The notes under the pieces: generated by a model
Told to the model about the DNA's origin: nothing
Database searches by the model: none
Seen by the model: the letters and a program-made list of their open reading frames with translations, nothing else
Made by a program: the position numbers and the translations under genes
In this document: positions 1 through 47,452 of the stretch, in pieces
Position numbering within the stretch: the stretch's first letter is position 1
Layout: every line of letters starts with the position of its first letter
Assembly (NCBI GenBank): GCA_904501795.1
Contig: CAJGCK010000001.1
Span: 1-47,452, forward strand
Direction of reading: 5' to 3'
Source: an uncultured Clostridia bacterium
GTDB taxonomy: Bacteria > Bacillota > Clostridia > Christensenellales > Borkfalkiaceae
DNA: 47,452 nt

Positions 1-1
1 G

Positions 2-250
2 GTGCTTTTGACGGCGATTCTTACAGGTCTTGGCGTTTTTGATGATCTTGCAAAGGTGGGAGGCGCGGGCACGCTTGTGCCTATAACGGGATTTGCAAAT
101 TCCGTTGTATCTCCGGCGATGGAGTTTAAAACCGAAGGATATATCTACGGTTTAGCGTCTAAAATGTTCTTAATTGCAGGCCCAATTATAGTTTTTGGCG
201 TGGCAAGTAGTGTTCTTGTTGGTTTAATTTATTATTTTTTTGTGTGGTAA
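2..250 (+). CDS. spoVAC: Stage V sporulation protein AC (SpoVAC), C-terminal part; the 5' end lies outside the window
   Basis: The frame is open from the window edge to TAA 248-250. It is a membrane protein whose GAGTLVPITGFANS segment is paralogous to GAGATVPISGFG in the ORF at 1254. It is followed by spoVAD and spoVAE in canonical order. Confidence 0.8.
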   Translation: MLLTAILTGLGVFDDLAKVGGAGTLVPITGFANSVVSPAMEFKTEGYIYGLASKMFLIAGPIIVFGVASSVLVGLIYYFFVW

Positions 251-253
251 AAA

Positions 254-1246
254 ATGGGTAGGACTATTTATTTTAAAAACAAACCTAGTATTTTGGCAAC
301 ATCATCAATTTCAGGACCCAAAGAGGGTGAAGGCTCACTAAAAAATTATATTGAAACAATTTTAAAAGACGACATGTTTGGTGAAAAAACTTTTGAAAAA
401 GCCGAAAGTAAATTTTTGTATCACGCAATAAAAAAGGTAATTAAAAATTCAAATTTAACCGAAAAAAACATAGATTGTATTATAGCAGGTGATCTTTTAA
501 ACCAAATTATATCATCAACGTTTGCGTCAAGAAATTTTTCCGTTGGTTTTTTAGGTGTTTATAATGCTTGCGCAACATTTACAGAGTCAATAATATTAGG
601 CTCAACTTTTGTTGACGGTGGGTATCTTAATAACGTTATATGTGGTACGTCAAGTCATTTTTCATCCGCCGAAAGACAGTACCGATATCCTTTAGAACTT
701 GGCTCGACTCGTTCTCAACTCGCTCAATGGACGGTTACGGGCGCAGGAACTTTAATTTTATCTAACGAAGACAAATCGGTTAAAACGGAGTGTGCGACAA
801 TAGGAAAAATCGTTGATTTCGGCGTAAAAGATCCGTTTGATATGGGTGCTGCTATGGCTCCGTCTGCATCGGACACTTTGGTTACACACTTTAAGGACAC
901 TGGAAGAAGGCCAAAAGATTACGACTTGATTGTAACGGGTGACTTAGGTGCTTTTGGATCTAGAATCTTTAAGGATTTAATGTGGGAAAAGGGCTATGAC
1001 GTTGAAAATCAGCACGTAGATTGCGGTGAATTAATATATAATATTAAAGAAGATGAATACCAAGGGGGAAGCGGTGCGGGGTGTTCTTCAGTTGTGTTTT
1101 GTTCATATCTATATAAAAAATTAAAAGATAAGTCTATAAAACGTTTGTTGTTAATGTCAACAGGCGCGTTATTATCATCTGTATCAAGTCAGCAAGGCGA
1201 ATCTATCCCAGGTATAACGCACGCAGTTAGTTTTATTAGCGAATAG
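254..1246 (+). CDS. spoVAD: Stage V sporulation protein AD (thiolase-fold SpoVAD)
   Basis: 330-aa soluble protein sandwiched between the two SpoVAC/SpoVAE membrane paralogues, as in the spoVA operon. Family recognition is from memory of SpoVAD sequences. Confidence 0.85.
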   Translation: MGRTIYFKNKPSILATSSISGPKEGEGSLKNYIETILKDDMFGEKTFEKAESKFLYHAIKKVIKNSNLTEKNIDCIIAGDLLNQIISSTFASRNFSVGFLGVYNACATFTESIILGSTFVDGGYLNNVICGTSSHFSSAERQYRYPLELGSTRSQLAQWTVTGAGTLILSNEDKSVKTECATIGKIVDFGVKDPFDMGAAMAPSASDTLVTHFKDTGRRPKDYDLIVTGDLGAFGSRIFKDLMWEKGYDVENQHVDCGELIYNIKEDEYQGGSGAGCSSVVFCSYLYKKLKDKSIKRLLLMSTGALLSSVSSQQGESIPGITHAVSFISE

Positions 1247-1253
1247 GTAAAGT

Positions 1254-1631
1254 ATGAGTGTTTTAGATATAATATTAACTTATTTAAAAGTTTTTGCAGT
1301 TGGTGGTGCAATTTGCACTATAGCGCAACTATTAATTAATTTTACAAAAATTACCTCGGGTAGAATTTTGGTTTATTTTTTACTCTCTGGTGTATTTTTA
1401 CAAGCGATAGGCGTTTACGAGTATATCGTTCAGTTTGCTGGCGCAGGCGCAACAGTTCCAATTTCAGGTTTTGGTTATTTACTTGCAAACGGAGCGATGA
1501 AGGGTGCAAAAGAAAGTTTATTTAAAGCAATTACGGGTGGAATTACGTCTGCTGGAATAGGGCTTACTAGCGCAATTGTGTTCGGCTATCTTTTTGCTTT
1601 AATATTTAAGTCAAGGTCTAAAAAGAATTAA
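1254..1631 (+). CDS. spoVAE: Stage V sporulation protein AE (SpoVAEB-type, SpoVAC paralogue)
   Basis: 125-aa polytopic membrane protein with the GAGATVPISGFG motif shared with the SpoVAC fragment. Operon position is after spoVAD. Confidence 0.8.
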   Translation: MSVLDIILTYLKVFAVGGAICTIAQLLINFTKITSGRILVYFLLSGVFLQAIGVYEYIVQFAGAGATVPISGFGYLLANGAMKGAKESLFKAITGGITSAGIGLTSAIVFGYLFALIFKSRSKKN

Positions 1632-1649
1632 AAATTAATAGACTGTAAT

Positions 1650-2312
1650 ATGATCGAATGCACTAATAAGAATATTTGGTACAAAAAAAGGCGTTTTAAG
1701 GTTAAACGCTTATTTGTTTTTATAATATTTTTAATCTTAATCGTTTCAATTTTTACTTATTATAAGTATATAGTAACGGAAAAAGTGCTGTCTTTTTGTT
1801 GCGAATATGCAAAAATTTGCGCAATTGAATGCGCTAATGATTCAGTTGTTTTATCCTTAAACGACAAGGTGAAATACGAAGAATTAATTACTATAGAAAG
1901 AAATAACTCAGGGGACGTATCATTAATACAAACAAATCCGATTAAAATCAACCAAATTAATCGAGAAATATCCCTTTCTTCAACCGCATTATTAAAAAAT
2001 AAATTATCAAAGGGTGTGCCAATACCACTCTTATACTATTTAGGTATAACAATTTTTTCGGGATATGGACCAACAACAAACTTTTCGGCAATATATCTAT
2101 CATCTACTAAGTGTGAATTTGTTTCTCAATTTAAAAGCGTGGGTATAAACCAAACTTTACATAGCATATACGTTTCAGTTATCTCTGAAATAAACTTACA
2201 AATGCCAACAGAAAAAAGAACGGAAAAAATTGTAAGCAACGTTTTATTAGTTGAAACTGTTATTGTGGGCAAAGTTCCTGATTTTTACTTAAACGGCGAT
2301 ATTTTTTCTTGA
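1650..2312 (+). CDS. yunB: Sporulation protein YunB-like
   Basis: 220 aa with a single N-terminal TM. The C-terminal segment GINQTLHSIYVSV...VIVGKVPDFYLN resembles the YunB family as I remember it. There is no SD upstream of ATG 1650. Confidence 0.55.
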   Translation: MIECTNKNIWYKKRRFKVKRLFVFIIFLILIVSIFTYYKYIVTEKVLSFCCEYAKICAIECANDSVVLSLNDKVKYEELITIERNNSGDVSLIQTNPIKINQINREISLSSTALLKNKLSKGVPIPLLYYLGITIFSGYGPTTNFSAIYLSSTKCEFVSQFKSVGINQTLHSIYVSVISEINLQMPTEKRTEKIVSNVLLVETVIVGKVPDFYLNGDIFS

Positions 2313-2331
2313 AAAGCATTAACCATATAAC

Positions 2332-2360
2332 TTGACATAGGCTTATAAATATTGTATAAT
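2332..2360 (+). promoter_or_regulatory. Sigma-A type promoter driving the pheST leader
   Basis: TTGACA 2332-2337, a 17-nt spacer, then TATAAT 2355-2360. Confidence 0.65.
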
Positions 2361-2361
2361 T

Positions 2362-2607
2362 AAAAAAAATGCCGTGAAAAAGAGGGTTTTGATTAATAAC
2401 TATTTTTAGAGACGGGGAATAGTTGCTGAAAGTTTCCTGATTTAGTTGTCAAAAACCGTTCGCTTTGGAGCAGTACGAAGAAAACTTTTTGTGAGTAGAC
2501 CGTGCCGGAAATTCCCGTTATAGAATTAATAAGGTTTGCGATTAAATTGCAAATAAATTTAGGTGGTACCGCGTTATAAACGCCCTAATTATTAGGGCGT
2601 TTTTTAT
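2362..2607 (+). promoter_or_regulatory. T-box leader (tRNA-sensing riboswitch, probably tRNA-Phe) upstream of pheS
   Basis: AGAGA 2408-2412 and AGTA 2472-2475. The conserved T-box sequence AGGTGGTACCGCG (2561-2573) lies immediately 5' of a terminator hairpin. A UUC triplet at 2434-2436 sits in the GAAAGUUUCC stretch that fits the specifier loop. It is located in front of pheS-pheT. Confidence 0.85.
2578..2607 (+). terminator. Intrinsic terminator of the T-box leader
   Basis: AAACGCCCTAAT / ATTAGGGCGTTT stem followed by a T-run. The 5' arm can alternatively pair with the T-box sequence to form the antiterminator. Confidence 0.8.
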
Positions 2608-2620
2608 TTTGGAGGAAATT

Positions 2621-3646
2621 ATGCAAGAACAATTTAACAACGTAAAACAAAGCGCAATTATCGACTTAGAAAACGTTTCGTCTATGCGTGAAATTAACGA
2701 TTTAAAGGTGAAATACGTTGGTAAAAGCGGTCTAGTTACTTCGCTTTTACGCACTATGAAAGATATTGCACCCGAAATGCGCTCTACTTTTGGTAAAATG
2801 GTTAACGACTTAAAAGAAGAAGTTTTGTCTCTTTTTGCGCAAAAAGAAACGTTACTTAAAGAAAAAGAACTAAAAGAACGTTTTGAAAGAGAGAAAATAG
2901 ACGTGACTTTACCCGGAAAAAGCCAAACAATAGGTAGTTTGCACCCATTAAATATTGTTAAAAACAAGATTTTAAACGCATTTTGCGGTATGGGTTTTGA
3001 AATATTTGAGGGGCCGGAAATAGACACGGATTATTATTGTTTCCAAGCACTAAATATTCCAAAAGATCACCCGGCAAGAGATATGCAAGACACCTTTTAT
3101 TTTACAGAAAATATTTTATTGCGTCCGCATACTTCTCCTGGACAAGTTAGGACAATGGAAAATAAAAAACCACCTATTAAAATCTTAAGCCCAGGTAAAG
3201 TTTATAGGGCGGATGACGACGCTTCTCACTCACCAATGTTTCACCAAATAGAAGGTTTGGTTGTAGATAAAGGCGTTTCACTTTGTGATTTGAAGGGTTT
3301 ACTTGATGAATTTGTTAAAATTATGTTTGACGACGATACTAAAACGCGTTTTCGCCCGTCGTTTTTCCCGTTTACCGAACCTAGTGTAGAAGTTGACGTT
3401 ACTTGTTGTAAATGCCACGGCAAAGGTTGTAGTTTATGTAAAGGGACGGGTTGGATAGAAATTCTTGGCGCAGGTATAGTTAATAAGAACGTTTTAGAGA
3501 TGAGCGGAATTGATTCTAACGAATATTCGGGACTAGCCTTTGGTTTAGGTGTTGAAAGAATTACCATGATTAAATATGGAATTTCGGATATTAGAACGTT
3601 ATTTGAAAACAACGTCAAATTCTTAAAACAGTTTAATAGGAGATAA
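2621..3646 (+). CDS. pheS: Phenylalanine--tRNA ligase alpha subunit
   Basis: Class II aaRS motifs and the CCKCHGKGCSLCKGTGW zinc knuckle typical of Firmicute PheS. I start it at ATG 2621 (GGAGG 2611-2615), not at the ORF-track TTG 2609, which lies in the terminator T-run. Confidence 0.95.
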   Translation: MQEQFNNVKQSAIIDLENVSSMREINDLKVKYVGKSGLVTSLLRTMKDIAPEMRSTFGKMVNDLKEEVLSLFAQKETLLKEKELKERFEREKIDVTLPGKSQTIGSLHPLNIVKNKILNAFCGMGFEIFEGPEIDTDYYCFQALNIPKDHPARDMQDTFYFTENILLRPHTSPGQVRTMENKKPPIKILSPGKVYRADDDASHSPMFHQIEGLVVDKGVSLCDLKGLLDEFVKIMFDDDTKTRFRPSFFPFTEPSVEVDVTCCKCHGKGCSLCKGTGWIEILGAGIVNKNVLEMSGIDSNEYSGLAFGLGVERITMIKYGISDIRTLFENNVKFLKQFNRR

Positions 3647-3649
3647 AAA

Positions 3650-6052
3650 ATGAAAGCACCACTTTCTTGGTTAAAAGATTTTTGTGATATAGATTGCTCG
3701 GCAAGTGAATTAGAAGCAAAATTATTCTCTTGTGGTTTTGAAGTAGAAGAAACCGTTTATTTTGCAAAGAATATTGAAAAAATAGTTACTTGTAAAATAT
3801 TAAGCATTGATAAGCACCCTAACGCTGATAAGTTATCCGTTACAATGGTTGACGCGGGTCAATATGGCAAAAGGCAAATTATTACCGCTGCAAAAAATAT
3901 TTTTCTTGGCGCGGTTGTTCCTGTTGCGTTAGACGGTGCAACTCTTTTTAACGGCGATAAGATTTATAATGGTGAACTTCGTGGTCTTCCTTCTTTCGGA
4001 ATGTTTTGTAGTGGGGAAGAATTAGGTATTAATGACGATTGGTACGAAGGCGCATCTGTTAACGGAATTTTAATTTTAGACCAAAACTTTCCACTTGGCG
4101 TTGAAGTTAAAGAATTGCTTGAATTAGAAGACGTTATATTTGACATAAACGTAACCGCAAATCGCCCTGATTGTCAGTCGATTTTAGGTTTGGCAAGAGA
4201 AGTGTCGGCAATACTTGGTAAACCGTTTAAGGCACCCGATTTATCATTTGATTTTTCTAAAAATGTATCTACAAAAGGCACCATCAAAGTAAATAATCAT
4301 GCAACCGATTTATGTTACAGATACATGTCAAAGCTTGTAAAAGACGTTAAAATTGAAAAGTCACCAACTTGGCTTAGAAGAAGATTGTTTTCAATGGGCG
4401 TTCGTTCAATAAATAATATAGTCGACATAACTAACTACGTATTACTTGAAATAGGTCAACCTATGCATGCTTTCGATCTAAACTTCTTAAAAGGTAACGA
4501 AATTAACGTAAGACGTGCTAATGAAAATGAAAAAATAGTTACTCTTGACGAAAAAGAGTTTACTTTAACAAACAAAAACTTGGTAATAGCCGATGCTGAA
4601 AGCCCCGTTGCTTTAGCCGGAGTTATGGGTGGACTTAATAGCGGAATAAATCAAGATACAAAAGATATTGTTTTCGAATCGGCAACGTTTGCTAGAGACA
4701 ATATTAGAAAAACGTCTCGTTCGCTTGGTCAACGTTCTGATTCTTCATCAAGGTATGAAAAGGGTATTGATCCGTATACTGCAAAAATCGGTTTGTATAG
4801 AGCGCTACATTTAATTTCTAAATTAAACGCCGGTAAAATTGCTTTTGATGAATACGATTTACTAGAAAAACCTATTGAAAACAAGATTATTAATACCAAA
4901 CTTTCTAAAGTAAATGAAGTTTTAGGGATTGATATACCGAAAGAAACGGTTGAAAATATATTAAATAGATTGTTTTTTAACGTAAAAATTAACGGGGATA
5001 ATATGGAAATTATTGTTCCGCCGTATAGAGAAGACGTTGAAAGTTACCCGGATATTGCTGAAGAAATAATAAGAGAATATGGATATGATCATATTACCCC
5101 AACTTTACTTAAAACTTCTAAGATAACCAACGGTGGCAAAAACAATGAACAGCAATTTAATGATAATCTTAAAGATTTATTAGTTGGCTTTGGTTTTAAT
5201 GAAATTATCACTTATTCTTTTGTTTCCGAAAAAGAATACCAATTATTTGGTATAGAAAAAAATGCTCCCGAGCATAAATTTATAAAAATACTTAATCCTT
5301 TAGGCGAAGACCTTTCAGTTATGAGAACAACGCTTATTCCATCGATTACAAGAATAGTAGGCGCTAACCTTAATAGAAAAAATAATGAGGGCAGGCTTTT
5401 TGAAATCGCAAAGGTCTATTATACTGAACAAGACCAACTAACAAAACTACCTGTTGAAAAAACAAATCTATCAATAGCATTATTTGGCGAAAATGAAGAT
5501 TTTTTCACTACAAAAGGTGTTGTTGAAGGTGTTTTATCAACCTTTGTTTTTGGGGCAAATATCGAGTATATTCCTTGCGATTTGAACTTCATGCATCCAA
5601 CCCGTTCGGCTTTTGTTAAAGTAGACGGCGAAATTTTAGGATATATAGGGCAATTATCACCGATTGTTTTAGAAAAACTTGGTATAGATAAGCCCATTTA
5701 CATTGGAGAGATTTACCTTGACATATTAAAAAATAAATTACGTGATAAAATAGTATACGCGCCTGTCTCTAAATTCCCAATCGTTGAGCGCGACCTTGCT
5801 ATTTTAGTTGATAAAGATTTACCTTGCGCTAAAATTGAAAACTGCATCAAACGCAACGCAGGGGGGAATTTAACAGAACTTAAATTGTTCGACGTTTATC
5901 AAGGCGAACAAGTTGATAAAAACAAAAAAAGTATGGCGTTTAATTTGATTTTCGTTTCAAACGAGCGTACTTTAAGCGTAGAAGAAATTGACCAAGCTGT
6001 AAACAACGTTCTTACGGCGCTTGAAAACGACTTAAACGCAAAACTGAGATAA
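3650..6052 (+). CDS. pheT: Phenylalanine--tRNA ligase beta subunit
   Basis: 800 aa with the N-terminal MKAPLSWLKDF and tRNA-binding domain typical of PheT. AGGAG RBS. It directly follows pheS. Confidence 0.95.
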   Translation: MKAPLSWLKDFCDIDCSASELEAKLFSCGFEVEETVYFAKNIEKIVTCKILSIDKHPNADKLSVTMVDAGQYGKRQIITAAKNIFLGAVVPVALDGATLFNGDKIYNGELRGLPSFGMFCSGEELGINDDWYEGASVNGILILDQNFPLGVEVKELLELEDVIFDINVTANRPDCQSILGLAREVSAILGKPFKAPDLSFDFSKNVSTKGTIKVNNHATDLCYRYMSKLVKDVKIEKSPTWLRRRLFSMGVRSINNIVDITNYVLLEIGQPMHAFDLNFLKGNEINVRRANENEKIVTLDEKEFTLTNKNLVIADAESPVALAGVMGGLNSGINQDTKDIVFESATFARDNIRKTSRSLGQRSDSSSRYEKGIDPYTAKIGLYRALHLISKLNAGKIAFDEYDLLEKPIENKIINTKLSKVNEVLGIDIPKETVENILNRLFFNVKINGDNMEIIVPPYREDVESYPDIAEEIIREYGYDHITPTLLKTSKITNGGKNNEQQFNDNLKDLLVGFGFNEIITYSFVSEKEYQLFGIEKNAPEHKFIKILNPLGEDLSVMRTTLIPSITRIVGANLNRKNNEGRLFEIAKVYYTEQDQLTKLPVEKTNLSIALFGENEDFFTTKGVVEGVLSTFVFGANIEYIPCDLNFMHPTRSAFVKVDGEILGYIGQLSPIVLEKLGIDKPIYIGEIYLDILKNKLRDKIVYAPVSKFPIVERDLAILVDKDLPCAKIENCIKRNAGGNLTELKLFDVYQGEQVDKNKKSMAFNLIFVSNERTLSVEEIDQAVNNVLTALENDLNAKLR

Positions 6053-6054
6053 TT

Positions 6055-8418
6055 ATGTTTTCGGCAAAAACTCTTAAAGCAATTGAATATGATAAAATTT
6101 TGTCGCAATTAAGTGATTGTGCAGTATTAAGCTCAACTAAAAATGAAATTTTATCGTTCAATCCCGTTTCGGATCTTTCTGAAGCGGAGTTTTTGCTTAG
6201 AAAAACAAAGGAAGCCTATTCGCTTTTGTATAAGTATAATTTAAATGGGGTTTATTATTGTGCAGACGTTTCTGAATACTTAAAAAGGGTAGACCTTGGC
6301 GGAACGCTAATAAACGGCGAACTAATTAGAGTTGCAGAGCATTTAAAAAGCGCAAGAATTATTAAATCGGCTATAGAATCGGTTAACGACGAAAATATCG
6401 TTATAACCCGAGATATTGCAAAAAATATTTTCACTAACATAGAATTTGAAAAAGAAATTTCATCAAAAATTATTTCAGAAGACGAAGTTAGTGATAACGC
6501 TTCGCCAAAACTATATTCGATTAGAAAATCCATTAGGAATATAAATACTAAAATTAGAGAGCAATTAAATTCGTATATACGTGGCAACACTTCTAAATAT
6601 TTACAAGACGGAGTTGTTACTATGCGAAGAGATCGCTACGTAATACCCGTTAAAAGCGAATATCGTAGTTTTATTAAAGGTTTTATTCACGACCAGTCTT
6701 CGTCCGGCGCAACTGTGTTTATCGAGCCTGAACACGTTATGGAATTAAATAACCAACTAAAAAGCGCTATGTTCGACGAAGCAAACGAAATTAGAAGAAT
6801 TTTAGCTGAATTATCTTCTAAAATTTCATTTATGTCGGACGGTATTAGAAATAACGACGTAATTTTAACTCAGCTTGACAACTGTTTTGCAAGAGCAATA
6901 TATTCGTTTAATAATAAATGCACCGAGCCTATATTAAATGATAAAGGCGTTATAAAAGTATATAACGGTCGCCATCCGCTAATCAACAAAAATAAAGTAG
7001 TCCCAATTAATCTTGCGATAGGTGAAAAATATAACTTTTTGCTTATTACGGGGCCTAATACGGGCGGTAAAACAGTTACGTTAAAACTCACGGGGCTTTT
7101 TTCACTCATGGCGATGAGCGGTTTGTTTTTGCCCGCTGAAAGTGGAACGGTTGTGTCGGTTTTTAATGGTGTTTTTGCCGACATAGGTGATGAGCAAAGC
7201 ATAGAAAACGATTTATCAACTTTTTCTTCGCATATAAAAAATTTAATAAATATATTAGACAATGCAAATGAAAAATCTTTGGTGTTGCTTGATGAAATTG
7301 GTGCGGGGACCGATCCTGAAGAAGGTAGCGCCATAGCGCTTTCTATTATTGAAAAATTACTTGAAAAAAATTGTTTTGGAATAATTACCACTCATTATTC
7401 AAAGCTAAAAGAATACGCTTTAGGAAACGGCAAGATTGAAAATGCGAGTATGGAATTTGACTCCAAGACACTTAAACCGCTTTATAAAATTAATATAGGA
7501 ATACCAGGTAGTTCAAACGCAATTGAAATTGCCTCTACTTTAGGACTAGACAAAGAAGTTATTGAAAATGCACTATCGCATTTATCAAGCGATAAAATTT
7601 CATTTGAAAAAGTTCTAAAAAAAGCGGAAGAAAGTAGGATTGAAAACGAAAAACTTCGTTTGGAATTGCAAAAAATTATAGATCAAAAAGAAAACGAACT
7701 ATCACTGATTTCAATTGAGAAAGATAAAATTATTAAAGAAAGAGAAAGAATTTATAACACTGCAAAACAAGAAACTAAGCGAATTGTCGCCGATAAACTT
7801 TCCGAAGCAGAAGAGATTATAGCTGAACTTAAAAACATACTAAAAATTGCGGGTCTTGAATGTAGGGAAGTAATTAAAGCTTCTGAACTAAGAAATCGTT
7901 TGGCAAATAGCAAATATCTTTCAGCCGATATTGACCAAGCACCTATTGAATTAAAGCCGGTTAACGTTCAATCGCTTAAAAAAGGGAACAAAGTTTTTGT
8001 AAAATCACTTAATTCATACGCAATAATAAACCAAATTAAGCAAAATAAACGCGAAGTTGAAGTTTTAATTGGCAATGCGAAATCCGTTGTGTTAATTAAA
8101 GATTTATTCAACAACCAAGAAGTCAAAAAAGAAAACGTTAAAATTAACGTTTCTAAACGCACGTTATCTAACGCTGTAATTAGAGAAATTAATATTTTAG
8201 GTAAAACATCTTTAGAAGCTATCACTGAGATTGAAAAATTTATTGACCATGCAGTCGTGAATGGCGTTGAAGAAGTGAAAATTATCCACGGTATAGGTGA
8301 AGGTGTATTACTAAAAACCGTTAGAGAATTTTTAAGGAAAAATAAAAACGTTTTAGAATATAGACGTGGGGTATACGGCGAAGGTGAAAACGGCGTTACC
8401 ATTGTAAAATTAAAATAA
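6055..8418 (+). CDS. mutS2: Endonuclease MutS2 (MutS-like ATPase with C-terminal Smr domain)
   Basis: 787 aa with Walker A GPNTGGKT, DEIGAGTDP, a coiled-coil middle and a C-terminal Smr-like IIHGIGEGVL. Confidence 0.9.
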   Translation: MFSAKTLKAIEYDKILSQLSDCAVLSSTKNEILSFNPVSDLSEAEFLLRKTKEAYSLLYKYNLNGVYYCADVSEYLKRVDLGGTLINGELIRVAEHLKSARIIKSAIESVNDENIVITRDIAKNIFTNIEFEKEISSKIISEDEVSDNASPKLYSIRKSIRNINTKIREQLNSYIRGNTSKYLQDGVVTMRRDRYVIPVKSEYRSFIKGFIHDQSSSGATVFIEPEHVMELNNQLKSAMFDEANEIRRILAELSSKISFMSDGIRNNDVILTQLDNCFARAIYSFNNKCTEPILNDKGVIKVYNGRHPLINKNKVVPINLAIGEKYNFLLITGPNTGGKTVTLKLTGLFSLMAMSGLFLPAESGTVVSVFNGVFADIGDEQSIENDLSTFSSHIKNLINILDNANEKSLVLLDEIGAGTDPEEGSAIALSIIEKLLEKNCFGIITTHYSKLKEYALGNGKIENASMEFDSKTLKPLYKINIGIPGSSNAIEIASTLGLDKEVIENALSHLSSDKISFEKVLKKAEESRIENEKLRLELQKIIDQKENELSLISIEKDKIIKERERIYNTAKQETKRIVADKLSEAEEIIAELKNILKIAGLECREVIKASELRNRLANSKYLSADIDQAPIELKPVNVQSLKKGNKVFVKSLNSYAIINQIKQNKREVEVLIGNAKSVVLIKDLFNNQEVKKENVKINVSKRTLSNAVIREINILGKTSLEAITEIEKFIDHAVVNGVEEVKIIHGIGEGVLLKTVREFLRKNKNVLEYRRGVYGEGENGVTIVKLK

Positions 8419-8433
8419 TTTTGGAGAAATAAA

Positions 8434-9021
8434 TTGAGAGAAATTTTTTATGAAGAAACTGCTGAAGTAATAGAAAAAAGCAAAAATAGAAAAAAATACA
8501 ATTTATGTACTTTTTTTACATATTTTTCGTGTTTTTTAATTATTTTACTTTTGTTTGTTTATATTTTTACACTAGATTTATCGCTAGTATTTAACGGTTT
8601 AGTGTTATTAAACGTTATATTAGCCTTTTTGCCAATAATTTCACTTATAGCTACAGCGATTTTTTTATCTAGGTTTAGAAATAGATTTAACGTTGATTAT
8701 GATTACATTTTTGTTACTGGGTCAATTACGGTTTCAAAAGTAATTAATAATATTAAAAGATATGTAGTTATTAAATTTGAATGCAAACAAATTGAAAAAT
8801 TAGGTAAATTGGGTAGCAAAACTTTTGAAAAGTATGCAAATTTACCAGATTTAAAACCTAAAATTCTTTCGCAAAACGTTACCGCACAAGATGGAAAAGG
8901 GTTCTATTACATGGTAGTTAACAACAAAGATGGAAAACATTTATTAGTTTTTGAGTGTAGCCAAACCTTTATTTCTAACGTAATTAGATTTTGTAATTCT
9001 ACGATTTTAGAAAAGGAATAA
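8434..9021 (+). CDS. Hypothetical 2-TM membrane protein
   Basis: 195 aa. TTG start 8434 with GGAGA 8423-8427. Two hydrophobic helices (about aa 25-80) are followed by a soluble, Lys-rich C-terminal domain. I recognise no family. Confidence 0.5.
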   Translation: MREIFYEETAEVIEKSKNRKKYNLCTFFTYFSCFLIILLLFVYIFTLDLSLVFNGLVLLNVILAFLPIISLIATAIFLSRFRNRFNVDYDYIFVTGSITVSKVINNIKRYVVIKFECKQIEKLGKLGSKTFEKYANLPDLKPKILSQNVTAQDGKGFYYMVVNNKDGKHLLVFECSQTFISNVIRFCNSTILEKE

Positions 9022-9022
9022 A

Positions 9023-10144
9023 ATGATATATTTAGATAATTCTGCAACTACAAAGCCTTCGATTAGCGCAATAAATAAGGCAAGTATTTTTAATACAAAG
9101 CATTATTTCAACCCTTCAACCTTATATCATGAAGGGCTTAATTGTGCCAAGGAAATAAAAAACGCTAAAGAAGCCATATTAAATAGTTTAAAAACAACTT
9201 CACACGAAGTAATTTTTACCTCCTCGGGCACAGAAAGTGATAATATGGCAGTTTTTTGTGCTGTAAAACGGGGTGTTTTTGTCACGTCCCTTGGTGAGCA
9301 TTCCGCAATTTATAAGTCTTTTTTAGAACTTAAAAACCGAAAATTAGAAGTTTATTTTATAGACCTAGAAAAAGACGGGAGTGTTAACACTGATAAACTA
9401 TATGAGTTAGCGCTTAATACTAAAATCGACTTTTTATCTTTAGTTCACGTCAACAACGAAACGGGCGCTAAAAACGATGTTACAAAAATTGCAAAAAGAA
9501 TAAAATCAATTAACCCGTCAACGATAATACACTGTGACGGTGTTCAAGCATACGGTAAAATTCCTTTCAGACTTCCGCAAGAGATTGACTTGTATTCTAT
9601 AAGCGCACACAAGATTAACGGGTTAAAGGGAACGGGTGCGTTAATAAAAAGAAAAGGTCTAAATATTTCCCCACTTATATTTGGTGGCGGGCAAGAAAAC
9701 GGACTAAGAAGCGGGACGGAAAATCTTTTTGGGATTAAAGTTTTTGAATATGCGTTAAATGAAAAATTTAATAATATTGAAAACACGTATACATTAGTTA
9801 AGGATACTAAAGAATACTTTATAAATAATTTAGATAAATCAATTTTTACTATTATATCGGGCGAAAATTCGTCACCGTACATACTTAGCGTTTCGGCTAA
9901 AGGTATTAGGGGTGAGGTTTTAATGCACGCTATAGAAAAAGAAGGGGTTATCGTTGGCAACGGCTCGGCATGTTCATCAAAAAATAGATATAGCCGTGTT
10001 ATTCAAGCGTGCGGATATGATAACGACGTTTTAGACGGAGTAATTAGAATAAGTTTTTGCACACCACTTACAAATGAAGAGCGTGAAAAAGCGGTAAACG
10101 TTATTAACGAACAAGCAAATAATTTAAAAGGAATTATGTTATAA
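9023..10144 (+). CDS. Cysteine desulfurase (class V aminotransferase, NifS/IscS-like, ThiI partner)
   Basis: 373 aa with the PLP-lysine motif SAHKINGLKG and a GSACSS active-site Cys loop. It sits immediately upstream of thiI, as in the B. subtilis nifZ-thiI pair. Confidence 0.85.
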   Translation: MIYLDNSATTKPSISAINKASIFNTKHYFNPSTLYHEGLNCAKEIKNAKEAILNSLKTTSHEVIFTSSGTESDNMAVFCAVKRGVFVTSLGEHSAIYKSFLELKNRKLEVYFIDLEKDGSVNTDKLYELALNTKIDFLSLVHVNNETGAKNDVTKIAKRIKSINPSTIIHCDGVQAYGKIPFRLPQEIDLYSISAHKINGLKGTGALIKRKGLNISPLIFGGGQENGLRSGTENLFGIKVFEYALNEKFNNIENTYTLVKDTKEYFINNLDKSIFTIISGENSSPYILSVSAKGIRGEVLMHAIEKEGVIVGNGSACSSKNRYSRVIQACGYDNDVLDGVIRISFCTPLTNEEREKAVNVINEQANNLKGIML

Positions 10145-10146
10145 CT

Positions 10147-11304
10147 ATGAAAAATGCTATTATTATAAGATATTGTGAAATTCACCTAAAAGGAAAAAAT
10201 CGTGGTTTTTTTGAGAAACTTCTTAAAGAAAACATAATAAAATCCCTAAAAGGTATCCAACATAATTTTACTCAAATGCATAGCAGATACCTAATAGAAG
10301 ATTTTTTAGATGAAGATTATGATATTATAATCGAAAAATTAAAGAAAATTGCCGGAATACATACGGTTAGTAAAGCAATTGTTGTTCCAAACGATTTTGA
10401 TGATATATTTACTGCATGTAAAGAACTTTGCGCGTATAAAAAAGGAACTTTTAAGGTGCAAACTAATCGCGCAGACAAAACTTTTACGCCCGATTCAATG
10501 CAAACTTCTATGCTTATAGGCGGAAAACTACTAGAAACTTACCCAAACAATCTTAAAGTTGACGTAAAAAACCCCGAATTTACTATATGGATAGATATTA
10601 GGGAAGATAAAAAGACTTTTATTTATACCGACGTTATAAACTGTATGAGCGGTATGCCTGTTGGCTCTAGCGGAAAAGGTTTGTTACTACTTTCTGGCGG
10701 AATTGATAGCCCTGTTGCAGGTTATATGATGTGTAAACGTGGCATGAAATTAAACTGTTTGCATTTCCATAGTTATCCTTATACAAATGAAGCGGCAAAG
10801 GAAAAAGTTATAGATCTTGCAAAAAAGATTGCTGAATATAACGGTGGAATTAATTTATACGTTGTATCATTTACAAAAATACAAGAAGAAATTCACAAAA
10901 ATTGCCCCGAAGAATTTATGATAACCCTAATGCGTAGATTTATGATGAGAATAGCTGAAAGACTTGCTAATCAACAACATGATCAAACCATAATTACAGG
11001 GGAAAGCTTAGGACAAGTTGCAAGTCAAACAATAGAAAGCATCACTTCTTCTAACTCGGTAGTAACTCTTCCAGTGCTACGCCCACTAATTGCTTTTGAT
11101 AAAATCGATATAATTAATATTTCGCGTAAAATAGACACATACGAAACGTCAATACTTCCATATGAAGATTGTTGCACGGTATTCTTACCAAAATTCCCCG
11201 CAATAAAACCAAATTTAGAAAAGGTTATAAAAGCGGAAAGTAGATTAAACGTTGAAAAATTAATTGACGATGCTTTCTTAAACGTTGAAAAATACGTATT
11301 TTAA
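10147..11304 (+). CDS. thiI: tRNA 4-thiouridine synthase ThiI
   Basis: 385 aa with a THUMP-like N-terminus and the PP-loop SGGIDSPVA. Confidence 0.9.
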   Translation: MKNAIIIRYCEIHLKGKNRGFFEKLLKENIIKSLKGIQHNFTQMHSRYLIEDFLDEDYDIIIEKLKKIAGIHTVSKAIVVPNDFDDIFTACKELCAYKKGTFKVQTNRADKTFTPDSMQTSMLIGGKLLETYPNNLKVDVKNPEFTIWIDIREDKKTFIYTDVINCMSGMPVGSSGKGLLLLSGGIDSPVAGYMMCKRGMKLNCLHFHSYPYTNEAAKEKVIDLAKKIAEYNGGINLYVVSFTKIQEEIHKNCPEEFMITLMRRFMMRIAERLANQQHDQTIITGESLGQVASQTIESITSSNSVVTLPVLRPLIAFDKIDIINISRKIDTYETSILPYEDCCTVFLPKFPAIKPNLEKVIKAESRLNVEKLIDDAFLNVEKYVF

Positions 11305-11305
11305 A

Positions 11306-13525
11306 TTAATCAAATTGATTTTCCCACCATTTTTCGCCAGGCAATTTGCTTGGCGTTTTAATTTTATTTAATTTGTATTCTTCGCCTTTAATGATTTTAT
11401 TATTTGCTTTTATATAGGGGATAATAGAATATTCATAAGTTTTGTCACGTTCGATATCAAAATCTAAAATGTTCTCTTTTTTTCCGTCAATTAGGCTATC
11501 ATAAAACAAATATTTTTTTCCATTAATAGATTTATAAATATAAAAATCATAGTATTGTGCCACACATAAACCTATTTGAATTCCCTTGTTATTTACTGAT
11601 ATATTAGCATTTTGAATTTTAGGGGATAAAAATCTTGATGAATACACTTTTGGAATATGACTACTTTTAAAAATGCATTCAATTTTATATTCACTTGGCG
11701 TGTTTTCATCAGCAAGTTCTATTGATCCGTCACCTAGACTAAACTTGTCTACCCAGCAAGTAGATATTCCTTTTTCTTTAATTGGCTCAGGAGTGAAGCT
11801 ATAATATAATTTATCTAAAATATTTTTATTAACAATGGTAGGTGTTGTTCCACCGGTTACGTTATTTGTTAACATTTCGTCACCTTTATTTCCAATCCAT
11901 ACTCCAAGTAAATTTTCACTAGTATATGAAATACAATACGCATCGGTATTTCCGTTTTTATTACCAACTGTTCCAGTTTTTGCATAAACGGAATAAGAAA
12001 TAGGTGATAATTTTTTTGCAGTACCTGTTTTTGTAGTCCCGTTTGCATATTGATTTATTACAGAAACGGTATCTTCATCAAATATTTTTATATTATTTTC
12101 ATTTCTTTTGTATATTATCATGCCGTTTTCATTTGTTATTTTATCAATACAAGTTTGTTTTTTATAATTTCCGCTATTTAAAAAAACATTGTAACAACCA
12201 ACTAAATTTGATAATTTTTCGCCGTTTAACGTAGAGCCAAGTGCAAGTGATAACGAATTATCTTTATCGTTCAGTTCAAAACCCATTTTTTTAAGGTAGT
12301 TTTTACTTTTTTCCACGCCCGTATAGTTTAATAATTTTACTGCACAAACGTTAGAACTTTTTTCAAATGCTTCTTTTATGGTTATATTTCCGTAATAAAT
12401 ATCGTTATAATTTGAAGGGGAATAGCCAGAAAAATCAGTTTTTTCATCTTTAATTATTGAACAAGGATATACAACGTTGTTTTGAATAGCGGGCGCATAA
12501 ACTAATAAAGGTTTAATCGTAGAACCAACTTGTCTTTTAATGTCGCCACAAGTTGATGAATAAGCTAAAATTCTATTGCTTTTATCTAATAATATTGATG
12601 ATTTTTCACAGTCTATATTAACGCTATTTATTTCATTGTTTAAAATTTGCTGGTTATGTTTTGAAAAAGAAGTGTAAACATTATAAGTCTTTGCAATAAG
12701 ATTATTTTCTTCAATAATTTTTGAAAGTTCTTTGCTTGCTAAATATTTAAAATCATATTTGTTTTGATTAACGTTTAACTCAATTTCTTTATCTTTATTA
12801 ATTAAATACTCTTTTTCACTTATAAACCCGCAATCAAACATGTTTTTTAGCACGACGTTCCTTCTTTTTAAACATCTATCATAATTAACTAGTGGCGAAT
12901 AGTGTGACGGGGCTTTAACAAGCCCCGCAAGAAGCGCACACTGATTTAAATTTAGTTTGTCGGGTGATACCGAAAAGTAAAAGTTTGACGCGTTATAAAT
13001 ACCAAAACAGTTTTCACCAAAATATATACTTTGAAGATACATGCTTAATATTTCATCTTTAGTAAATTCTTTCTCAAGTTGTTTTGCTAGTTTTATTTCG
13101 ACTAATTTTCTTTTTATTGTTTTGTCATTAGACAAATGCGTGTTTTTAATTAATTGTTGAGATATTGTTGAACCGCCTTCTTTAAACGACAACGATTTAA
13201 CGTTATTGATCGTTGCACGAAGAATGCTTTTATAATCAACCCCTTTATGTTGATAAAATCTTCTATCTTCGGTAGAAATAAAAGCATTTTTTAAATGAGT
13301 AGGGTAAATTTGACTAACTTTAACACATTCTACGTCCTTTCCGTTCACGCTTGAAAAATTTTCACCGTTAGAATCGTAATAATTAATTGATTTGTTGATT
13401 GATAAAAGATATTTTTTATCTAAATTTACTGAATTTGTTATTGAAAGATAAAAAATAAAAGCACCAAGCAGTACGACCACTATGCTTAAAAGAAAATATA
13501 AAGTAATTTTTATTGACTTTCTCAT
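11306..13525 (-). CDS. Class A penicillin-binding protein (glycosyltransferase plus transpeptidase), PBP1A-like
   Basis: 739 aa with an N-terminal TM anchor, GT51 motifs EDRRFYQHKGVD and GGSTISQQL, and transpeptidase motifs STIKP and KTGT. About 150 aa of C-terminal extension has no assigned function. Confidence 0.85.
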   Translation of the reverse strand: MRKSIKITLYFLLSIVVVLLGAFIFYLSITNSVNLDKKYLLSINKSINYYDSNGENFSSVNGKDVECVKVSQIYPTHLKNAFISTEDRRFYQHKGVDYKSILRATINNVKSLSFKEGGSTISQQLIKNTHLSNDKTIKRKLVEIKLAKQLEKEFTKDEILSMYLQSIYFGENCFGIYNASNFYFSVSPDKLNLNQCALLAGLVKAPSHYSPLVNYDRCLKRRNVVLKNMFDCGFISEKEYLINKDKEIELNVNQNKYDFKYLASKELSKIIEENNLIAKTYNVYTSFSKHNQQILNNEINSVNIDCEKSSILLDKSNRILAYSSTCGDIKRQVGSTIKPLLVYAPAIQNNVVYPCSIIKDEKTDFSGYSPSNYNDIYYGNITIKEAFEKSSNVCAVKLLNYTGVEKSKNYLKKMGFELNDKDNSLSLALGSTLNGEKLSNLVGCYNVFLNSGNYKKQTCIDKITNENGMIIYKRNENNIKIFDEDTVSVINQYANGTTKTGTAKKLSPISYSVYAKTGTVGNKNGNTDAYCISYTSENLLGVWIGNKGDEMLTNNVTGGTTPTIVNKNILDKLYYSFTPEPIKEKGISTCWVDKFSLGDGSIELADENTPSEYKIECIFKSSHIPKVYSSRFLSPKIQNANISVNNKGIQIGLCVAQYYDFYIYKSINGKKYLFYDSLIDGKKENILDFDIERDKTYEYSIIPYIKANNKIIKGEEYKLNKIKTPSKLPGEKWWENQFD

Positions 13526-13552
13526 AAGGTTAGTATAAATATTTAAATTTAT

Positions 13553-13581
13553 ATTATACTTTTATATTTAAAAATTGACAA
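13553..13581 (-). promoter_or_regulatory. Sigma-A type promoter for the PBP gene
   Basis: On the minus strand: TTGTCA (13581-13576), a 17-nt spacer, then TATAAT (13558-13553). Confidence 0.55.
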
Positions 13582-13603
13582 AACACTTGATTTAAGATAT
13601 TAT
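13575..13603 (+). promoter_or_regulatory. Sigma-A type promoter for miaB; its -35 overlaps the divergent PBP promoter -35
   Basis: TTGACA 13575-13580, a 17-nt spacer, then TATTAT 13598-13603. The miaB ATG starts 8 nt after the -10 hexamer. Confidence 0.6.
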
Positions 13604-13610
13604 ATTTAAT

Positions 13611-14933
13611 ATGGAAAATTGTGCAAAAAAATATTTAATAACCACCTATGGTTGCCAAATGAATTTACACGAGTCTGAAAAACTTGCAGGCATTTTAACT
13701 AGTATGGGGTATGAAAGCACTTCAAAAGAAAACGAAGCAGACGTTATAGTTTTCAACACTTGTTGCATACGTGAAAATGCCGAAGATAGAGCAGAGGGTA
13801 ATATTGGCGCGTTAAAACAGCTTAAAAAGAAAAATAAAAACCTTATAATTGCGGTTGGCGGATGTATGACGCAACAAAAAGGCGAAGCGGAAAAACTTCA
13901 TAAAAAATTTCCCTTTATTGATATAATCTTCGGTACACACAACTTAGAAAATTTTAAAGAATTACTACTAGAAAAAATATCTTCTAAAAAATCTATATTA
14001 GCCGTTATGGAAAAAGAAGGTGAAATAATCGAGGGAACGCCTAGATTTAGGACGAGTTTTCCAAACGCTTGGGTTAATATTGCGTACGGTTGTAATAATT
14101 TTTGTTCATATTGCATTGTTCCTTACGTTAGAGGTAGAGAAAGGAGTAGAAAATTTAGCGACGTTGTAGCCGAGTGCAAAGAATTAATTAAACAAGGCTA
14201 TAAAGAAATAACGCTTTTGGGACAAAACGTAAACTCTTATGGGAACGACACTAAAGAAGCCGATTTTTCGGATTTATTAAACGAGATTGCTTCGATTGAA
14301 GGTGATTTTAGGCTTAGATATATGACAAATCACCCAAAAGATCTTTCTGAAAAACTTGCACTAACCATAAAAAACAACCCTAAAATTTGCAAATCTATTC
14401 ACCTGCCACTTCAAGCAGGATCAAACAACGTATTAAAAAATATGAATAGAAAATACACGCAAGAAGACTATCTAAATAAGGTAGAACTACTTAGAAAACA
14501 CGTCCCCGATATCGCCATTACAACAGATATTATGGTTGGATTCCCAGGCGAAACTGATGAAGATTTTAACGAGACTGTTTCAGTAGTAAAAAAAGTTAAT
14601 TTTTCAGGCGCGTTTACTTTTATTTACTCAAGAAGAAAGGGGACTCCTGCCGATAAAATGCCAAATCAAATACCGCCCGAAATTTCAAAAAAACGTATTA
14701 TCGAACTCATTAATCTACAAAACTCAATCAACCGAAAAGATTCTAAAAATTATTTAGGCAAAACCGTTCAAATTTTATGCGAAGGGTTTGATGAAAAGAA
14801 AAAATTGTATTTAGGAAGAGACGAGTATGGCAGAATGGCTTATTTTAACGGCAACAACCAAGATTTAGGCAATTTTGTTTGCGTTAAAATCACCAAAACT
14901 GGCGGGATTTCGCTTTATGGCGAAAAGATATAA
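13611..14933 (+). CDS. miaB: tRNA-2-methylthio-N6-dimethylallyladenosine synthase MiaB (radical SAM methylthiotransferase)
   Basis: 440 aa with an N-terminal UPF0004 Cys triad (YGCQMN...), the radical SAM motif CNNFCSYC and a C-terminal TRAM domain. An in-frame TAA at 13593-13595 precludes a longer N-terminus. Confidence 0.9.
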   Translation: MENCAKKYLITTYGCQMNLHESEKLAGILTSMGYESTSKENEADVIVFNTCCIRENAEDRAEGNIGALKQLKKKNKNLIIAVGGCMTQQKGEAEKLHKKFPFIDIIFGTHNLENFKELLLEKISSKKSILAVMEKEGEIIEGTPRFRTSFPNAWVNIAYGCNNFCSYCIVPYVRGRERSRKFSDVVAECKELIKQGYKEITLLGQNVNSYGNDTKEADFSDLLNEIASIEGDFRLRYMTNHPKDLSEKLALTIKNNPKICKSIHLPLQAGSNNVLKNMNRKYTQEDYLNKVELLRKHVPDIAITTDIMVGFPGETDEDFNETVSVVKKVNFSGAFTFIYSRRKGTPADKMPNQIPPEISKKRIIELINLQNSINRKDSKNYLGKTVQILCEGFDEKKKLYLGRDEYGRMAYFNGNNQDLGNFVCVKITKTGGISLYGEKI

Positions 14934-14954
14934 AACCAACTAAGGAAAAATATT

Positions 14955-17564
14955 ATGGGCAAATCAAAAAACAAGAACACCAATGGCGTTTCGCCAATGA
15001 TGAATCATTATAGAGATCTTAAGAAAAAATATCCTGATTGTATTGTTTTTTACAGATTAGGCGATTTTTACGAGATGTTTGACGACGACGCAAAAAAAGC
15101 ATCCGAAATGTTAGATTTAACTTTAACTGGTAGGGACTGTGGAGAAGGAAAACGCGCACCTATGTGCGGAGTTCCTTTTCACTCTGCTGATTCTTATATT
15201 GCAAAACTTGTTTCTTTTGGCGAAAAAGTTGCAATTTGCGAACAATTAACACCGCCGACTAAAGGTGAATTAGTTATACGTGACGTTGTAAAAATAGTGA
15301 CGGCTGGTACAATTACTGATAACCAAGCATTAGACGATAAAGCCAATAATTTTCTAGCGTGCGTATATGCTAATAATAACGAATATTCAGTCGCTTGGGT
15401 CGATATTACCACGGGTGAATTCTACGTTAAATCGTTTTTAGAAAACGCTCAAAACAGCGTATGTGACTTTTTAGTTAAAATTTCACCCGCAGAAATTATT
15501 GCAAACCAACAAGCATCACAAACTTTTAATGATTTTCCTATTGTAAAACATGGCGTAATTCCTAGATTTTCGGAATATTTGGAAAGTCAGTTTTCACCAT
15601 TATCGGCAACAAAACTTATTAAAGAACAACTTGGTGTTTCTAATCTTGCTTCTATTAATTTAGATAACGAAAATTATATATGCGTTTCTGGTGCACTTTT
15701 ATCCTATCTTAAAGAGACCCAAAAACACGCTCTAAAAAACATAACTGAAATTAGTGTGCAAAACGCTTCTTCAGGGTTAACGCTCGATGGAACGGCGATT
15801 AAAAACCTTGAACTAGTTAAAACGCTAAGAGATGGTAAAAGATACGGCTCACTTTTGTGGCTTTTAGACAAAACCAAAACTTCAATGGGCGCAAGAAAAC
15901 TCCATTCTTGGATTCTTTCGCCGTTATACGATATAGAAAAAATTAAATATCGCCAAGACGGTGTAGAATCATTTTATAACAACACGTTAATTAGGGAGGA
16001 AGTTGCTTTTTTACTTTCATCTGTTAGAGACGTTGCAAGAATAACAGGAAAACTTTCTAACGGAAATTTAACGCCGAAGGACTGTGAGGCACTAAAGAAA
16101 TCTTTAGAAATTTTCCCTTCGCTCAAATTTAAACTACTAGGTTTTAATAATCAATTTATTTTAGATATTTTAGCTTCTCTTCCTGACTTTAGCGATTTGG
16201 TTTCAATGCTTGATAATGCTTTTATTGAGAACCCGCCCGCTACGATTAAAGACGGTGGTTACATAAAAGAAGGTTTTAGCGTTGAATTAGACGAGATAAG
16301 AAACATTAAAGACAATAGTAAAAACGTTATTAAAAATTTAGAAATTGAAGAACGTGAAAAAACGGGTATAAAAACGTTAAAAATTAATTATAATCGTGTG
16401 TTTGGCTATTTTATTGAACTAACTAATTCAGTAAAACATTTAGCGCCTTATTACTACAAAAGAAGACAAACTCTTACTACGGGTGAGAGATACGTTACCG
16501 ACCAGCTTAAAGAGTTAGAAGAAAAACTTTTGTCTGCGGAAGAACGTTTTTCTTCGTTAGAAACTCAACTTTTTAACGAAATTAAAAACATTTTGCTTTC
16601 TAACATTGATAAACTAAAAAAATCAGCCAATGCACTTGCAGAATTAGACGTTATAATTTCTTTTGCAAGAGTTGCAAAAGAAAACTTCTACGTTAGACCA
16701 GAGATAACTTCAAGCGATCAACCGTTAAAAATTATTAACGGCAGACACCCTGTTGTAGAAGCTGTTTCACAACAATCTTTTGTGGCAAATGATTGTATAT
16801 TAGACAATAATGAAAACCGTACTTCTATAATCACAGGACCAAATATGGCGGGGAAAAGCACGTATATGCGTCAGGTTGCAACAATTACACTTATGGCGCA
16901 TATAGGCTCTTTTGTCCCGGCTGATAGCGCGACTATTCCTTTAGTTGACAAAATTTTTACTAGAATAGGTGCGAGCGATAATTTGGTTTTTGATCAAAGT
17001 ACTTTTATGGTAGAAATGGCTGAAATGGCTTACATTATAAATAACGCCACTTCAAATAGTTTAATTATCCTAGATGAAATAGGTCGTGGTACAAGTACTT
17101 TTGATGGGCTTAGTATTGCTTGGGCTATAATCGAGCACGTGAACAATAAAATCAAAGCAAAAACCTTGTTCGCAACTCATTATCACGAACTTACCGAACT
17201 TGAAGGAGTTTTAGAAGGTGTAAAAAATTATAAAGTTACAGTAAAAGAGCATTTGGGTAGCATAGTTTTCTTAAGAAAAATTATGCGTGGCGGAACTAAT
17301 AAAAGTTTTGGTATCGAAGTAGCTAAACTTGCAGGAATAAAAAATACTGTAACGGATAGAGCAAAAGTCATATTAAAATCACTTGAAAAAAACGACTTAA
17401 CTAAAAATAAAAACAACTTTATTAACGATGAAGAAACAACTTCCAACGTTAAACTTACAGAAATTGAGAGAATAATTGATGATATAGATGTCAACATGCT
17501 CTCGCCAATGAATGCGTTTAACGTTTTAGTAGATCTTAAAGAAAAATTAGATAAGAGAAAATAA
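14955..17564 (+). CDS. mutS: DNA mismatch repair protein MutS
   Basis: 869 aa with N-terminal TPMMNHY...GDFYEMF, Walker A GPNMAGKST and DEIGRGTSTFDG. Confidence 0.95.
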   Translation: MGKSKNKNTNGVSPMMNHYRDLKKKYPDCIVFYRLGDFYEMFDDDAKKASEMLDLTLTGRDCGEGKRAPMCGVPFHSADSYIAKLVSFGEKVAICEQLTPPTKGELVIRDVVKIVTAGTITDNQALDDKANNFLACVYANNNEYSVAWVDITTGEFYVKSFLENAQNSVCDFLVKISPAEIIANQQASQTFNDFPIVKHGVIPRFSEYLESQFSPLSATKLIKEQLGVSNLASINLDNENYICVSGALLSYLKETQKHALKNITEISVQNASSGLTLDGTAIKNLELVKTLRDGKRYGSLLWLLDKTKTSMGARKLHSWILSPLYDIEKIKYRQDGVESFYNNTLIREEVAFLLSSVRDVARITGKLSNGNLTPKDCEALKKSLEIFPSLKFKLLGFNNQFILDILASLPDFSDLVSMLDNAFIENPPATIKDGGYIKEGFSVELDEIRNIKDNSKNVIKNLEIEEREKTGIKTLKINYNRVFGYFIELTNSVKHLAPYYYKRRQTLTTGERYVTDQLKELEEKLLSAEERFSSLETQLFNEIKNILLSNIDKLKKSANALAELDVIISFARVAKENFYVRPEITSSDQPLKIINGRHPVVEAVSQQSFVANDCILDNNENRTSIITGPNMAGKSTYMRQVATITLMAHIGSFVPADSATIPLVDKIFTRIGASDNLVFDQSTFMVEMAEMAYIINNATSNSLIILDEIGRGTSTFDGLSIAWAIIEHVNNKIKAKTLFATHYHELTELEGVLEGVKNYKVTVKEHLGSIVFLRKIMRGGTNKSFGIEVAKLAGIKNTVTDRAKVILKSLEKNDLTKNKNNFINDEETTSNVKLTEIERIIDDIDVNMLSPMNAFNVLVDLKEKLDKRK

Positions 17565-19430
17565 ATGAACGAGATTAATTTATTATCAAGTAAAATTTAC
17601 AATAGAATAGCAGCGGGTGAAGTAGTTGAACGCCCAGCGTCAATAGTAAAAGAGCTAATAGAGAATTCATTAGATGCAGGCGCTAATAAAATTATAGTTA
17701 CTATTCAAGACGGTGGTATAACTCAAATAATAGTTACCGATAATGGATCAGGAATAGATAAAACCCAATTGAAAAAAGCGTTGATGCCACATGCTACTAG
17801 CAAAATTTCAAGCTTAAAAGACCTAGACTCTATTTCTTCATTAGGTTTTAGGGGAGAAGCTTTGCCTAGTATTGCTTCCGTTTCTAAACTAACTATAGCC
17901 TCAAAAACTAACGACCAAGAAATAGGCGCTTCAATATTTACAGAAGGTGGAGTAAATTCTGAAATTTTAGAATCTTCTTGCCAAAACGGAACAACCGTTA
18001 CCGTGGATAACGTGTTTTTTAATACGCCGGCTAGGGCTAAATTCTTAAAAACCCCTCGTGCAGAAGAAGGGGAGATTACTTCGCTAATATCTAAATTTAT
18101 TTTAGGCAATCCTTTCGTATCTTTTAAATACCTTTCAAATGGTAAAACTATTCTACAATCTTTTGGTGACGGATTAGAATCTGCCATGGTCCAAGTTTAC
18201 GGAGCAAACGTAATAAACGATTGTTTTTATATAGATACCGTAAAAAACGGCCTAAAAATTACAGGTTATATAGGTAAACACTATTTTTCTAAACCAAATA
18301 GAACCTACCAAACTGTATTCTTAAACGGCAGAAGAATAATTAATCAAACTATTGCAAGCGCAATTTCTAATGCGTATAACAGCTATTTAATGACAAGACA
18401 GTATCCGTTTTACGTTTTATCGCTTGAAATTCCTTTTGATATTGTCGACGTGAACGTTCACCCAAACAAACTAGACGTTAGATTTGCAAACAACCAAATA
18501 ATTTATGGAAGCATTTATTCAGTTATATCAAAAGTTTTAGACGGGTCAGGAGAGGCCCTTAATATTGTTTCGCCAACACGTCAACCGCTCGAAACTAAAA
18601 CGGATAATCATTATAATTTTATTGAGAAAATTAATAATGATTATGTCACACATAAAAAGGATATAGCATCAAATTCTTTTGTCTTTTCAGATAGCGCTAT
18701 AGAAAATAAATTACTAAGTAATTATAAAGAAAAAGAAGAAAAGGAAAAAAGTATTGCCGATATTTTTGCGGAAAATAAGGCATATATAGAAAAACTTGAA
18801 AAAGAAAAGATTGAACAAAAACAATTTATTGTAAGCCAAGAAAAAATTAAAATTGACAAAAAACTTAATTTAATAGGTCAAGCGCTTAATACTTTTATTA
18901 TTTTAGACGACGGGGAAAACTTATATTTTATTGACCAACACGCCGCACACGAAAGAATTTTGTATGACAAGTTAAATCTCGCAATATCATCTAACGATAT
19001 TCCTCAACAGCCACTTCTTGTGCCTTACGTTTTCAACGTTAATCCTAGTGAAATGGAATTTTTGTTAAACAACGTTAATAATATCAGAGAAATCGGTATA
19101 GAAATTGAACAATTTGGCAACGATTTGTTTAAAATTTCATCAATTCCCACAGTTTTGTCTCATTTAAATCTTAAATTATTTATTGACAATCTTTTAAGTA
19201 ATGTTAATGGATACAAAAGCATTAGTTTGAATGATATTTTAAAAGAAAAAGTTGCAAAAATTGCTTGTAAAAGCGCAATTAAATCGGGCGATAAACTTAC
19301 TGATAGTGAAATTGATTTTTTACTTAAACTTTTACAAAATGACTTAGGGTTAAAATGCCCACATGGTAGGCCCGTTGCAATTAAAATTACAAGAATGGAA
19401 ATCGATAAATGGTTCAAACGAATAGTATAA
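17565..19430 (+). CDS. mutL: DNA mismatch repair protein MutL
   Basis: 621 aa with GHKL ATPase motifs (IAAGEVVERPASIVKELIENSLDAG, DNGSGI) and the C-terminal endonuclease motif DQHAAHERI. Confidence 0.95.
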   Translation: MNEINLLSSKIYNRIAAGEVVERPASIVKELIENSLDAGANKIIVTIQDGGITQIIVTDNGSGIDKTQLKKALMPHATSKISSLKDLDSISSLGFRGEALPSIASVSKLTIASKTNDQEIGASIFTEGGVNSEILESSCQNGTTVTVDNVFFNTPARAKFLKTPRAEEGEITSLISKFILGNPFVSFKYLSNGKTILQSFGDGLESAMVQVYGANVINDCFYIDTVKNGLKITGYIGKHYFSKPNRTYQTVFLNGRRIINQTIASAISNAYNSYLMTRQYPFYVLSLEIPFDIVDVNVHPNKLDVRFANNQIIYGSIYSVISKVLDGSGEALNIVSPTRQPLETKTDNHYNFIEKINNDYVTHKKDIASNSFVFSDSAIENKLLSNYKEKEEKEKSIADIFAENKAYIEKLEKEKIEQKQFIVSQEKIKIDKKLNLIGQALNTFIILDDGENLYFIDQHAAHERILYDKLNLAISSNDIPQQPLLVPYVFNVNPSEMEFLLNNVNNIREIGIEIEQFGNDLFKISSIPTVLSHLNLKLFIDNLLSNVNGYKSISLNDILKEKVAKIACKSAIKSGDKLTDSEIDFLLKLLQNDLGLKCPHGRPVAIKITRMEIDKWFKRIV

Positions 19431-20338
19431 AAGATAAAATTTTAATAATTTGCGGGCCAACGGCGTCTGGGAAAACCGCGTTATCGGTTGAAATTGCAAA
19501 AAGGATTAACGGTGAGATTATTTCTGCAGATTCAATGTATATCTATAAAGGATTAAACGTTGGCACTGCAAAACCTACCGTTGAAGAAAGGTGTAATATT
19601 CCGCATTACTTAATAGACGTTATTGAGTTTAATGAAAAATTTACCGTCAGTGATTATAGAGAATTAGCAAAAAATTCTATTAGCGACGTTATTTCACGTG
19701 GCAAAACGCCTATAATAGTTGGCGGGACAGGTTTTTATATAAATTCTATTTTATATAATTTATCCTACGGAAATGGAGTAGGAGATGAAAAAGTTAGACA
19801 AAAATATAAAGATATTGCCGAAAAAAAAGGTAATCAGTACGTTTATGACTTATTACTTGAAGTAGACGAGGAATCGGCAAAAAAACTTCATCCAAACGAC
19901 GTAAAACGCGTTATAAGAGCGCTAGAAATTTATGAAAGCGGTATCAAAAAATCACAACTTAACGACCAAATGATTCCTGAATACGATTATCTAGCTTTTT
20001 GTATTGATTTCGATAGACAAACTTTATATAAACGAATTGATAAAAGAGTTGATTTAATGATTAAACAAGGACTAATTAACGAAGTAAAAAGTTTAATCGA
20101 AAAAGGCGCTTCATTAAACAATCAATGCATGCAGGCGATAGGTTATAAAGAAATATATGAATACTTAACTTTTAATCTTTCACTTGATGAGACTGTTCAA
20201 AAAATTAAAACAAACACTCGCCACTATGCAAAAAGACAAATTACGTTTTTTAAGAAAATGCCTAATTTAGAATATTTAATACCTAAAGATATTAACGTTT
20301 TAGCAGAGGAAATAATTAATAAATATGATAGACTCTAA
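19409..20338 (+). CDS. miaA: tRNA dimethylallyltransferase MiaA
   Basis: 309 aa with the P-loop GPTASGKT. It overlaps the mutL end by 22 nt. The mutS-mutL-miaA order is conserved. Confidence 0.9.
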   Translation: MVQTNSIKDKILIICGPTASGKTALSVEIAKRINGEIISADSMYIYKGLNVGTAKPTVEERCNIPHYLIDVIEFNEKFTVSDYRELAKNSISDVISRGKTPIIVGGTGFYINSILYNLSYGNGVGDEKVRQKYKDIAEKKGNQYVYDLLLEVDEESAKKLHPNDVKRVIRALEIYESGIKKSQLNDQMIPEYDYLAFCIDFDRQTLYKRIDKRVDLMIKQGLINEVKSLIEKGASLNNQCMQAIGYKEIYEYLTFNLSLDETVQKIKTNTRHYAKRQITFFKKMPNLEYLIPKDINVLAEEIINKYDRL

Positions 20339-21533
20339 TCTAATTAACAAATGCCAAGAAAAATTACGCGATAAATTTAATGAAATAGAAAAAATAGCAC
20401 TTTTTAACCAAGAAAAAGTACTAAATGCATTTAAAAATAATAAAATTGCTTTAAGACACTTTGTATCAACAAACGGTTATGGTTACGGTGACGAAGGTCG
20501 TGACACGCTAAATCAATTATTTGCCGAAGTTTTTAAATCTGAATCTGCAATTTGCTCGCCATACATAGTGTCGGGCACTCACGCGTTGGCACTTTGTCTT
20601 TTTGGTGTGTTAAAAAACGGTGATACCATGTTATCAATCGTTGGAAATCCTTATGATACGTTAAACGACGTTATTAACGGCGAAGATAACGGTTCTCTTG
20701 CTGATATAGGTGTTAATTTTGATAAAATTAAACTAATAAACGGGCAGTTTAACAAACAATCAATTGCAGATTATTTGAAGAATAAAACGCCTAAAATGGT
20801 ATATATACAACGTTCTAGGGGCTACGAATGGCGAAACGCATTATCTATCGCTCAAATAAAAGACGTTGTAGAGTTTTTAAGGGAGCTTAACTTTAAGGGT
20901 TGTATTATGGTTGACAACTGTTACGGTGAGTTTATAGACTATAAAGAACCGATTGAAGTAGGCGCTAATCTTATTGCGGGATCATTAATAAAAAACCCCG
21001 GTGGAGGCATAGCCCCAACAGGTGGTTACGTGGCGGGCGATAAAGTTTACGTGGATAAAGTCTTAAACCGCATGACCGCACCGTCTATCGCCGGTGAAGT
21101 AGGCTCTTATTTGGCAGGGTACGGTTTATATTATCAAGGTTTATTCCTTGCACCTCACACCGTTTCACAAGCAGTTAAAGGCTCTATGATAATAGGCGCA
21201 GTTATGAATGAATTAGGATACGAAGTGTCTCCAAGCATAAACGAACTACCTGGCGATATTATACGCGCAATTAAGTTTAACGATAAAGATAAGTTAATAC
21301 AATTTATACAAAATATTCAAGCAAATTCACCGGTCGACAGTCACGTTTTGGCGCTTCCTTGGGCAATGCCTGGCTATCAAGACGAAGTAATTATGGCTGC
21401 GGGTTGTTTTGTTCAAGGCTCGTCAATTGAATTATCTGCAGATGCACCAATAAAACCGCCTTATATCGGTTATTTACAAGGCGGTTTAACGTACGAACAC
21501 TGTATTATAGCATTAAAAAATATGAATTTGTAA
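20325..21533 (+). CDS. Methionine gamma-lyase family / aluminium-resistance-type PLP protein (YnbB-like)
   Basis: 402 aa. Family recognition is by overall similarity, from memory, to the YnbB / Met_gamma_lyase family that commonly follows miaA in Firmicutes. Confidence 0.7.
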   Translation: MIDSNLINKCQEKLRDKFNEIEKIALFNQEKVLNAFKNNKIALRHFVSTNGYGYGDEGRDTLNQLFAEVFKSESAICSPYIVSGTHALALCLFGVLKNGDTMLSIVGNPYDTLNDVINGEDNGSLADIGVNFDKIKLINGQFNKQSIADYLKNKTPKMVYIQRSRGYEWRNALSIAQIKDVVEFLRELNFKGCIMVDNCYGEFIDYKEPIEVGANLIAGSLIKNPGGGIAPTGGYVAGDKVYVDKVLNRMTAPSIAGEVGSYLAGYGLYYQGLFLAPHTVSQAVKGSMIIGAVMNELGYEVSPSINELPGDIIRAIKFNDKDKLIQFIQNIQANSPVDSHVLALPWAMPGYQDEVIMAAGCFVQGSSIELSADAPIKPPYIGYLQGGLTYEHCIIALKNMNL

Positions 21534-22127
21534 TTAAAACTTTCTAATCAATCCTTTCACAACGCCTATGATTTCAACGTTATCGAAAACCATATCGCTC
21601 ATTTGACTGTTTTCAGGGCGTAAAATTACTTTTCCACCTTTTAAAACAAGTCTTTTAACAGTTGCTGCATCATCAATCATTGCGACTACGATTTGACCAT
21701 TTTCGGCAACGTTTTGCTTGTTAACGATAATAACGTCTCCTTCAAATATTCCGGCGTTTATCATACTATCGCCAACAACTTTTAAGGCAAATTCCTCTCC
21801 ATTTAATAAAAAATCGTTTGACAAGGGGAGATAGCCTTCGATATTTTCTTCAGCAAAAATAGGTGCGCCGGCGCGGATAGTACCAACAATCGGCACGTTC
21901 TTGGCGTTCTTATTGTTATTAGCTACCGATATGGCCCTTTTTTTAAGAGGAGACTTCTCTAATAAACCACGTTGCTTTAATTTTTCAACGTAAGAGTAGG
22001 CGGTTGCGGTTGACTTAATGTTTAGTTTTTCACAAATTTCTCTGATAGACGGGGGATAACCGTTGTTATCAACGTAATCTAAAGTGAAATTGTATACGCT
22101 TAAAATTTTATCTTCTATATTTTTCAT
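21534..22127 (-). CDS. lexA: LexA repressor
   Basis: 197 aa with an N-terminal wHTH, the Ala-Gly cleavage region RAGAPIFAEE, the S24 peptidase motif VVGDSM and a downstream Lys. Its own promoter carries a LexA box. Confidence 0.92.
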   Translation of the reverse strand: MKNIEDKILSVYNFTLDYVDNNGYPPSIREICEKLNIKSTATAYSYVEKLKQRGLLEKSPLKKRAISVANNNKNAKNVPIVGTIRAGAPIFAEENIEGYLPLSNDFLLNGEEFALKVVGDSMINAGIFEGDVIIVNKQNVAENGQIVVAMIDDAATVKRLVLKGGKVILRPENSQMSDMVFDNVEIIGVVKGLIRKF

Positions 22128-22133
22128 ATCTTA

Positions 22134-22162
22134 ATTATATCAAAATTTTATTTAGATGTCAA
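22134..22162 (-). promoter_or_regulatory. Consensus sigma-A promoter of lexA, positioned for a leaderless transcript
   Basis: On the minus strand: TTGACA (22162-22157), a 17-nt spacer, TATAAT (22139-22134), 6 nt (TAAGAT), then ATG at 22127. There is no SD. Confidence 0.65.
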
Positions 22163-22173
22163 ACAAACGTTCG
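22160..22173. promoter_or_regulatory. LexA (Cheo/SOS) box
   Basis: CAAAC-AAAC-GTTCG has one mismatch to the Gram-positive consensus CGAAC-N4-GTTCG. It overlaps the lexA -35 by 3 nt. Confidence 0.6.
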
Positions 22174-22197
22174 TAATTTATTAATCAAGGAGCAAAA

Positions 22198-22365
22198 ATG
22201 AAAGAAATTAAATGTGTTAAATACGATAGAATATGTATCGATTGTGGGGAATGCGACGAGTTTTGCGACCTTAACCCCGAAAAAAAGTGCGATAGTTGTG
22301 GAAAATGTATTAGCACCGATAAAAACTATAAAATTATTAAAATTACTAAAATTATAGAAAAATAG
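22198..22365 (+). CDS. Unannotated small Cys-rich protein (55 aa, 8 Cys), divergent from lexA
   Basis: ATG 22198 preceded by AAGGAG 22187-22192 with a 5-nt spacer; TAG 22363-22365. Translation: MKEIKCVKYDRICIDCGECDEFCDLNPEKKCDSCGKCISTDKNYKIIKITKIIEK. It is absent from the ORF track only because it is under 60 aa. Confidence 0.5.
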   Translation: MKEIKCVKYDRICIDCGECDEFCDLNPEKKCDSCGKCISTDKNYKIIKITKIIEK

Positions 22366-22366
22366 T

Positions 22367-23434
22367 TTATTTCTCGGGATTTTTTCCTGATATATCAACG
22401 GATAATCCTGCTCTTTTTCTTGAATCTTCACTAATTGCCGCATAATGACGGCGCGTTGTATTAATGTCTCTATGACCAAGGCAATCGGCAACAATATAAA
22501 TATCACCAGTTTGTCTATAAAGGTTAGTACCAAACGTGCTTCGAAGCTTATGTGGCGATATTTTTTTTAGGGGAGACACGATTCTAGCGTACTTTTTAAC
22601 AAGTTCTTGAACTGTTCTTGTAGCAATTCGCTTTTTTTGTAGAGATAAAAACAGTGCTTTTTCATCCTTGCCAACCTTTTTATCGCCATTTCTTTGTTCA
22701 ACATAATCTTTTAATGCCTCATTAACTTGATTATTAAAATATAAAACAGCACGATTTCCGCCTTTTCGCGTAACAACAAAACTATTCGTAGGTAAATTAA
22801 TATCATCTACGTTTAAGCCAACCAACTCGCTAATACGAATTCCCGTGCCTAAAAATAAGGTAATAATGGCGATATCCCTAATTTTAGACGATTTATGAAA
22901 GTTCATTTGTTGTTTTGTTAGGCCGGAACCCGACTCAACAACGTACAAAAAATCACTCACTTCGTCAACTTTATCGTTCCTATCAAGCCTAATAATCTCT
23001 TTTTCATGAATTTTTGGCGTTGTAACTTTAGTCGGAATATTCGCAGATAAAACGTTTTTATTGAAAAAGTACTTGAAAAATGCGCGTAGGGTAGATAATT
23101 TACGTGCTTTTCCAGTCTCAGTACATCTTTCTTCCTTGCCATTTATGGTGTAATGACTTAAATAACTTAAAAAATATTCTATGTCTGTTGACTGCAGTTT
23201 CTCAAGATCGTCTAAGGCAATATAGGGCACAGACTTATCTCTAAAAACCTTTTTTGACAAAAAATCAAAGAAAATTCTTAAATCATATCCATAATTAAGT
23301 CTTGTTAAAGGGGACGTTCTTAATTCAACACCTATAAAAAAGTCCCTTACGTAATAAGGAAGCGTTTCTATAATATTATTCAATCTTTCAATACACGAAA
23401 TTTCTCTTTTTTCAAAGTACGATTTTTCAGCCAT
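22367..23434 (-). CDS. Tyrosine site-specific recombinase (Xer-like)
   Basis: 355 aa with an N-terminal SAM-like core-binding domain. The full catalytic set is present: R (GTGIRISEL), K (TRKGGNR), H-x-x-R (PHKLRSTF), H (LGHRD) and Y (RRHY). GGAGG RBS at 23446-23450. Confidence 0.85.
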   Translation of the reverse strand: MAEKSYFEKREISCIERLNNIIETLPYYVRDFFIGVELRTSPLTRLNYGYDLRIFFDFLSKKVFRDKSVPYIALDDLEKLQSTDIEYFLSYLSHYTINGKEERCTETGKARKLSTLRAFFKYFFNKNVLSANIPTKVTTPKIHEKEIIRLDRNDKVDEVSDFLYVVESGSGLTKQQMNFHKSSKIRDIAIITLFLGTGIRISELVGLNVDDINLPTNSFVVTRKGGNRAVLYFNNQVNEALKDYVEQRNGDKKVGKDEKALFLSLQKKRIATRTVQELVKKYARIVSPLKKISPHKLRSTFGTNLYRQTGDIYIVADCLGHRDINTTRRHYAAISEDSRKRAGLSVDISGKNPEK

Positions 23435-23499
23435 AGAGTAAAAACCTCCATTATTTTATTAGCATTTTTATTTCTTTGACGTGTAGGGCACACATATCG

Positions 23500-23533
23500 A
23501 ACTATGCGCAAAACACAACTTTTACGCATAGTT
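23500..23533. repeat. Near-perfect 14-6-14 inverted repeat; candidate recombinase core site, operator or 5'-UTR hairpin
   Basis: AACTATGCGCAAAA (23500-23513), CACAAC (23514-23519), TTTTACGCATAGTT (23520-23533). The arms are complementary at 13 of 14 positions. It lies 66 nt upstream of the recombinase ATG. Confidence 0.8.
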
Positions 23534-23546
23534 AAACCTTGAAAAT

Positions 23547-23575
23547 ATAATATCATATATAATTTGTTTTGTAAA
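23547..23575 (-). promoter_or_regulatory. Possible sigma-A promoter for the recombinase gene
   Basis: On the minus strand: TTTACA (23575-23570), a 17-nt spacer, then TATTAT (23552-23547). This would place the 14-6-14 repeat inside the 5' UTR. Confidence 0.4.
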
Positions 23576-23754
23576 TACGTTTTTAAAATTTATTTAATAA
23601 TTTCTTTATTTATTTTCTAACAAATATTTTTAATTAATTTTTCCTTTTTGTTAATCAGTTAAATTTAAAAAAATATTTATTAATTTATTTTTTTGTTATA
23701 AAATTATGTAATTTTAGAAAACGTTTGTAAATTACTTGTTATTTTTAAGGCTTT

Positions 23755-23769
23755 TTATGTCTGACATAA
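23755..23769. promoter_or_regulatory. Short perfect palindrome upstream of the PadR-like gene promoter (possible operator)
   Basis: TTATGTC-T-GACATAA contains the ATGT/ACAT half-sites typical of PadR operators, but with N3 rather than N8 spacing. It ends 22 nt upstream of the -35. Confidence 0.3.
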
Positions 23770-23790
23770 TTATAAAATTTTATTTATATC

Positions 23791-23819
23791 TTGACTGCAA
23801 ACAAAAATATATGTATAAT
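23791..23819 (+). promoter_or_regulatory. Sigma-A type promoter of the PadR-like gene
   Basis: TTGACT 23791-23796, a 17-nt spacer, then TATAAT 23814-23819. GGTGA RBS before ATG 23849. Confidence 0.6.
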
Positions 23820-23848
23820 TAAATAAAAAAAGTAGATTTTGGTGATTT

Positions 23849-25132
23849 ATGGATAATAAAGCAATTAGTAGTGATTTAATTCGTGGACATATTGATACGA
23901 TTATTTTACACGCATTATTAAACGGTAATAAATTTGCCGGTCAAATAAGCGAATATATCGAAGAAAAAAGCAATGGCGAATATAAAATCAACCAGGCTAC
24001 CCTATACAGTTCGCTTAAACGACTAGAAAACTTAAAATATATTAGTGGATATTGGCAAGACGCGCCAACTGGAAGAAGAAGATTTTTTAGATTAACCGAG
24101 CTTGGCAATCAAACCGTTTCAAATAATTTATCAAATTGGGAATACTCAAGAAAAATTATTGATAAATTAATGGATTTTGATTATACACCGTCACAAAAAA
24201 TTGTAGAAAAGGTTGTTTACGTTACTACGCCACAACAAAATGAAAAAATTAATATCGAAAATAGCAACTTCACTCTTCAATTAAATTCATTAAATTCTAC
24301 AGAAAACGATAAAACTAAAAATGAATTAAAAGAAAACCAAATAAGTCAAGAAAAAAAGCAAAACGATGTTGAAGAAGTTAATTTTAGAAATATTTTATAC
24401 GGTTTAATAAAAACTCAAAACTTAAACAACACGAAAAACGAACAAATTTTAATCAATTCAAACGATAACCCAAAAATCAATCAAATAATTGATAAAAATG
24501 TTGCCAGTAAGCACGAGAGCAACGAAATTTTTCTTGAAAAAGACAAAAAGATTGATTTTAATACCGCTGTAAACGATTCTAGATCAAATATTAACTTAAA
24601 AAATTACGATTCAACTGGAAGAATTGACTATAATCAAATGATTTCTACCGCCGAAAAAGACGGTATGAAAATTAAATTTTCTACAAAAGAAACAAAAACC
24701 ACTACAGGCACGACTTTAATTAACAAACTTTCGGTTTGTTCGGCAATGGTTGTTTTCTTATTGGTTTTATTAGAATATTTAGTTATTACGATTAATTTTG
24801 CTCAATTATTAAAGCCTTCTGCAGTGTTTATTTTGGTAAGTTTATTAATTTTTGTATCATTTCCAGTGCTTGAAGCAATAAGATTTTTTAAATCACCTAA
24901 TAAGATGTCTAAAACGATTTCCAAAGATTCGATTATTACTTCACTAATCGTTGTATTTAACTTGTTACTAATAACATTTGTTATTAATTTGTTTTTAGGC
25001 TTAGATTTTAGTAACTTATTTAACTCGATTTTGTTCTTTTATACGCCTTGTTTGTTGTTTGTAAACGTTTTTATTTTTTATTTAGTTAGATTTCTACTAT
25101 CTAAATTGCCAAATTTTAACGTAAAAAAATAG
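23849..25132 (+). CDS. PadR-family wHTH regulator fused to a low-complexity linker and a 4-TM C-terminal domain
   Basis: 427 aa. The N-terminal roughly 95 aa (IRGHIDTIILHALLNG...ATLYSSLKRLENLKYISGYW...RRFFRLTELG) is PadR-like. About 170 aa are N/K/Q/E-rich. Four hydrophobic helices occupy the last roughly 150 aa. Confidence 0.75.
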   Translation: MDNKAISSDLIRGHIDTIILHALLNGNKFAGQISEYIEEKSNGEYKINQATLYSSLKRLENLKYISGYWQDAPTGRRRFFRLTELGNQTVSNNLSNWEYSRKIIDKLMDFDYTPSQKIVEKVVYVTTPQQNEKINIENSNFTLQLNSLNSTENDKTKNELKENQISQEKKQNDVEEVNFRNILYGLIKTQNLNNTKNEQILINSNDNPKINQIIDKNVASKHESNEIFLEKDKKIDFNTAVNDSRSNINLKNYDSTGRIDYNQMISTAEKDGMKIKFSTKETKTTTGTTLINKLSVCSAMVVFLLVLLEYLVITINFAQLLKPSAVFILVSLLIFVSFPVLEAIRFFKSPNKMSKTISKDSIITSLIVVFNLLLITFVINLFLGLDFSNLFNSILFFYTPCLLFVNVFIFYLVRFLLSKLPNFNVKK

Positions 25133-25140
25133 AAAGTTAA

Positions 25141-25168
25141 AAAAACCATCTTTTTTAAGATGGTTTTT
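25141..25168. terminator. Bidirectional intrinsic terminator between the convergent PadR-like gene and rluB
   Basis: AAAAACCATCTT, TTTT loop, AAGATGGTTTTT. The 12-bp stem is flanked by an A-run and a T-run. Confidence 0.75.
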
Positions 25169-25185
25169 TTGTAATAATAATTTTG

Positions 25186-25890
25186 TTATAAATTTATTAA
25201 ATAATCAACTTCTATTGGTGAAAGTTGCCTAATTTCTCCACGATTTAAGCCTGTAAGTTTTAGATCGCCGATTTTAATACGTTTTAATAAACAAACGCAG
25301 TTATTTACCGTTTCAAACATTTTTCTTATTTGTCTATTTCTTCCTTCAGATATCGTAACGTGAAGTTTTGAGCCTGTTTTGTCAGTTTCAACTAATTTAA
25401 CGTTACATTTTTTAGTTTTAACACCGTCTATATAAACGCCTGAGCGCAACTTTGATAAATCATCCTCTGAAACAGGCTTTTCAGTTTTAACCAAATAAGT
25501 TTTTGGGATTTCGTTTTTAGGATGAGTTAACTTAAATGTTAGATTTCCGTCGTTTGTCAATATTAAAAGCCCTTCACTATCATAATCGAGTCTACCAACG
25601 GGAAAAAGCCTTTTTGCGTTTGATGGCAATAAATCCATAACGGTTTTTCTGCCCTTGTCGTCTTTAACGGTGCAAACGTAACCTTTCGGCTTATTCATTA
25701 TATAATAATCGTATTTTTTTACTACGTTTATAGGCTTACCGTTAACAACAACGTAATCCTCACCAACCGACACTTCATCACCTAAATTGGCAATTTTACC
25801 GTTGATTTTAACAACACCCGTTTTAATTAGTTCATCAGCGCCTCTTCTTGAACAAACACCGCTTTCCGCTAAAAATTTATTAATTCGCAT
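25186..25890 (-). CDS. rluB: 23S rRNA pseudouridine synthase, RsuA/RluB family
   Basis: 234 aa with an N-terminal S4 domain (MRINKFLAESGVCSRR) and the catalytic motif GRLDYDSEGL. Confidence 0.85.
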   Translation of the reverse strand: MRINKFLAESGVCSRRGADELIKTGVVKINGKIANLGDEVSVGEDYVVVNGKPINVVKKYDYYIMNKPKGYVCTVKDDKGRKTVMDLLPSNAKRLFPVGRLDYDSEGLLILTNDGNLTFKLTHPKNEIPKTYLVKTEKPVSEDDLSKLRSGVYIDGVKTKKCNVKLVETDKTGSKLHVTISEGRNRQIRKMFETVNNCVCLLKRIKIGDLKLTGLNRGEIRQLSPIEVDYLINL

Positions 25891-25909
25891 AACTTATCCT
25901 TTTAAATGT

Positions 25910-26983
25910 TTAAGTATCTATAATAGTATAGATTTTTTCTTTAAAAATCAAGTTATTTAAAGCATAAATTTCAATTAATCCTATTTCAGTATCTTTTTTT
26001 ATACCTTTTCTTAGTGTCTTGGGCGTATTAATTATTGTTTTTAGGTTATTTTCTTCATCTTTTGAAAGCGGGACTTTTACGTCGTTTTTTATATAAAGTC
26101 CACACTTATTTCCTTGTTCTTCTACGTCTAAAAACTTAACTATTTCTTTTTTCTTAAATAACGTTTTAAGGCTATAAGTTGTTAAATATTCGTTTAGTAG
26201 TTCTTTTGATCGTTCAAACATAGGCGGACAATTTAATACGACGCAAACAACTTCCATCCCGTTTCTATAACAGCTTGAAACTAAACATCTACCCGCCTTT
26301 TTAGTATAGCCTGTTTTTACACCCGTCGCTCCATCAAAATCAAATAATAATTTATTTTTATTAACAAGCACACGTTTTGTATTTTTTGTAGAAAAAGGTA
26401 TTATCTTTTTTTTCGTTGAAACAATTTCTCTAAATGTTTGATTCTTTAATGCGTAAGCTGATATTAGCGCCAAATCATACGCAGTTGTGTAATGATTATC
26501 GTTATGCAAACCGTGAGGATTTACAAAATTTGAATTTTTTGCGCCTATCATTAGAGCCGTTTTATTCATTAAATTTGCAAAATCTTCTATACTACCACAA
26601 ACTTGATATGCTAATACCTCAGCACAATCATTGCCAGAACGCAACATTAACCCGTATAAAAGGTCTAAAACGGTTAATTTTTCGCCAACTTCTAAATAGA
26701 TGCTTGATCCTTCAACCCCGACCCCTTTATTAGTAACCGTTACTTCTTTATTGACGTCACAATTTTCTATAACGCATAACGCGGTCAATATTTTAGTCGT
26801 ACTTGCCATATATTTTTTAGAATACGCGTTGTTTTCATGCAAAACTCTGCCCGACTCAATTTCTAAAACTATCTCGGATACATCGTTGTTTTTCGCGTAT
26901 GAAACGTTGCTTTTTAGAAAAAAATTTCCGCAAAAACAAACGGTAGTTAATAAAATTGTCGTAAATATTTTTTTAATTTTCAT
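25910..26983 (-). CDS. dacB: D-alanyl-D-alanine carboxypeptidase (PBP5* type, sporulation-associated)
   Basis: 357 aa with a signal peptide and the S11 motifs STTK, SGND and KTGYT. Synteny scpA-scpB-...-dacB-rluB matches B. subtilis. Confidence 0.8.
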   Translation of the reverse strand: MKIKKIFTTILLTTVCFCGNFFLKSNVSYAKNNDVSEIVLEIESGRVLHENNAYSKKYMASTTKILTALCVIENCDVNKEVTVTNKGVGVEGSSIYLEVGEKLTVLDLLYGLMLRSGNDCAEVLAYQVCGSIEDFANLMNKTALMIGAKNSNFVNPHGLHNDNHYTTAYDLALISAYALKNQTFREIVSTKKKIIPFSTKNTKRVLVNKNKLLFDFDGATGVKTGYTKKAGRCLVSSCYRNGMEVVCVVLNCPPMFERSKELLNEYLTTYSLKTLFKKKEIVKFLDVEEQGNKCGLYIKNDVKVPLSKDEENNLKTIINTPKTLRKGIKKDTEIGLIEIYALNNLIFKEKIYTIIDT

Positions 26984-27353
26984 AATTTTTATTTATATTT
27001 TTAAATACGCTTTCAAATTTATCTATTAATTTATCAATAGGCTGATCGTTTACCGACAGAATTTTATATTCGTTTTTATGATTAATTAAAAATGCGCAAG
27101 GTTTAACTGAAACGATTGAACCGTTGCCCGCAGAAAAAGGTAGTTGCTCGTTCTTTGAAAACAAGTTTGTTTTTCCGTATTCGCCACCGCCACCCAAAAC
27201 TGCAAAAGACACTTTTGAAACTGTAAAAATTGTATCTCCGTTTGGCATATCTACGGGTTTACTAAAAACAACGTCGCTTTCTAATACTTCGCCTAAAGTT
27301 TTTATTGCGTTTTGAACTACCATATTTATTTTATTTTCATTTTTATCTTTCAT
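26973..27353 (-). CDS. ytfJ: Sporulation protein YtfJ
   Basis: 126 aa. The segments PNGDTIFTVSKVSFAVLGGGGEYG and FSAGNGSIVSVKP match the YtfJ family as I remember it. It is paired with a ytfI-like gene. Confidence 0.8.
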   Translation of the reverse strand: MKDKNENKINMVVQNAIKTLGEVLESDVVFSKPVDMPNGDTIFTVSKVSFAVLGGGGEYGKTNLFSKNEQLPFSAGNGSIVSVKPCAFLINHKNEYKILSVNDQPIDKLIDKFESVFKNINKNYEN

Positions 27354-27927
27354 TTATAATTTTCCTTACTAAAAGTTTTAATAACGTTATTATTACTGTC
27401 AAAATATTAAATACTACAACAATTTCTAGAACAAAATTAAAATCTTGCCCACATAAGATAAAGTCAGCATTATTATGAATTTTTAAGTATGATTTTCTAT
27501 TTAATAAATGCCTTTTTAACATTACGTTTGCGTAATTTAAGACAAACGAGTAGGTTGCTAAATTAATTGATAACTCTTTTATAGGGATTTCCGCCCAAGT
27601 CTTAACTTTTAAAACGTTATATTCTTTCATCAAATCTATATCGTCGTTTTTTATTCTAATTGAATTATAATTTATAAGAAGCGCCTTTTTATTTGAATAA
27701 TGTAAAAACAGTCCGCTTCTATCTCCTTCTATATAACCACTAAATGTTTTTATTTTAGAATATAAATAAGCGCCGAACAACGCTTTTTTTATACTTCCTA
27801 TATAACCGACTTTAAGATTTATAAATATAGGAAATATTAAAATTAGATAAAATAAAACAGCGAATAAAAGCACAATCTTAATATCTGCAATCGCTGTTTT
27901 TTTATACAAAAAAAGCGTGTAAAACAC
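27343..27927 (-). CDS. ytfI: YtfI-like (DUF2953-type) sporulation membrane protein
   Basis: 194 aa with an N-terminal TM, located upstream of ytfJ. The start is uncertain: GTG 27927 lies inside a hairpin, and TTG 27909 is an alternative. Confidence 0.5.
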   Translation of the reverse strand: MFYTLFLYKKTAIADIKIVLLFAVLFYLILIFPIFINLKVGYIGSIKKALFGAYLYSKIKTFSGYIEGDRSGLFLHYSNKKALLINYNSIRIKNDDIDLMKEYNVLKVKTWAEIPIKELSINLATYSFVLNYANVMLKRHLLNRKSYLKIHNNADFILCGQDFNFVLEIVVVFNILTVIITLLKLLVRKIINER

Positions 27928-27934
27928 GCTTTTT
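27908..27934 (-). terminator. Terminator-like hairpin directly after the scpB stop
   Basis: AAAAGCGTG, TAAAA loop, CACGCTTTT with flanking A and T runs. It begins 2 nt after the scpB stop codon (27936-27938) and covers the annotated ytfI start. Confidence 0.4.
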
Positions 27935-27935
27935 C

Positions 27936-28661
27936 CTATATCTTATCTACTTCTTCGCCCTGTAAAAAATCGGGAATTTCTTCTTCTGAAATATCGGGCA
28001 AATCAAAATCTTCGTTATAGTTTTTGGTTCCATTTTCATTTGACGTAACTGCAACACCTTCATCCAATATTGATTCACCCTGATAAACTTCTTTAGAGTA
28101 TAAATAATCGTCTGCTTTATCGTTGCCATGTATAAGCTGAATTTTTGTAAGCAACTCTTCGTAATCAGGCAATTCATCAAGAGAAGAAATTTGAAAGCGT
28201 TTCAAAAATTCATCAGTCGTACCGAACAAAACGGGTTTACCTACGGCGTCTTTTCTACCAACGGGCTCTATCATGTTGAGTTCTAACAATTTTTGAACCA
28301 CATATTCACTATTAACGCCTCTAATGTCTTCTAAATCTATTCTCGTGACCGGTTGTTTATAAGCAATAATAGCGGCAACTTCAAGCATGCTTCGTGACAA
28401 TTCACGCTCTTTAATCGGGTTTAGAACGCTTGAAACTTCATTAGCATATTTGGGGTTTGAACAAAACTGAATTTTTTTATTAAACATAAGCAAATGTATG
28501 CCGTTATCCCCTGAATATTTTTCCTGAAGTTCTTTAACGCATTTTAATATTTCTTTTTCTTCTACTTGCAATTTTTCGGCAATATCTTTAATAGCAACTT
28601 GCGTGCCCGAAACAAAAACTAGCGCCTCAATTATATTCGTCAATTTCTCCAATGTCTTCAC
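27936..28661 (-). CDS. scpB: Segregation and condensation protein B
   Basis: 241 aa with NIIEALVFVSG, the tandem wHTH pattern and an acidic tail. The ORF-track start is GTG 28661. TTG 28652 has better SD spacing (AGGAG 28665-28661, 8 nt). Confidence 0.9.
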   Translation of the reverse strand: MKTLEKLTNIIEALVFVSGTQVAIKDIAEKLQVEEKEILKCVKELQEKYSGDNGIHLLMFNKKIQFCSNPKYANEVSSVLNPIKERELSRSMLEVAAIIAYKQPVTRIDLEDIRGVNSEYVVQKLLELNMIEPVGRKDAVGKPVLFGTTDEFLKRFQISSLDELPDYEELLTKIQLIHGNDKADDYLYSKEVYQGESILDEGVAVTSNENGTKNYNEDFDLPDISEEEIPDFLQGEEVDKI

Positions 28662-29397
28662 TCCTATCGTCTCTTAAAATTAGTGTTATATCATCAAATA
28701 CACCCGCTTGATCAACGGATATATATTGAAGTTTAAGCAATTCAAGCATTGCTTGAAATGTTGTTATCAATTCATTCTTCGTATAATAATGCGGGAACAT
28801 TTCAAAAAAACTTATAGTTTTTCTTTCTAACAAAGTTTCCCTAATTTGCATAACTTTATCTTTGACTGAAAATACTTCTTTAGGAATTTCTTTAAGTACG
28901 TTTTCTTGGCGTTTTTTATCGTCAACACGCATTAATAATTTTGAAAAAGCGTCTATTAGTCCTTGAAGATTAAATTGATTATAAACAATTTTAACGTCAC
29001 CCACGTTTTTATCGGGTGTTTTATAAAACCTATCGGTATTTTCTTGTTCTTTTAGTTTCTCGCTAGCTTCCTTAAATATTTTATACTCTTCAATTTGACG
29101 AATTAAAGCTTGTTCCGGATCTTCAAAATCTTCAAGTATCACTTCTTCTTTGGGAAGAATAGATTTAGATTTTATCTCCAAAAGCGTTGCCGCCATTGTT
29201 AAATACTCACTTGCTTTATCAACGTCAAGCACCGAAACGTTTTCCATATATCTTAAAAACTGTTCGGTAACTTGAGAAACAAACACGTCTTTAATCTCAA
29301 TTTTCGCTTCTTTGATTAAATGTAATAATAAATCTAACGGGCCCTCGAAATTTTCGAGTTTAGTTGAATAATCAACAACCGATTCGAACTCAGACAT
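28627..29397 (-). CDS. scpA: Segregation and condensation protein A
   Basis: Carries FEGPLDLLLHLI, the signature of ScpA. I prefer ATG 29397 (TAATG overlap with the upstream stop) over the ORF-track TTG 29415. Confidence 0.9.
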   Translation of the reverse strand: MSEFESVVDYSTKLENFEGPLDLLLHLIKEAKIEIKDVFVSQVTEQFLRYMENVSVLDVDKASEYLTMAATLLEIKSKSILPKEEVILEDFEDPEQALIRQIEEYKIFKEASEKLKEQENTDRFYKTPDKNVGDVKIVYNQFNLQGLIDAFSKLLMRVDDKKRQENVLKEIPKEVFSVKDKVMQIRETLLERKTISFFEMFPHYYTKNELITTFQAMLELLKLQYISVDQAGVFDDITLILRDDRSEDIGEIDEYN

Positions 29398-30062
29398 TAA
29401 AAAATTAACCCCCAAAAATTAACGATAGGTATAGAAATATGATCGTAGAAAAAGTTTAACACGAACCCTAACACGTCTAAATAATATAAATTAGTAAATT
29501 CGGCAACTAACGATAGCGCAACTAAACTAAGTAAAATTATTTGACCGTAATTTTTTAAAAAACAATAAATTTTACCCTTTTTTCTTGAAAGCGCGTCTAC
29601 TACCCTAAATCCGTCTAATGGATAAAAAGGAAGCAAGTTGAACACGAAAAAAATAATACTAAACTGAAATATTAATAAAAGTGTGCAATCTAAAACGTAA
29701 GTAAAATAACCAAATTCAGGAACGTATCTACTCGCTAACAAAAAAAGCGGAAAAACTAAAAAAGCAGTTAATATATTAGCAACAACACCCGCTACTGAAA
29801 CACAAAAACAACCTAATTTATATCTTTTGAAGTTGTTTGGATTTATTGGAACGGGTTTTGCCCAACCAAAACCGACAAGAGCAAAAGATGCAAGACCAAT
29901 TAAATCAAAGTGTGCTAAAGGATTTATTGTATATCGCTTATATAATTTAGGCGTAACGTCACCAAATCTAACGGCAACAAAAGCATGCGCAAACTCGTGT
30001 AATGGTAAAACTATCATAAGGGCTAATAGTTTACTAATAATTTCTAAAATCTTATAAATCAC
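29397..30062 (-). CDS. Site-2 protease family (peptidase M50) membrane metalloprotease
   Basis: HEFAH zinc motif and NLLPFYPLDG motif. The start is reassigned to GTG 30062 (AAGGAG 30074-30069, 6-nt spacer), because the ORF-track start at 30137 lies inside the lysA terminator hairpin and upstream of the promoter. Confidence 0.8.
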   Translation of the reverse strand: MIYKILEIISKLLALMIVLPLHEFAHAFVAVRFGDVTPKLYKRYTINPLAHFDLIGLASFALVGFGWAKPVPINPNNFKRYKLGCFCVSVAGVVANILTAFLVFPLFLLASRYVPEFGYFTYVLDCTLLLIFQFSIIFFVFNLLPFYPLDGFRVVDALSRKKGKIYCFLKNYGQIILLSLVALSLVAEFTNLYYLDVLGFVLNFFYDHISIPIVNFWGLIF

Positions 30063-30086
30063 TGCCGTCTCCTTAAAATATAATTT

Positions 30087-30115
30087 ATTATATAATAAAT
30101 TATTTAAAAATGCAA
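30087..30115 (-). promoter_or_regulatory. Sigma-A type promoter of the M50-scpA-scpB unit
   Basis: On the minus strand: TTGCAT (30115-30110), a 17-nt spacer, then TATAAT (30092-30087). Confidence 0.6.
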
Positions 30116-30150
30116 GAAAAAAGGCACTTTTTAACAAAGTGCCTTTTTAA
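30116..30150 (-). terminator. Intrinsic terminator of lysA
   Basis: GGCACTTT, 5-nt loop, AAAGTGCC, followed by TTTTTT on the minus strand. It starts about 10 nt after the lysA stop. Confidence 0.75.
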
Positions 30151-30160
30151 ATAACTTAAA

Positions 30161-31465
30161 CTAAACGTCGTTTCTTAATAAATCTTCTAAAGTTTGCGGT
30201 TTAACAGCATAATAAGACTTGCCGTTTTCAACCATAACAACGGGCGGAACTAAATTCCTATTATAGTTACTTGCCATAGAATAATTATAAGCGCCGGTTG
30301 AAAAAGTTGCCACGATATCACCAGATTTTACGGTTGGAAGATAACAATTTTCAGCAATAATATCGCCACTTTCACAACATTTACCAGAAACGGTATAATA
30401 TTTTTCGGGTTTATCTAGCATTCTGTTAGCAATTTTAACCGTATATTTTGCCGAATATAATGCAAATCTAGGATTATCAAACATTCCACCGTCTACCGAA
30501 AGATAATTTTTTACTTTAGGAATAGTTTTAATGTTACCCACTGTATAAAGTGTTACACCCGCCTCTCCCACGATAGAACGGCCGGGCTCTATTACTAAAT
30601 AAGGTTTTTTTATCCCTTTTTTAATCACGCAATCGTTCAACTTTTTAGCAATAGTTTTAATATATTCGGCATAATCGGTAACGCTTAACTTTTCATCTTC
30701 ATCAGTATAGTAAACCCCAAATCCTCCGCCTAAATTTAATACTTCAAACTCATAGTTTAAAACGTTTTTAATCTTTAAATAAAAATCGGTCATTTTTTCA
30801 ACAGCTAATTCAAACGATTTCTTTTCAAAAATTTGAGAGCCTATATGACAGTGCAAGCCTTTTAGTTTTAAATTCTTTTTGTTTAGCGCGTACTTAACCA
30901 TTTCTAAAGCTTCTAAATTAGATATGGAAAAACCAAACTTCGAATCTATTTTAGCCGTTTGTATATAGTGATGAGTGTGCGCTTCAATACCTGGATTTGT
31001 TCTAATAAGAACGTTTTGGGTTTTATTATATTTTTCGCAAATATCGTTTAATATATCGGCTTCTTGATATGCGTCTAAAACTATAGTGCCTACGTTGTTT
31101 TTTACTGCTAAATCAAGCTCGAAAAAAGATTTGTTGTTTCCATGAAAATATATCTTTTCTGCAGGAAAACCAACGCTTAATGCAGTATAAAGTTCACCAG
31201 CCGATACGACGTCTATAGACATAGAACTATCTTTCATAATACGGTAAATTTCTTTACAACTAAATGCTTTAGAAGCATATGCTACCGCACCGTCACCATA
31301 AAAATCTTTAATCGTATTAACATAAACGTTACAAATAGATTTTATATACGCTTTATCCATAACGTAAAGGGGCGTTTGATACTGTTTAACTAACGATACC
31401 GCATCTACGCCACCTATTTCTAAAACGCCGTTACTATTAATTTTAAGTGTTTCTCTTTCGTTCAT
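30161..31465 (-). CDS. lysA: Diaminopimelate decarboxylase
   Basis: 434 aa. Alanine-racemase-fold PLP decarboxylase with the AYASKAF lysine region, GGGFG and CESGD motifs. Confidence 0.92.
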   Translation of the reverse strand: MNERETLKINSNGVLEIGGVDAVSLVKQYQTPLYVMDKAYIKSICNVYVNTIKDFYGDGAVAYASKAFSCKEIYRIMKDSSMSIDVVSAGELYTALSVGFPAEKIYFHGNNKSFFELDLAVKNNVGTIVLDAYQEADILNDICEKYNKTQNVLIRTNPGIEAHTHHYIQTAKIDSKFGFSISNLEALEMVKYALNKKNLKLKGLHCHIGSQIFEKKSFELAVEKMTDFYLKIKNVLNYEFEVLNLGGGFGVYYTDEDEKLSVTDYAEYIKTIAKKLNDCVIKKGIKKPYLVIEPGRSIVGEAGVTLYTVGNIKTIPKVKNYLSVDGGMFDNPRFALYSAKYTVKIANRMLDKPEKYYTVSGKCCESGDIIAENCYLPTVKSGDIVATFSTGAYNYSMASNYNRNLVPPVVMVENGKSYYAVKPQTLEDLLRNDV

Positions 31466-31490
31466 AATGACCTACAAAAGTTTTTCTTAT

Positions 31491-31519
31491 ATTTTAACTT
31501 TTTTTTTACTTGTTGTCAA
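31491..31519 (-). promoter_or_regulatory. Sigma-A type promoter of lysA
   Basis: On the minus strand: TTGACA (31519-31514), a 17-nt spacer, then TAAAAT (31496-31491). Confidence 0.6.
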
Positions 31520-31568
31520 TTATTAATTATAAAAGAATACTTTTACCGTATATAATAAAACGTTATAA

Positions 31569-32753
31569 TTAAATAAGCGCCCAATTATCGAATATTTTTT
31601 TAGTGTAATCAAAATAGTTTGCGCGAGCAACGTCTTCTAAAGATACGACGTTTACGCTACCAATTTCTATTGAGTTTTCAAATACTGAAATTTTTCCAAC
31701 AACGTCACCAGCTTTGATAGGCGCTTTTATATCTAAATCAGGATAAAATTCAACGTCAAAAGCTCTTTTTTCGTTGTTTTTTAATAAAATCGAGTAGTTA
31801 TCGCTTGGAATACATTGTATAAAATTAGACTTACCATTTTCTATTTTTAACGGAATTGGCAAAGGTTTATCTTTTGATACTAAAATTTTACACAAAAAAT
31901 TATTAAAACCGTAGTTAAATAATGCGCTTGACTCGGCAAATCGAGTTTTACTATCGGGTGAATTGATAACAACTGAGATTAATCTCATACCCTTTCTTGT
32001 TGCAGAAGCGCACAAACAATGCCCCGCTTCTTTGGTATACCCCGTTTTGCCACTATCACAACCGTCATAATATCTAATTAGCTTATTAGTGTTAGATATT
32101 TCGGTATATCTACCTTTAGGATGATTAATTTTATCAAGCCAAATATTTGAAAAATTAAAATATTCTTCATGTTCTATTAATTTTGAAAACATAGTTGCAA
32201 CGTCTTTAGCAGTTGAATATTGACCAGGTTTTGGTAATCCCGTACAATTACTAAAAATTGTGTTTTCCATGCCTAAATCTTTAGCTTTTTCGTTCATTTT
32301 GCAAACAAATTCCTCTTCTGTCCCTGAAATTTTTTCCGCCATAGCAACACAAGCATCGTTTGCAGACGCAATTGTTATACTTTTTACTAAGTCGGCAATC
32401 AAATATTCTCCATTTTCTTCCAAAAAAACTTGAGAACCACCCATAGAAGACGCATTTTCGCTAACTATTATATTATCGTCTAAATTTATATTACCAGCCG
32501 AAACTTCATCAAATATTAATAAAAGCGTCATTATCTTACACATGCTTGCTATAGGCAACTTTTCATTTTCATTTGATTTATATAATTCTGTTTTTGAAAC
32601 GGGATCATATAAATAAACGGATTTTGATTTTGTTTCCAAATTTGATATCATTATATTATCAGCATATGCTACACCCGTTTTAACCCCAAATAGAACGCTA
32701 AACGATAAAACGAATATAAAAGTAATAATTATAAATGGATTAATTTTTCGCAT
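31569..32753 (-). CDS. D-alanyl-D-alanine carboxypeptidase (PBP5/DacF family)
   Basis: S11 motifs SMCK, SANDA and KTGYT plus the C-terminal PBP5_C beta domain. The start is moved to ATG 32753 (MRKINPF..., GGAGGA 32763-32758) from the ORF-track 32789. Confidence 0.8.
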   Translation of the reverse strand: MRKINPFIIITFIFVLSFSVLFGVKTGVAYADNIMISNLETKSKSVYLYDPVSKTELYKSNENEKLPIASMCKIMTLLLIFDEVSAGNINLDDNIIVSENASSMGGSQVFLEENGEYLIADLVKSITIASANDACVAMAEKISGTEEEFVCKMNEKAKDLGMENTIFSNCTGLPKPGQYSTAKDVATMFSKLIEHEEYFNFSNIWLDKINHPKGRYTEISNTNKLIRYYDGCDSGKTGYTKEAGHCLCASATRKGMRLISVVINSPDSKTRFAESSALFNYGFNNFLCKILVSKDKPLPIPLKIENGKSNFIQCIPSDNYSILLKNNEKRAFDVEFYPDLDIKAPIKAGDVVGKISVFENSIEIGSVNVVSLEDVARANYFDYTKKIFDNWALI

Positions 32754-32787
32754 AATTTCCTCCTTAAAATATTTTAGGTAAAAATAC

Positions 32788-32826
32788 AAAAATTATGCAT
32801 TATGTGTGACATAATGCATAATTTTT
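32788..32826 (-). terminator. Long AT-rich hairpin after spoIVB (probable terminator)
   Basis: A 17-bp perfect stem AAAAATTATGCATTATG / CATAATGCATAATTTTT with a 5-nt loop, lying between the spoIVB stop (32841) and the carboxypeptidase start. Confidence 0.5.
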
Positions 32827-32840
32827 TAGTTTGTATTTTT

Positions 32841-33833
32841 CTATTGATTTAACATTTTAGATATGCTTAGACCAAAGCCACGCGTCGGGTCGTTTATAAA
32901 CACGTGAGTTACAGCACCAACAAGCTTACCATCTTGCACAATCGGGCTTCCACTCATACCCTGTACAATTCCACCTGTGATATTTAATAAATTTTGATCG
33001 GTGATTTTAATAACTAAGTCTTTGCAATCGCTTTTTTTATCGTCAAACTTTATAATTGAGATAGAATATTCTTTAGGACAAACTCCGTCTATAGTAGTAA
33101 AAATACTAGCTTCACCCGGTTTAGGCTCGCCAACTTCTATTTCTTGTAAATCGTTAAAACAAAAATCATCTGTATTATACCTACCAAAAACACCTTTCCT
33201 ATTGTTTTTTTCTATTATTCCGACCTTATTTCTCTTTATAAATGCACCTTTAAGTTCACCAGGTGCACCACGTTCACCTTTTACAACACCGGTTATTGCA
33301 CAATTATATAAATAGCCCGTTTTAATAGGAATTATATTCTCATTTTCATCAACTATAGGATGCCCTAACGCACCAAATCTATTATTTTTTACATAAGTTA
33401 TTGTTCCAACACCATTTACGTTTTCTTTAATAAATACACCTATTCTATTTTTACCACCCACGTCTTTGACGGGAAGCACGTTTTTTTCTATTCTTTCACC
33501 AAAACGGTCAATTAAAACAGTTTTCTCCTTACCATCACTAAAATTTTGTTCAATATCAAAAGAAGTATTTGTCTCAATACCGTTTATGCTTAAAATAACG
33601 TCTCCTACACAAATTCCAGCCTTTTCGGCGGGAGAAACGTTGCCGTCAAGCGTCACTATATCGTAAACACCTTGGACGATCGCACCACGCGAAACCAAAG
33701 AAAAACCCGCAGGAAAACCACCTAGATAATATTTGTCGCTTTTTGCATTTACATAATTATAATTTATACTAAAAAGCCCACAAATCGCTATTAAAACAAA
33801 TACAACTAATTTTTTAACACTTTTTTTAACCAC
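32841..33833 (-). CDS. spoIVB: SpoIVB peptidase (S55 signalling protease with PDZ domain)
   Basis: 330 aa with an N-terminal TM, a PDZ-like GICVGDVILSINGIE, and the catalytic serine context GIVQGMSGSPIV. It follows recN as in Bacillus and Clostridium. GTG start with no SD. Confidence 0.88.
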   Translation of the reverse strand: MVKKSVKKLVVFVLIAICGLFSINYNYVNAKSDKYYLGGFPAGFSLVSRGAIVQGVYDIVTLDGNVSPAEKAGICVGDVILSINGIETNTSFDIEQNFSDGKEKTVLIDRFGERIEKNVLPVKDVGGKNRIGVFIKENVNGVGTITYVKNNRFGALGHPIVDENENIIPIKTGYLYNCAITGVVKGERGAPGELKGAFIKRNKVGIIEKNNRKGVFGRYNTDDFCFNDLQEIEVGEPKPGEASIFTTIDGVCPKEYSISIIKFDDKKSDCKDLVIKITDQNLLNITGGIVQGMSGSPIVQDGKLVGAVTHVFINDPTRGFGLSISKMLNQ

Positions 33834-33882
33834 AAATTTTAGAATACGTAAAATTATTTTTTTTATACAAAAAAGCCAAACA

Positions 33883-35595
33883 CTAGGTTTGACTTTTTAT
33901 TGATTTTTTATATTCTAATGCGTTATTAATAAGTTCTTTAGCGTGCATGATAGAAGTATTACTTTTAACATCCCCACCTGAAAGCCTTACTATTTCATTA
34001 ACTTTTTCATCATCAGTAAGAATTGAAACGATTGTTTTAGTTTTACCATTTTCATCTACCTTTTCGATCAAAACATTATTATCCGCCATAGAAGAAATTT
34101 GTGGTAAATGTGTTATTGCGATAATTTGACGTTCTAGTGAAAGATTATAAAATTTTTGAGCCATGTTTTTTGCAACAACTCCACTTATCCCCGCATCGAT
34201 TTCATCAAAAACAAAGGTTGATATATTATTATGCTTAGCCGTAAGGGTCTTAATCGCAAGCATAAACCTACTCATTTCCCCACCACTTATTACTTCTGAT
34301 AATTTTTTAAGTGGCTCACCTGCGTTTGCAGAGAACTCAAAATCAATTTCATCAAAACCATTTGAAGAAGAAAACTTGCATTCATCAAAACTAGGCTCTT
34401 CCGTAAAAGAAATCTTAAATTCGGCATTAGAAATACTTAATTCTTTTAACGTAGTTATAACGTGCTTACTAAACTCTAAAGCAGTATCCTTTCTTGCGTC
34501 GCTCAATTGCTTATAGATAGAATAAACGTCTTTTTTGCAGTCTAAAATATCTTTATTTATTTTCTCTATGCAATCTTGATAATTTAATAGTTTATCCCTT
34601 TCAATAACAGCGTTATCTAAAAAAGAAAAAACTTCTTCAATAGTATCCCCGTATTTTCTTTTTAATTTTTTAATTAAATCTAAACGCTCTTCAACGTATT
34701 CAGGGTCAACGTCTGCATAATCAAAATCTTCAATACGATTTTGCGCGGTTTGTGATATATCTTCTAGCTCATATACAACCGATGAAACTCTTTCTAATAA
34801 CGAGTTATACTCTTGTGAATAGTTTGAGATATTAGAAATAGCTCTTTCCGCCCCCGACAAGACGTCCAAGGCGCAACCTTCATCAGAAATGCAAGATTTT
34901 AACGTCGATAAGGAAGATAAAATTTTCTCTTGATTATTAAGTTTTTCTTTTATTTGCGATAAATTTTCATCTTCACCGAGCTTAAGATCAGCCTTTTCAA
35001 TCTCATTGATTTGGTAATTAATTAAATCAAGCTTGTTTTCTCTTTCACTTTCAGTCCCGCCAAACTCGTTCAAAGAAGAAATTAAATCTTTTAGAGTATA
35101 AAAAGTATTTTTTAGGTTTTCCTTTATACCGTAAACGAGGTTTCCGCCTAATTTATCTAGAAGATCAAGTTGGTTAGAATTTTTAAGCAAATAAAAATGT
35201 TCGCTTTGTCCATGCACGTCTACTAAAAAGCTGGTAAATTTCCTAACCATACTTAAAGTAACGGTTTCGCCATTAATTTTTACCGTACTTTTACCATCTA
35301 AATTAAACTTTCTAGTAATCAACAAAATTTCATCATATTCTAAATCTAGCGAGTCGTAAATAGATTTAATATCTTCTCTACCCGAAACGTCAAACTCGGC
35401 GGAAACAAAACATTCATTCTCGCCGTGGCGAATCATAGACTTTTCTGCCTTAGCGCCCAAAACAAAATTAAGTGATTCTAAAATCACTGATTTTCCAGAG
35501 CCGGTTTCTCCCGATAATACGTTTAATCCTTTATTAAATTGTATTTTAACGTTGTCAATTAAAGCAACGTTTTTTATGGTTAAACAATTTAGCAT
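33883..35595 (-). CDS. recN: DNA repair protein RecN
   Basis: 570 aa. SMC-like with Walker A GETGSGKS, a long coiled coil, the signature SGGEMSR and Walker B FVFDEID. Confidence 0.95.
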   Translation of the reverse strand: MLNCLTIKNVALIDNVKIQFNKGLNVLSGETGSGKSVILESLNFVLGAKAEKSMIRHGENECFVSAEFDVSGREDIKSIYDSLDLEYDEILLITRKFNLDGKSTVKINGETVTLSMVRKFTSFLVDVHGQSEHFYLLKNSNQLDLLDKLGGNLVYGIKENLKNTFYTLKDLISSLNEFGGTESERENKLDLINYQINEIEKADLKLGEDENLSQIKEKLNNQEKILSSLSTLKSCISDEGCALDVLSGAERAISNISNYSQEYNSLLERVSSVVYELEDISQTAQNRIEDFDYADVDPEYVEERLDLIKKLKRKYGDTIEEVFSFLDNAVIERDKLLNYQDCIEKINKDILDCKKDVYSIYKQLSDARKDTALEFSKHVITTLKELSISNAEFKISFTEEPSFDECKFSSSNGFDEIDFEFSANAGEPLKKLSEVISGGEMSRFMLAIKTLTAKHNNISTFVFDEIDAGISGVVAKNMAQKFYNLSLERQIIAITHLPQISSMADNNVLIEKVDENGKTKTIVSILTDDEKVNEIVRLSGGDVKSNTSIMHAKELINNALEYKKSIKSQT

Positions 35596-36041
35596 TAAAT
35601 AGACCTTAAAATTTTTACTACAACTTCTGCATCTGAATTAGATTTTGCAACGATTAACAGTGTATCATCACCCGCAATCGTACCTAAAACTTGTGGTAGA
35701 TGCATAGCGTCGATTACCATACCAACCGTATTAGCGTTTCCACTTAAAGTTTTTACAACAATAAGATTGTTTGCCGAAGAAATCGACAAAGTAACTTGAC
35801 GATATAACGACAAAATGTTTTCAGAAATATTATTTTTTGCGGTAGGTGCCTTAATATACTTAAACTTTTTGCTATTACCCGTTGACTTAATAACGTTTAA
35901 TTCCGCCATATCTCTAGATACGGTTGCTTGCGAAACGTTAAAACCTTCATTTATTAAACGTTCAGTTAATTCTTCTTGCGTATCTATTTCAAAATTCTCT
36001 AATAAATATAAAATTTTTTCTAATCTTTGTTTTTTTGACAT
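35595..36041 (-). CDS. argR: Arginine repressor
   Basis: 148 aa with an N-terminal wHTH (SQATVSRDM) and the C-terminal GTIAGDDT arginine-binding motif. Its stop overlaps the recN ATG (TAATG). Confidence 0.9.
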   Translation of the reverse strand: MSKKQRLEKILYLLENFEIDTQEELTERLINEGFNVSQATVSRDMAELNVIKSTGNSKKFKYIKAPTAKNNISENILSLYRQVTLSISSANNLIVVKTLSGNANTVGMVIDAMHLPQVLGTIAGDDTLLIVAKSNSDAEVVVKILRSI

Positions 36042-36048
36042 ATAACAC

Positions 36049-36849
36049 CTAATTAAGTTTTTTCATAAGTTTATCAAAAAAGTTCCAAGAATTTCTTCTT
36101 AAAAACACAACTGAATCTTTTGATTTACTTATAATAATTTTTTCGTTTTCAGAAACTAAAGAAATGAACCTACCATCGATAAAAACACCGGGCAAACAAT
36201 TTTTCTTAATATCAACTTCACAAACAGAATCAGCCGAATAAATGATTGGTCTATGATGAAGCGAATGCGCGCATATAGGCGTAATAGAAAACGCGTTTAT
36301 TCCTGGCGCTAATATTGCGCCATTAGATGAAAGCGAATATGCGGTTGAGCCCGTAGGAGTACACACAATAACACCGTCACCAACTATTTTATCAACGTAA
36401 CTTTCGTTAATTTTAACGTCTAAATTAATAATATGTGCTGATAAATTTTGCGCATATACACGCTGAATAACAATTTCATTTAAAGCTATATATGATTTAT
36501 CGTTAAAAGTAACGTCTAGCGCAGTTCTTAAATCAGTAACGAGAGCACTTTGCGAAAACAATGATATCGCGGTTTCAATTTCAGTACATTCGAACTCTGT
36601 TAAAAAGCCAACCTTTCCAGCGTTAATGCCAATAATAGGTATATTATTTAAACAAGAAAAAGAGCATAAATCTAATATAGTTCCGTCACCACCTATAACG
36701 AATAGCGCGGAAGCCGAAGTCCTTTTTTCAAGGTCGTCATCAAAAAGCTCGCTAAATTCTATGCCGTATTTTTCAAAAGATTTTATTAATATAGTTGAAT
36801 ATTTTTTTTCAACGTCTTTATCTTTATTTCTATAATACAAAACCTTCAT
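36049..36849 (-). CDS. nadK: NAD kinase
   Basis: 266 aa with GGDGT, NxGxxGFL and TPTGSTAYSLS motifs. Confidence 0.9.
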   Translation of the reverse strand: MKVLYYRNKDKDVEKKYSTILIKSFEKYGIEFSELFDDDLEKRTSASALFVIGGDGTILDLCSFSCLNNIPIIGINAGKVGFLTEFECTEIETAISLFSQSALVTDLRTALDVTFNDKSYIALNEIVIQRVYAQNLSAHIINLDVKINESYVDKIVGDGVIVCTPTGSTAYSLSSNGAILAPGINAFSITPICAHSLHHRPIIYSADSVCEVDIKKNCLPGVFIDGRFISLVSENEKIIISKSKDSVVFLRRNSWNFFDKLMKKLN

Positions 36850-36930
36850 ATTATCACCTAATTAAAGAATAACACTTTTTTAATAAAAACACAATAAAAA
36901 TGAATAATTTTTTGAATACTTTTTAAATAT

Positions 36931-37689
36931 TCAATAATCGTAGTTCAAATAGTCGAAAATTTCGCCATCACCTTTTTTTAGTAAAAGCAAGTATTCTACG
37001 TTTTTATCAGCGTAAATCGGGGCTTTTGTTAATTTAAGTGGTGTAAAATTATATTTTATTGCATTTTCAATTATTTTAATACATGCATTTTTTCTTGTAT
37101 TTGAATTTCTAATAATTCCATTTTTAAAATTTGTTCTTTTATCAGTCTCAAACTGTGGTTTAATCAATAAAATAACGTAGCCAGTTTGTTTTAACACGTT
37201 AAAAAAAATCGGAAAAAAAGACGTTGAAGATATAAAACTTAAATCGCACACTATCAAATCTATCTCGCTTCTAAAACTTTCTTTGGTTATTAATTTAGCA
37301 TTTGTTATAATAGGAACAACTTTTTCATTCGTTTTTAATGAATAATGAAGCAAATCGTCATTCAAATCAATTGCATATACAAGTTTAGCACCTCTTTGCA
37401 ACAAACAATCTGTAAAACCACCCGTGCTAGCACCAAAATCAGCACATATAAAATTTTTAACATCAAAGTTAAAATCTTCTAAGGCTTTTTTCATTTTATA
37501 TCCACCTTGTGAAACGAATTTGTCTAAAAACTTATATTCAATTTTAACTTCATTTTCTTCATCAATTTTATAAGAAGGTTTAGTAACTTTAACGCCGTTA
37601 ACGTAAATCTCCCCCCTTAAAATCGCATTAAGGGCTTTATTCCTTGATTCAAATACCTTTTTATTAAGCAAATAAACGTCTAATCTCAT
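36931..37689 (-). CDS. tlyA: TlyA-family rRNA 2'-O-methyltransferase (S4 plus FtsJ domains)
   Basis: MRLDVYLL... S4-like N-terminus and the SAM motif DFGASTGGFTD. I prefer ATG 37689 to the ORF-track GTG 37707, which sits in a hairpin after ispA. Confidence 0.85.
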   Translation of the reverse strand: MRLDVYLLNKKVFESRNKALNAILRGEIYVNGVKVTKPSYKIDEENEVKIEYKFLDKFVSQGGYKMKKALEDFNFDVKNFICADFGASTGGFTDCLLQRGAKLVYAIDLNDDLLHYSLKTNEKVVPIITNAKLITKESFRSEIDLIVCDLSFISSTSFFPIFFNVLKQTGYVILLIKPQFETDKRTNFKNGIIRNSNTRKNACIKIIENAIKYNFTPLKLTKAPIYADKNVEYLLLLKKGDGEIFDYLNYDY

Positions 37690-37719
37690 AATTAAAAATA
37701 AAAACACGTTAAAGTGTTT

Positions 37720-38592
37720 TTATTTGTTCCTTTTATATATTTTTTTTGTAAATTCAATTAAAAAATCACTATTTGGTATCGTCTTTAATAAATCAATACA
37801 TTTAAAATAACATTCATCTAATAAAGATAACGCCTTATCCACCCCATAAACTTTAATTGCCGTTAATTTATCCGCCTTTTCATCTTTATTAGGGGTTTTT
37901 CCTATGATACTAAAATCACCTTTATAATCTAAAAAATCATCAGTAATTTGAAACATAAACCCTAAAAGAAAACCATACTCTTTTAACTTATCAAAATAAA
38001 CGCGATTTGCAAGAGAAGACGCCATCAACAACGGTGCAGTCAACAATTTAGAAGTTTTATTTATATAAATGTTTTCTAAATCTTCTTTAGTTGGGTTACT
38101 ATTCTTTTCATTTTTCAAGTCCAAAACTTGACCGAGAATCATGCCCTTCGCTCCAGCATAGTCAAACAATAGTTTAACGGCATTAATATAATTTTCATTA
38201 CATTCCCCACTCAAAGCAACTTCTATAGCGAGATTTAATAGAGCATCTCCACAAAGGACACCAAGTTCTTCGCCAAATTTTTTGTGAGTAGACAACTTGC
38301 CACGCCTATAATCATCGTTATCCATGCAAGGCAAATCATCATGAACTAAAGAATAGGCGTGTATAAACTCGTTTGCCAGACATAAAGGCACAACCTTTTC
38401 TAAGGGAATTCCTAACGTTTCGGCAGTTGCCAAACAAAGCGTCGGTCTAACCCTCTTTCCACCGTCAATAACTGAATATTTTATCATTTCGGCGAGTTCG
38501 GGTAAACAATTTTTCGAATATGAATTCAAAAATTCTTCTAATTTATCATTAAAATAAGAAATATAAAAATTTAATTTTTTATCAAATTCCAT
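37720..38592 (-). CDS. ispA: Farnesyl/geranyl diphosphate synthase
   Basis: 290 aa with the first Asp-rich motif DDLPCMDNDDYRRG and the second DDFLD. Confidence 0.9.
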   Translation of the reverse strand: MEFDKKLNFYISYFNDKLEEFLNSYSKNCLPELAEMIKYSVIDGGKRVRPTLCLATAETLGIPLEKVVPLCLANEFIHAYSLVHDDLPCMDNDDYRRGKLSTHKKFGEELGVLCGDALLNLAIEVALSGECNENYINAVKLLFDYAGAKGMILGQVLDLKNEKNSNPTKEDLENIYINKTSKLLTAPLLMASSLANRVYFDKLKEYGFLLGFMFQITDDFLDYKGDFSIIGKTPNKDEKADKLTAIKVYGVDKALSLLDECYFKCIDLLKTIPNSDFLIEFTKKIYKRNK

Positions 38593-39439
38593 TATCTTCC
38601 CTTCTTAAAGCTGACAAATAAGTATTTTCAAGCAACATAGCAATCGTCATTGGTCCTACCCCACCCGGTACAGGCGTTATAAAAGATGCTTTTTTTGAAA
38701 CGTATTCATAATCAACGTCGCCAACAAGACCTGCTTCGGTTCTATTTATACCAACGTCGATAACAACTGCGCCATCTTTAACCATATCTTCAGTAATGAA
38801 TTTTGGTCTACCGATTGCCGCAACCAAAACGTCGGCTGAAGAGCAAACTTCTTTAAGGTTTTTTGTTTTGCTATGACAAATTGTTACTGTGCAATTTTTT
38901 TGAAGCAAAAGCATTGCCATAGGTTTTCCAACAATATTACTTCTACCAACGACAACAGCACTCTTACCTTCAAGGTCAATACCTTCGTACTCTAACATTT
39001 TGATTACCCCAAATGGAGTACAAGCAATAGTAGATTCTTGTCCTAATAAAAGTTTACCGACGTTTTCAGGCAAAAATCCATCAACGTCTTTTTCAGGCGC
39101 AATATGTTTTAAGATATTGTTTTCAGATAAATGTTTAGGAAGTGGTAATTGAACTAAAATTCCATCAACCGAATTGTCGGAAGAAAGTGTTTTAACAAGC
39201 TCAATAACCTGTTCTTCAGTTGAATTCTCAGGCAAATAATACGCCAAAGACTTCATCCCAACGTATTCAGTTGATAAAATCTTGTTTTTAACGTAAACCT
39301 TTGAAGCTGGGTTTTCGCCAACCAAAATAACCGCTAAGCTTATTTTTCTGCCAAATTTTGTTTCAAAAGAAGCTACTTTTTCTTTTAGTTGTTCTTTTAT
39401 TGATTGAGAAATTTCTTTACCACTTATAATTTTTGCCAT
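38582..39439 (-). CDS. folD: Bifunctional methylenetetrahydrofolate dehydrogenase/cyclohydrolase
   Basis: 285 aa with the typical MAKIISGKEIS start, VQLPLP, GRSNIVGKP and PGGVGPMT motifs. Confidence 0.95.
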   Translation of the reverse strand: MAKIISGKEISQSIKEQLKEKVASFETKFGRKISLAVILVGENPASKVYVKNKILSTEYVGMKSLAYYLPENSTEEQVIELVKTLSSDNSVDGILVQLPLPKHLSENNILKHIAPEKDVDGFLPENVGKLLLGQESTIACTPFGVIKMLEYEGIDLEGKSAVVVGRSNIVGKPMAMLLLQKNCTVTICHSKTKNLKEVCSSADVLVAAIGRPKFITEDMVKDGAVVIDVGINRTEAGLVGDVDYEYVSKKASFITPVPGGVGPMTIAMLLENTYLSALRREDNGI

Positions 39440-39441
39440 AA

Positions 39442-39843
39442 CTAATTTCTCCCTATATTTTTACAGTATTTAGCAAGAATTCCATTGACAAAATCCGTGC
39501 TTTTTTCAGACGAATATTTAGAAACGAGTTTTAATGCTTCGTCTACAATAACAGGTACTGGAGTATTAGGATAATTTTCTAACTCTGCAATACCTATCAT
39601 AAGAGCACATTTATCAGATGAAAATATTCTATTTAAGTCGTAGCCTATTGATAAATCTTTTATTACATCTAAATATTTATTAGAGTTATTATTGATATAA
39701 GACAAAAGTTCGTTTGCAAATGAAAAATCAGCTTCGTTTAGCTTTGCATCTTTTGACATAACAATAAAAAGCTCCTCATCGCCTGGATTGAAGAGCTGTG
39801 AAAAAATATACTTAAAAACAACTTCTCTTGCTAAACTTCTCAT
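39442..39843 (-). CDS. nusB: Transcription antitermination factor NusB
   Basis: MRSLAREVVFKYIF... is the typical NusB N-terminus. The start is set at ATG 39843, just after the asp23 stop (39845). The ORF-track extension to 39900 overlaps asp23. Confidence 0.9.
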   Translation of the reverse strand: MRSLAREVVFKYIFSQLFNPGDEELFIVMSKDAKLNEADFSFANELLSYINNNSNKYLDVIKDLSIGYDLNRIFSSDKCALMIGIAELENYPNTPVPVIVDEALKLVSKYSSEKSTDFVNGILAKYCKNIGRN

Positions 39844-39844
39844 T

Positions 39845-40225
39845 TTAATTTTCCTGTGTGGTCGGGCGTGCGGACACAATTTTTTCATCAAGTAACCCAT
39901 CTACGTTTACGTTTACGCTAAGAACGTGATAATCCGTCATAGATTCGATATTGTGTCTTATCGATTCTTGTATTTTAAACGCCATATCGGGAACACGGTT
40001 TTGAATACCCATTTTAACCGAAACGTTTACGTGAACACCTTTCTTATCAAAAACTACGTCTATAAGTTTCTTTTTCGAATTTTTATCAACACCAATACCT
40101 ATCGAACAAAGTTCAACTTCATCTATTTCAGTAACGGTTAACTCAACGATATTTTCAATAATACCACTGCTATAAACGATTTTGCCAACTTTTTCTTTAG
40201 GTATTAATTTTTTGAAACGCGCCAT
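39845..40225 (-). CDS. Asp23/Gls24 family envelope stress (alkaline shock) protein
   Basis: 126 aa. Family-typical small acidic protein upstream of nusB, the position of B. subtilis yqhY. GGTGAG RBS. Confidence 0.85.
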   Translation of the reverse strand: MARFKKLIPKEKVGKIVYSSGIIENIVELTVTEIDEVELCSIGIGVDKNSKKKLIDVVFDKKGVHVNVSVKMGIQNRVPDMAFKIQESIRHNIESMTDYHVLSVNVNVDGLLDEKIVSARPTTQEN

Positions 40226-40265
40226 AAACTCACCTTTTTTACAAAAAAGAATTTTTTACGCTTCT

Positions 40266-40294
40266 ATTTTAACACAAATTATTTAATTTGCATA
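40266..40294 (-). promoter_or_regulatory. Possible extended -10 promoter for asp23-nusB-folD
   Basis: On the minus strand: TGTTAAAAT (40274-40266) with a weak -35. Confidence 0.4.
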
Positions 40295-40301
40295 GTGTTT
40301 T

Positions 40302-40781
40302 TTAAGAAATAGGAATAATTTTTACGTTTTCAGGCGACCCTAAATTCTCTTCTTGTATTATCGTGTATATTTTTATAGCGTCGTCAGGTGTTAGTTCGGG
40401 TGTCTTAGCTATTACGTTTACGTTTTGCGAATCTATACCTATAACAACTACAACGTCTTCAAATCCGTAAGCTTTAATTAAATTTTCTAGCAACATTTCC
40501 CTTTCAGTAATTAGTGTTAGTTGTTGTTTTAATGCTATTGCATCGCTAACATCCACGTTAGAAGAATTTGCCGAAGCAATTATCGCATCTAATTGAAGCA
40601 ACTCTTCGTTCCTAGTATTATAGCGTTCTGCTCTATATTGAGTAAAATAATTTGCTGAACTAGAAACAAATGTGTCTTCTGTGCCTTTCGGCTCGCCGGT
40701 AATAACAAAATTAAATATTGCTGTTACGGCTAATAAAGCGATCATGCATGATAAAATAATAATCTTTTTCTTTTTTGACAT
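40302..40781 (-). CDS. spoIIIAH: Stage III sporulation protein AH
   Basis: 159 aa with an N-terminal TM and a YscJ/FliF-like C-terminal domain. It is the last gene of the eight-gene spoIIIA cluster. Confidence 0.8.
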   Translation of the reverse strand: MSKKKKIIILSCMIALLAVTAIFNFVITGEPKGTEDTFVSSSANYFTQYRAERYNTRNEELLQLDAIIASANSSNVDVSDAIALKQQLTLITEREMLLENLIKAYGFEDVVVVIGIDSQNVNVIAKTPELTPDDAIKIYTIIQEENLGSPENVKIIPIS

Positions 40782-40792
40782 AATGTTCTCCT

Positions 40793-41278
40793 TTAATTCA
40801 TTGTTAATACTTCAATTTGGTTTACGTTTATATCAAGTAGTGATACCGTAGCTTGCTGAATTTTTGATAATACCGCTATATTTTTCGCACCTTCAGCAAC
40901 AATAAGTACCCCTATAATTTTTGGAAATTTTTCTTTTAGAACCACAACGTTACCGTTAACTAATATTGGCGTTTCAGTAGTTTCCGTTCCCGACCCGTTT
41001 GTTATAGTAACTTTTTTCATAGCAACAACCGTTTCCATACCGGACTCTACCGTAATTGCCACCGAAACTTTTCCCGCACCTTCTACGTTTGATAATACAC
41101 TAGATAATTTTGATTCTAGCTCGGAAACGTAATCCGTCGTTTCTAAATTTTTGTTAGGTTTTACACTAACCATAAATATAGTGATAATAATTAAAACAAT
41201 TATTAATATCGTTAGTATAACTCTAATAAATTTATTGTTTTTTATTACTTGAATTATTTTTTCAAACATTTTATACAA
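40793..41278 (-). CDS. spoIIIAG: Stage III sporulation protein AG
   Basis: 161 aa with an N-terminal TM and the GAGKVSVAITVESG segment typical of SpoIIIAG. Operon position supports the call. Confidence 0.8.
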   Translation of the reverse strand: MYKMFEKIIQVIKNNKFIRVILTILIIVLIIITIFMVSVKPNKNLETTDYVSELESKLSSVLSNVEGAGKVSVAITVESGMETVVAMKKVTITNGSGTETTETPILVNGNVVVLKEKFPKIIGVLIVAEGAKNIAVLSKIQQATVSLLDINVNQIEVLTMN

Positions 41279-41741
41279 CTTTTATTAATTCTTTATCAAT
41301 TTGAACACACTCGAGAACTTTTTCTTTAACGTCTTCGATAATATCTATATGCTCTTCGTTTGAATTTATAACCGAATTATTCAAGTCTACAACTACTTTT
41401 TTTATAACATAGTTATAAAATTTGTCGATTTCATACTCAATGGTTACACTTTCAAAACAATCATATCCTTCTAATACTTTTTCAACATTCTCTTTTATAT
41501 ATTCGGTTTTTTTATCAAAAATAAATTCTATATAATTTTTTTGAAAGGGAATTTCAACTGTCGCGTTTTCAAAACTAAAATTTGAAAAATCAATCTTTAA
41601 AACTGGTGACACAATAGCAATAGATATTATTATTGAAAACAATCCCTTTAAAAAGCCGTTTAGTTTACCTTCGGGAATAATGTAGCCTGAAAGCACCGAA
41701 ATCATAACTAAGGAAAAAACACTTATCACCCATTCTCTCAT
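41271..41741 (-). CDS. spoIIIAF: Stage III sporulation protein AF
   Basis: MREWVISVFSLVM... N-terminus. The start is set at ATG 41741, directly after the spoIIIAE stop (41744). The ORF-track extension overlaps spoIIIAE. Confidence 0.75.
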   Translation of the reverse strand: MREWVISVFSLVMISVLSGYIIPEGKLNGFLKGLFSIIISIAIVSPVLKIDFSNFSFENATVEIPFQKNYIEFIFDKKTEYIKENVEKVLEGYDCFESVTIEYEIDKFYNYVIKKVVVDLNNSVINSNEEHIDIIEDVKEKVLECVQIDKELIKVV

Positions 41742-41743
41742 AT

Positions 41744-42895
41744 CTAAATAATATAATTTGCCGAAAAAATTATTAGTAATACAACTATAAAAAACAAAAA
41801 AAACACAAATAAAACACAAACTAAAAAATAAGTTACTGATTTTGATGCTTCGGCACACACGTTACAAAGCTTTTGGTTAGCAAAAGGCTCTATTAAGGCC
41901 GATAAAAACTTTAATAACAATGAAAACACAATTATTTCTATTAATGGCGACAATAAAAGCGAAAATATATATATTAACGAAGAAGCGCCTATTGCGTTTT
42001 TAATCAAAACGCTTCCTGCAACCACAACGTCAAAGCCATCTTTTAAAAAGCCACCAATTAATGGAATAGAATTAGATATAGCATATTTAACTGCTTTTAT
42101 AGAAATTCCGTCAAACGTTGCACTTGCTATACCCTGTACTGTAACGAACAAACCGAAGACAGTTATTGTAAGACCGATTATCCACTTAATTAAACTGTTA
42201 AAAAAGTTTGAAAATCTTTTTATCCTTACTGAGTCTGAAAACTCATTCATTACAGAAAAAATACAACTAAGCAAAACCAACGGCATTACAACATTAACTA
42301 TTATTTGAGTAATTAGCCCTGACAATATAAAGACGCTAGGCTTAAACACCCCTACCGAAACGTTCCCACCAGACGCAATCATTAAGCTTAATAAAATTGG
42401 CGAAACTATTTGATTAAAAGTACTTATTGAATTGATTAAATATAAGGTTTTATCATACAAATCATAAATTTGTGTTGAAAATAATAATAAAACCCCTATT
42501 ATCCCTACAAAAAATATAACGGAAGATATTTCATTTGAAAAGAAACTACCCTTAAAACTTTCAACAAGACCACAAAAAATTGCAATTGCAAAAATTGAAA
42601 TTAAAATAGGTAAAGAATTTTTTGAAGAATTAATAAATAAGTTAAGTATATATTGAAAAACACTATTAAAATCTAGCGAAAATTCGCCCTTTATCATTTT
42701 TTCAAGGTTAATTATAAGCCCGTCGCCAAAATTATTCGAATTATTTTCAATAAACTCTTTTAACTCGGATAAATCAATTTTTCCTAACTGTTCAGTAATA
42801 TTATCCGTTAATGCATCGGCATGAACGATATTTATAGGAGAAATAAAATTAAAAATTATAAAAAATAAAGGAATTAATATAATAAATTTTTTCAA
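41744..42895 (-). CDS. spoIIIAE: Stage III sporulation protein AE
   Basis: 383 aa with a signal peptide plus a polytopic membrane domain. It is the largest membrane component of the cluster. Confidence 0.85.
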   Translation of the reverse strand: MKKFIILIPLFFIIFNFISPINIVHADALTDNITEQLGKIDLSELKEFIENNSNNFGDGLIINLEKMIKGEFSLDFNSVFQYILNLFINSSKNSLPILISIFAIAIFCGLVESFKGSFFSNEISSVIFFVGIIGVLLLFSTQIYDLYDKTLYLINSISTFNQIVSPILLSLMIASGGNVSVGVFKPSVFILSGLITQIIVNVVMPLVLLSCIFSVMNEFSDSVRIKRFSNFFNSLIKWIIGLTITVFGLFVTVQGIASATFDGISIKAVKYAISNSIPLIGGFLKDGFDVVVAGSVLIKNAIGASSLIYIFSLLLSPLIEIIVFSLLLKFLSALIEPFANQKLCNVCAEASKSVTYFLVCVLFVFFLFFIVVLLIIFSANYII

Positions 42896-42899
42896 TTAA

Positions 42900-43271
42900 T
42901 TAAGCACCTATCAACTCTAACAAAGAATAAAATATTGGTATCGAAATAGATAATATAATTATTTTTCCTGCAAAAACAACCTTACTGGCCAAACTTTTAA
43001 TTCCAAAATCTTCTATAATGTTGGCACCGAATTCAAACACAAAACCTATTGAAGTAGCCTTAAAAACCGTTTTAACAATAGCATTGTCTAAATTTGTCAA
43101 TCCAATAAGTTTATTTATAAACCCATAAACGTTATTGAAATGATCAAGAAGCATAAAAATCACAATTATGCATGACATAATTATACACAAATTCGATAGT
43201 TCTTTATTGATTATTTTTAAGTATATAATCAATATTGCACACACTATAGAAACAAGTACTATTTTAAACAT
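42900..43271 (-). CDS. spoIIIAD: Stage III sporulation protein AD
   Basis: 123-aa 4-TM protein. Called from operon position. Confidence 0.8.
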   Translation of the reverse strand: MFKIVLVSIVCAILIIYLKIINKELSNLCIIMSCIIVIFMLLDHFNNVYGFINKLIGLTNLDNAIVKTVFKATSIGFVFEFGANIIEDFGIKSLASKVVFAGKIIILSISIPIFYSLLELIGA

Positions 43272-43272
43272 T

Positions 43273-43473
43273 TTAATATATTAAGAAAATGTTTTTTATT
43301 GTGTTAAACAGGTCGCCTATCATATTTATAACAAAAGTTAACACTATAATTAGACCTACAATTGATACTATAGTCGCCATATCGTCTCTATCGCTTTTTT
43401 TTAGAATTTGAGTTATTACAGCAACAATCAACCCTATTCCCGCAATTTTAAAAATTATGCTTATATCCATCAC
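43273..43473 (-). CDS. spoIIIAC: Stage III sporulation protein AC
   Basis: 66-aa 2-TM protein. IFKIAGIGLIVAV resembles the B. subtilis SpoIIIAC segment IFQIAGVGIVVAF. Confidence 0.8.
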   Translation of the reverse strand: MMDISIIFKIAGIGLIVAVITQILKKSDRDDMATIVSIVGLIIVLTFVINMIGDLFNTIKNIFLIY

Positions 43474-43479
43474 GTGCTC

Positions 43480-43947
43480 CTATAATAAAAGAATAAGTAT
43501 TGCTAGTCCACATAGAAAACCAAGTTTTATATATAATATCTTATAACGTTTTTCATCTATGATTGATTTTTCCTTTTTATCTTTTAACTCGCCGTCTATA
43601 CTTTCTAAAATCTTTAATTGAGTATAAAAATCGCTATTACCTAGTCCATCTAAATAATTGTACAACGAATTTTTTTCATCAATGGTTAAATAATTTTCTT
43701 TTATAATTACTTCCTTTTCGTCTATAATCTTTGCGTAAATAACTTTGCTAAATCCATCTTGTTTGCCCTCTAATTCTTTTACCATTGAAATTAGAGTTCG
43801 TTTTGTAAAATTGACTTCCGATTTAAGTTTTTGATTAAAATTATAAAAATTTACGTAAAAATTTTTTCTGTCGGTATATTTATAAGAGAAAAAGTAGCCT
43901 AAAAACACACAAAAGGCAATACATACCACGCCTAAAAAAACGTTCAT
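43480..43947 (-). CDS. spoIIIAB: Stage III sporulation protein AB
   Basis: 155 aa with N- and C-terminal TM helices flanking a helical cytoplasmic domain. The C-terminal LGFLCGLAILILLL resembles B. subtilis SpoIIIAB. Confidence 0.75.
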   Translation of the reverse strand: MNVFLGVVCIAFCVFLGYFFSYKYTDRKNFYVNFYNFNQKLKSEVNFTKRTLISMVKELEGKQDGFSKVIYAKIIDEKEVIIKENYLTIDEKNSLYNYLDGLGNSDFYTQLKILESIDGELKDKKEKSIIDEKRYKILYIKLGFLCGLAILILLL

Positions 43948-44813
43948 AATTTTTCAAACTCACTATTATATATTTCCTTTAAGATTCCAGGATTTCTTAA
44001 ACTTTCTAAAATAAAATATCTATCAAAAACGTTCTTGTTAAAATATTTTTTGTTTTTAATACTATCTAGACTTTCTCCGTGACAAGAAGCAATTATTTTT
44101 ACACCGCTGTTTTTTGCACTTATAACACATTCCCAGTCTTTTTCACCACTAAGCTCGTCCGTAATTATTACTGTCGGCGCAAGAGATCTTATCGCGTATT
44201 CAAAGGCGTATAATTTATTAGAATAAGTAATCAAATCAACGTTTTCGCCTTTTACAAAAGAAAATTCCCCTCTCTCATCTATAACTAATACTTGGTTGTT
44301 AGCGTATTCGTTCAACTTTCGTATCAAGTCTTTTAATATTGTTGTTTTTCCAAATGCCGGTGGCGATATTATTAATGAATTGTAGACTGAATTTTCCTTA
44401 ATTATCTTTTCAAAAATTTTGTTTGAACAGCCGTAAATCTCTTGTGGAATTCTTACGTTTAATGAGTTTATATTTTTTATAGTTTTAATTGCGCCGTTTT
44501 CAAAAACACATTCTCCAGACAAACCTATTCTTACACCGTTTTTTAACGTCAAAAATCCTTGCTTTATATTTTCGTTATAAGCGTATATAGATTTTTCAGT
44601 TGCATATCCCAATATTTCTTCTATATCGAAACAACTTGCAATAATAGCCTCGTTCCTAAGCAACGTTAACCCATTTTTAGAAAGATATATGTATTCATTT
44701 AAGTATTTTAACTTAACCGGAAAATCAACTCGAATTCTTATTTCGGAAAGCTTGTCAACCTTAATATCGTTTAACGCAAAAATATACTTCTTGGGCAAAA
44801 ATTCAAAATTCAT
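43944..44813 (-). CDS. spoIIIAA: Stage III sporulation protein AA (secretion-type ATPase)
   Basis: 289 aa with Walker A SPPAFGKTT and Walker B VIITDEL. It is the first gene of the cluster. Confidence 0.85.
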   Translation of the reverse strand: MNFEFLPKKYIFALNDIKVDKLSEIRIRVDFPVKLKYLNEYIYLSKNGLTLLRNEAIIASCFDIEEILGYATEKSIYAYNENIKQGFLTLKNGVRIGLSGECVFENGAIKTIKNINSLNVRIPQEIYGCSNKIFEKIIKENSVYNSLIISPPAFGKTTILKDLIRKLNEYANNQVLVIDERGEFSFVKGENVDLITYSNKLYAFEYAIRSLAPTVIITDELSGEKDWECVISAKNSGVKIIASCHGESLDSIKNKKYFNKNVFDRYFILESLRNPGILKEIYNSEFEKL

Positions 44814-44850
44814 TTATTAATTAATATTTAATCTATCAGCGTTTTAGAAC

Positions 44851-44897
44851 AAAAAAAAGGTTGCAAAACAAAAGTTTTGCAACCTAAAATTTTTTTA
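44851..44897 (-). terminator. Intrinsic terminator of lgt
   Basis: A perfect 12-bp stem AGGTTGCAAAAC / GTTTTGCAACCT (44858-44885) with a 4-nt loop, followed by a T-run on the minus strand. Confidence 0.8.
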
Positions 44898-44901
44898 GTA
44901 T

Positions 44902-45717
44902 TTAACTTTTTCTTTTTTCCTTAAATGGGATTTCTAATAATATAAAAACAACTATAATAGCTATACCACCAGCAATAAACAATATAGATTGCCATTGGGA
45001 CGGAGCAAGACCTAATATTGCCGCACCTCTTGGGTCAGTCCTAAATATCTCTATAATTATACGCCAAACACCGTAAGAAATTAAATATACGGCGTGAGTA
45101 AGATTTATTCCCTTAAAATACATTACTGATAAAATAGAGAACAGTAAAAATAAGAAAATCGCTTCGTAAAGCTGAGTTGGAACGTAATATCCCCAAATTC
45201 CAGTATCGCTTGCGCGCATATATACGCCACCAAAAACGTAAGAAGAGCCAAAATACGCCCCGTGACAACAGCCTGAAAACAAACACCCAATCCTACCGAA
45301 AGCATGCGCAATAACGATGCATAACGGCGCAATTAAAGCAAGCGTATGAAAATGTTTTACGTGAAGATTTTTTTCCTTATCCTTAAAATATAGCGCGCCA
45401 ATACCAAAATATACTAAAACAAAAGTAGCGCCACCGCCTATAAAACCACCCATGGCAGTTATTCCTGCCGAATAAAAGTTAAAGACACCAGTCTCAAGCC
45501 AGTTATATACCGCTTGAAACAGTTTTGCCGCCAGAAAGCCAACAGCTATTGCAACAATTCCTACAATAAATATAAAATCTTGCAATTTATCAGGGATACC
45601 ACGTTTTTTTGCGTAAAAAAACAAAACAAAAAAACATGCCAAAATACCAACGGCTATACAAACACCGTAAAGATATATTTGTTGCCCAAAAATCGATAAT
45701 ATAGAATCCGGATGCAT
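44902..45717 (-). CDS. lgt: Prolipoprotein diacylglyceryl transferase
   Basis: 271-aa polytopic membrane protein with GRIGC, VPTQLYEA and FRTDPRG motifs. AGGAGA RBS. Confidence 0.9.
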   Translation of the reverse strand: MHPDSILSIFGQQIYLYGVCIAVGILACFFVLFFYAKKRGIPDKLQDFIFIVGIVAIAVGFLAAKLFQAVYNWLETGVFNFYSAGITAMGGFIGGGATFVLVYFGIGALYFKDKEKNLHVKHFHTLALIAPLCIVIAHAFGRIGCLFSGCCHGAYFGSSYVFGGVYMRASDTGIWGYYVPTQLYEAIFLFLLFSILSVMYFKGINLTHAVYLISYGVWRIIIEIFRTDPRGAAILGLAPSQWQSILFIAGGIAIIVVFILLEIPFKEKRKS

Positions 45718-45796
45718 TATTATCTCCTGCTTTTTTTATTATTATACTACCACGGTGAAAAAAAGTCAATTATAAATAATTTGTGCTATTATTTAT

Positions 45797-45825
45797 TTGC
45801 AAAACAAACTGGTTTTGTGTATAAT
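45797..45825 (+). promoter_or_regulatory. Sigma-A type promoter of tRNA-Ser
   Basis: TTGCAA 45797-45802, a 17-nt spacer, then TATAAT 45820-45825. Confidence 0.6.
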
Positions 45826-45839
45826 ATATAAGAAGTCAT

Positions 45840-45932
<93 letters not shown>

Positions 45933-45933
45933 A

Positions 45934-45978
45934 GAGACCTAACCCAAACCTCAGTTTGGGTTAGGCTCTTTTGTTTTT
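45934..45978 (+). terminator. Intrinsic terminator after tRNA-Ser
   Basis: GAGACCTAACCCAAAC / GTTTGGGTTAGGCTC stem with one bulge, followed by TTTTGTTTTT. Confidence 0.75.
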
Positions 45979-46085
45979 AAATCCTTGTTTAAGGGCTTTT
46001 ACTTTTTGCCTAAAAATCGAGCCGACTTGTATCAAGACAAGCACACGTCCTAGTGCCAAATTTATAAAATCAATATCTGATTATA

Positions 46086-46114
46086 TTGTTTTTTATTTTA
46101 AAAAGTGTTATAAT
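46086..46114 (+). promoter_or_regulatory. Extended -10 promoter of the LRR protein gene
   Basis: TGTTATAAT 46106-46114 with a weak -35 TTGTTT 46086-46091. Confidence 0.45.
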
Positions 46115-46133
46115 TTGCACACAGGAGAAAATT

Positions 46134-47090
46134 ATGAAAAAATATAAAACTTTATCAATAATTTGTGTTTTTATAATTTTAATAGTAAGTATTGTTTTGT
46201 TATGCAACAACAAATATTCAGATGGGAATGATACGCCAAAAATATTTTCAGAAGATTTCATATACGAGTTGAGTAATGATGAGTCATATTTCATTATTAC
46301 AGGGATAGGTACATACTCTAATCAAGAATTAGTTATTCCTAATGAGTTTAGGAATAAACCTATAAAAGAAATAAGAGAAAAAGCATTTAATTCCTGCTCT
46401 ATGTTTACAAGTGCTATAATACCTAATAGTGTAAATGAAATTGGTGTAGAAAGTTTTTATAATTGTGATAATTTGGTGAGTATTGCAATTGGGCGTGGCG
46501 TTGATACTATCGGTAGATGTGCTTTTGCAAATTGTAAATCACTAAGCACCATTAATGTTTCAAGTGATAATTTATCGTTTAAGTCAATCGATGGTAATCT
46601 TTATAGCAAGGATGAGAAAAAATTAATACAGTATGCTAATGGCAAAACAGATATTGCCTTTGTTGTTCCGAACAACGTTGTTAACGTTGGTGAATATGCA
46701 TTTATCGGATGTACAAAATTAACACACCTTACCATAGGGGCGAATGTTGAAGCTATTTCACCATATGCTTTTGCAAATTGTGTCGGTCTTGAAGATGTTG
46801 TATTCAACGATAAATTAAATACTATTGGTGCTTCTTCATTTTATAATTGCTCTGGGCTTACTGAAATAATTCTACCAAATAGTTTGGAGAGAATATATTT
46901 TTTTGCATTTCAAAAATGCGTTAGATTAGAAAGTATTGTATTTGATGTTTTGAATTCTTGGTACAGGACTCAAAATCAAAATGAATTCAAAAACAAGGAA
47001 GGTGGAATAGTTGTCGACATTACTAATCCGACACTAAACGCAAATTATCTTGAAAGTACATATGCGTCGCATTTTTGGTATAGGAAATAA
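46134..47090 (+). CDS. BspA-type leucine-rich repeat (LRR_5) protein with an N-terminal membrane anchor or signal
   Basis: Repeated units of the form IPNSVxxIGxxAFxxCxxLxxIxI occur throughout. The start is set at ATG 46134 (AGGAGA 46123-46128, MKKYKTLSIICVFIIL) rather than the ORF-track 46086. Confidence 0.8.
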   Translation: MKKYKTLSIICVFIILIVSIVLLCNNKYSDGNDTPKIFSEDFIYELSNDESYFIITGIGTYSNQELVIPNEFRNKPIKEIREKAFNSCSMFTSAIIPNSVNEIGVESFYNCDNLVSIAIGRGVDTIGRCAFANCKSLSTINVSSDNLSFKSIDGNLYSKDEKKLIQYANGKTDIAFVVPNNVVNVGEYAFIGCTKLTHLTIGANVEAISPYAFANCVGLEDVVFNDKLNTIGASSFYNCSGLTEIILPNSLERIYFFAFQKCVRLESIVFDVLNSWYRTQNQNEFKNKEGGIVVDITNPTLNANYLESTYASHFWYRK

Positions 47091-47141
47091 CTAATGATAA
47101 CATGCTTTATGAATTAAATATAAAATAACAAAGGAGAAATA

Positions 47142-47452
47142 ATGAAAGTATATAAATATACATTTTGGGTTTCTATTATAGTTTCATTTGTTTTGTTAGG
47201 GGCAAGTTTTTTGTTGAACACAATTCAAATTAACGAAAAAAATGAAAAATGGGTTGCATTAGCAATAAATATATGTGTCGGTATTTCTTGTAGTGCAATA
47301 GTAGTTATTGTTACAACAAAAATACAACATCTTCTAGAACTAAAAAAACAAACAGAAAAAGTAATTGATGACCCTTTTCTCTTTGGACATATATATCAAT
47401 CTGCAAAAGAAACTATTTTTAATAAAGGAAACGAAATTAACGACAAGGATAA
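47142..47452 (+). CDS. Hypothetical 2-TM protein, N-terminal part; runs off the window
   Basis: AAGGAGA 47131-47137 then ATG 47142. The frame is open to the window end. Translation: MKVYKYTFWVSIIVSFVLLGASFLLN...WVALAINICVGISCSAIVVIVTTK... Confidence 0.5.
   Translation, partial: MKVYKYTFWVSIIVSFVLLGASFLLNTIQINEKNEKWVALAINICVGISCSAIVVIVTTKIQHLLELKKQTEKVIDDPFLFGHIYQSAKETIFNKGNEINDKD

What the first reader, a model, noticed from the sequence alone, without database searches (positions are those of the whole stretch)
22187..22365. Unannotated 55-codon, eight-cysteine ORF under the shared LexA box: candidate new SOS effector
The ORF is missed by the track only because it is under 60 aa. It has a strong RBS (AAGGAG, 5-nt spacer) and ATG at 22198.

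The product is MKEIKCVKYDRICIDCGECDEFCDLNPEKKCDSCGKCISTDKNYKIIKITKIIEK, with the pattern C-x6-C-x2-C-x2-C-x3-C-x7-C-x2-C-x2-C and a Lys/Ile-rich tail. CxxCxxCxxxC is the classic 4Fe-4S ligand spacing. However, the second motif lacks its fourth Cys and the inter-motif linker is far shorter than in 55-aa clostridial ferredoxins. A single cluster or Zn-ribbon peptide is therefore equally possible.

The only plausible promoter (TTTAGA 22151-22156 / TAATTT 22174-22179) has the LexA box as its spacer, so the ORF should be derepressed by DNA damage.

In B. subtilis the gene divergent from lexA is the SOS division inhibitor yneA. This ORF occupies that slot but is unrelated in sequence. Its 3' end is fully antisense to read-through from the recombinase gene.
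Basis: partly seen in the sequence, partly recalled or inferred. Interest (0 to 1): 0.7.

Follow-up and report, generated by a model that had tools for sequence, protein, structure and literature searches.

The report
Conserved cysteine-rich mini-protein beside lexA
The 55-codon reading frame is a real, strongly conserved gene for a tiny cysteine-rich, probably metal-binding protein that sits between the DNA-damage repressor gene lexA and a chromosome-end recombinase across the Clostridia; its function is unknown, and DNA-damage control is plausible in this genome but is not a fixed property of the family.

Summary
ORF 22198-22365, its AAGGAG site, the eight-Cys spacing and the box CAAACAAACGTTCG (22160-22173) are all as described.

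The ORF is a genuine gene. Homologues form 440 clusters at 50% identity. Core dN/dS is about 0.17, invariant residues use synonymous codons freely, and both other frames carry stops. It matches no Pfam, NCBIfam, PHROG or PADLOC family; public gene calls leave it unnamed or "hypothetical".

Only C23, C31, C34 and C37 are invariant. One subfamily has lost the first four Cys. It fails ferredoxin membership.

Of 77 informative species loci, 64 have lexA divergent upstream. The lexA/ORF/Xer triplet persists in Clostridium (C. tetani, C. drakei) and where outer flanks differ.

The SOS reading is only partly supported:
- The box overlaps the -35 of a perfect lexA promoter.
- In about 30 relatives the ORF has its own strong promoter outside the box.
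- Relatives without lexA have no box.
- Two lineages carry a LexA-controlled YneA-like LysM gene between lexA and the ORF.

In this compact 70-bp spacer, bound LexA would still occlude any ORF promoter.

The locus lies at a replication-terminus-like switch beside a conserved dif-like palindrome.

The parts
22198..22365 (+). Coding sequence of the 55-aa cysteine-rich protein (stop codon included). The invariant family core is C23, D24, K29, C31, D32, C34, G35, C37 and the tail NYKIIKITKII.
22187..22192 (+). Shine-Dalgarno AAGGAG, 5 nt before the ATG.
   Evidence: SD-like sequences sit at the same place in most relatives.
22160..22173 (.). LexA (Cheo-type) box CAAACAAACGTTCG, shared by the divergent lexA and ORF promoter regions.
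   Evidence: Conserved as gtcAAAC-N4-GTT[CT] in 58 of 81 loci. The same motif lies in the spacer of a canonical SOS promoter in L070 and L026.
22151..22179 (+). Candidate weak ORF promoter (TTTAGA, 17-nt spacer that contains the 14-nt LexA box, TAATTT). Inferred, not called by the scan.
   Evidence: for the sequence. One search did not call it. A -10-like hexamer directly 3' of the box recurs in other compact loci.
22134..22162 (-). Perfect sigma-70-type lexA promoter TTGACA-17-(TG)TATAAT. Its -10 ends 6 nt before the lexA ATG, so lexA mRNA is probably leaderless. Its -35 overlaps the LexA box.
21534..22127 (-). lexA (197 aa).
   Evidence: Pfam LexA_DNA_bind and Peptidase_S24; TIGR00498 at 2.2e-61, 207 bits against a cut-off of 111.
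22367..23434 (-). Xer-like tyrosine recombinase, convergent with the ORF with a 1-nt gap. The best NCBIfam match is XerS, below its cut-off.
   Evidence: It is a conserved neighbour in 53 of 73 informative loci and.
23500..23533 (.). dif-like palindrome AACTATGCGCAAAA|CACAAC|TTTTACGCATAGTT, 66 nt upstream of the recombinase gene.
   Evidence: It was found in 46 related loci, none of which lacks a detectable xer gene.

Best explanation
The ORF encodes a real, soluble, 55-residue cysteine-rich protein. It is the minimal form of an uncharacterised family found throughout the Clostridia.

Shown:
- Purifying selection on the protein.
- Four invariant Cys (C23, C31, C34, C37), plus a second, dispensable module of four Cys with the same Cx6-7CxxCGxC layout.
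- An almost invariant tail, NYKIIKITKII.
- A persistent position between lexA (divergent) and a Xer-type recombinase with a dif-like site (convergent), at a replication-terminus-like switch.

Inferred:
- The Cys bind one or two metal centres, either Zn or Fe-S. These stabilise a knuckle, and the tail forms a beta-strand that contacts a partner.
- In this genome the lexA-ORF spacer is only 70 bp, and the only LexA operator ends 14 nt before the ORF's ribosome-binding site. Any ORF promoter must therefore overlap the operator or read through it. The gene should be held down by LexA and released together with lexA after DNA damage.

Most likely role (a guess by association): a cytoplasmic modulator of a late cell-cycle step, such as division or terminus segregation and dimer resolution, during the DNA-damage response. 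It would act beside, rather than instead of, YneA-type inhibitors.
For: Real gene:
- Searches give hundreds of homologues.
- One search gives dN/dS about 0.17 and stops in the alternative frames. One search shows synonymous codon variation at invariant residues.
- One search shows SD sites, or leaderless TATAAT-N6-ATG starts, in relatives.

Metal-binding signature:
- Searches show the invariant Cys.
- The two modules CIDCGEC and CDSCGKC read as an internal repeat directly in the sequence.
- No hydrophobic segment is present.

Association with lexA and xer:
- Searches give lexA divergent within 200 nt in 59 loci and within 900 nt in 64, of 77 informative loci. Xer is nearby in 53 of 73.
- The same triplet occurs in C. 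tetani, C. drakei, C. fermenticellae and other Clostridium-type contigs.
- It also occurs in a lineage whose outer flanks differ, with a DEAD helicase and DUF1292 in place of miaA-ynbB.
- In L026 and L070 the ORF lies directly downstream of a LexA-controlled yneA-like gene.

Operator geometry here. The box overlaps or sits inside the predicted ORF promoter in other compact loci such as L069 and L089, and L063 has a second box at +1.

Established background: genes divergent from lexA in Gram-positives encode SOS division inhibitors (PMC6851548; for C. thermocellum, PMC8457756).
Against: - The box is positioned for the lexA promoter. In about 30 relatives the ORF has its own strong promoter that the box does not overlap. 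In C. drakei-type loci the box is more than 100 nt away.
- All loci without an adjacent lexA lack a box, so LexA control is not a family trait.
- In one group the ORF is translationally coupled to ynbB instead.
- A YneA-like inhibitor coexists with the ORF in some lineages.
- No promoter for the ORF passes the consensus scan in the window.
- The structure could not be predicted: pLDDT 55.6 and 63.6, with no Foldseek hit. The fold, the metal and the partner are all inferred.
- No expression or phenotype data exist.
Confidence: 0.4

Rival explanations
1. A housekeeping small metalloprotein that is expressed constitutively. Its position next to lexA would be inherited synteny in an old terminus-proximal block (mutL-miaA-hfq-ynbB-lexA-ORF-xer). 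LexA control in this genome would be an accidental by-product of intergenic compaction.
For: - Relatives have strong sigma-A-type promoters of their own, often leaderless, outside the LexA box.
- 13 of 77 loci lack lexA and have no box.
- The ORF is translationally coupled to ynbB in L040-type loci.
- Many relatives have a dedicated bidirectional terminator.
Against: - The lexA/ORF/xer triplet survives where the outer flanks have been replaced.
- It spans orders from Christensenellales to Clostridium.
- The ORF lies downstream of a bona fide SOS promoter in L070 and L026.
- Conserved divergent pairs that include a regulator usually mark regulator-target pairs (general knowledge).
Confidence: 0.33
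2. An accessory or regulatory factor of the adjacent Xer-type recombinase and dif-like site. For example, it could couple chromosome-dimer resolution to DNA-damage status.
For: - Xer is convergent within 150 nt in 31 loci and nearby in 53 of 73.
- The ORF-xer pair is retained without lexA in L087, L005 and L055.
- A conserved dif-like palindrome lies upstream of xer, and the locus sits at a terminus-like switch.
Against: - 20 of 73 loci have no xer within 1.5-4 kb.
- L026, L070, L066 and the L040 group have the ORF without xer.
- The genes are convergent, not co-transcribed.
- No known Xer system needs such a factor (PMC5357621 title and abstract only; otherwise general knowledge).
Confidence: 0.12
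3. A miniature ferredoxin, meaning an electron carrier with one or two [4Fe-4S] clusters.
For: - CxxCxxC triplets, including CxxCGxC, as in ferredoxins.
- Weak Fer4 matches at E=0.07 and in 2 of 124 family members.
- The four invariant Cys are the set that would hold one cluster by ferredoxin logic: three from one motif plus the last Cys of the other.
- The hosts are strict anaerobes.
Against: - All Fer4 scores fall below the gathering thresholds.
- There is no Cys-Pro.
- The C19-C23 spacing varies between x2 and x3 in relatives.
- Only 7 residues separate the motifs.
- A subfamily keeps only 4 Cys.
- No ferredoxin-like model or Foldseek hit was obtained.
- The genomic context is DNA-related, not redox.
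Confidence: 0.05
4. A spurious ORF, or a purely RNA-level element, such as antisense transcription into the recombinase gene, with no functional protein.
For: - The ORF is short.
- No terminator lies before the convergent recombinase gene in the window.
Against: - dN/dS about 0.17, synonymous variation at invariant residues, and alternative frames closed.
- 440 clusters at 50% identity.
- No Rfam family at the locus.
Confidence: 0.01

Closest known systems
YneA (Bacillus, Listeria), SosA (Staphylococcus), ChiZ/Rv2719c (Mycobacterium), DivS (Corynebacterium): SOS-induced division inhibitors encoded divergently from lexA
   Same: A small, fast-evolving gene divergent from lexA that shares the operator-bearing spacer (PMC6851548).
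   Different: Those proteins are membrane-anchored, and YneA and ChiZ carry LysM. This protein has no hydrophobic segment and no LysM, has 8 Cys, and shows no sequence similarity. A true YneA-like gene coexists with it in L026 and L070. LexA control is not conserved across the family.
SulA (E. coli)
   Same: It would also be a cytoplasmic, LexA-repressed effector, if the SOS reading is right.
   Different: No homology. SulA is 169 aa, is not Cys-rich and is not adjacent to lexA (general knowledge). Binding to FtsZ was not tested here.
Clostridial 2[4Fe-4S] ferredoxins (Pfam Fer4 families)
   Same: About 55 aa with eight Cys and CxxCxxC(G) motifs.
   Different: It fails the HMM thresholds, lacks Cys-Pro, has a 7-residue inter-motif distance, and its first module is dispensable.
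Zinc-ribbon segment of eukaryotic and archaeal ribosomal protein eS26
   Same: The only PDB sequence similarity: CxxCxxC[VI]xxDKx[IY]Kx[FI]xIxxI[VI], with a profile E-value of 0.011. It suggests a knuckle followed by a beta-hairpin.
   Different: The match is marginal and local (about 30 residues). The organismal and functional context is different. Convergence is more likely than homology.
FtsZ conserved C-terminal peptide (DIPAFLR in E. coli, DIPTFLR+NRNKRG in B. subtilis; PMC4117426, PMC6657595)
   Same: Long-form homologues in Clostridium end in an acidic linker followed by E-F-P-G-[LF]-I-R and then K/R. These are the same residue classes at all 7 positions.
   Different: The pattern was recognised post hoc. 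A profile of the tail did not retrieve FtsZ from PDB sequences. The window's 55-aa protein lacks the linker and the tail entirely.

Membership tests
4Fe-4S ferredoxin (Pfam Fer4 PF00037, Fer4_7 PF12838 and relatives) | HMM score at or above the gathering threshold | tested here: not met
   13.4 bits against a threshold of 21.1. Only 2 of 124 family members reach E<=0.01.
4Fe-4S ferredoxin (Pfam Fer4 PF00037, Fer4_7 PF12838 and relatives) | Two CxxCxxCxxxCP motifs separated by about 18-20 residues | tested here: not met
   The first motif is followed by Asp, not Pro. Its last spacing is x2 in most relatives. The second motif lacks a fourth Cys. The inter-motif gap is 7 residues.
4Fe-4S ferredoxin (Pfam Fer4 PF00037, Fer4_7 PF12838 and relatives) | Ferredoxin (beta-alpha-beta)2 fold | tested here: inconclusive
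   AF2 models have pLDDT 55.6 and 63.6. Foldseek against the PDB gave no match.
4Fe-4S ferredoxin (Pfam Fer4 PF00037, Fer4_7 PF12838 and relatives) | Binds Fe-S clusters | not testable with these tools
   Needs anaerobic purification with UV-vis, EPR and metal analysis.
lexA-divergent SOS cell-division inhibitors (YneA, SosA, ChiZ, DivS class) | Gene adjacent to and divergently transcribed from lexA | tested here: met
   70-bp spacer in the window. 64 of 77 informative loci. Also in Clostridium species.
lexA-divergent SOS cell-division inhibitors (YneA, SosA, ChiZ, DivS class) | LexA operator within the gene's own promoter | tested here: inconclusive
   Window: the box lies between weak -35 and -10 candidates, and the TSS is unknown. 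Family: the box lies outside the ORF promoter in about 30 loci and is absent wherever lexA is absent.
lexA-divergent SOS cell-division inhibitors (YneA, SosA, ChiZ, DivS class) | Single transmembrane segment, with or without an extracytoplasmic LysM domain | tested here: not met
   The sequence has no hydrophobic stretch and no LysM hit. By contrast, the L026 and L070 neighbours hit LysM at 1e-9 and 6.5e-6.
lexA-divergent SOS cell-division inhibitors (YneA, SosA, ChiZ, DivS class) | Induced by DNA damage and blocks division when expressed | not testable with these tools
   Needs RNA-seq with and without mitomycin C, and overexpression microscopy.
Zinc-ribbon or zinc-knuckle mini-proteins | Paired CxxC knuckles | tested here: met
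   C13xxC16, C16xxC19, C31xxC34 and C34xxC37. C31, C34 and C37 are invariant.
Zinc-ribbon or zinc-knuckle mini-proteins | Match to a curated zinc-ribbon family or a solved zinc-ribbon structure | tested here: inconclusive
   No Pfam or NCBIfam hit. Only a marginal eS26 segment at E=0.011. UniRef labels some homologues "Zn-finger domain-containing", which is not a curated assignment.
FtsZ C-terminal-peptide mimics (hypothetical class) | Acidic linker plus a terminal [DE]-hydrophobic-P-small-hydrophobic-hydrophobic-R motif | tested here: not met
   Absent from the window protein, which ends ...NYKIIKITKIIEK. Present in 43 of 107 long-form homologues. An unbiased PDB profile search did not find FtsZ.

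The most novel reading that the evidence does not exclude
The family is a new, cytoplasmic, metal-dependent class of LexA-linked cell-cycle checkpoint proteins in Clostridia. The Cys knuckle and beta-strand core would dock on a divisome or terminus-segregation component. The long forms would add an acidic linker and an FtsZ-tail-like EFPGLIR peptide that competes with FtsZ for its membrane tethers (FtsA or SepF). The 55-aa protein in this window would be the stripped-down core, placed directly under the lexA operator.
Probability: 0.15. Interest if true: 0.85.

Novelty: new variant of a known kind. Interest (0 to 1): 0.6.

Why it matters
SOS-linked division control in Gram-positive bacteria is known only through membrane-anchored proteins such as YneA, SosA and ChiZ. 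I found no paper on a cytoplasmic equivalent in the Clostridia, a class that includes C. tetani and dominant gut anaerobes.

This family is widespread (440 clusters at 50% identity), tiny, under strong selection and absent from every curated library searched. It is tied to lexA and to a terminus Xer/dif module.

If it proves to be a damage-responsive regulator, it would be a mechanistically new checkpoint component. It is also directly testable in cultivable carriers such as C. tetani, C. tetanomorphum, C. drakei and C. carboxidivorans.

If it proves to be constitutive, it is still an unnamed conserved metalloprotein worth a family definition. It would also caution against reading function from the lexA-divergent position alone.

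Tried and rejected
- **Family libraries.** Pfam, NCBIfam, PHROGs and PADLOC gave nothing at or near threshold.
- **Mobile elements.** tblastn against phage and plasmid collections gave no match, so the gene is not mobile-element cargo.
- **Structure.** Two AlphaFold2 runs with 87 and 124 sequences gave pLDDT 55.6 and 63.6. Foldseek against the PDB returned nothing. The fold is unresolved.
- **PDB profile search.** Only a marginal eS26 segment was found.
- **FtsZ-tail mimicry.** A profile of the tails did not retrieve FtsZ. I keep this only as a lead for the long forms.
- **YneA.** A YneA-like gene was not found in the window or in the Christensenellales loci by tblastn.
- **Canonical dif.** The Firmicutes dif sequence (B. 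subtilis type) is absent from the window.
- **Relaxed LexA pattern.** RAAC-N4-GTTY is not enriched in the window (7 found, 6.9 expected). The case for the box rests on its position and conservation, not on window-wide statistics.
- **RiPP precursor.** Rejected: no maturase nearby.
- **Literature.** I found no description of this family. The C. acetobutylicum LexA regulon paper does not mention a neighbouring gene.
- **Rfam.** No RNA family at the locus.

Full report
**1. The observation**

- An ATG at 22198 opens a 55-codon frame that ends at TAG 22363-22365.
- AAGGAG lies at 22187-22192, 5 nt upstream of the ATG.
- The product is MKEIKCVKYDRICIDCGECDEFCDLNPEKKCDSCGKCISTDKNYKIIKITKIIEK.
- Its cysteines are at positions 6, 13, 16, 19, 23, 31, 34 and 37.

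The neighbours are also as described.
- lexA (21534-22127, minus strand) is divergent. It matches TIGR00498 at 2e-61.
- A Xer-like tyrosine recombinase (22367-23434, minus strand) converges on the ORF, leaving 1 nt between the two stop codons.
- CAAACAAACGTTCG at 22160-22173 is the only match in the window to the Firmicutes LexA consensus CGAACN4GTTCG with at most one mismatch.

**2. It is a real gene**

A word-indexed search found 90 homologues of 46-89 aa, with E-values down to 1e-22. An exhaustive profile search of 1.84 billion cluster representatives found 440 at E<=1e-3.

A scan of one genome per GTDB species found relatives in 112 species. Most are Christensenellaceae or unclassified Clostridia gut MAGs, and one is Clostridium tetani.

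The evidence for selection on the protein is consistent.
- Invariant residues use synonymous codons freely. Cys is TGC or TGT at 50:29, Leu25 uses five codons and Pro27 uses four.
- Pairwise Nei-Gojobori dN/dS over the 32-codon core is about 0.17.
- The two alternative frames carry stops in 76 and 81 of 81 loci.

Public gene callers already call this exact protein, without a name. No Pfam, NCBIfam, PHROG or PADLOC family covers it. It is absent from the phage and plasmid collections.

**3. Anatomy of the protein family**

Alignments A1 to A3 show that only C23, C31, C34 and C37 are invariant. D24, L25, K29, G35 and K36 are nearly invariant.

C6, C13, C16 and C19 are present in most members. 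They are lost in a subfamily whose N-terminus is acidic instead.

The two halves read as one repeated module: Cx6-CIDCGEC and Cx7-CDSCGKC.

After the second module comes a conserved strand-like segment. In the Christensenellales it is NYKIIKITKII. Elsewhere it is [DE]Y[RK]xIKIDxI.

Many members add a long acidic tail. In Clostridium proper the proteins are 117-180 aa. They end in an acidic linker (median 38% Asp and Glu) followed by a nearly invariant EEFPG[LF]IR and then basic residues.

The window protein is therefore the minimal core of the family. It has no hydrophobic segment, so it is cytoplasmic.

**4. Not a ferredoxin**
- Fer4 scores are below threshold. Only 2 of 124 members show even weak hits.
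- There is no Cys-Pro.
- The C19-C23 spacing changes between relatives.
- The motifs are 7 residues apart.
- One module is dispensable.

Two AlphaFold2 runs gave pLDDT 55.6 and 63.6, and Foldseek found nothing.

The only PDB sequence similarity is a marginal local match (E=0.011) to the zinc-ribbon segment of eS26. That match fits a knuckle-plus-hairpin picture but proves nothing. Zn and Fe-S cannot be told apart here.

**5. Genomic context**

In 80 species loci, lexA lies divergent within 200 nt in 59 and within 900 nt in 64, of 77 informative loci. The Xer-like gene lies nearby in 53 of 73.

The order mutL-miaA-(hfq)-ynbB-lexA(-) <-> ORF(+) -> <- xer(-) recurs widely:
- in C. drakei, C. fermenticellae and C. 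tetani;
- in three further Clostridium-type contigs.

In another lineage the outer flanks differ, with a DEAD helicase and DUF1292 on one side and RNase H and P5CR on the other. The lexA/ORF/xer triplet is still intact there. In L087 the ORF-xer pair persists without lexA.

This goes beyond passive synteny and argues for a functional tie.

There are exceptions.
- A group of about ten species has ynbB followed directly by the ORF, with the stop and start codons overlapping. These loci have no lexA and no xer.
- A few members sit in unrelated contexts.

**6. LexA control: what is shown and what is not**

The promoter scan found a perfect promoter for lexA on the minus strand: TTGACA (22162-22157), 17 nt, TG-n-TATAAT (22139-22134). 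It ends 6 nt before the lexA ATG, so lexA mRNA is probably leaderless. The LexA box overlaps its -35.

The motif gtcAAAC-N4-GTT[CT] occupies the same place in 58 of 81 loci, against 0.04 expected. It is a conserved lexA auto-operator.

For the ORF the geometry varies between relatives.
- **Own promoter, box upstream.** About 30 relatives have a longer spacer and a strong promoter of their own (TTGAxx-17-TATAAT). It is often leaderless, with TATAAT-N6-ATG. The box is centred near -63.
- **Box just upstream of the -35.** In C. tetani and in L084 to L086 the box ends 10-11 nt upstream of the -35.
- **Box far away.** In C. drakei-type loci the box is more than 100 nt away.
- **Box over the core promoter.** Only some loci (L069, L089, and L063 with a second box at +1) place a box over the ORF core promoter.
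- **No lexA, no box.** No locus that lacks lexA has a box.

The box therefore follows lexA, not the ORF.

In the window the spacer is only 70 bp, and the box ends 14 nt before the Shine-Dalgarno site. No consensus promoter fits between them. Any ORF promoter must overlap the operator or transcribe through it. LexA occupancy should therefore repress the ORF here. This is an inference from geometry, not a measurement.

**7. Relation to YneA**

The literature confirms that genes divergent from lexA encode SOS division inhibitors in Bacillus, Listeria, Staphylococcus, Mycobacterium and Corynebacterium (PMC6851548). It also shows that C. thermocellum has a LysM YneA-like gene in that slot, bound by LexA (PMC8457756).

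In L026 and L070 I found exactly such a gene, with a TM segment and a LysM domain (Pfam 6.5e-6 and 1e-9). Its promoter is a textbook SOS promoter with the box in the spacer. L070 has three boxes. The Cys-rich ORF follows immediately downstream on the same strand.

The ORF therefore coexists with a YneA-type inhibitor. This keeps it inside an SOS locus, but it undercuts the idea that it simply replaces YneA. No YneA-like gene is present in the window or in the Christensenellales loci.

**8. The locus sits at a terminus-like switch with a dif-like site**
- Cumulative G-C peaks at 21418, and the skew changes from positive to negative there.
- Genes are almost all on the plus strand to the left of lexA and on the minus strand to its right.
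- The homologous locus lies at 52.9% of the C. fermenticellae chromosome and at about 57% of a complete Christensenellaceae chromosome.

Sixty-six nucleotides upstream of the recombinase gene lies AACTATGCGCAAAA|CACAAC|TTTTACGCATAGTT (23500-23533). This is two 14-bp arms around a 6-bp centre. The element recurs in 46 related loci, none of which lacks a detectable xer gene. The arms show matched changes, and one arm asymmetry is conserved.

This resembles the XerS/difSL and XerH/difH arrangement of a single recombinase next to its site (abstracts of PMC2731167 and PMC2965235, seen). The canonical B. subtilis-type dif sequence is absent from the window.

**9. The 3' end**

In many relatives the 23-47-nt gap between the ORF and xer holds a bidirectional terminator hairpin. 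In the window, and in L019, L063, L075 and L078, the gap is 1 nt or the stop codons overlap, with no hairpin.

**10. A lead, not a finding**

The Clostridium long forms end in E-F-P-G-[LF]-I-R followed by K/R after an acidic linker. This matches, class for class, the FtsZ C-terminal peptide D-I-P-[AT]-F-L-R. In B. subtilis that peptide is followed by NRNKRG (PMC4117426, PMC6657595).

In 644 background ORFs the pattern occurs only in the family members themselves. However, I recognised the pattern after the fact, a tail profile did not retrieve FtsZ from the PDB, and the window protein lacks the tail.

**11. Verdict**

This is a genuine, widespread, uncharacterised, cysteine-rich mini-protein tied to lexA and to a terminus Xer/dif module. 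In this compact locus it is probably co-repressed with lexA. LexA control is not a conserved trait of the family, and an effector role is unproven.

My estimates:

| Claim | Probability |
|---|---|
| Real protein | 0.97 |
| Cys-ligated metal site | about 0.85 |
| LexA-repressed in this genome | about 0.55 |
| Role in damage-linked division or segregation control | about 0.2-0.25 |
| Canonical ferredoxin | about 0.05 |

Noticed in passing
window 1-47452, switch near 21400-22200: Replication-terminus-like switch. Cumulative G-C peaks at 21418. GC skew is positive to the left and negative to the right. Gene orientation flips from almost all plus to almost all minus exactly at lexA and the ORF. 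The homologous loci lie at about 53% and 57% of two complete chromosomes.
   Followed up: partly
window 23500-23533: dif-like palindrome AACTATGCGCAAAA|CACAAC|TTTTACGCATAGTT, 66 nt upstream of the Xer-like recombinase gene. It recurs in 46 related loci, none of which lacks a detectable xer gene. The arms show matched changes and one arm asymmetry is conserved. It suggests a XerS/XerH-style single-recombinase system in Christensenellales. It was not found with this pattern in the Clostridium loci.
   Followed up: partly
window 22127-22162 (minus strand): lexA has a perfect TTGACA-17-TGnTATAAT promoter whose -10 ends 6 nt before the ATG, and it has no Shine-Dalgarno site. lexA is probably translated from a leaderless mRNA.
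   Followed up: no
L003, L004, L006, L007, L011, L012, L014, L015, L025, just upstream of the ORF start (about 3950-4000): In these relatives the small ORF itself looks leaderless, with TATAAT followed by 6 nt and then ATG, preceded by a good -35.
   Followed up: partly
L070 1040-1550; L026 3470-3995: A YneA-like TM+LysM gene lies between lexA and the Cys-rich ORF. Its promoter is a textbook SOS promoter with a LexA box in the spacer. L070 has three boxes in all.
   Followed up: yes
Proteins P0091-P0175 (Clostridium long forms), last 12 residues: A nearly invariant C-terminal EEFPG[LF]IR plus K/R follows a 38%-acidic linker. It resembles the FtsZ C-terminal peptide DIP[AT]FLR. Other clades end in DDLFPFMRGNR, AGAFM[KNR] or DDELVWP. 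An unbiased PDB profile search did not find FtsZ.
   Followed up: partly
L040 3999-4003 (also L037, L044, L047, L051, L054): Where lexA is absent, the ORF start codon overlaps the stop of the PF06838 (YnbB, Met-gamma-lyase-like) gene as TAATG. This suggests translational coupling with that enzyme.
   Followed up: no
window 23849-25132: A 427-aa protein with an N-terminal PadR domain, a long low-complexity middle and a hydrophobic C-terminal region is a conserved neighbour beyond the recombinase gene in most loci.
   Followed up: no
L066 515-800: The 286-nt lexA-ORF spacer has a good promoter, a tiny SD-preceded reading frame and two hairpins upstream of the ORF. It may be a leader or attenuator.
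   Followed up: no
window 2365-2590 and 45840-45927: A T-box leader (100.7 bits) and a tRNA gene are the only Rfam matches in the window.
   Followed up: no
L072, L076, L077, about 3230-3820: The gene in the lexA position is only 32-34% identical to the window's LexA, and the upstream box is degenerate (gtcAAAAtatt). It may be a diverged S24 repressor that has replaced lexA at this locus.
   Followed up: no

Follow-up and report, generated by a model that had tools for sequence, protein, structure and literature searches.

What is the function of a 34-bp near-perfect inverted repeat that lies just upstream of a tyrosine recombinase gene on the chromosome of an uncultured Clostridia bacterium? 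An earlier note on this DNA had read the repeat as a dif-type core recombination site and named three alternatives, an operator for a dimeric regulator, an RNA hairpin in the recombinase 5' UTR, and one end of a mobile or invertible element. We examined the repeat within the window, that is, the whole stretch of 47,452 nucleotides analyzed, and in related genomes, metagenome contigs and viral contigs. The dif-type reading gained support from conservation, from a switch in GC skew, from gene orientation and from phage integration. On these comparisons of sequences, the repeat is very probably the site at which the adjacent XerS-like recombinase resolves chromosome dimers, and site and gene would make up one module at the terminus of a chromosome from a Christensenellales-like member of the Clostridia.

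A 34-bp inverted repeat upstream of the recombinase gene

The repeat (positions 23500 to 23533) reads AACTATGCGCAAAA-CACAAC-TTTTACGCATAGTT. The 14-6-14 geometry claimed for it was confirmed: 13 of the 14 arm positions are complementary around a 6-bp center, and the sole non-complementary pair is formed by C23509 and A23524. The site lies upstream of the recombinase gene, and the offset of 66 nt given in the earlier note is correct, with 65 nt lying between the site and the ATG codon. The features of the locus are as follows, with the basis of each assignment where it is not the coordinates themselves.

22367..23434, minus strand: gene for a 355-aa XerS-like tyrosine recombinase, the presumed enzyme for the site (Pfam, NCBIfam, catalytic residues, Foldseek)
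23483..23494, minus strand: conserved gene-proximal flank, with T-G-T (23494-23492; +6 to +8 counted from the arm) and CCCTAC (23488-23483), a CCCTAT-like motif
23500..23533, no strand assigned: candidate dif-like core recombination site, two 14-bp arms (predicted to bind the recombinase) and a 6-bp center (sequence, conservation)
23500..23513, no strand assigned: gene-proximal arm AACTATGCGCAAAA, which is TTTTGCGCATAGTT in gene orientation; the better conserved arm
23514..23519, no strand assigned: central 6 bp CACAAC, GTTGTG in gene orientation; presumed strand-exchange region
23520..23533, no strand assigned: gene-distal arm TTTTACGCATAGTT (sequence, relatives)
23547..23575, minus strand: sigma-70-like promoter match TTTACA-17-TATTAT, TG-extended, upstream of the site (consensus match only)
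21418..23533, no strand assigned: putative replication-terminus region, from the maximum of cumulative G-C to the site, holding only lexA, a 55-aa Cys-rich open reading frame and the recombinase gene

The intergenic region that holds the site (23435-23848) is 414 bp long and AT-rich, as described before, with a GC content of 18.4% (16.8% without the site) versus 35.3% for the site itself. It was also correct that the 47-kb window contains no second full copy of the site. The next-best arm matches in the window had two to three mismatches, and 13 of them were found versus 12.2 expected, which corresponds to the chance rate. We then counted all 14-6-14 inverted repeats with at most one mismatch. 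Three were found in the window, versus 0.05 expected per simulated window, and the repeat is therefore non-random. The other two (at 25138 and 37694) are A/T-flanked, terminator-like hairpins. An inverted repeat alone is not diagnostic; the comparative data are.

The promoter-like match noted earlier at 23547-23575 is present on the minus strand, though TTTACA-17-TATTAT-type matches are no more frequent in this DNA than in shuffled sequences, and the match has no fixed position in other loci. If this promoter is used, the recombinase transcript would contain the site at roughly +7 to +40, an arrangement that would allow autoregulation. A search of the window for canonical dif (Bacillus subtilis, Escherichia coli) or for difSL gave no match better than 10 mismatches (10/31 in the case of difSL).

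The adjacent gene encodes a Xer recombinase related to XerS

According to Pfam, the recombinase consists of a Phage_integrase catalytic domain and a SAM-like N-terminal domain. Among the NCBIfam models, XerS gave the highest score (211 bits), followed by XerC (156 bits), XerA (155 bits) and XerD (142 bits). The alignment with the XerS model (NF003462, an equivalog) spans nearly the whole length of the protein, yet the score of 211 bits falls short of the cutoff of 267 bits, and the scores for XerC and XerD (TIGR02224 and TIGR02225) are far from their cutoffs of 335 and 330 bits. A similar result was obtained with 10 further site-linked relatives that share 44 to 71% identity with the window protein: XerS was again the best model, with 177 to 218 bits, all below 267. 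Since XerS was the best model in all 11 members and yet no score reached the cutoff, these proteins appear to form a sister family of XerS rather than XerS proper, a relation that rests on the NCBIfam model scores. Other traits of XerS are present, namely, a gene adjoining the site (with the 65-nt spacer), a length close to 356 aa (355 aa) and the R-K-H-R-H-Y set of residues. In contrast, the conserved site differs in length and in its arms from the 31-bp difSL, the target of XerS.

When the protein was compared with solved structures by phmmer, XerA scored 75 bits, XerD 66 bits and XerH 37 bits (5JJV), the last being too weak a match to place the protein in the XerH family. Foldseek searches with an AlphaFold model (pLDDT of 75.6) returned XerA, XerH and XerD as the top matches. 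These matches point to Xer recombinases in general and do not tell the three apart; the TM-scores were low because of the two-domain geometry. The residues R200, K224, H295, R298, H321 and Y331 were invariant among 25 orthologues. Thousands of relatives with 72 to 79% identity are found in the protein database, and those with a name come from uncultured Clostridia, Clostridiales or Christensenellaceae. Judged from these comparisons, the window protein belongs to a sister family of XerS and is a Xer recombinase of the conserved, housekeeping type. The near-identical arms of the site imply one protein rather than two paralogues; that the system would use a single recombinase is suggested by arm symmetry only.

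The site is conserved beside orthologous recombinase genes

To follow the site from the gene side, we used 80 loci of GTDB species representatives that encode orthologues with 56 to 75% protein identity. They are labeled Christensenellaceae, Candidatus Borkfalkia, Candidatus Scatosoma or "Clostridia bacterium." The pattern TAT[G/T]CG[T/C]AAAA-N6-TTTT[G/A]CG[C/A]ATAG was present upstream of the gene in 75 of the 80 loci, with one site each; the five loci without it include some that end close to the gene. The 14-6-14 architecture was found in 76 of 81 sources, one copy in each, while shuffled loci gave 0.7 matches in total. Conservation next to orthologous recombinases, a check that the earlier note had called for, was thus obtained in 75/80 GTDB loci, and it was also seen in 53/53 cases found from the site side among the matches listed (see below). 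With one copy per locus, the repeat does not behave as a generic dispersed repeat, the outcome that would have spoken against the dif-type reading.

The distance between site and gene ranged from 45 to 5,756 nt. It was mostly 45 to 500 nt, and it reached 1.1, 1.7 and 5.8 kb in loci L055, L040 and L049, respectively. The A4/T4 tracts and the CG were identical in all sites across 56 to 100% protein identity. The outer arm positions, which lay outside the search pattern, carried 0.75 to 1.8 bits each, and the outer seven positions together amounted to 9.8 bits in the proximal arm versus 7.5 bits in the distal arm. In several genomes (L008, L009 and L029, for example), the distal arm is degenerate. 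The center had a fixed length of 6 bp and a variable sequence (GCCGTG, GCTGTG, GTTGTG, CAATGA, TTAGGC and others). While the arms were conserved, the flanks were mostly at background information. When the criteria for dif sites of Carnoy and Roten (2009) and Kono et al. (2011) were applied, we found the expected two arms around a center of 6 to 8 bp, a geometry shared by 76 sources, and a noncoding location with variable neighbors, the site being intergenic and its neighbors differing between clades.

The proximal flank has an exception to the background level of information, a T-G-T at +6 to +8 with 0.7, 0.5 and 1.1 bits. In addition, a CCCTA/CCCCAT-like motif was found 9 to 35 nt out in 36 of 76 proximal flanks versus about 3 in random windows.

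These loci bear on the possibility that the repeat is an operator without a role in recombination, bound by a dimeric factor that could be either the divergent PadR-like protein or the recombinase acting as a mere autorepressor. Such an operator would govern the promoter of the recombinase gene, that of the PadR gene, or both. The repeat is a palindrome between two divergent genes, a promoter-like match for the recombinase gene lies directly upstream of it, and a PadR-family gene is adjacent both in the window and in 28 related loci. However, when we considered the 61 loci that have the site and extend at least 2 kb upstream, 33 kept the site and the recombinase without any PadR homologue within about 6 kb. 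In locus L032, the site and the gene are inverted as a unit while their neighbors are unchanged. Co-occurrence with the PadR gene therefore fails in 33/61 loci, and this count together with the joint inversion in L032 contradicts the proposal of a PadR operator. The site can also lie as far as 1.1 to 5.7 kb from the gene (L055, L040 and L049), and it is found at skew switches without a nearby recombinase gene as well as on phage genomes. Nor would an operator explain why the site forms direct repeats flanking integrated phages. We consider an operator in place of a recombination site to be very unlikely.

The arms also bear on the idea that the recombinase mRNA has a hairpin in its 5' UTR, one that would act on stability, attenuation or translation. 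If the repeat is transcribed, the predicted fold has a free energy of -26 kcal/mol (z = -2.5), and the promoter-like match lies just upstream. In the sense of the mRNA, the arm position that most often lacks complementarity forms a G-U wobble, as in 42 of 76 sites, and at positions 7/28 and 2/33 both sides change jointly. Two half-sites recognized by a single protein should, however, show such two-sided changes just as well, and the two predominant states correspond to two clades. Several observations argue against a hairpin: it is the sequence that is invariant and not just the pairing (A4/T4, CG), positions 10/25 vary independently (Fisher p = 1.0), the outer positions are mismatched in 18 to 25% of the sites, the start codon lies anywhere from 45 to 5,756 nt away, and sites occur away from recombinase genes and on phages. 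An Rfam scan of 23300-23950 on both strands gave no match at E <= 1. The hairpin, raised earlier as an alternative, is disfavored by the variable distance, the sites without a gene, the conserved sequence and the Rfam result, and it is highly improbable as the explanation of the repeat. An additional role of the site at the RNA level is possible.

The site lies at a switch in GC skew and gene orientation

Location at a shift in GC skew is a further criterion for dif sites. The cumulative GC skew of the window peaks at 21418, and the sign of the skew changes around the site (+0.09 on the left and -0.15 on the right); the maximum is 2.1 kb off the site, and gene orientation is a confounder of local skew. 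The plus strand carries the genes up to about 21.5 kb, and the minus strand those beyond about 25 kb. A skew switch together with a change in gene orientation is the signature of a replication terminus. We then examined the GTDB loci that reach 3 kb or more to either side of the site. In 35 of the 51, the skew went from positive to negative across the site, 1 of the 51 showed the opposite, and 13 of the 51 had a weak skew of the same sign on either side. A positive-to-negative change at the site was also found in 10 of 11 independent metagenome loci with the gene, among the matches listed. Therefore, the co-occurrence with a GC-skew switch that the earlier note had proposed to check was observed in the window, in 35/51 GTDB loci and in 10/11 of these metagenome loci.

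Pooled loci were also searched for polar k-mers of the KOPS/SRS type that could orient FtsK. G-rich 8-mers such as AGGGGAGA (67:0) were fully polarized. They were not counted because they are confounded with Shine-Dalgarno sequences, with the co-orientation of genes and replication, with the orthology of the loci and with the CCCTAT-type motif.

The gene content of the window is that of a core chromosome. On one side of the site are pheT, mutS2, a class A penicillin-binding protein gene, miaB, mutS, mutL, miaA, a methionine-gamma-lyase-family gene and lexA, and on the other side are the PadR-like gene, rluB, dacB, ytfJ, lysA and recN. This context is relevant to the proposal that the recombinase and the repeat are a mobile element, with an integrase and one att end, or an invertible segment with its partner outside the window. 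The gene is annotated generically as integrase-family, and sites of the same type occur as inverted pairs 128 to 170 nt apart in some metagenomes and are carried by phages. However, the housekeeping synteny (mutS, mutL, miaA, lexA / rluB, dacB, ytfJ, lysA, recN) is conserved, the gene is 56 to 79% conserved across very many genomes, and 76 of 81 sources have one site per locus. In the window, no mobile-element genes are adjacent, and the site is at the skew switch. An element end is thus disfavored by synteny and by the single copy per locus, and we regard it as a most improbable origin of the repeat.

The site tracks the terminus in metagenome contigs

To follow the site independently of the gene, metagenome contigs were scanned with the motif, and at least 120 contigs with the site were found. 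A recombinase of the XerS-like family, with 34 to 71% identity to the window protein, was present on 53 of 120 motif contigs among the matches listed. In all of these (53/53, among the matches listed), the 5' end of the gene was toward the site. When only contigs that extend 2.5 kb or more to either side were considered, 11 of 21 carried the gene, again among the matches listed. Three loci (L132, L187 and L224) have no recombinase gene, yet at the site their genes converge and the skew switches. Therefore, it is the terminus that the site follows, not the gene alone. In other metagenomes, sites of this type form inverted pairs spaced by 128 to 170 nt, and the type is therefore not restricted to dimer resolution.

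Phages are integrated at the site in related loci

The motif was found in 27 IMG/VR viral contigs. The recombinase gene was present in two of the fetched loci only (L098 and L106), and no tyrosine recombinase turned up in the remaining 25 IMG/VR stretches retrieved. In L106, the order is a methionine-gamma-lyase gene, lexA, the recombinase gene, the site, a 4.9-kb Microviridae genome and a degenerate second site; the Microviridae genes encode a replication initiator and the major capsid, pilot and scaffold proteins. In L085, L098, L115 and L171, inoviruses, recognized by a rolling-circle Rep and a Zot/pI-like ATPase, occupy the same position. A good site borders them toward the recombinase, and the copies at their other end are degenerate. 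In L226, a 6.2-kb insert lies beside the gene. The copies that bound it share 20 identical nucleotides (arm and center) and differ in the other arm; the PHROG annotation of this insert was uninformative.

None of the integrated Microviridae or Inoviridae elements encodes a tyrosine recombinase. Elements without an integrase of their own and bounded by a dif and a dif-like copy, as expected at a target of integrative mobile elements exploiting Xer (IMEX), are thus present in related loci and absent from the window. Such elements are known from CTX-type phages, from Bacteroidetes microviruses and from the element that revealed the dif site of Legionella (for the last, PMC9765430). The phage pattern is the strongest indication that the 34-mer is a functional crossover site used in trans by a host enzyme.

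Comparison with known Xer systems

The closest parallel is XerS/difSL. XerS has 356 aa versus 355 aa here, and its gene likewise adjoins its own dif-type site as a terminus module (Le Bourgeois et al. 2007, PMC1914069; Nolivos et al. 2010, PMC2965235). The inner arms share a ..CG(N)AAAA / TTTT.. pattern, and both systems have extra conserved bases beyond the minimal site on one side. However, difSL is 31 bp long, with unequal arms and a center of up to 11 bp, whereas the present site has 34 bp, near-identical 14-bp arms and a clear 6-bp center. The hosts are also different, being Streptococcus and Lactococcus (Streptococcaceae) in one case and uncultured Christensenellales-type Clostridia in the other.

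XerH/difH of Helicobacter and Campylobacter is similar in having a single long Xer recombinase (354 to 362 aa), a site near the gene and a variable 6-bp center (Carnoy and Roten 2009, PMC2731167; Bebel et al. 2016, PMC5241119), and XerH was among the top structural matches. The left arm AGTTATGAAAA resembles A[A/T]CTATG(CGY)AAAA, and the A4-N6-T4 core of our site resembles both the arms of difSL (..CCGAAAA / TTTTC..) and those of difH (..ATGAAAA) (PMC5357621). In the XerH system, one arm is stronger than the other, and this difference sets the sequence of events; the asymmetry between the proximal and distal arms here recalls that of dif, difSL and difH. In contrast to these likenesses, the sequence similarity to XerH is weak (37 bits), the present arms are 3 bp longer and much more symmetric, and the hosts belong to another phylum.

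With XerL/dif of the Legionellales (PMC9765430), the present system shares a putative single recombinase and long, nearly uninterrupted inverted-repeat arms. The dif site of Legionella was recognized via a mobile element that mimics it and integrates there (PMC9765430), in parallel with the phage integrations described above. However, xerL is located more than 400 kb from dif in Legionella (PMC9765430), whereas the recombinase gene here is usually adjacent to the site, and the two recombinase families differ.

Finally, XerC/XerD with the 28-bp dif of E. coli, and the corresponding CodV/RipX of B. subtilis, have in common with our system the fold, the catalytic residues, the arm-6 bp-arm layout and the location at the terminus. 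One arm is better conserved in both cases, and both are exploited by integrative elements (IMEX). The differences are the near-identical arms and the gene beside the site in the present system, and a 47-kb window in which canonical dif is absent.

A proposed single-recombinase system for dimer resolution

By analogy with XerH/difH and XerS/difSL, one recombinase monomer would bind each 14-bp arm. Two sites on a chromosome dimer would be brought together in a synapsis as a tetramer, and Tyr331 would cleave at the boundaries between the arms and the central region, 6 bp apart. Two sequential pairs of strand exchanges via a Holliday junction would then convert the dimer into monomers. If the analogy holds, the reaction is probably licensed at the septum by a translocase of the FtsK/SpoIIIE type. 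Occupancy of the site may at the same time autoregulate the recombinase gene, a possibility compatible with recombination at the same site.

The recognized single-recombinase systems in the literature that we searched are XerS, XerH, XerA and XerL, and the present one is probably a further example of that class. The same literature yielded no description of XerS-like systems in Clostridia or Christensenellales. A broader proposal, which we put forward tentatively and hold to be somewhat less probable than its opposite, is that the XerS-sister recombinase and its site are the sole dimer-resolution system of a large and mostly uncultured order of gut Clostridia (Christensenellales and relatives). 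It would be a fifth single-recombinase Xer system, a gate for the entry of phages (Microviridae, Inoviridae and tailed phages), and a source of sites co-opted as inverted pairs for DNA inversion switches.

Xer systems with a single recombinase are few (XerS, XerH, XerA and XerL), and they are informative about how a homomeric enzyme achieves order and directionality at a near-symmetric site and about control by FtsK. The XerS-like family would add a widespread example from gut Clostridia that are abundant, health associated and poorly cultured, and its unusually symmetric natural site would suit structural and mechanistic work. The site could also serve as a precise marker of the terminus when metagenome-assembled genomes of this clade are assembled or oriented. 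As an attachment site, it would offer a handle for predicting the hosts of gut Microviridae, Inoviridae and some motif-bearing tailed phages.

That diverse phages carry or target the site was an unexpected side result of this analysis. Tailed phages carry it as well, next to their terminase genes.

Mobile elements at the dif-like site

In the IMG/VR contig IMGVR_UViG_3300010882_000235 (L106), the host recombinase gene was directly adjoined by a Microviridae provirus (L106:3567-8507). This provirus encoded scaffold and DNA pilot proteins, a replication initiator and a major capsid protein whose coding sequence was broken into two ORFs; an integrase was absent. At one end of the provirus was a well-matching ("good") copy of the 34-bp site, at 3567, and at the other end were poorly matching ("degenerate") ones, at 8474 and about 8518. 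The arrangement in L106 is an integration of the IMEX type (integrative mobile elements exploiting Xer) in a Gram-positive anaerobe.

Inoviruses were found at the same site in four loci, 1.3 to 1.8 kb from the recombinase gene:

L085:498-5987, integrated inovirus
L098:2390-5700, integrated inovirus
L115:5407-12116, integrated inovirus
L171:333-7422, integrated inovirus

These inoviruses encoded a rolling-circle Rep and a Zot/pI-like ATPase. On the gene side they ended in a good site copy; on the far side there was either a single degenerate copy or two of them, spaced about 107 nt from each other.

Tailed-phage contigs also carried the site in a near-perfect copy, both those from IMG/VR (L082, L087, L093, L094, L099 and L105) and from metagenomes (L183 and L202). 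The terminase large subunit accounted for 7 of the 10 site-adjoining proteins tested on tailed-phage contigs (6 of 9 loci); on L099, the site lay between a primase gene and one for a terminase large subunit. The stretches retrieved from the tailed-phage contigs with the site yielded no tyrosine recombinase. Such phages may rely on the host enzyme to integrate or to resolve multimers, both of which are candidate roles.

Sites apart from the recombinase gene

On three metagenome contigs, a GC-skew switch and a convergent gene orientation were observed at the site (L132:5043, L187:2723 and L224:4179), and the recombinase gene was absent within 2.7 to 5 kb on either side of it. The site and the recombinase gene are unlinked in some lineages.

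Among the matches listed, pairs of sites 126 to 170 nt apart were present at L167:4873-5034 and L126:4632-4834, as well as in L123, L124, L166, L179, L182, L185 and L216; the same metagenome-accession prefixes were common to L123, L126, L166, L167, L179, L182 and L185. In the two pairs inspected (L167 and L126), each central region was the reverse complement of the other, which places the two copies in inverted orientation, and they enclosed a nonpalindromic segment of 94 to 135 nt. No recombinase gene was seen near any of these pairs, which look like small invertible DNA switches made from the same type of site.

Surroundings of the site

Conservation extended past the gene-proximal arm (window 23483-23494, minus strand, and corresponding positions of the related loci L001 to L080). 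T-G-T occupied positions +6 to +8 from this arm, and a strand-specific CCCTAT/CCCCAT-like motif lay 9 to 35 nt out from it in 36 of 76 loci, versus about 3 expected.

Two features were located between lexA and the recombinase gene:

22160-22173, LexA-box-like sequence CAAACAAACGTTCG, in the spacer between lexA and the 55-aa ORF
22198-22365, plus strand, 55-aa Cys-rich ORF with four CxxC-type pairs

This ORF, which had no Pfam match, was kept in 35 related loci and is transcribed divergently from lexA across a spacer of 70 nt. Its position beside lexA is presumably that of the SOS-induced division inhibitors in Bacillus.

The terminus region was also rearranged between loci. Compared with the window, L032 had the site-plus-recombinase cassette flipped in place, with the PadR gene on one side and the small Cys-rich ORF on the other. 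In the more distant clade (L035 to L080), compared with L002 to L031, the PadR gene was missing, and the site had the rluB-dacB-ytfJ block on its opposite flank. The PadR-like protein of the window (23849-25132, plus strand) is unusually long (427 aa), with an N-terminal PadR winged-helix domain (residues 19 to 90) followed by an N/K/E-rich low-complexity linker and, at the C-terminal end, a hydrophobic part resembling several membrane spans.

The longest inverted repeat in the window (27 nt with a 3-nt spacer, 85% complementary) was found elsewhere, at 32779-32835, flanked by two minus-strand genes, one of them encoding a dacA-like carboxypeptidase.
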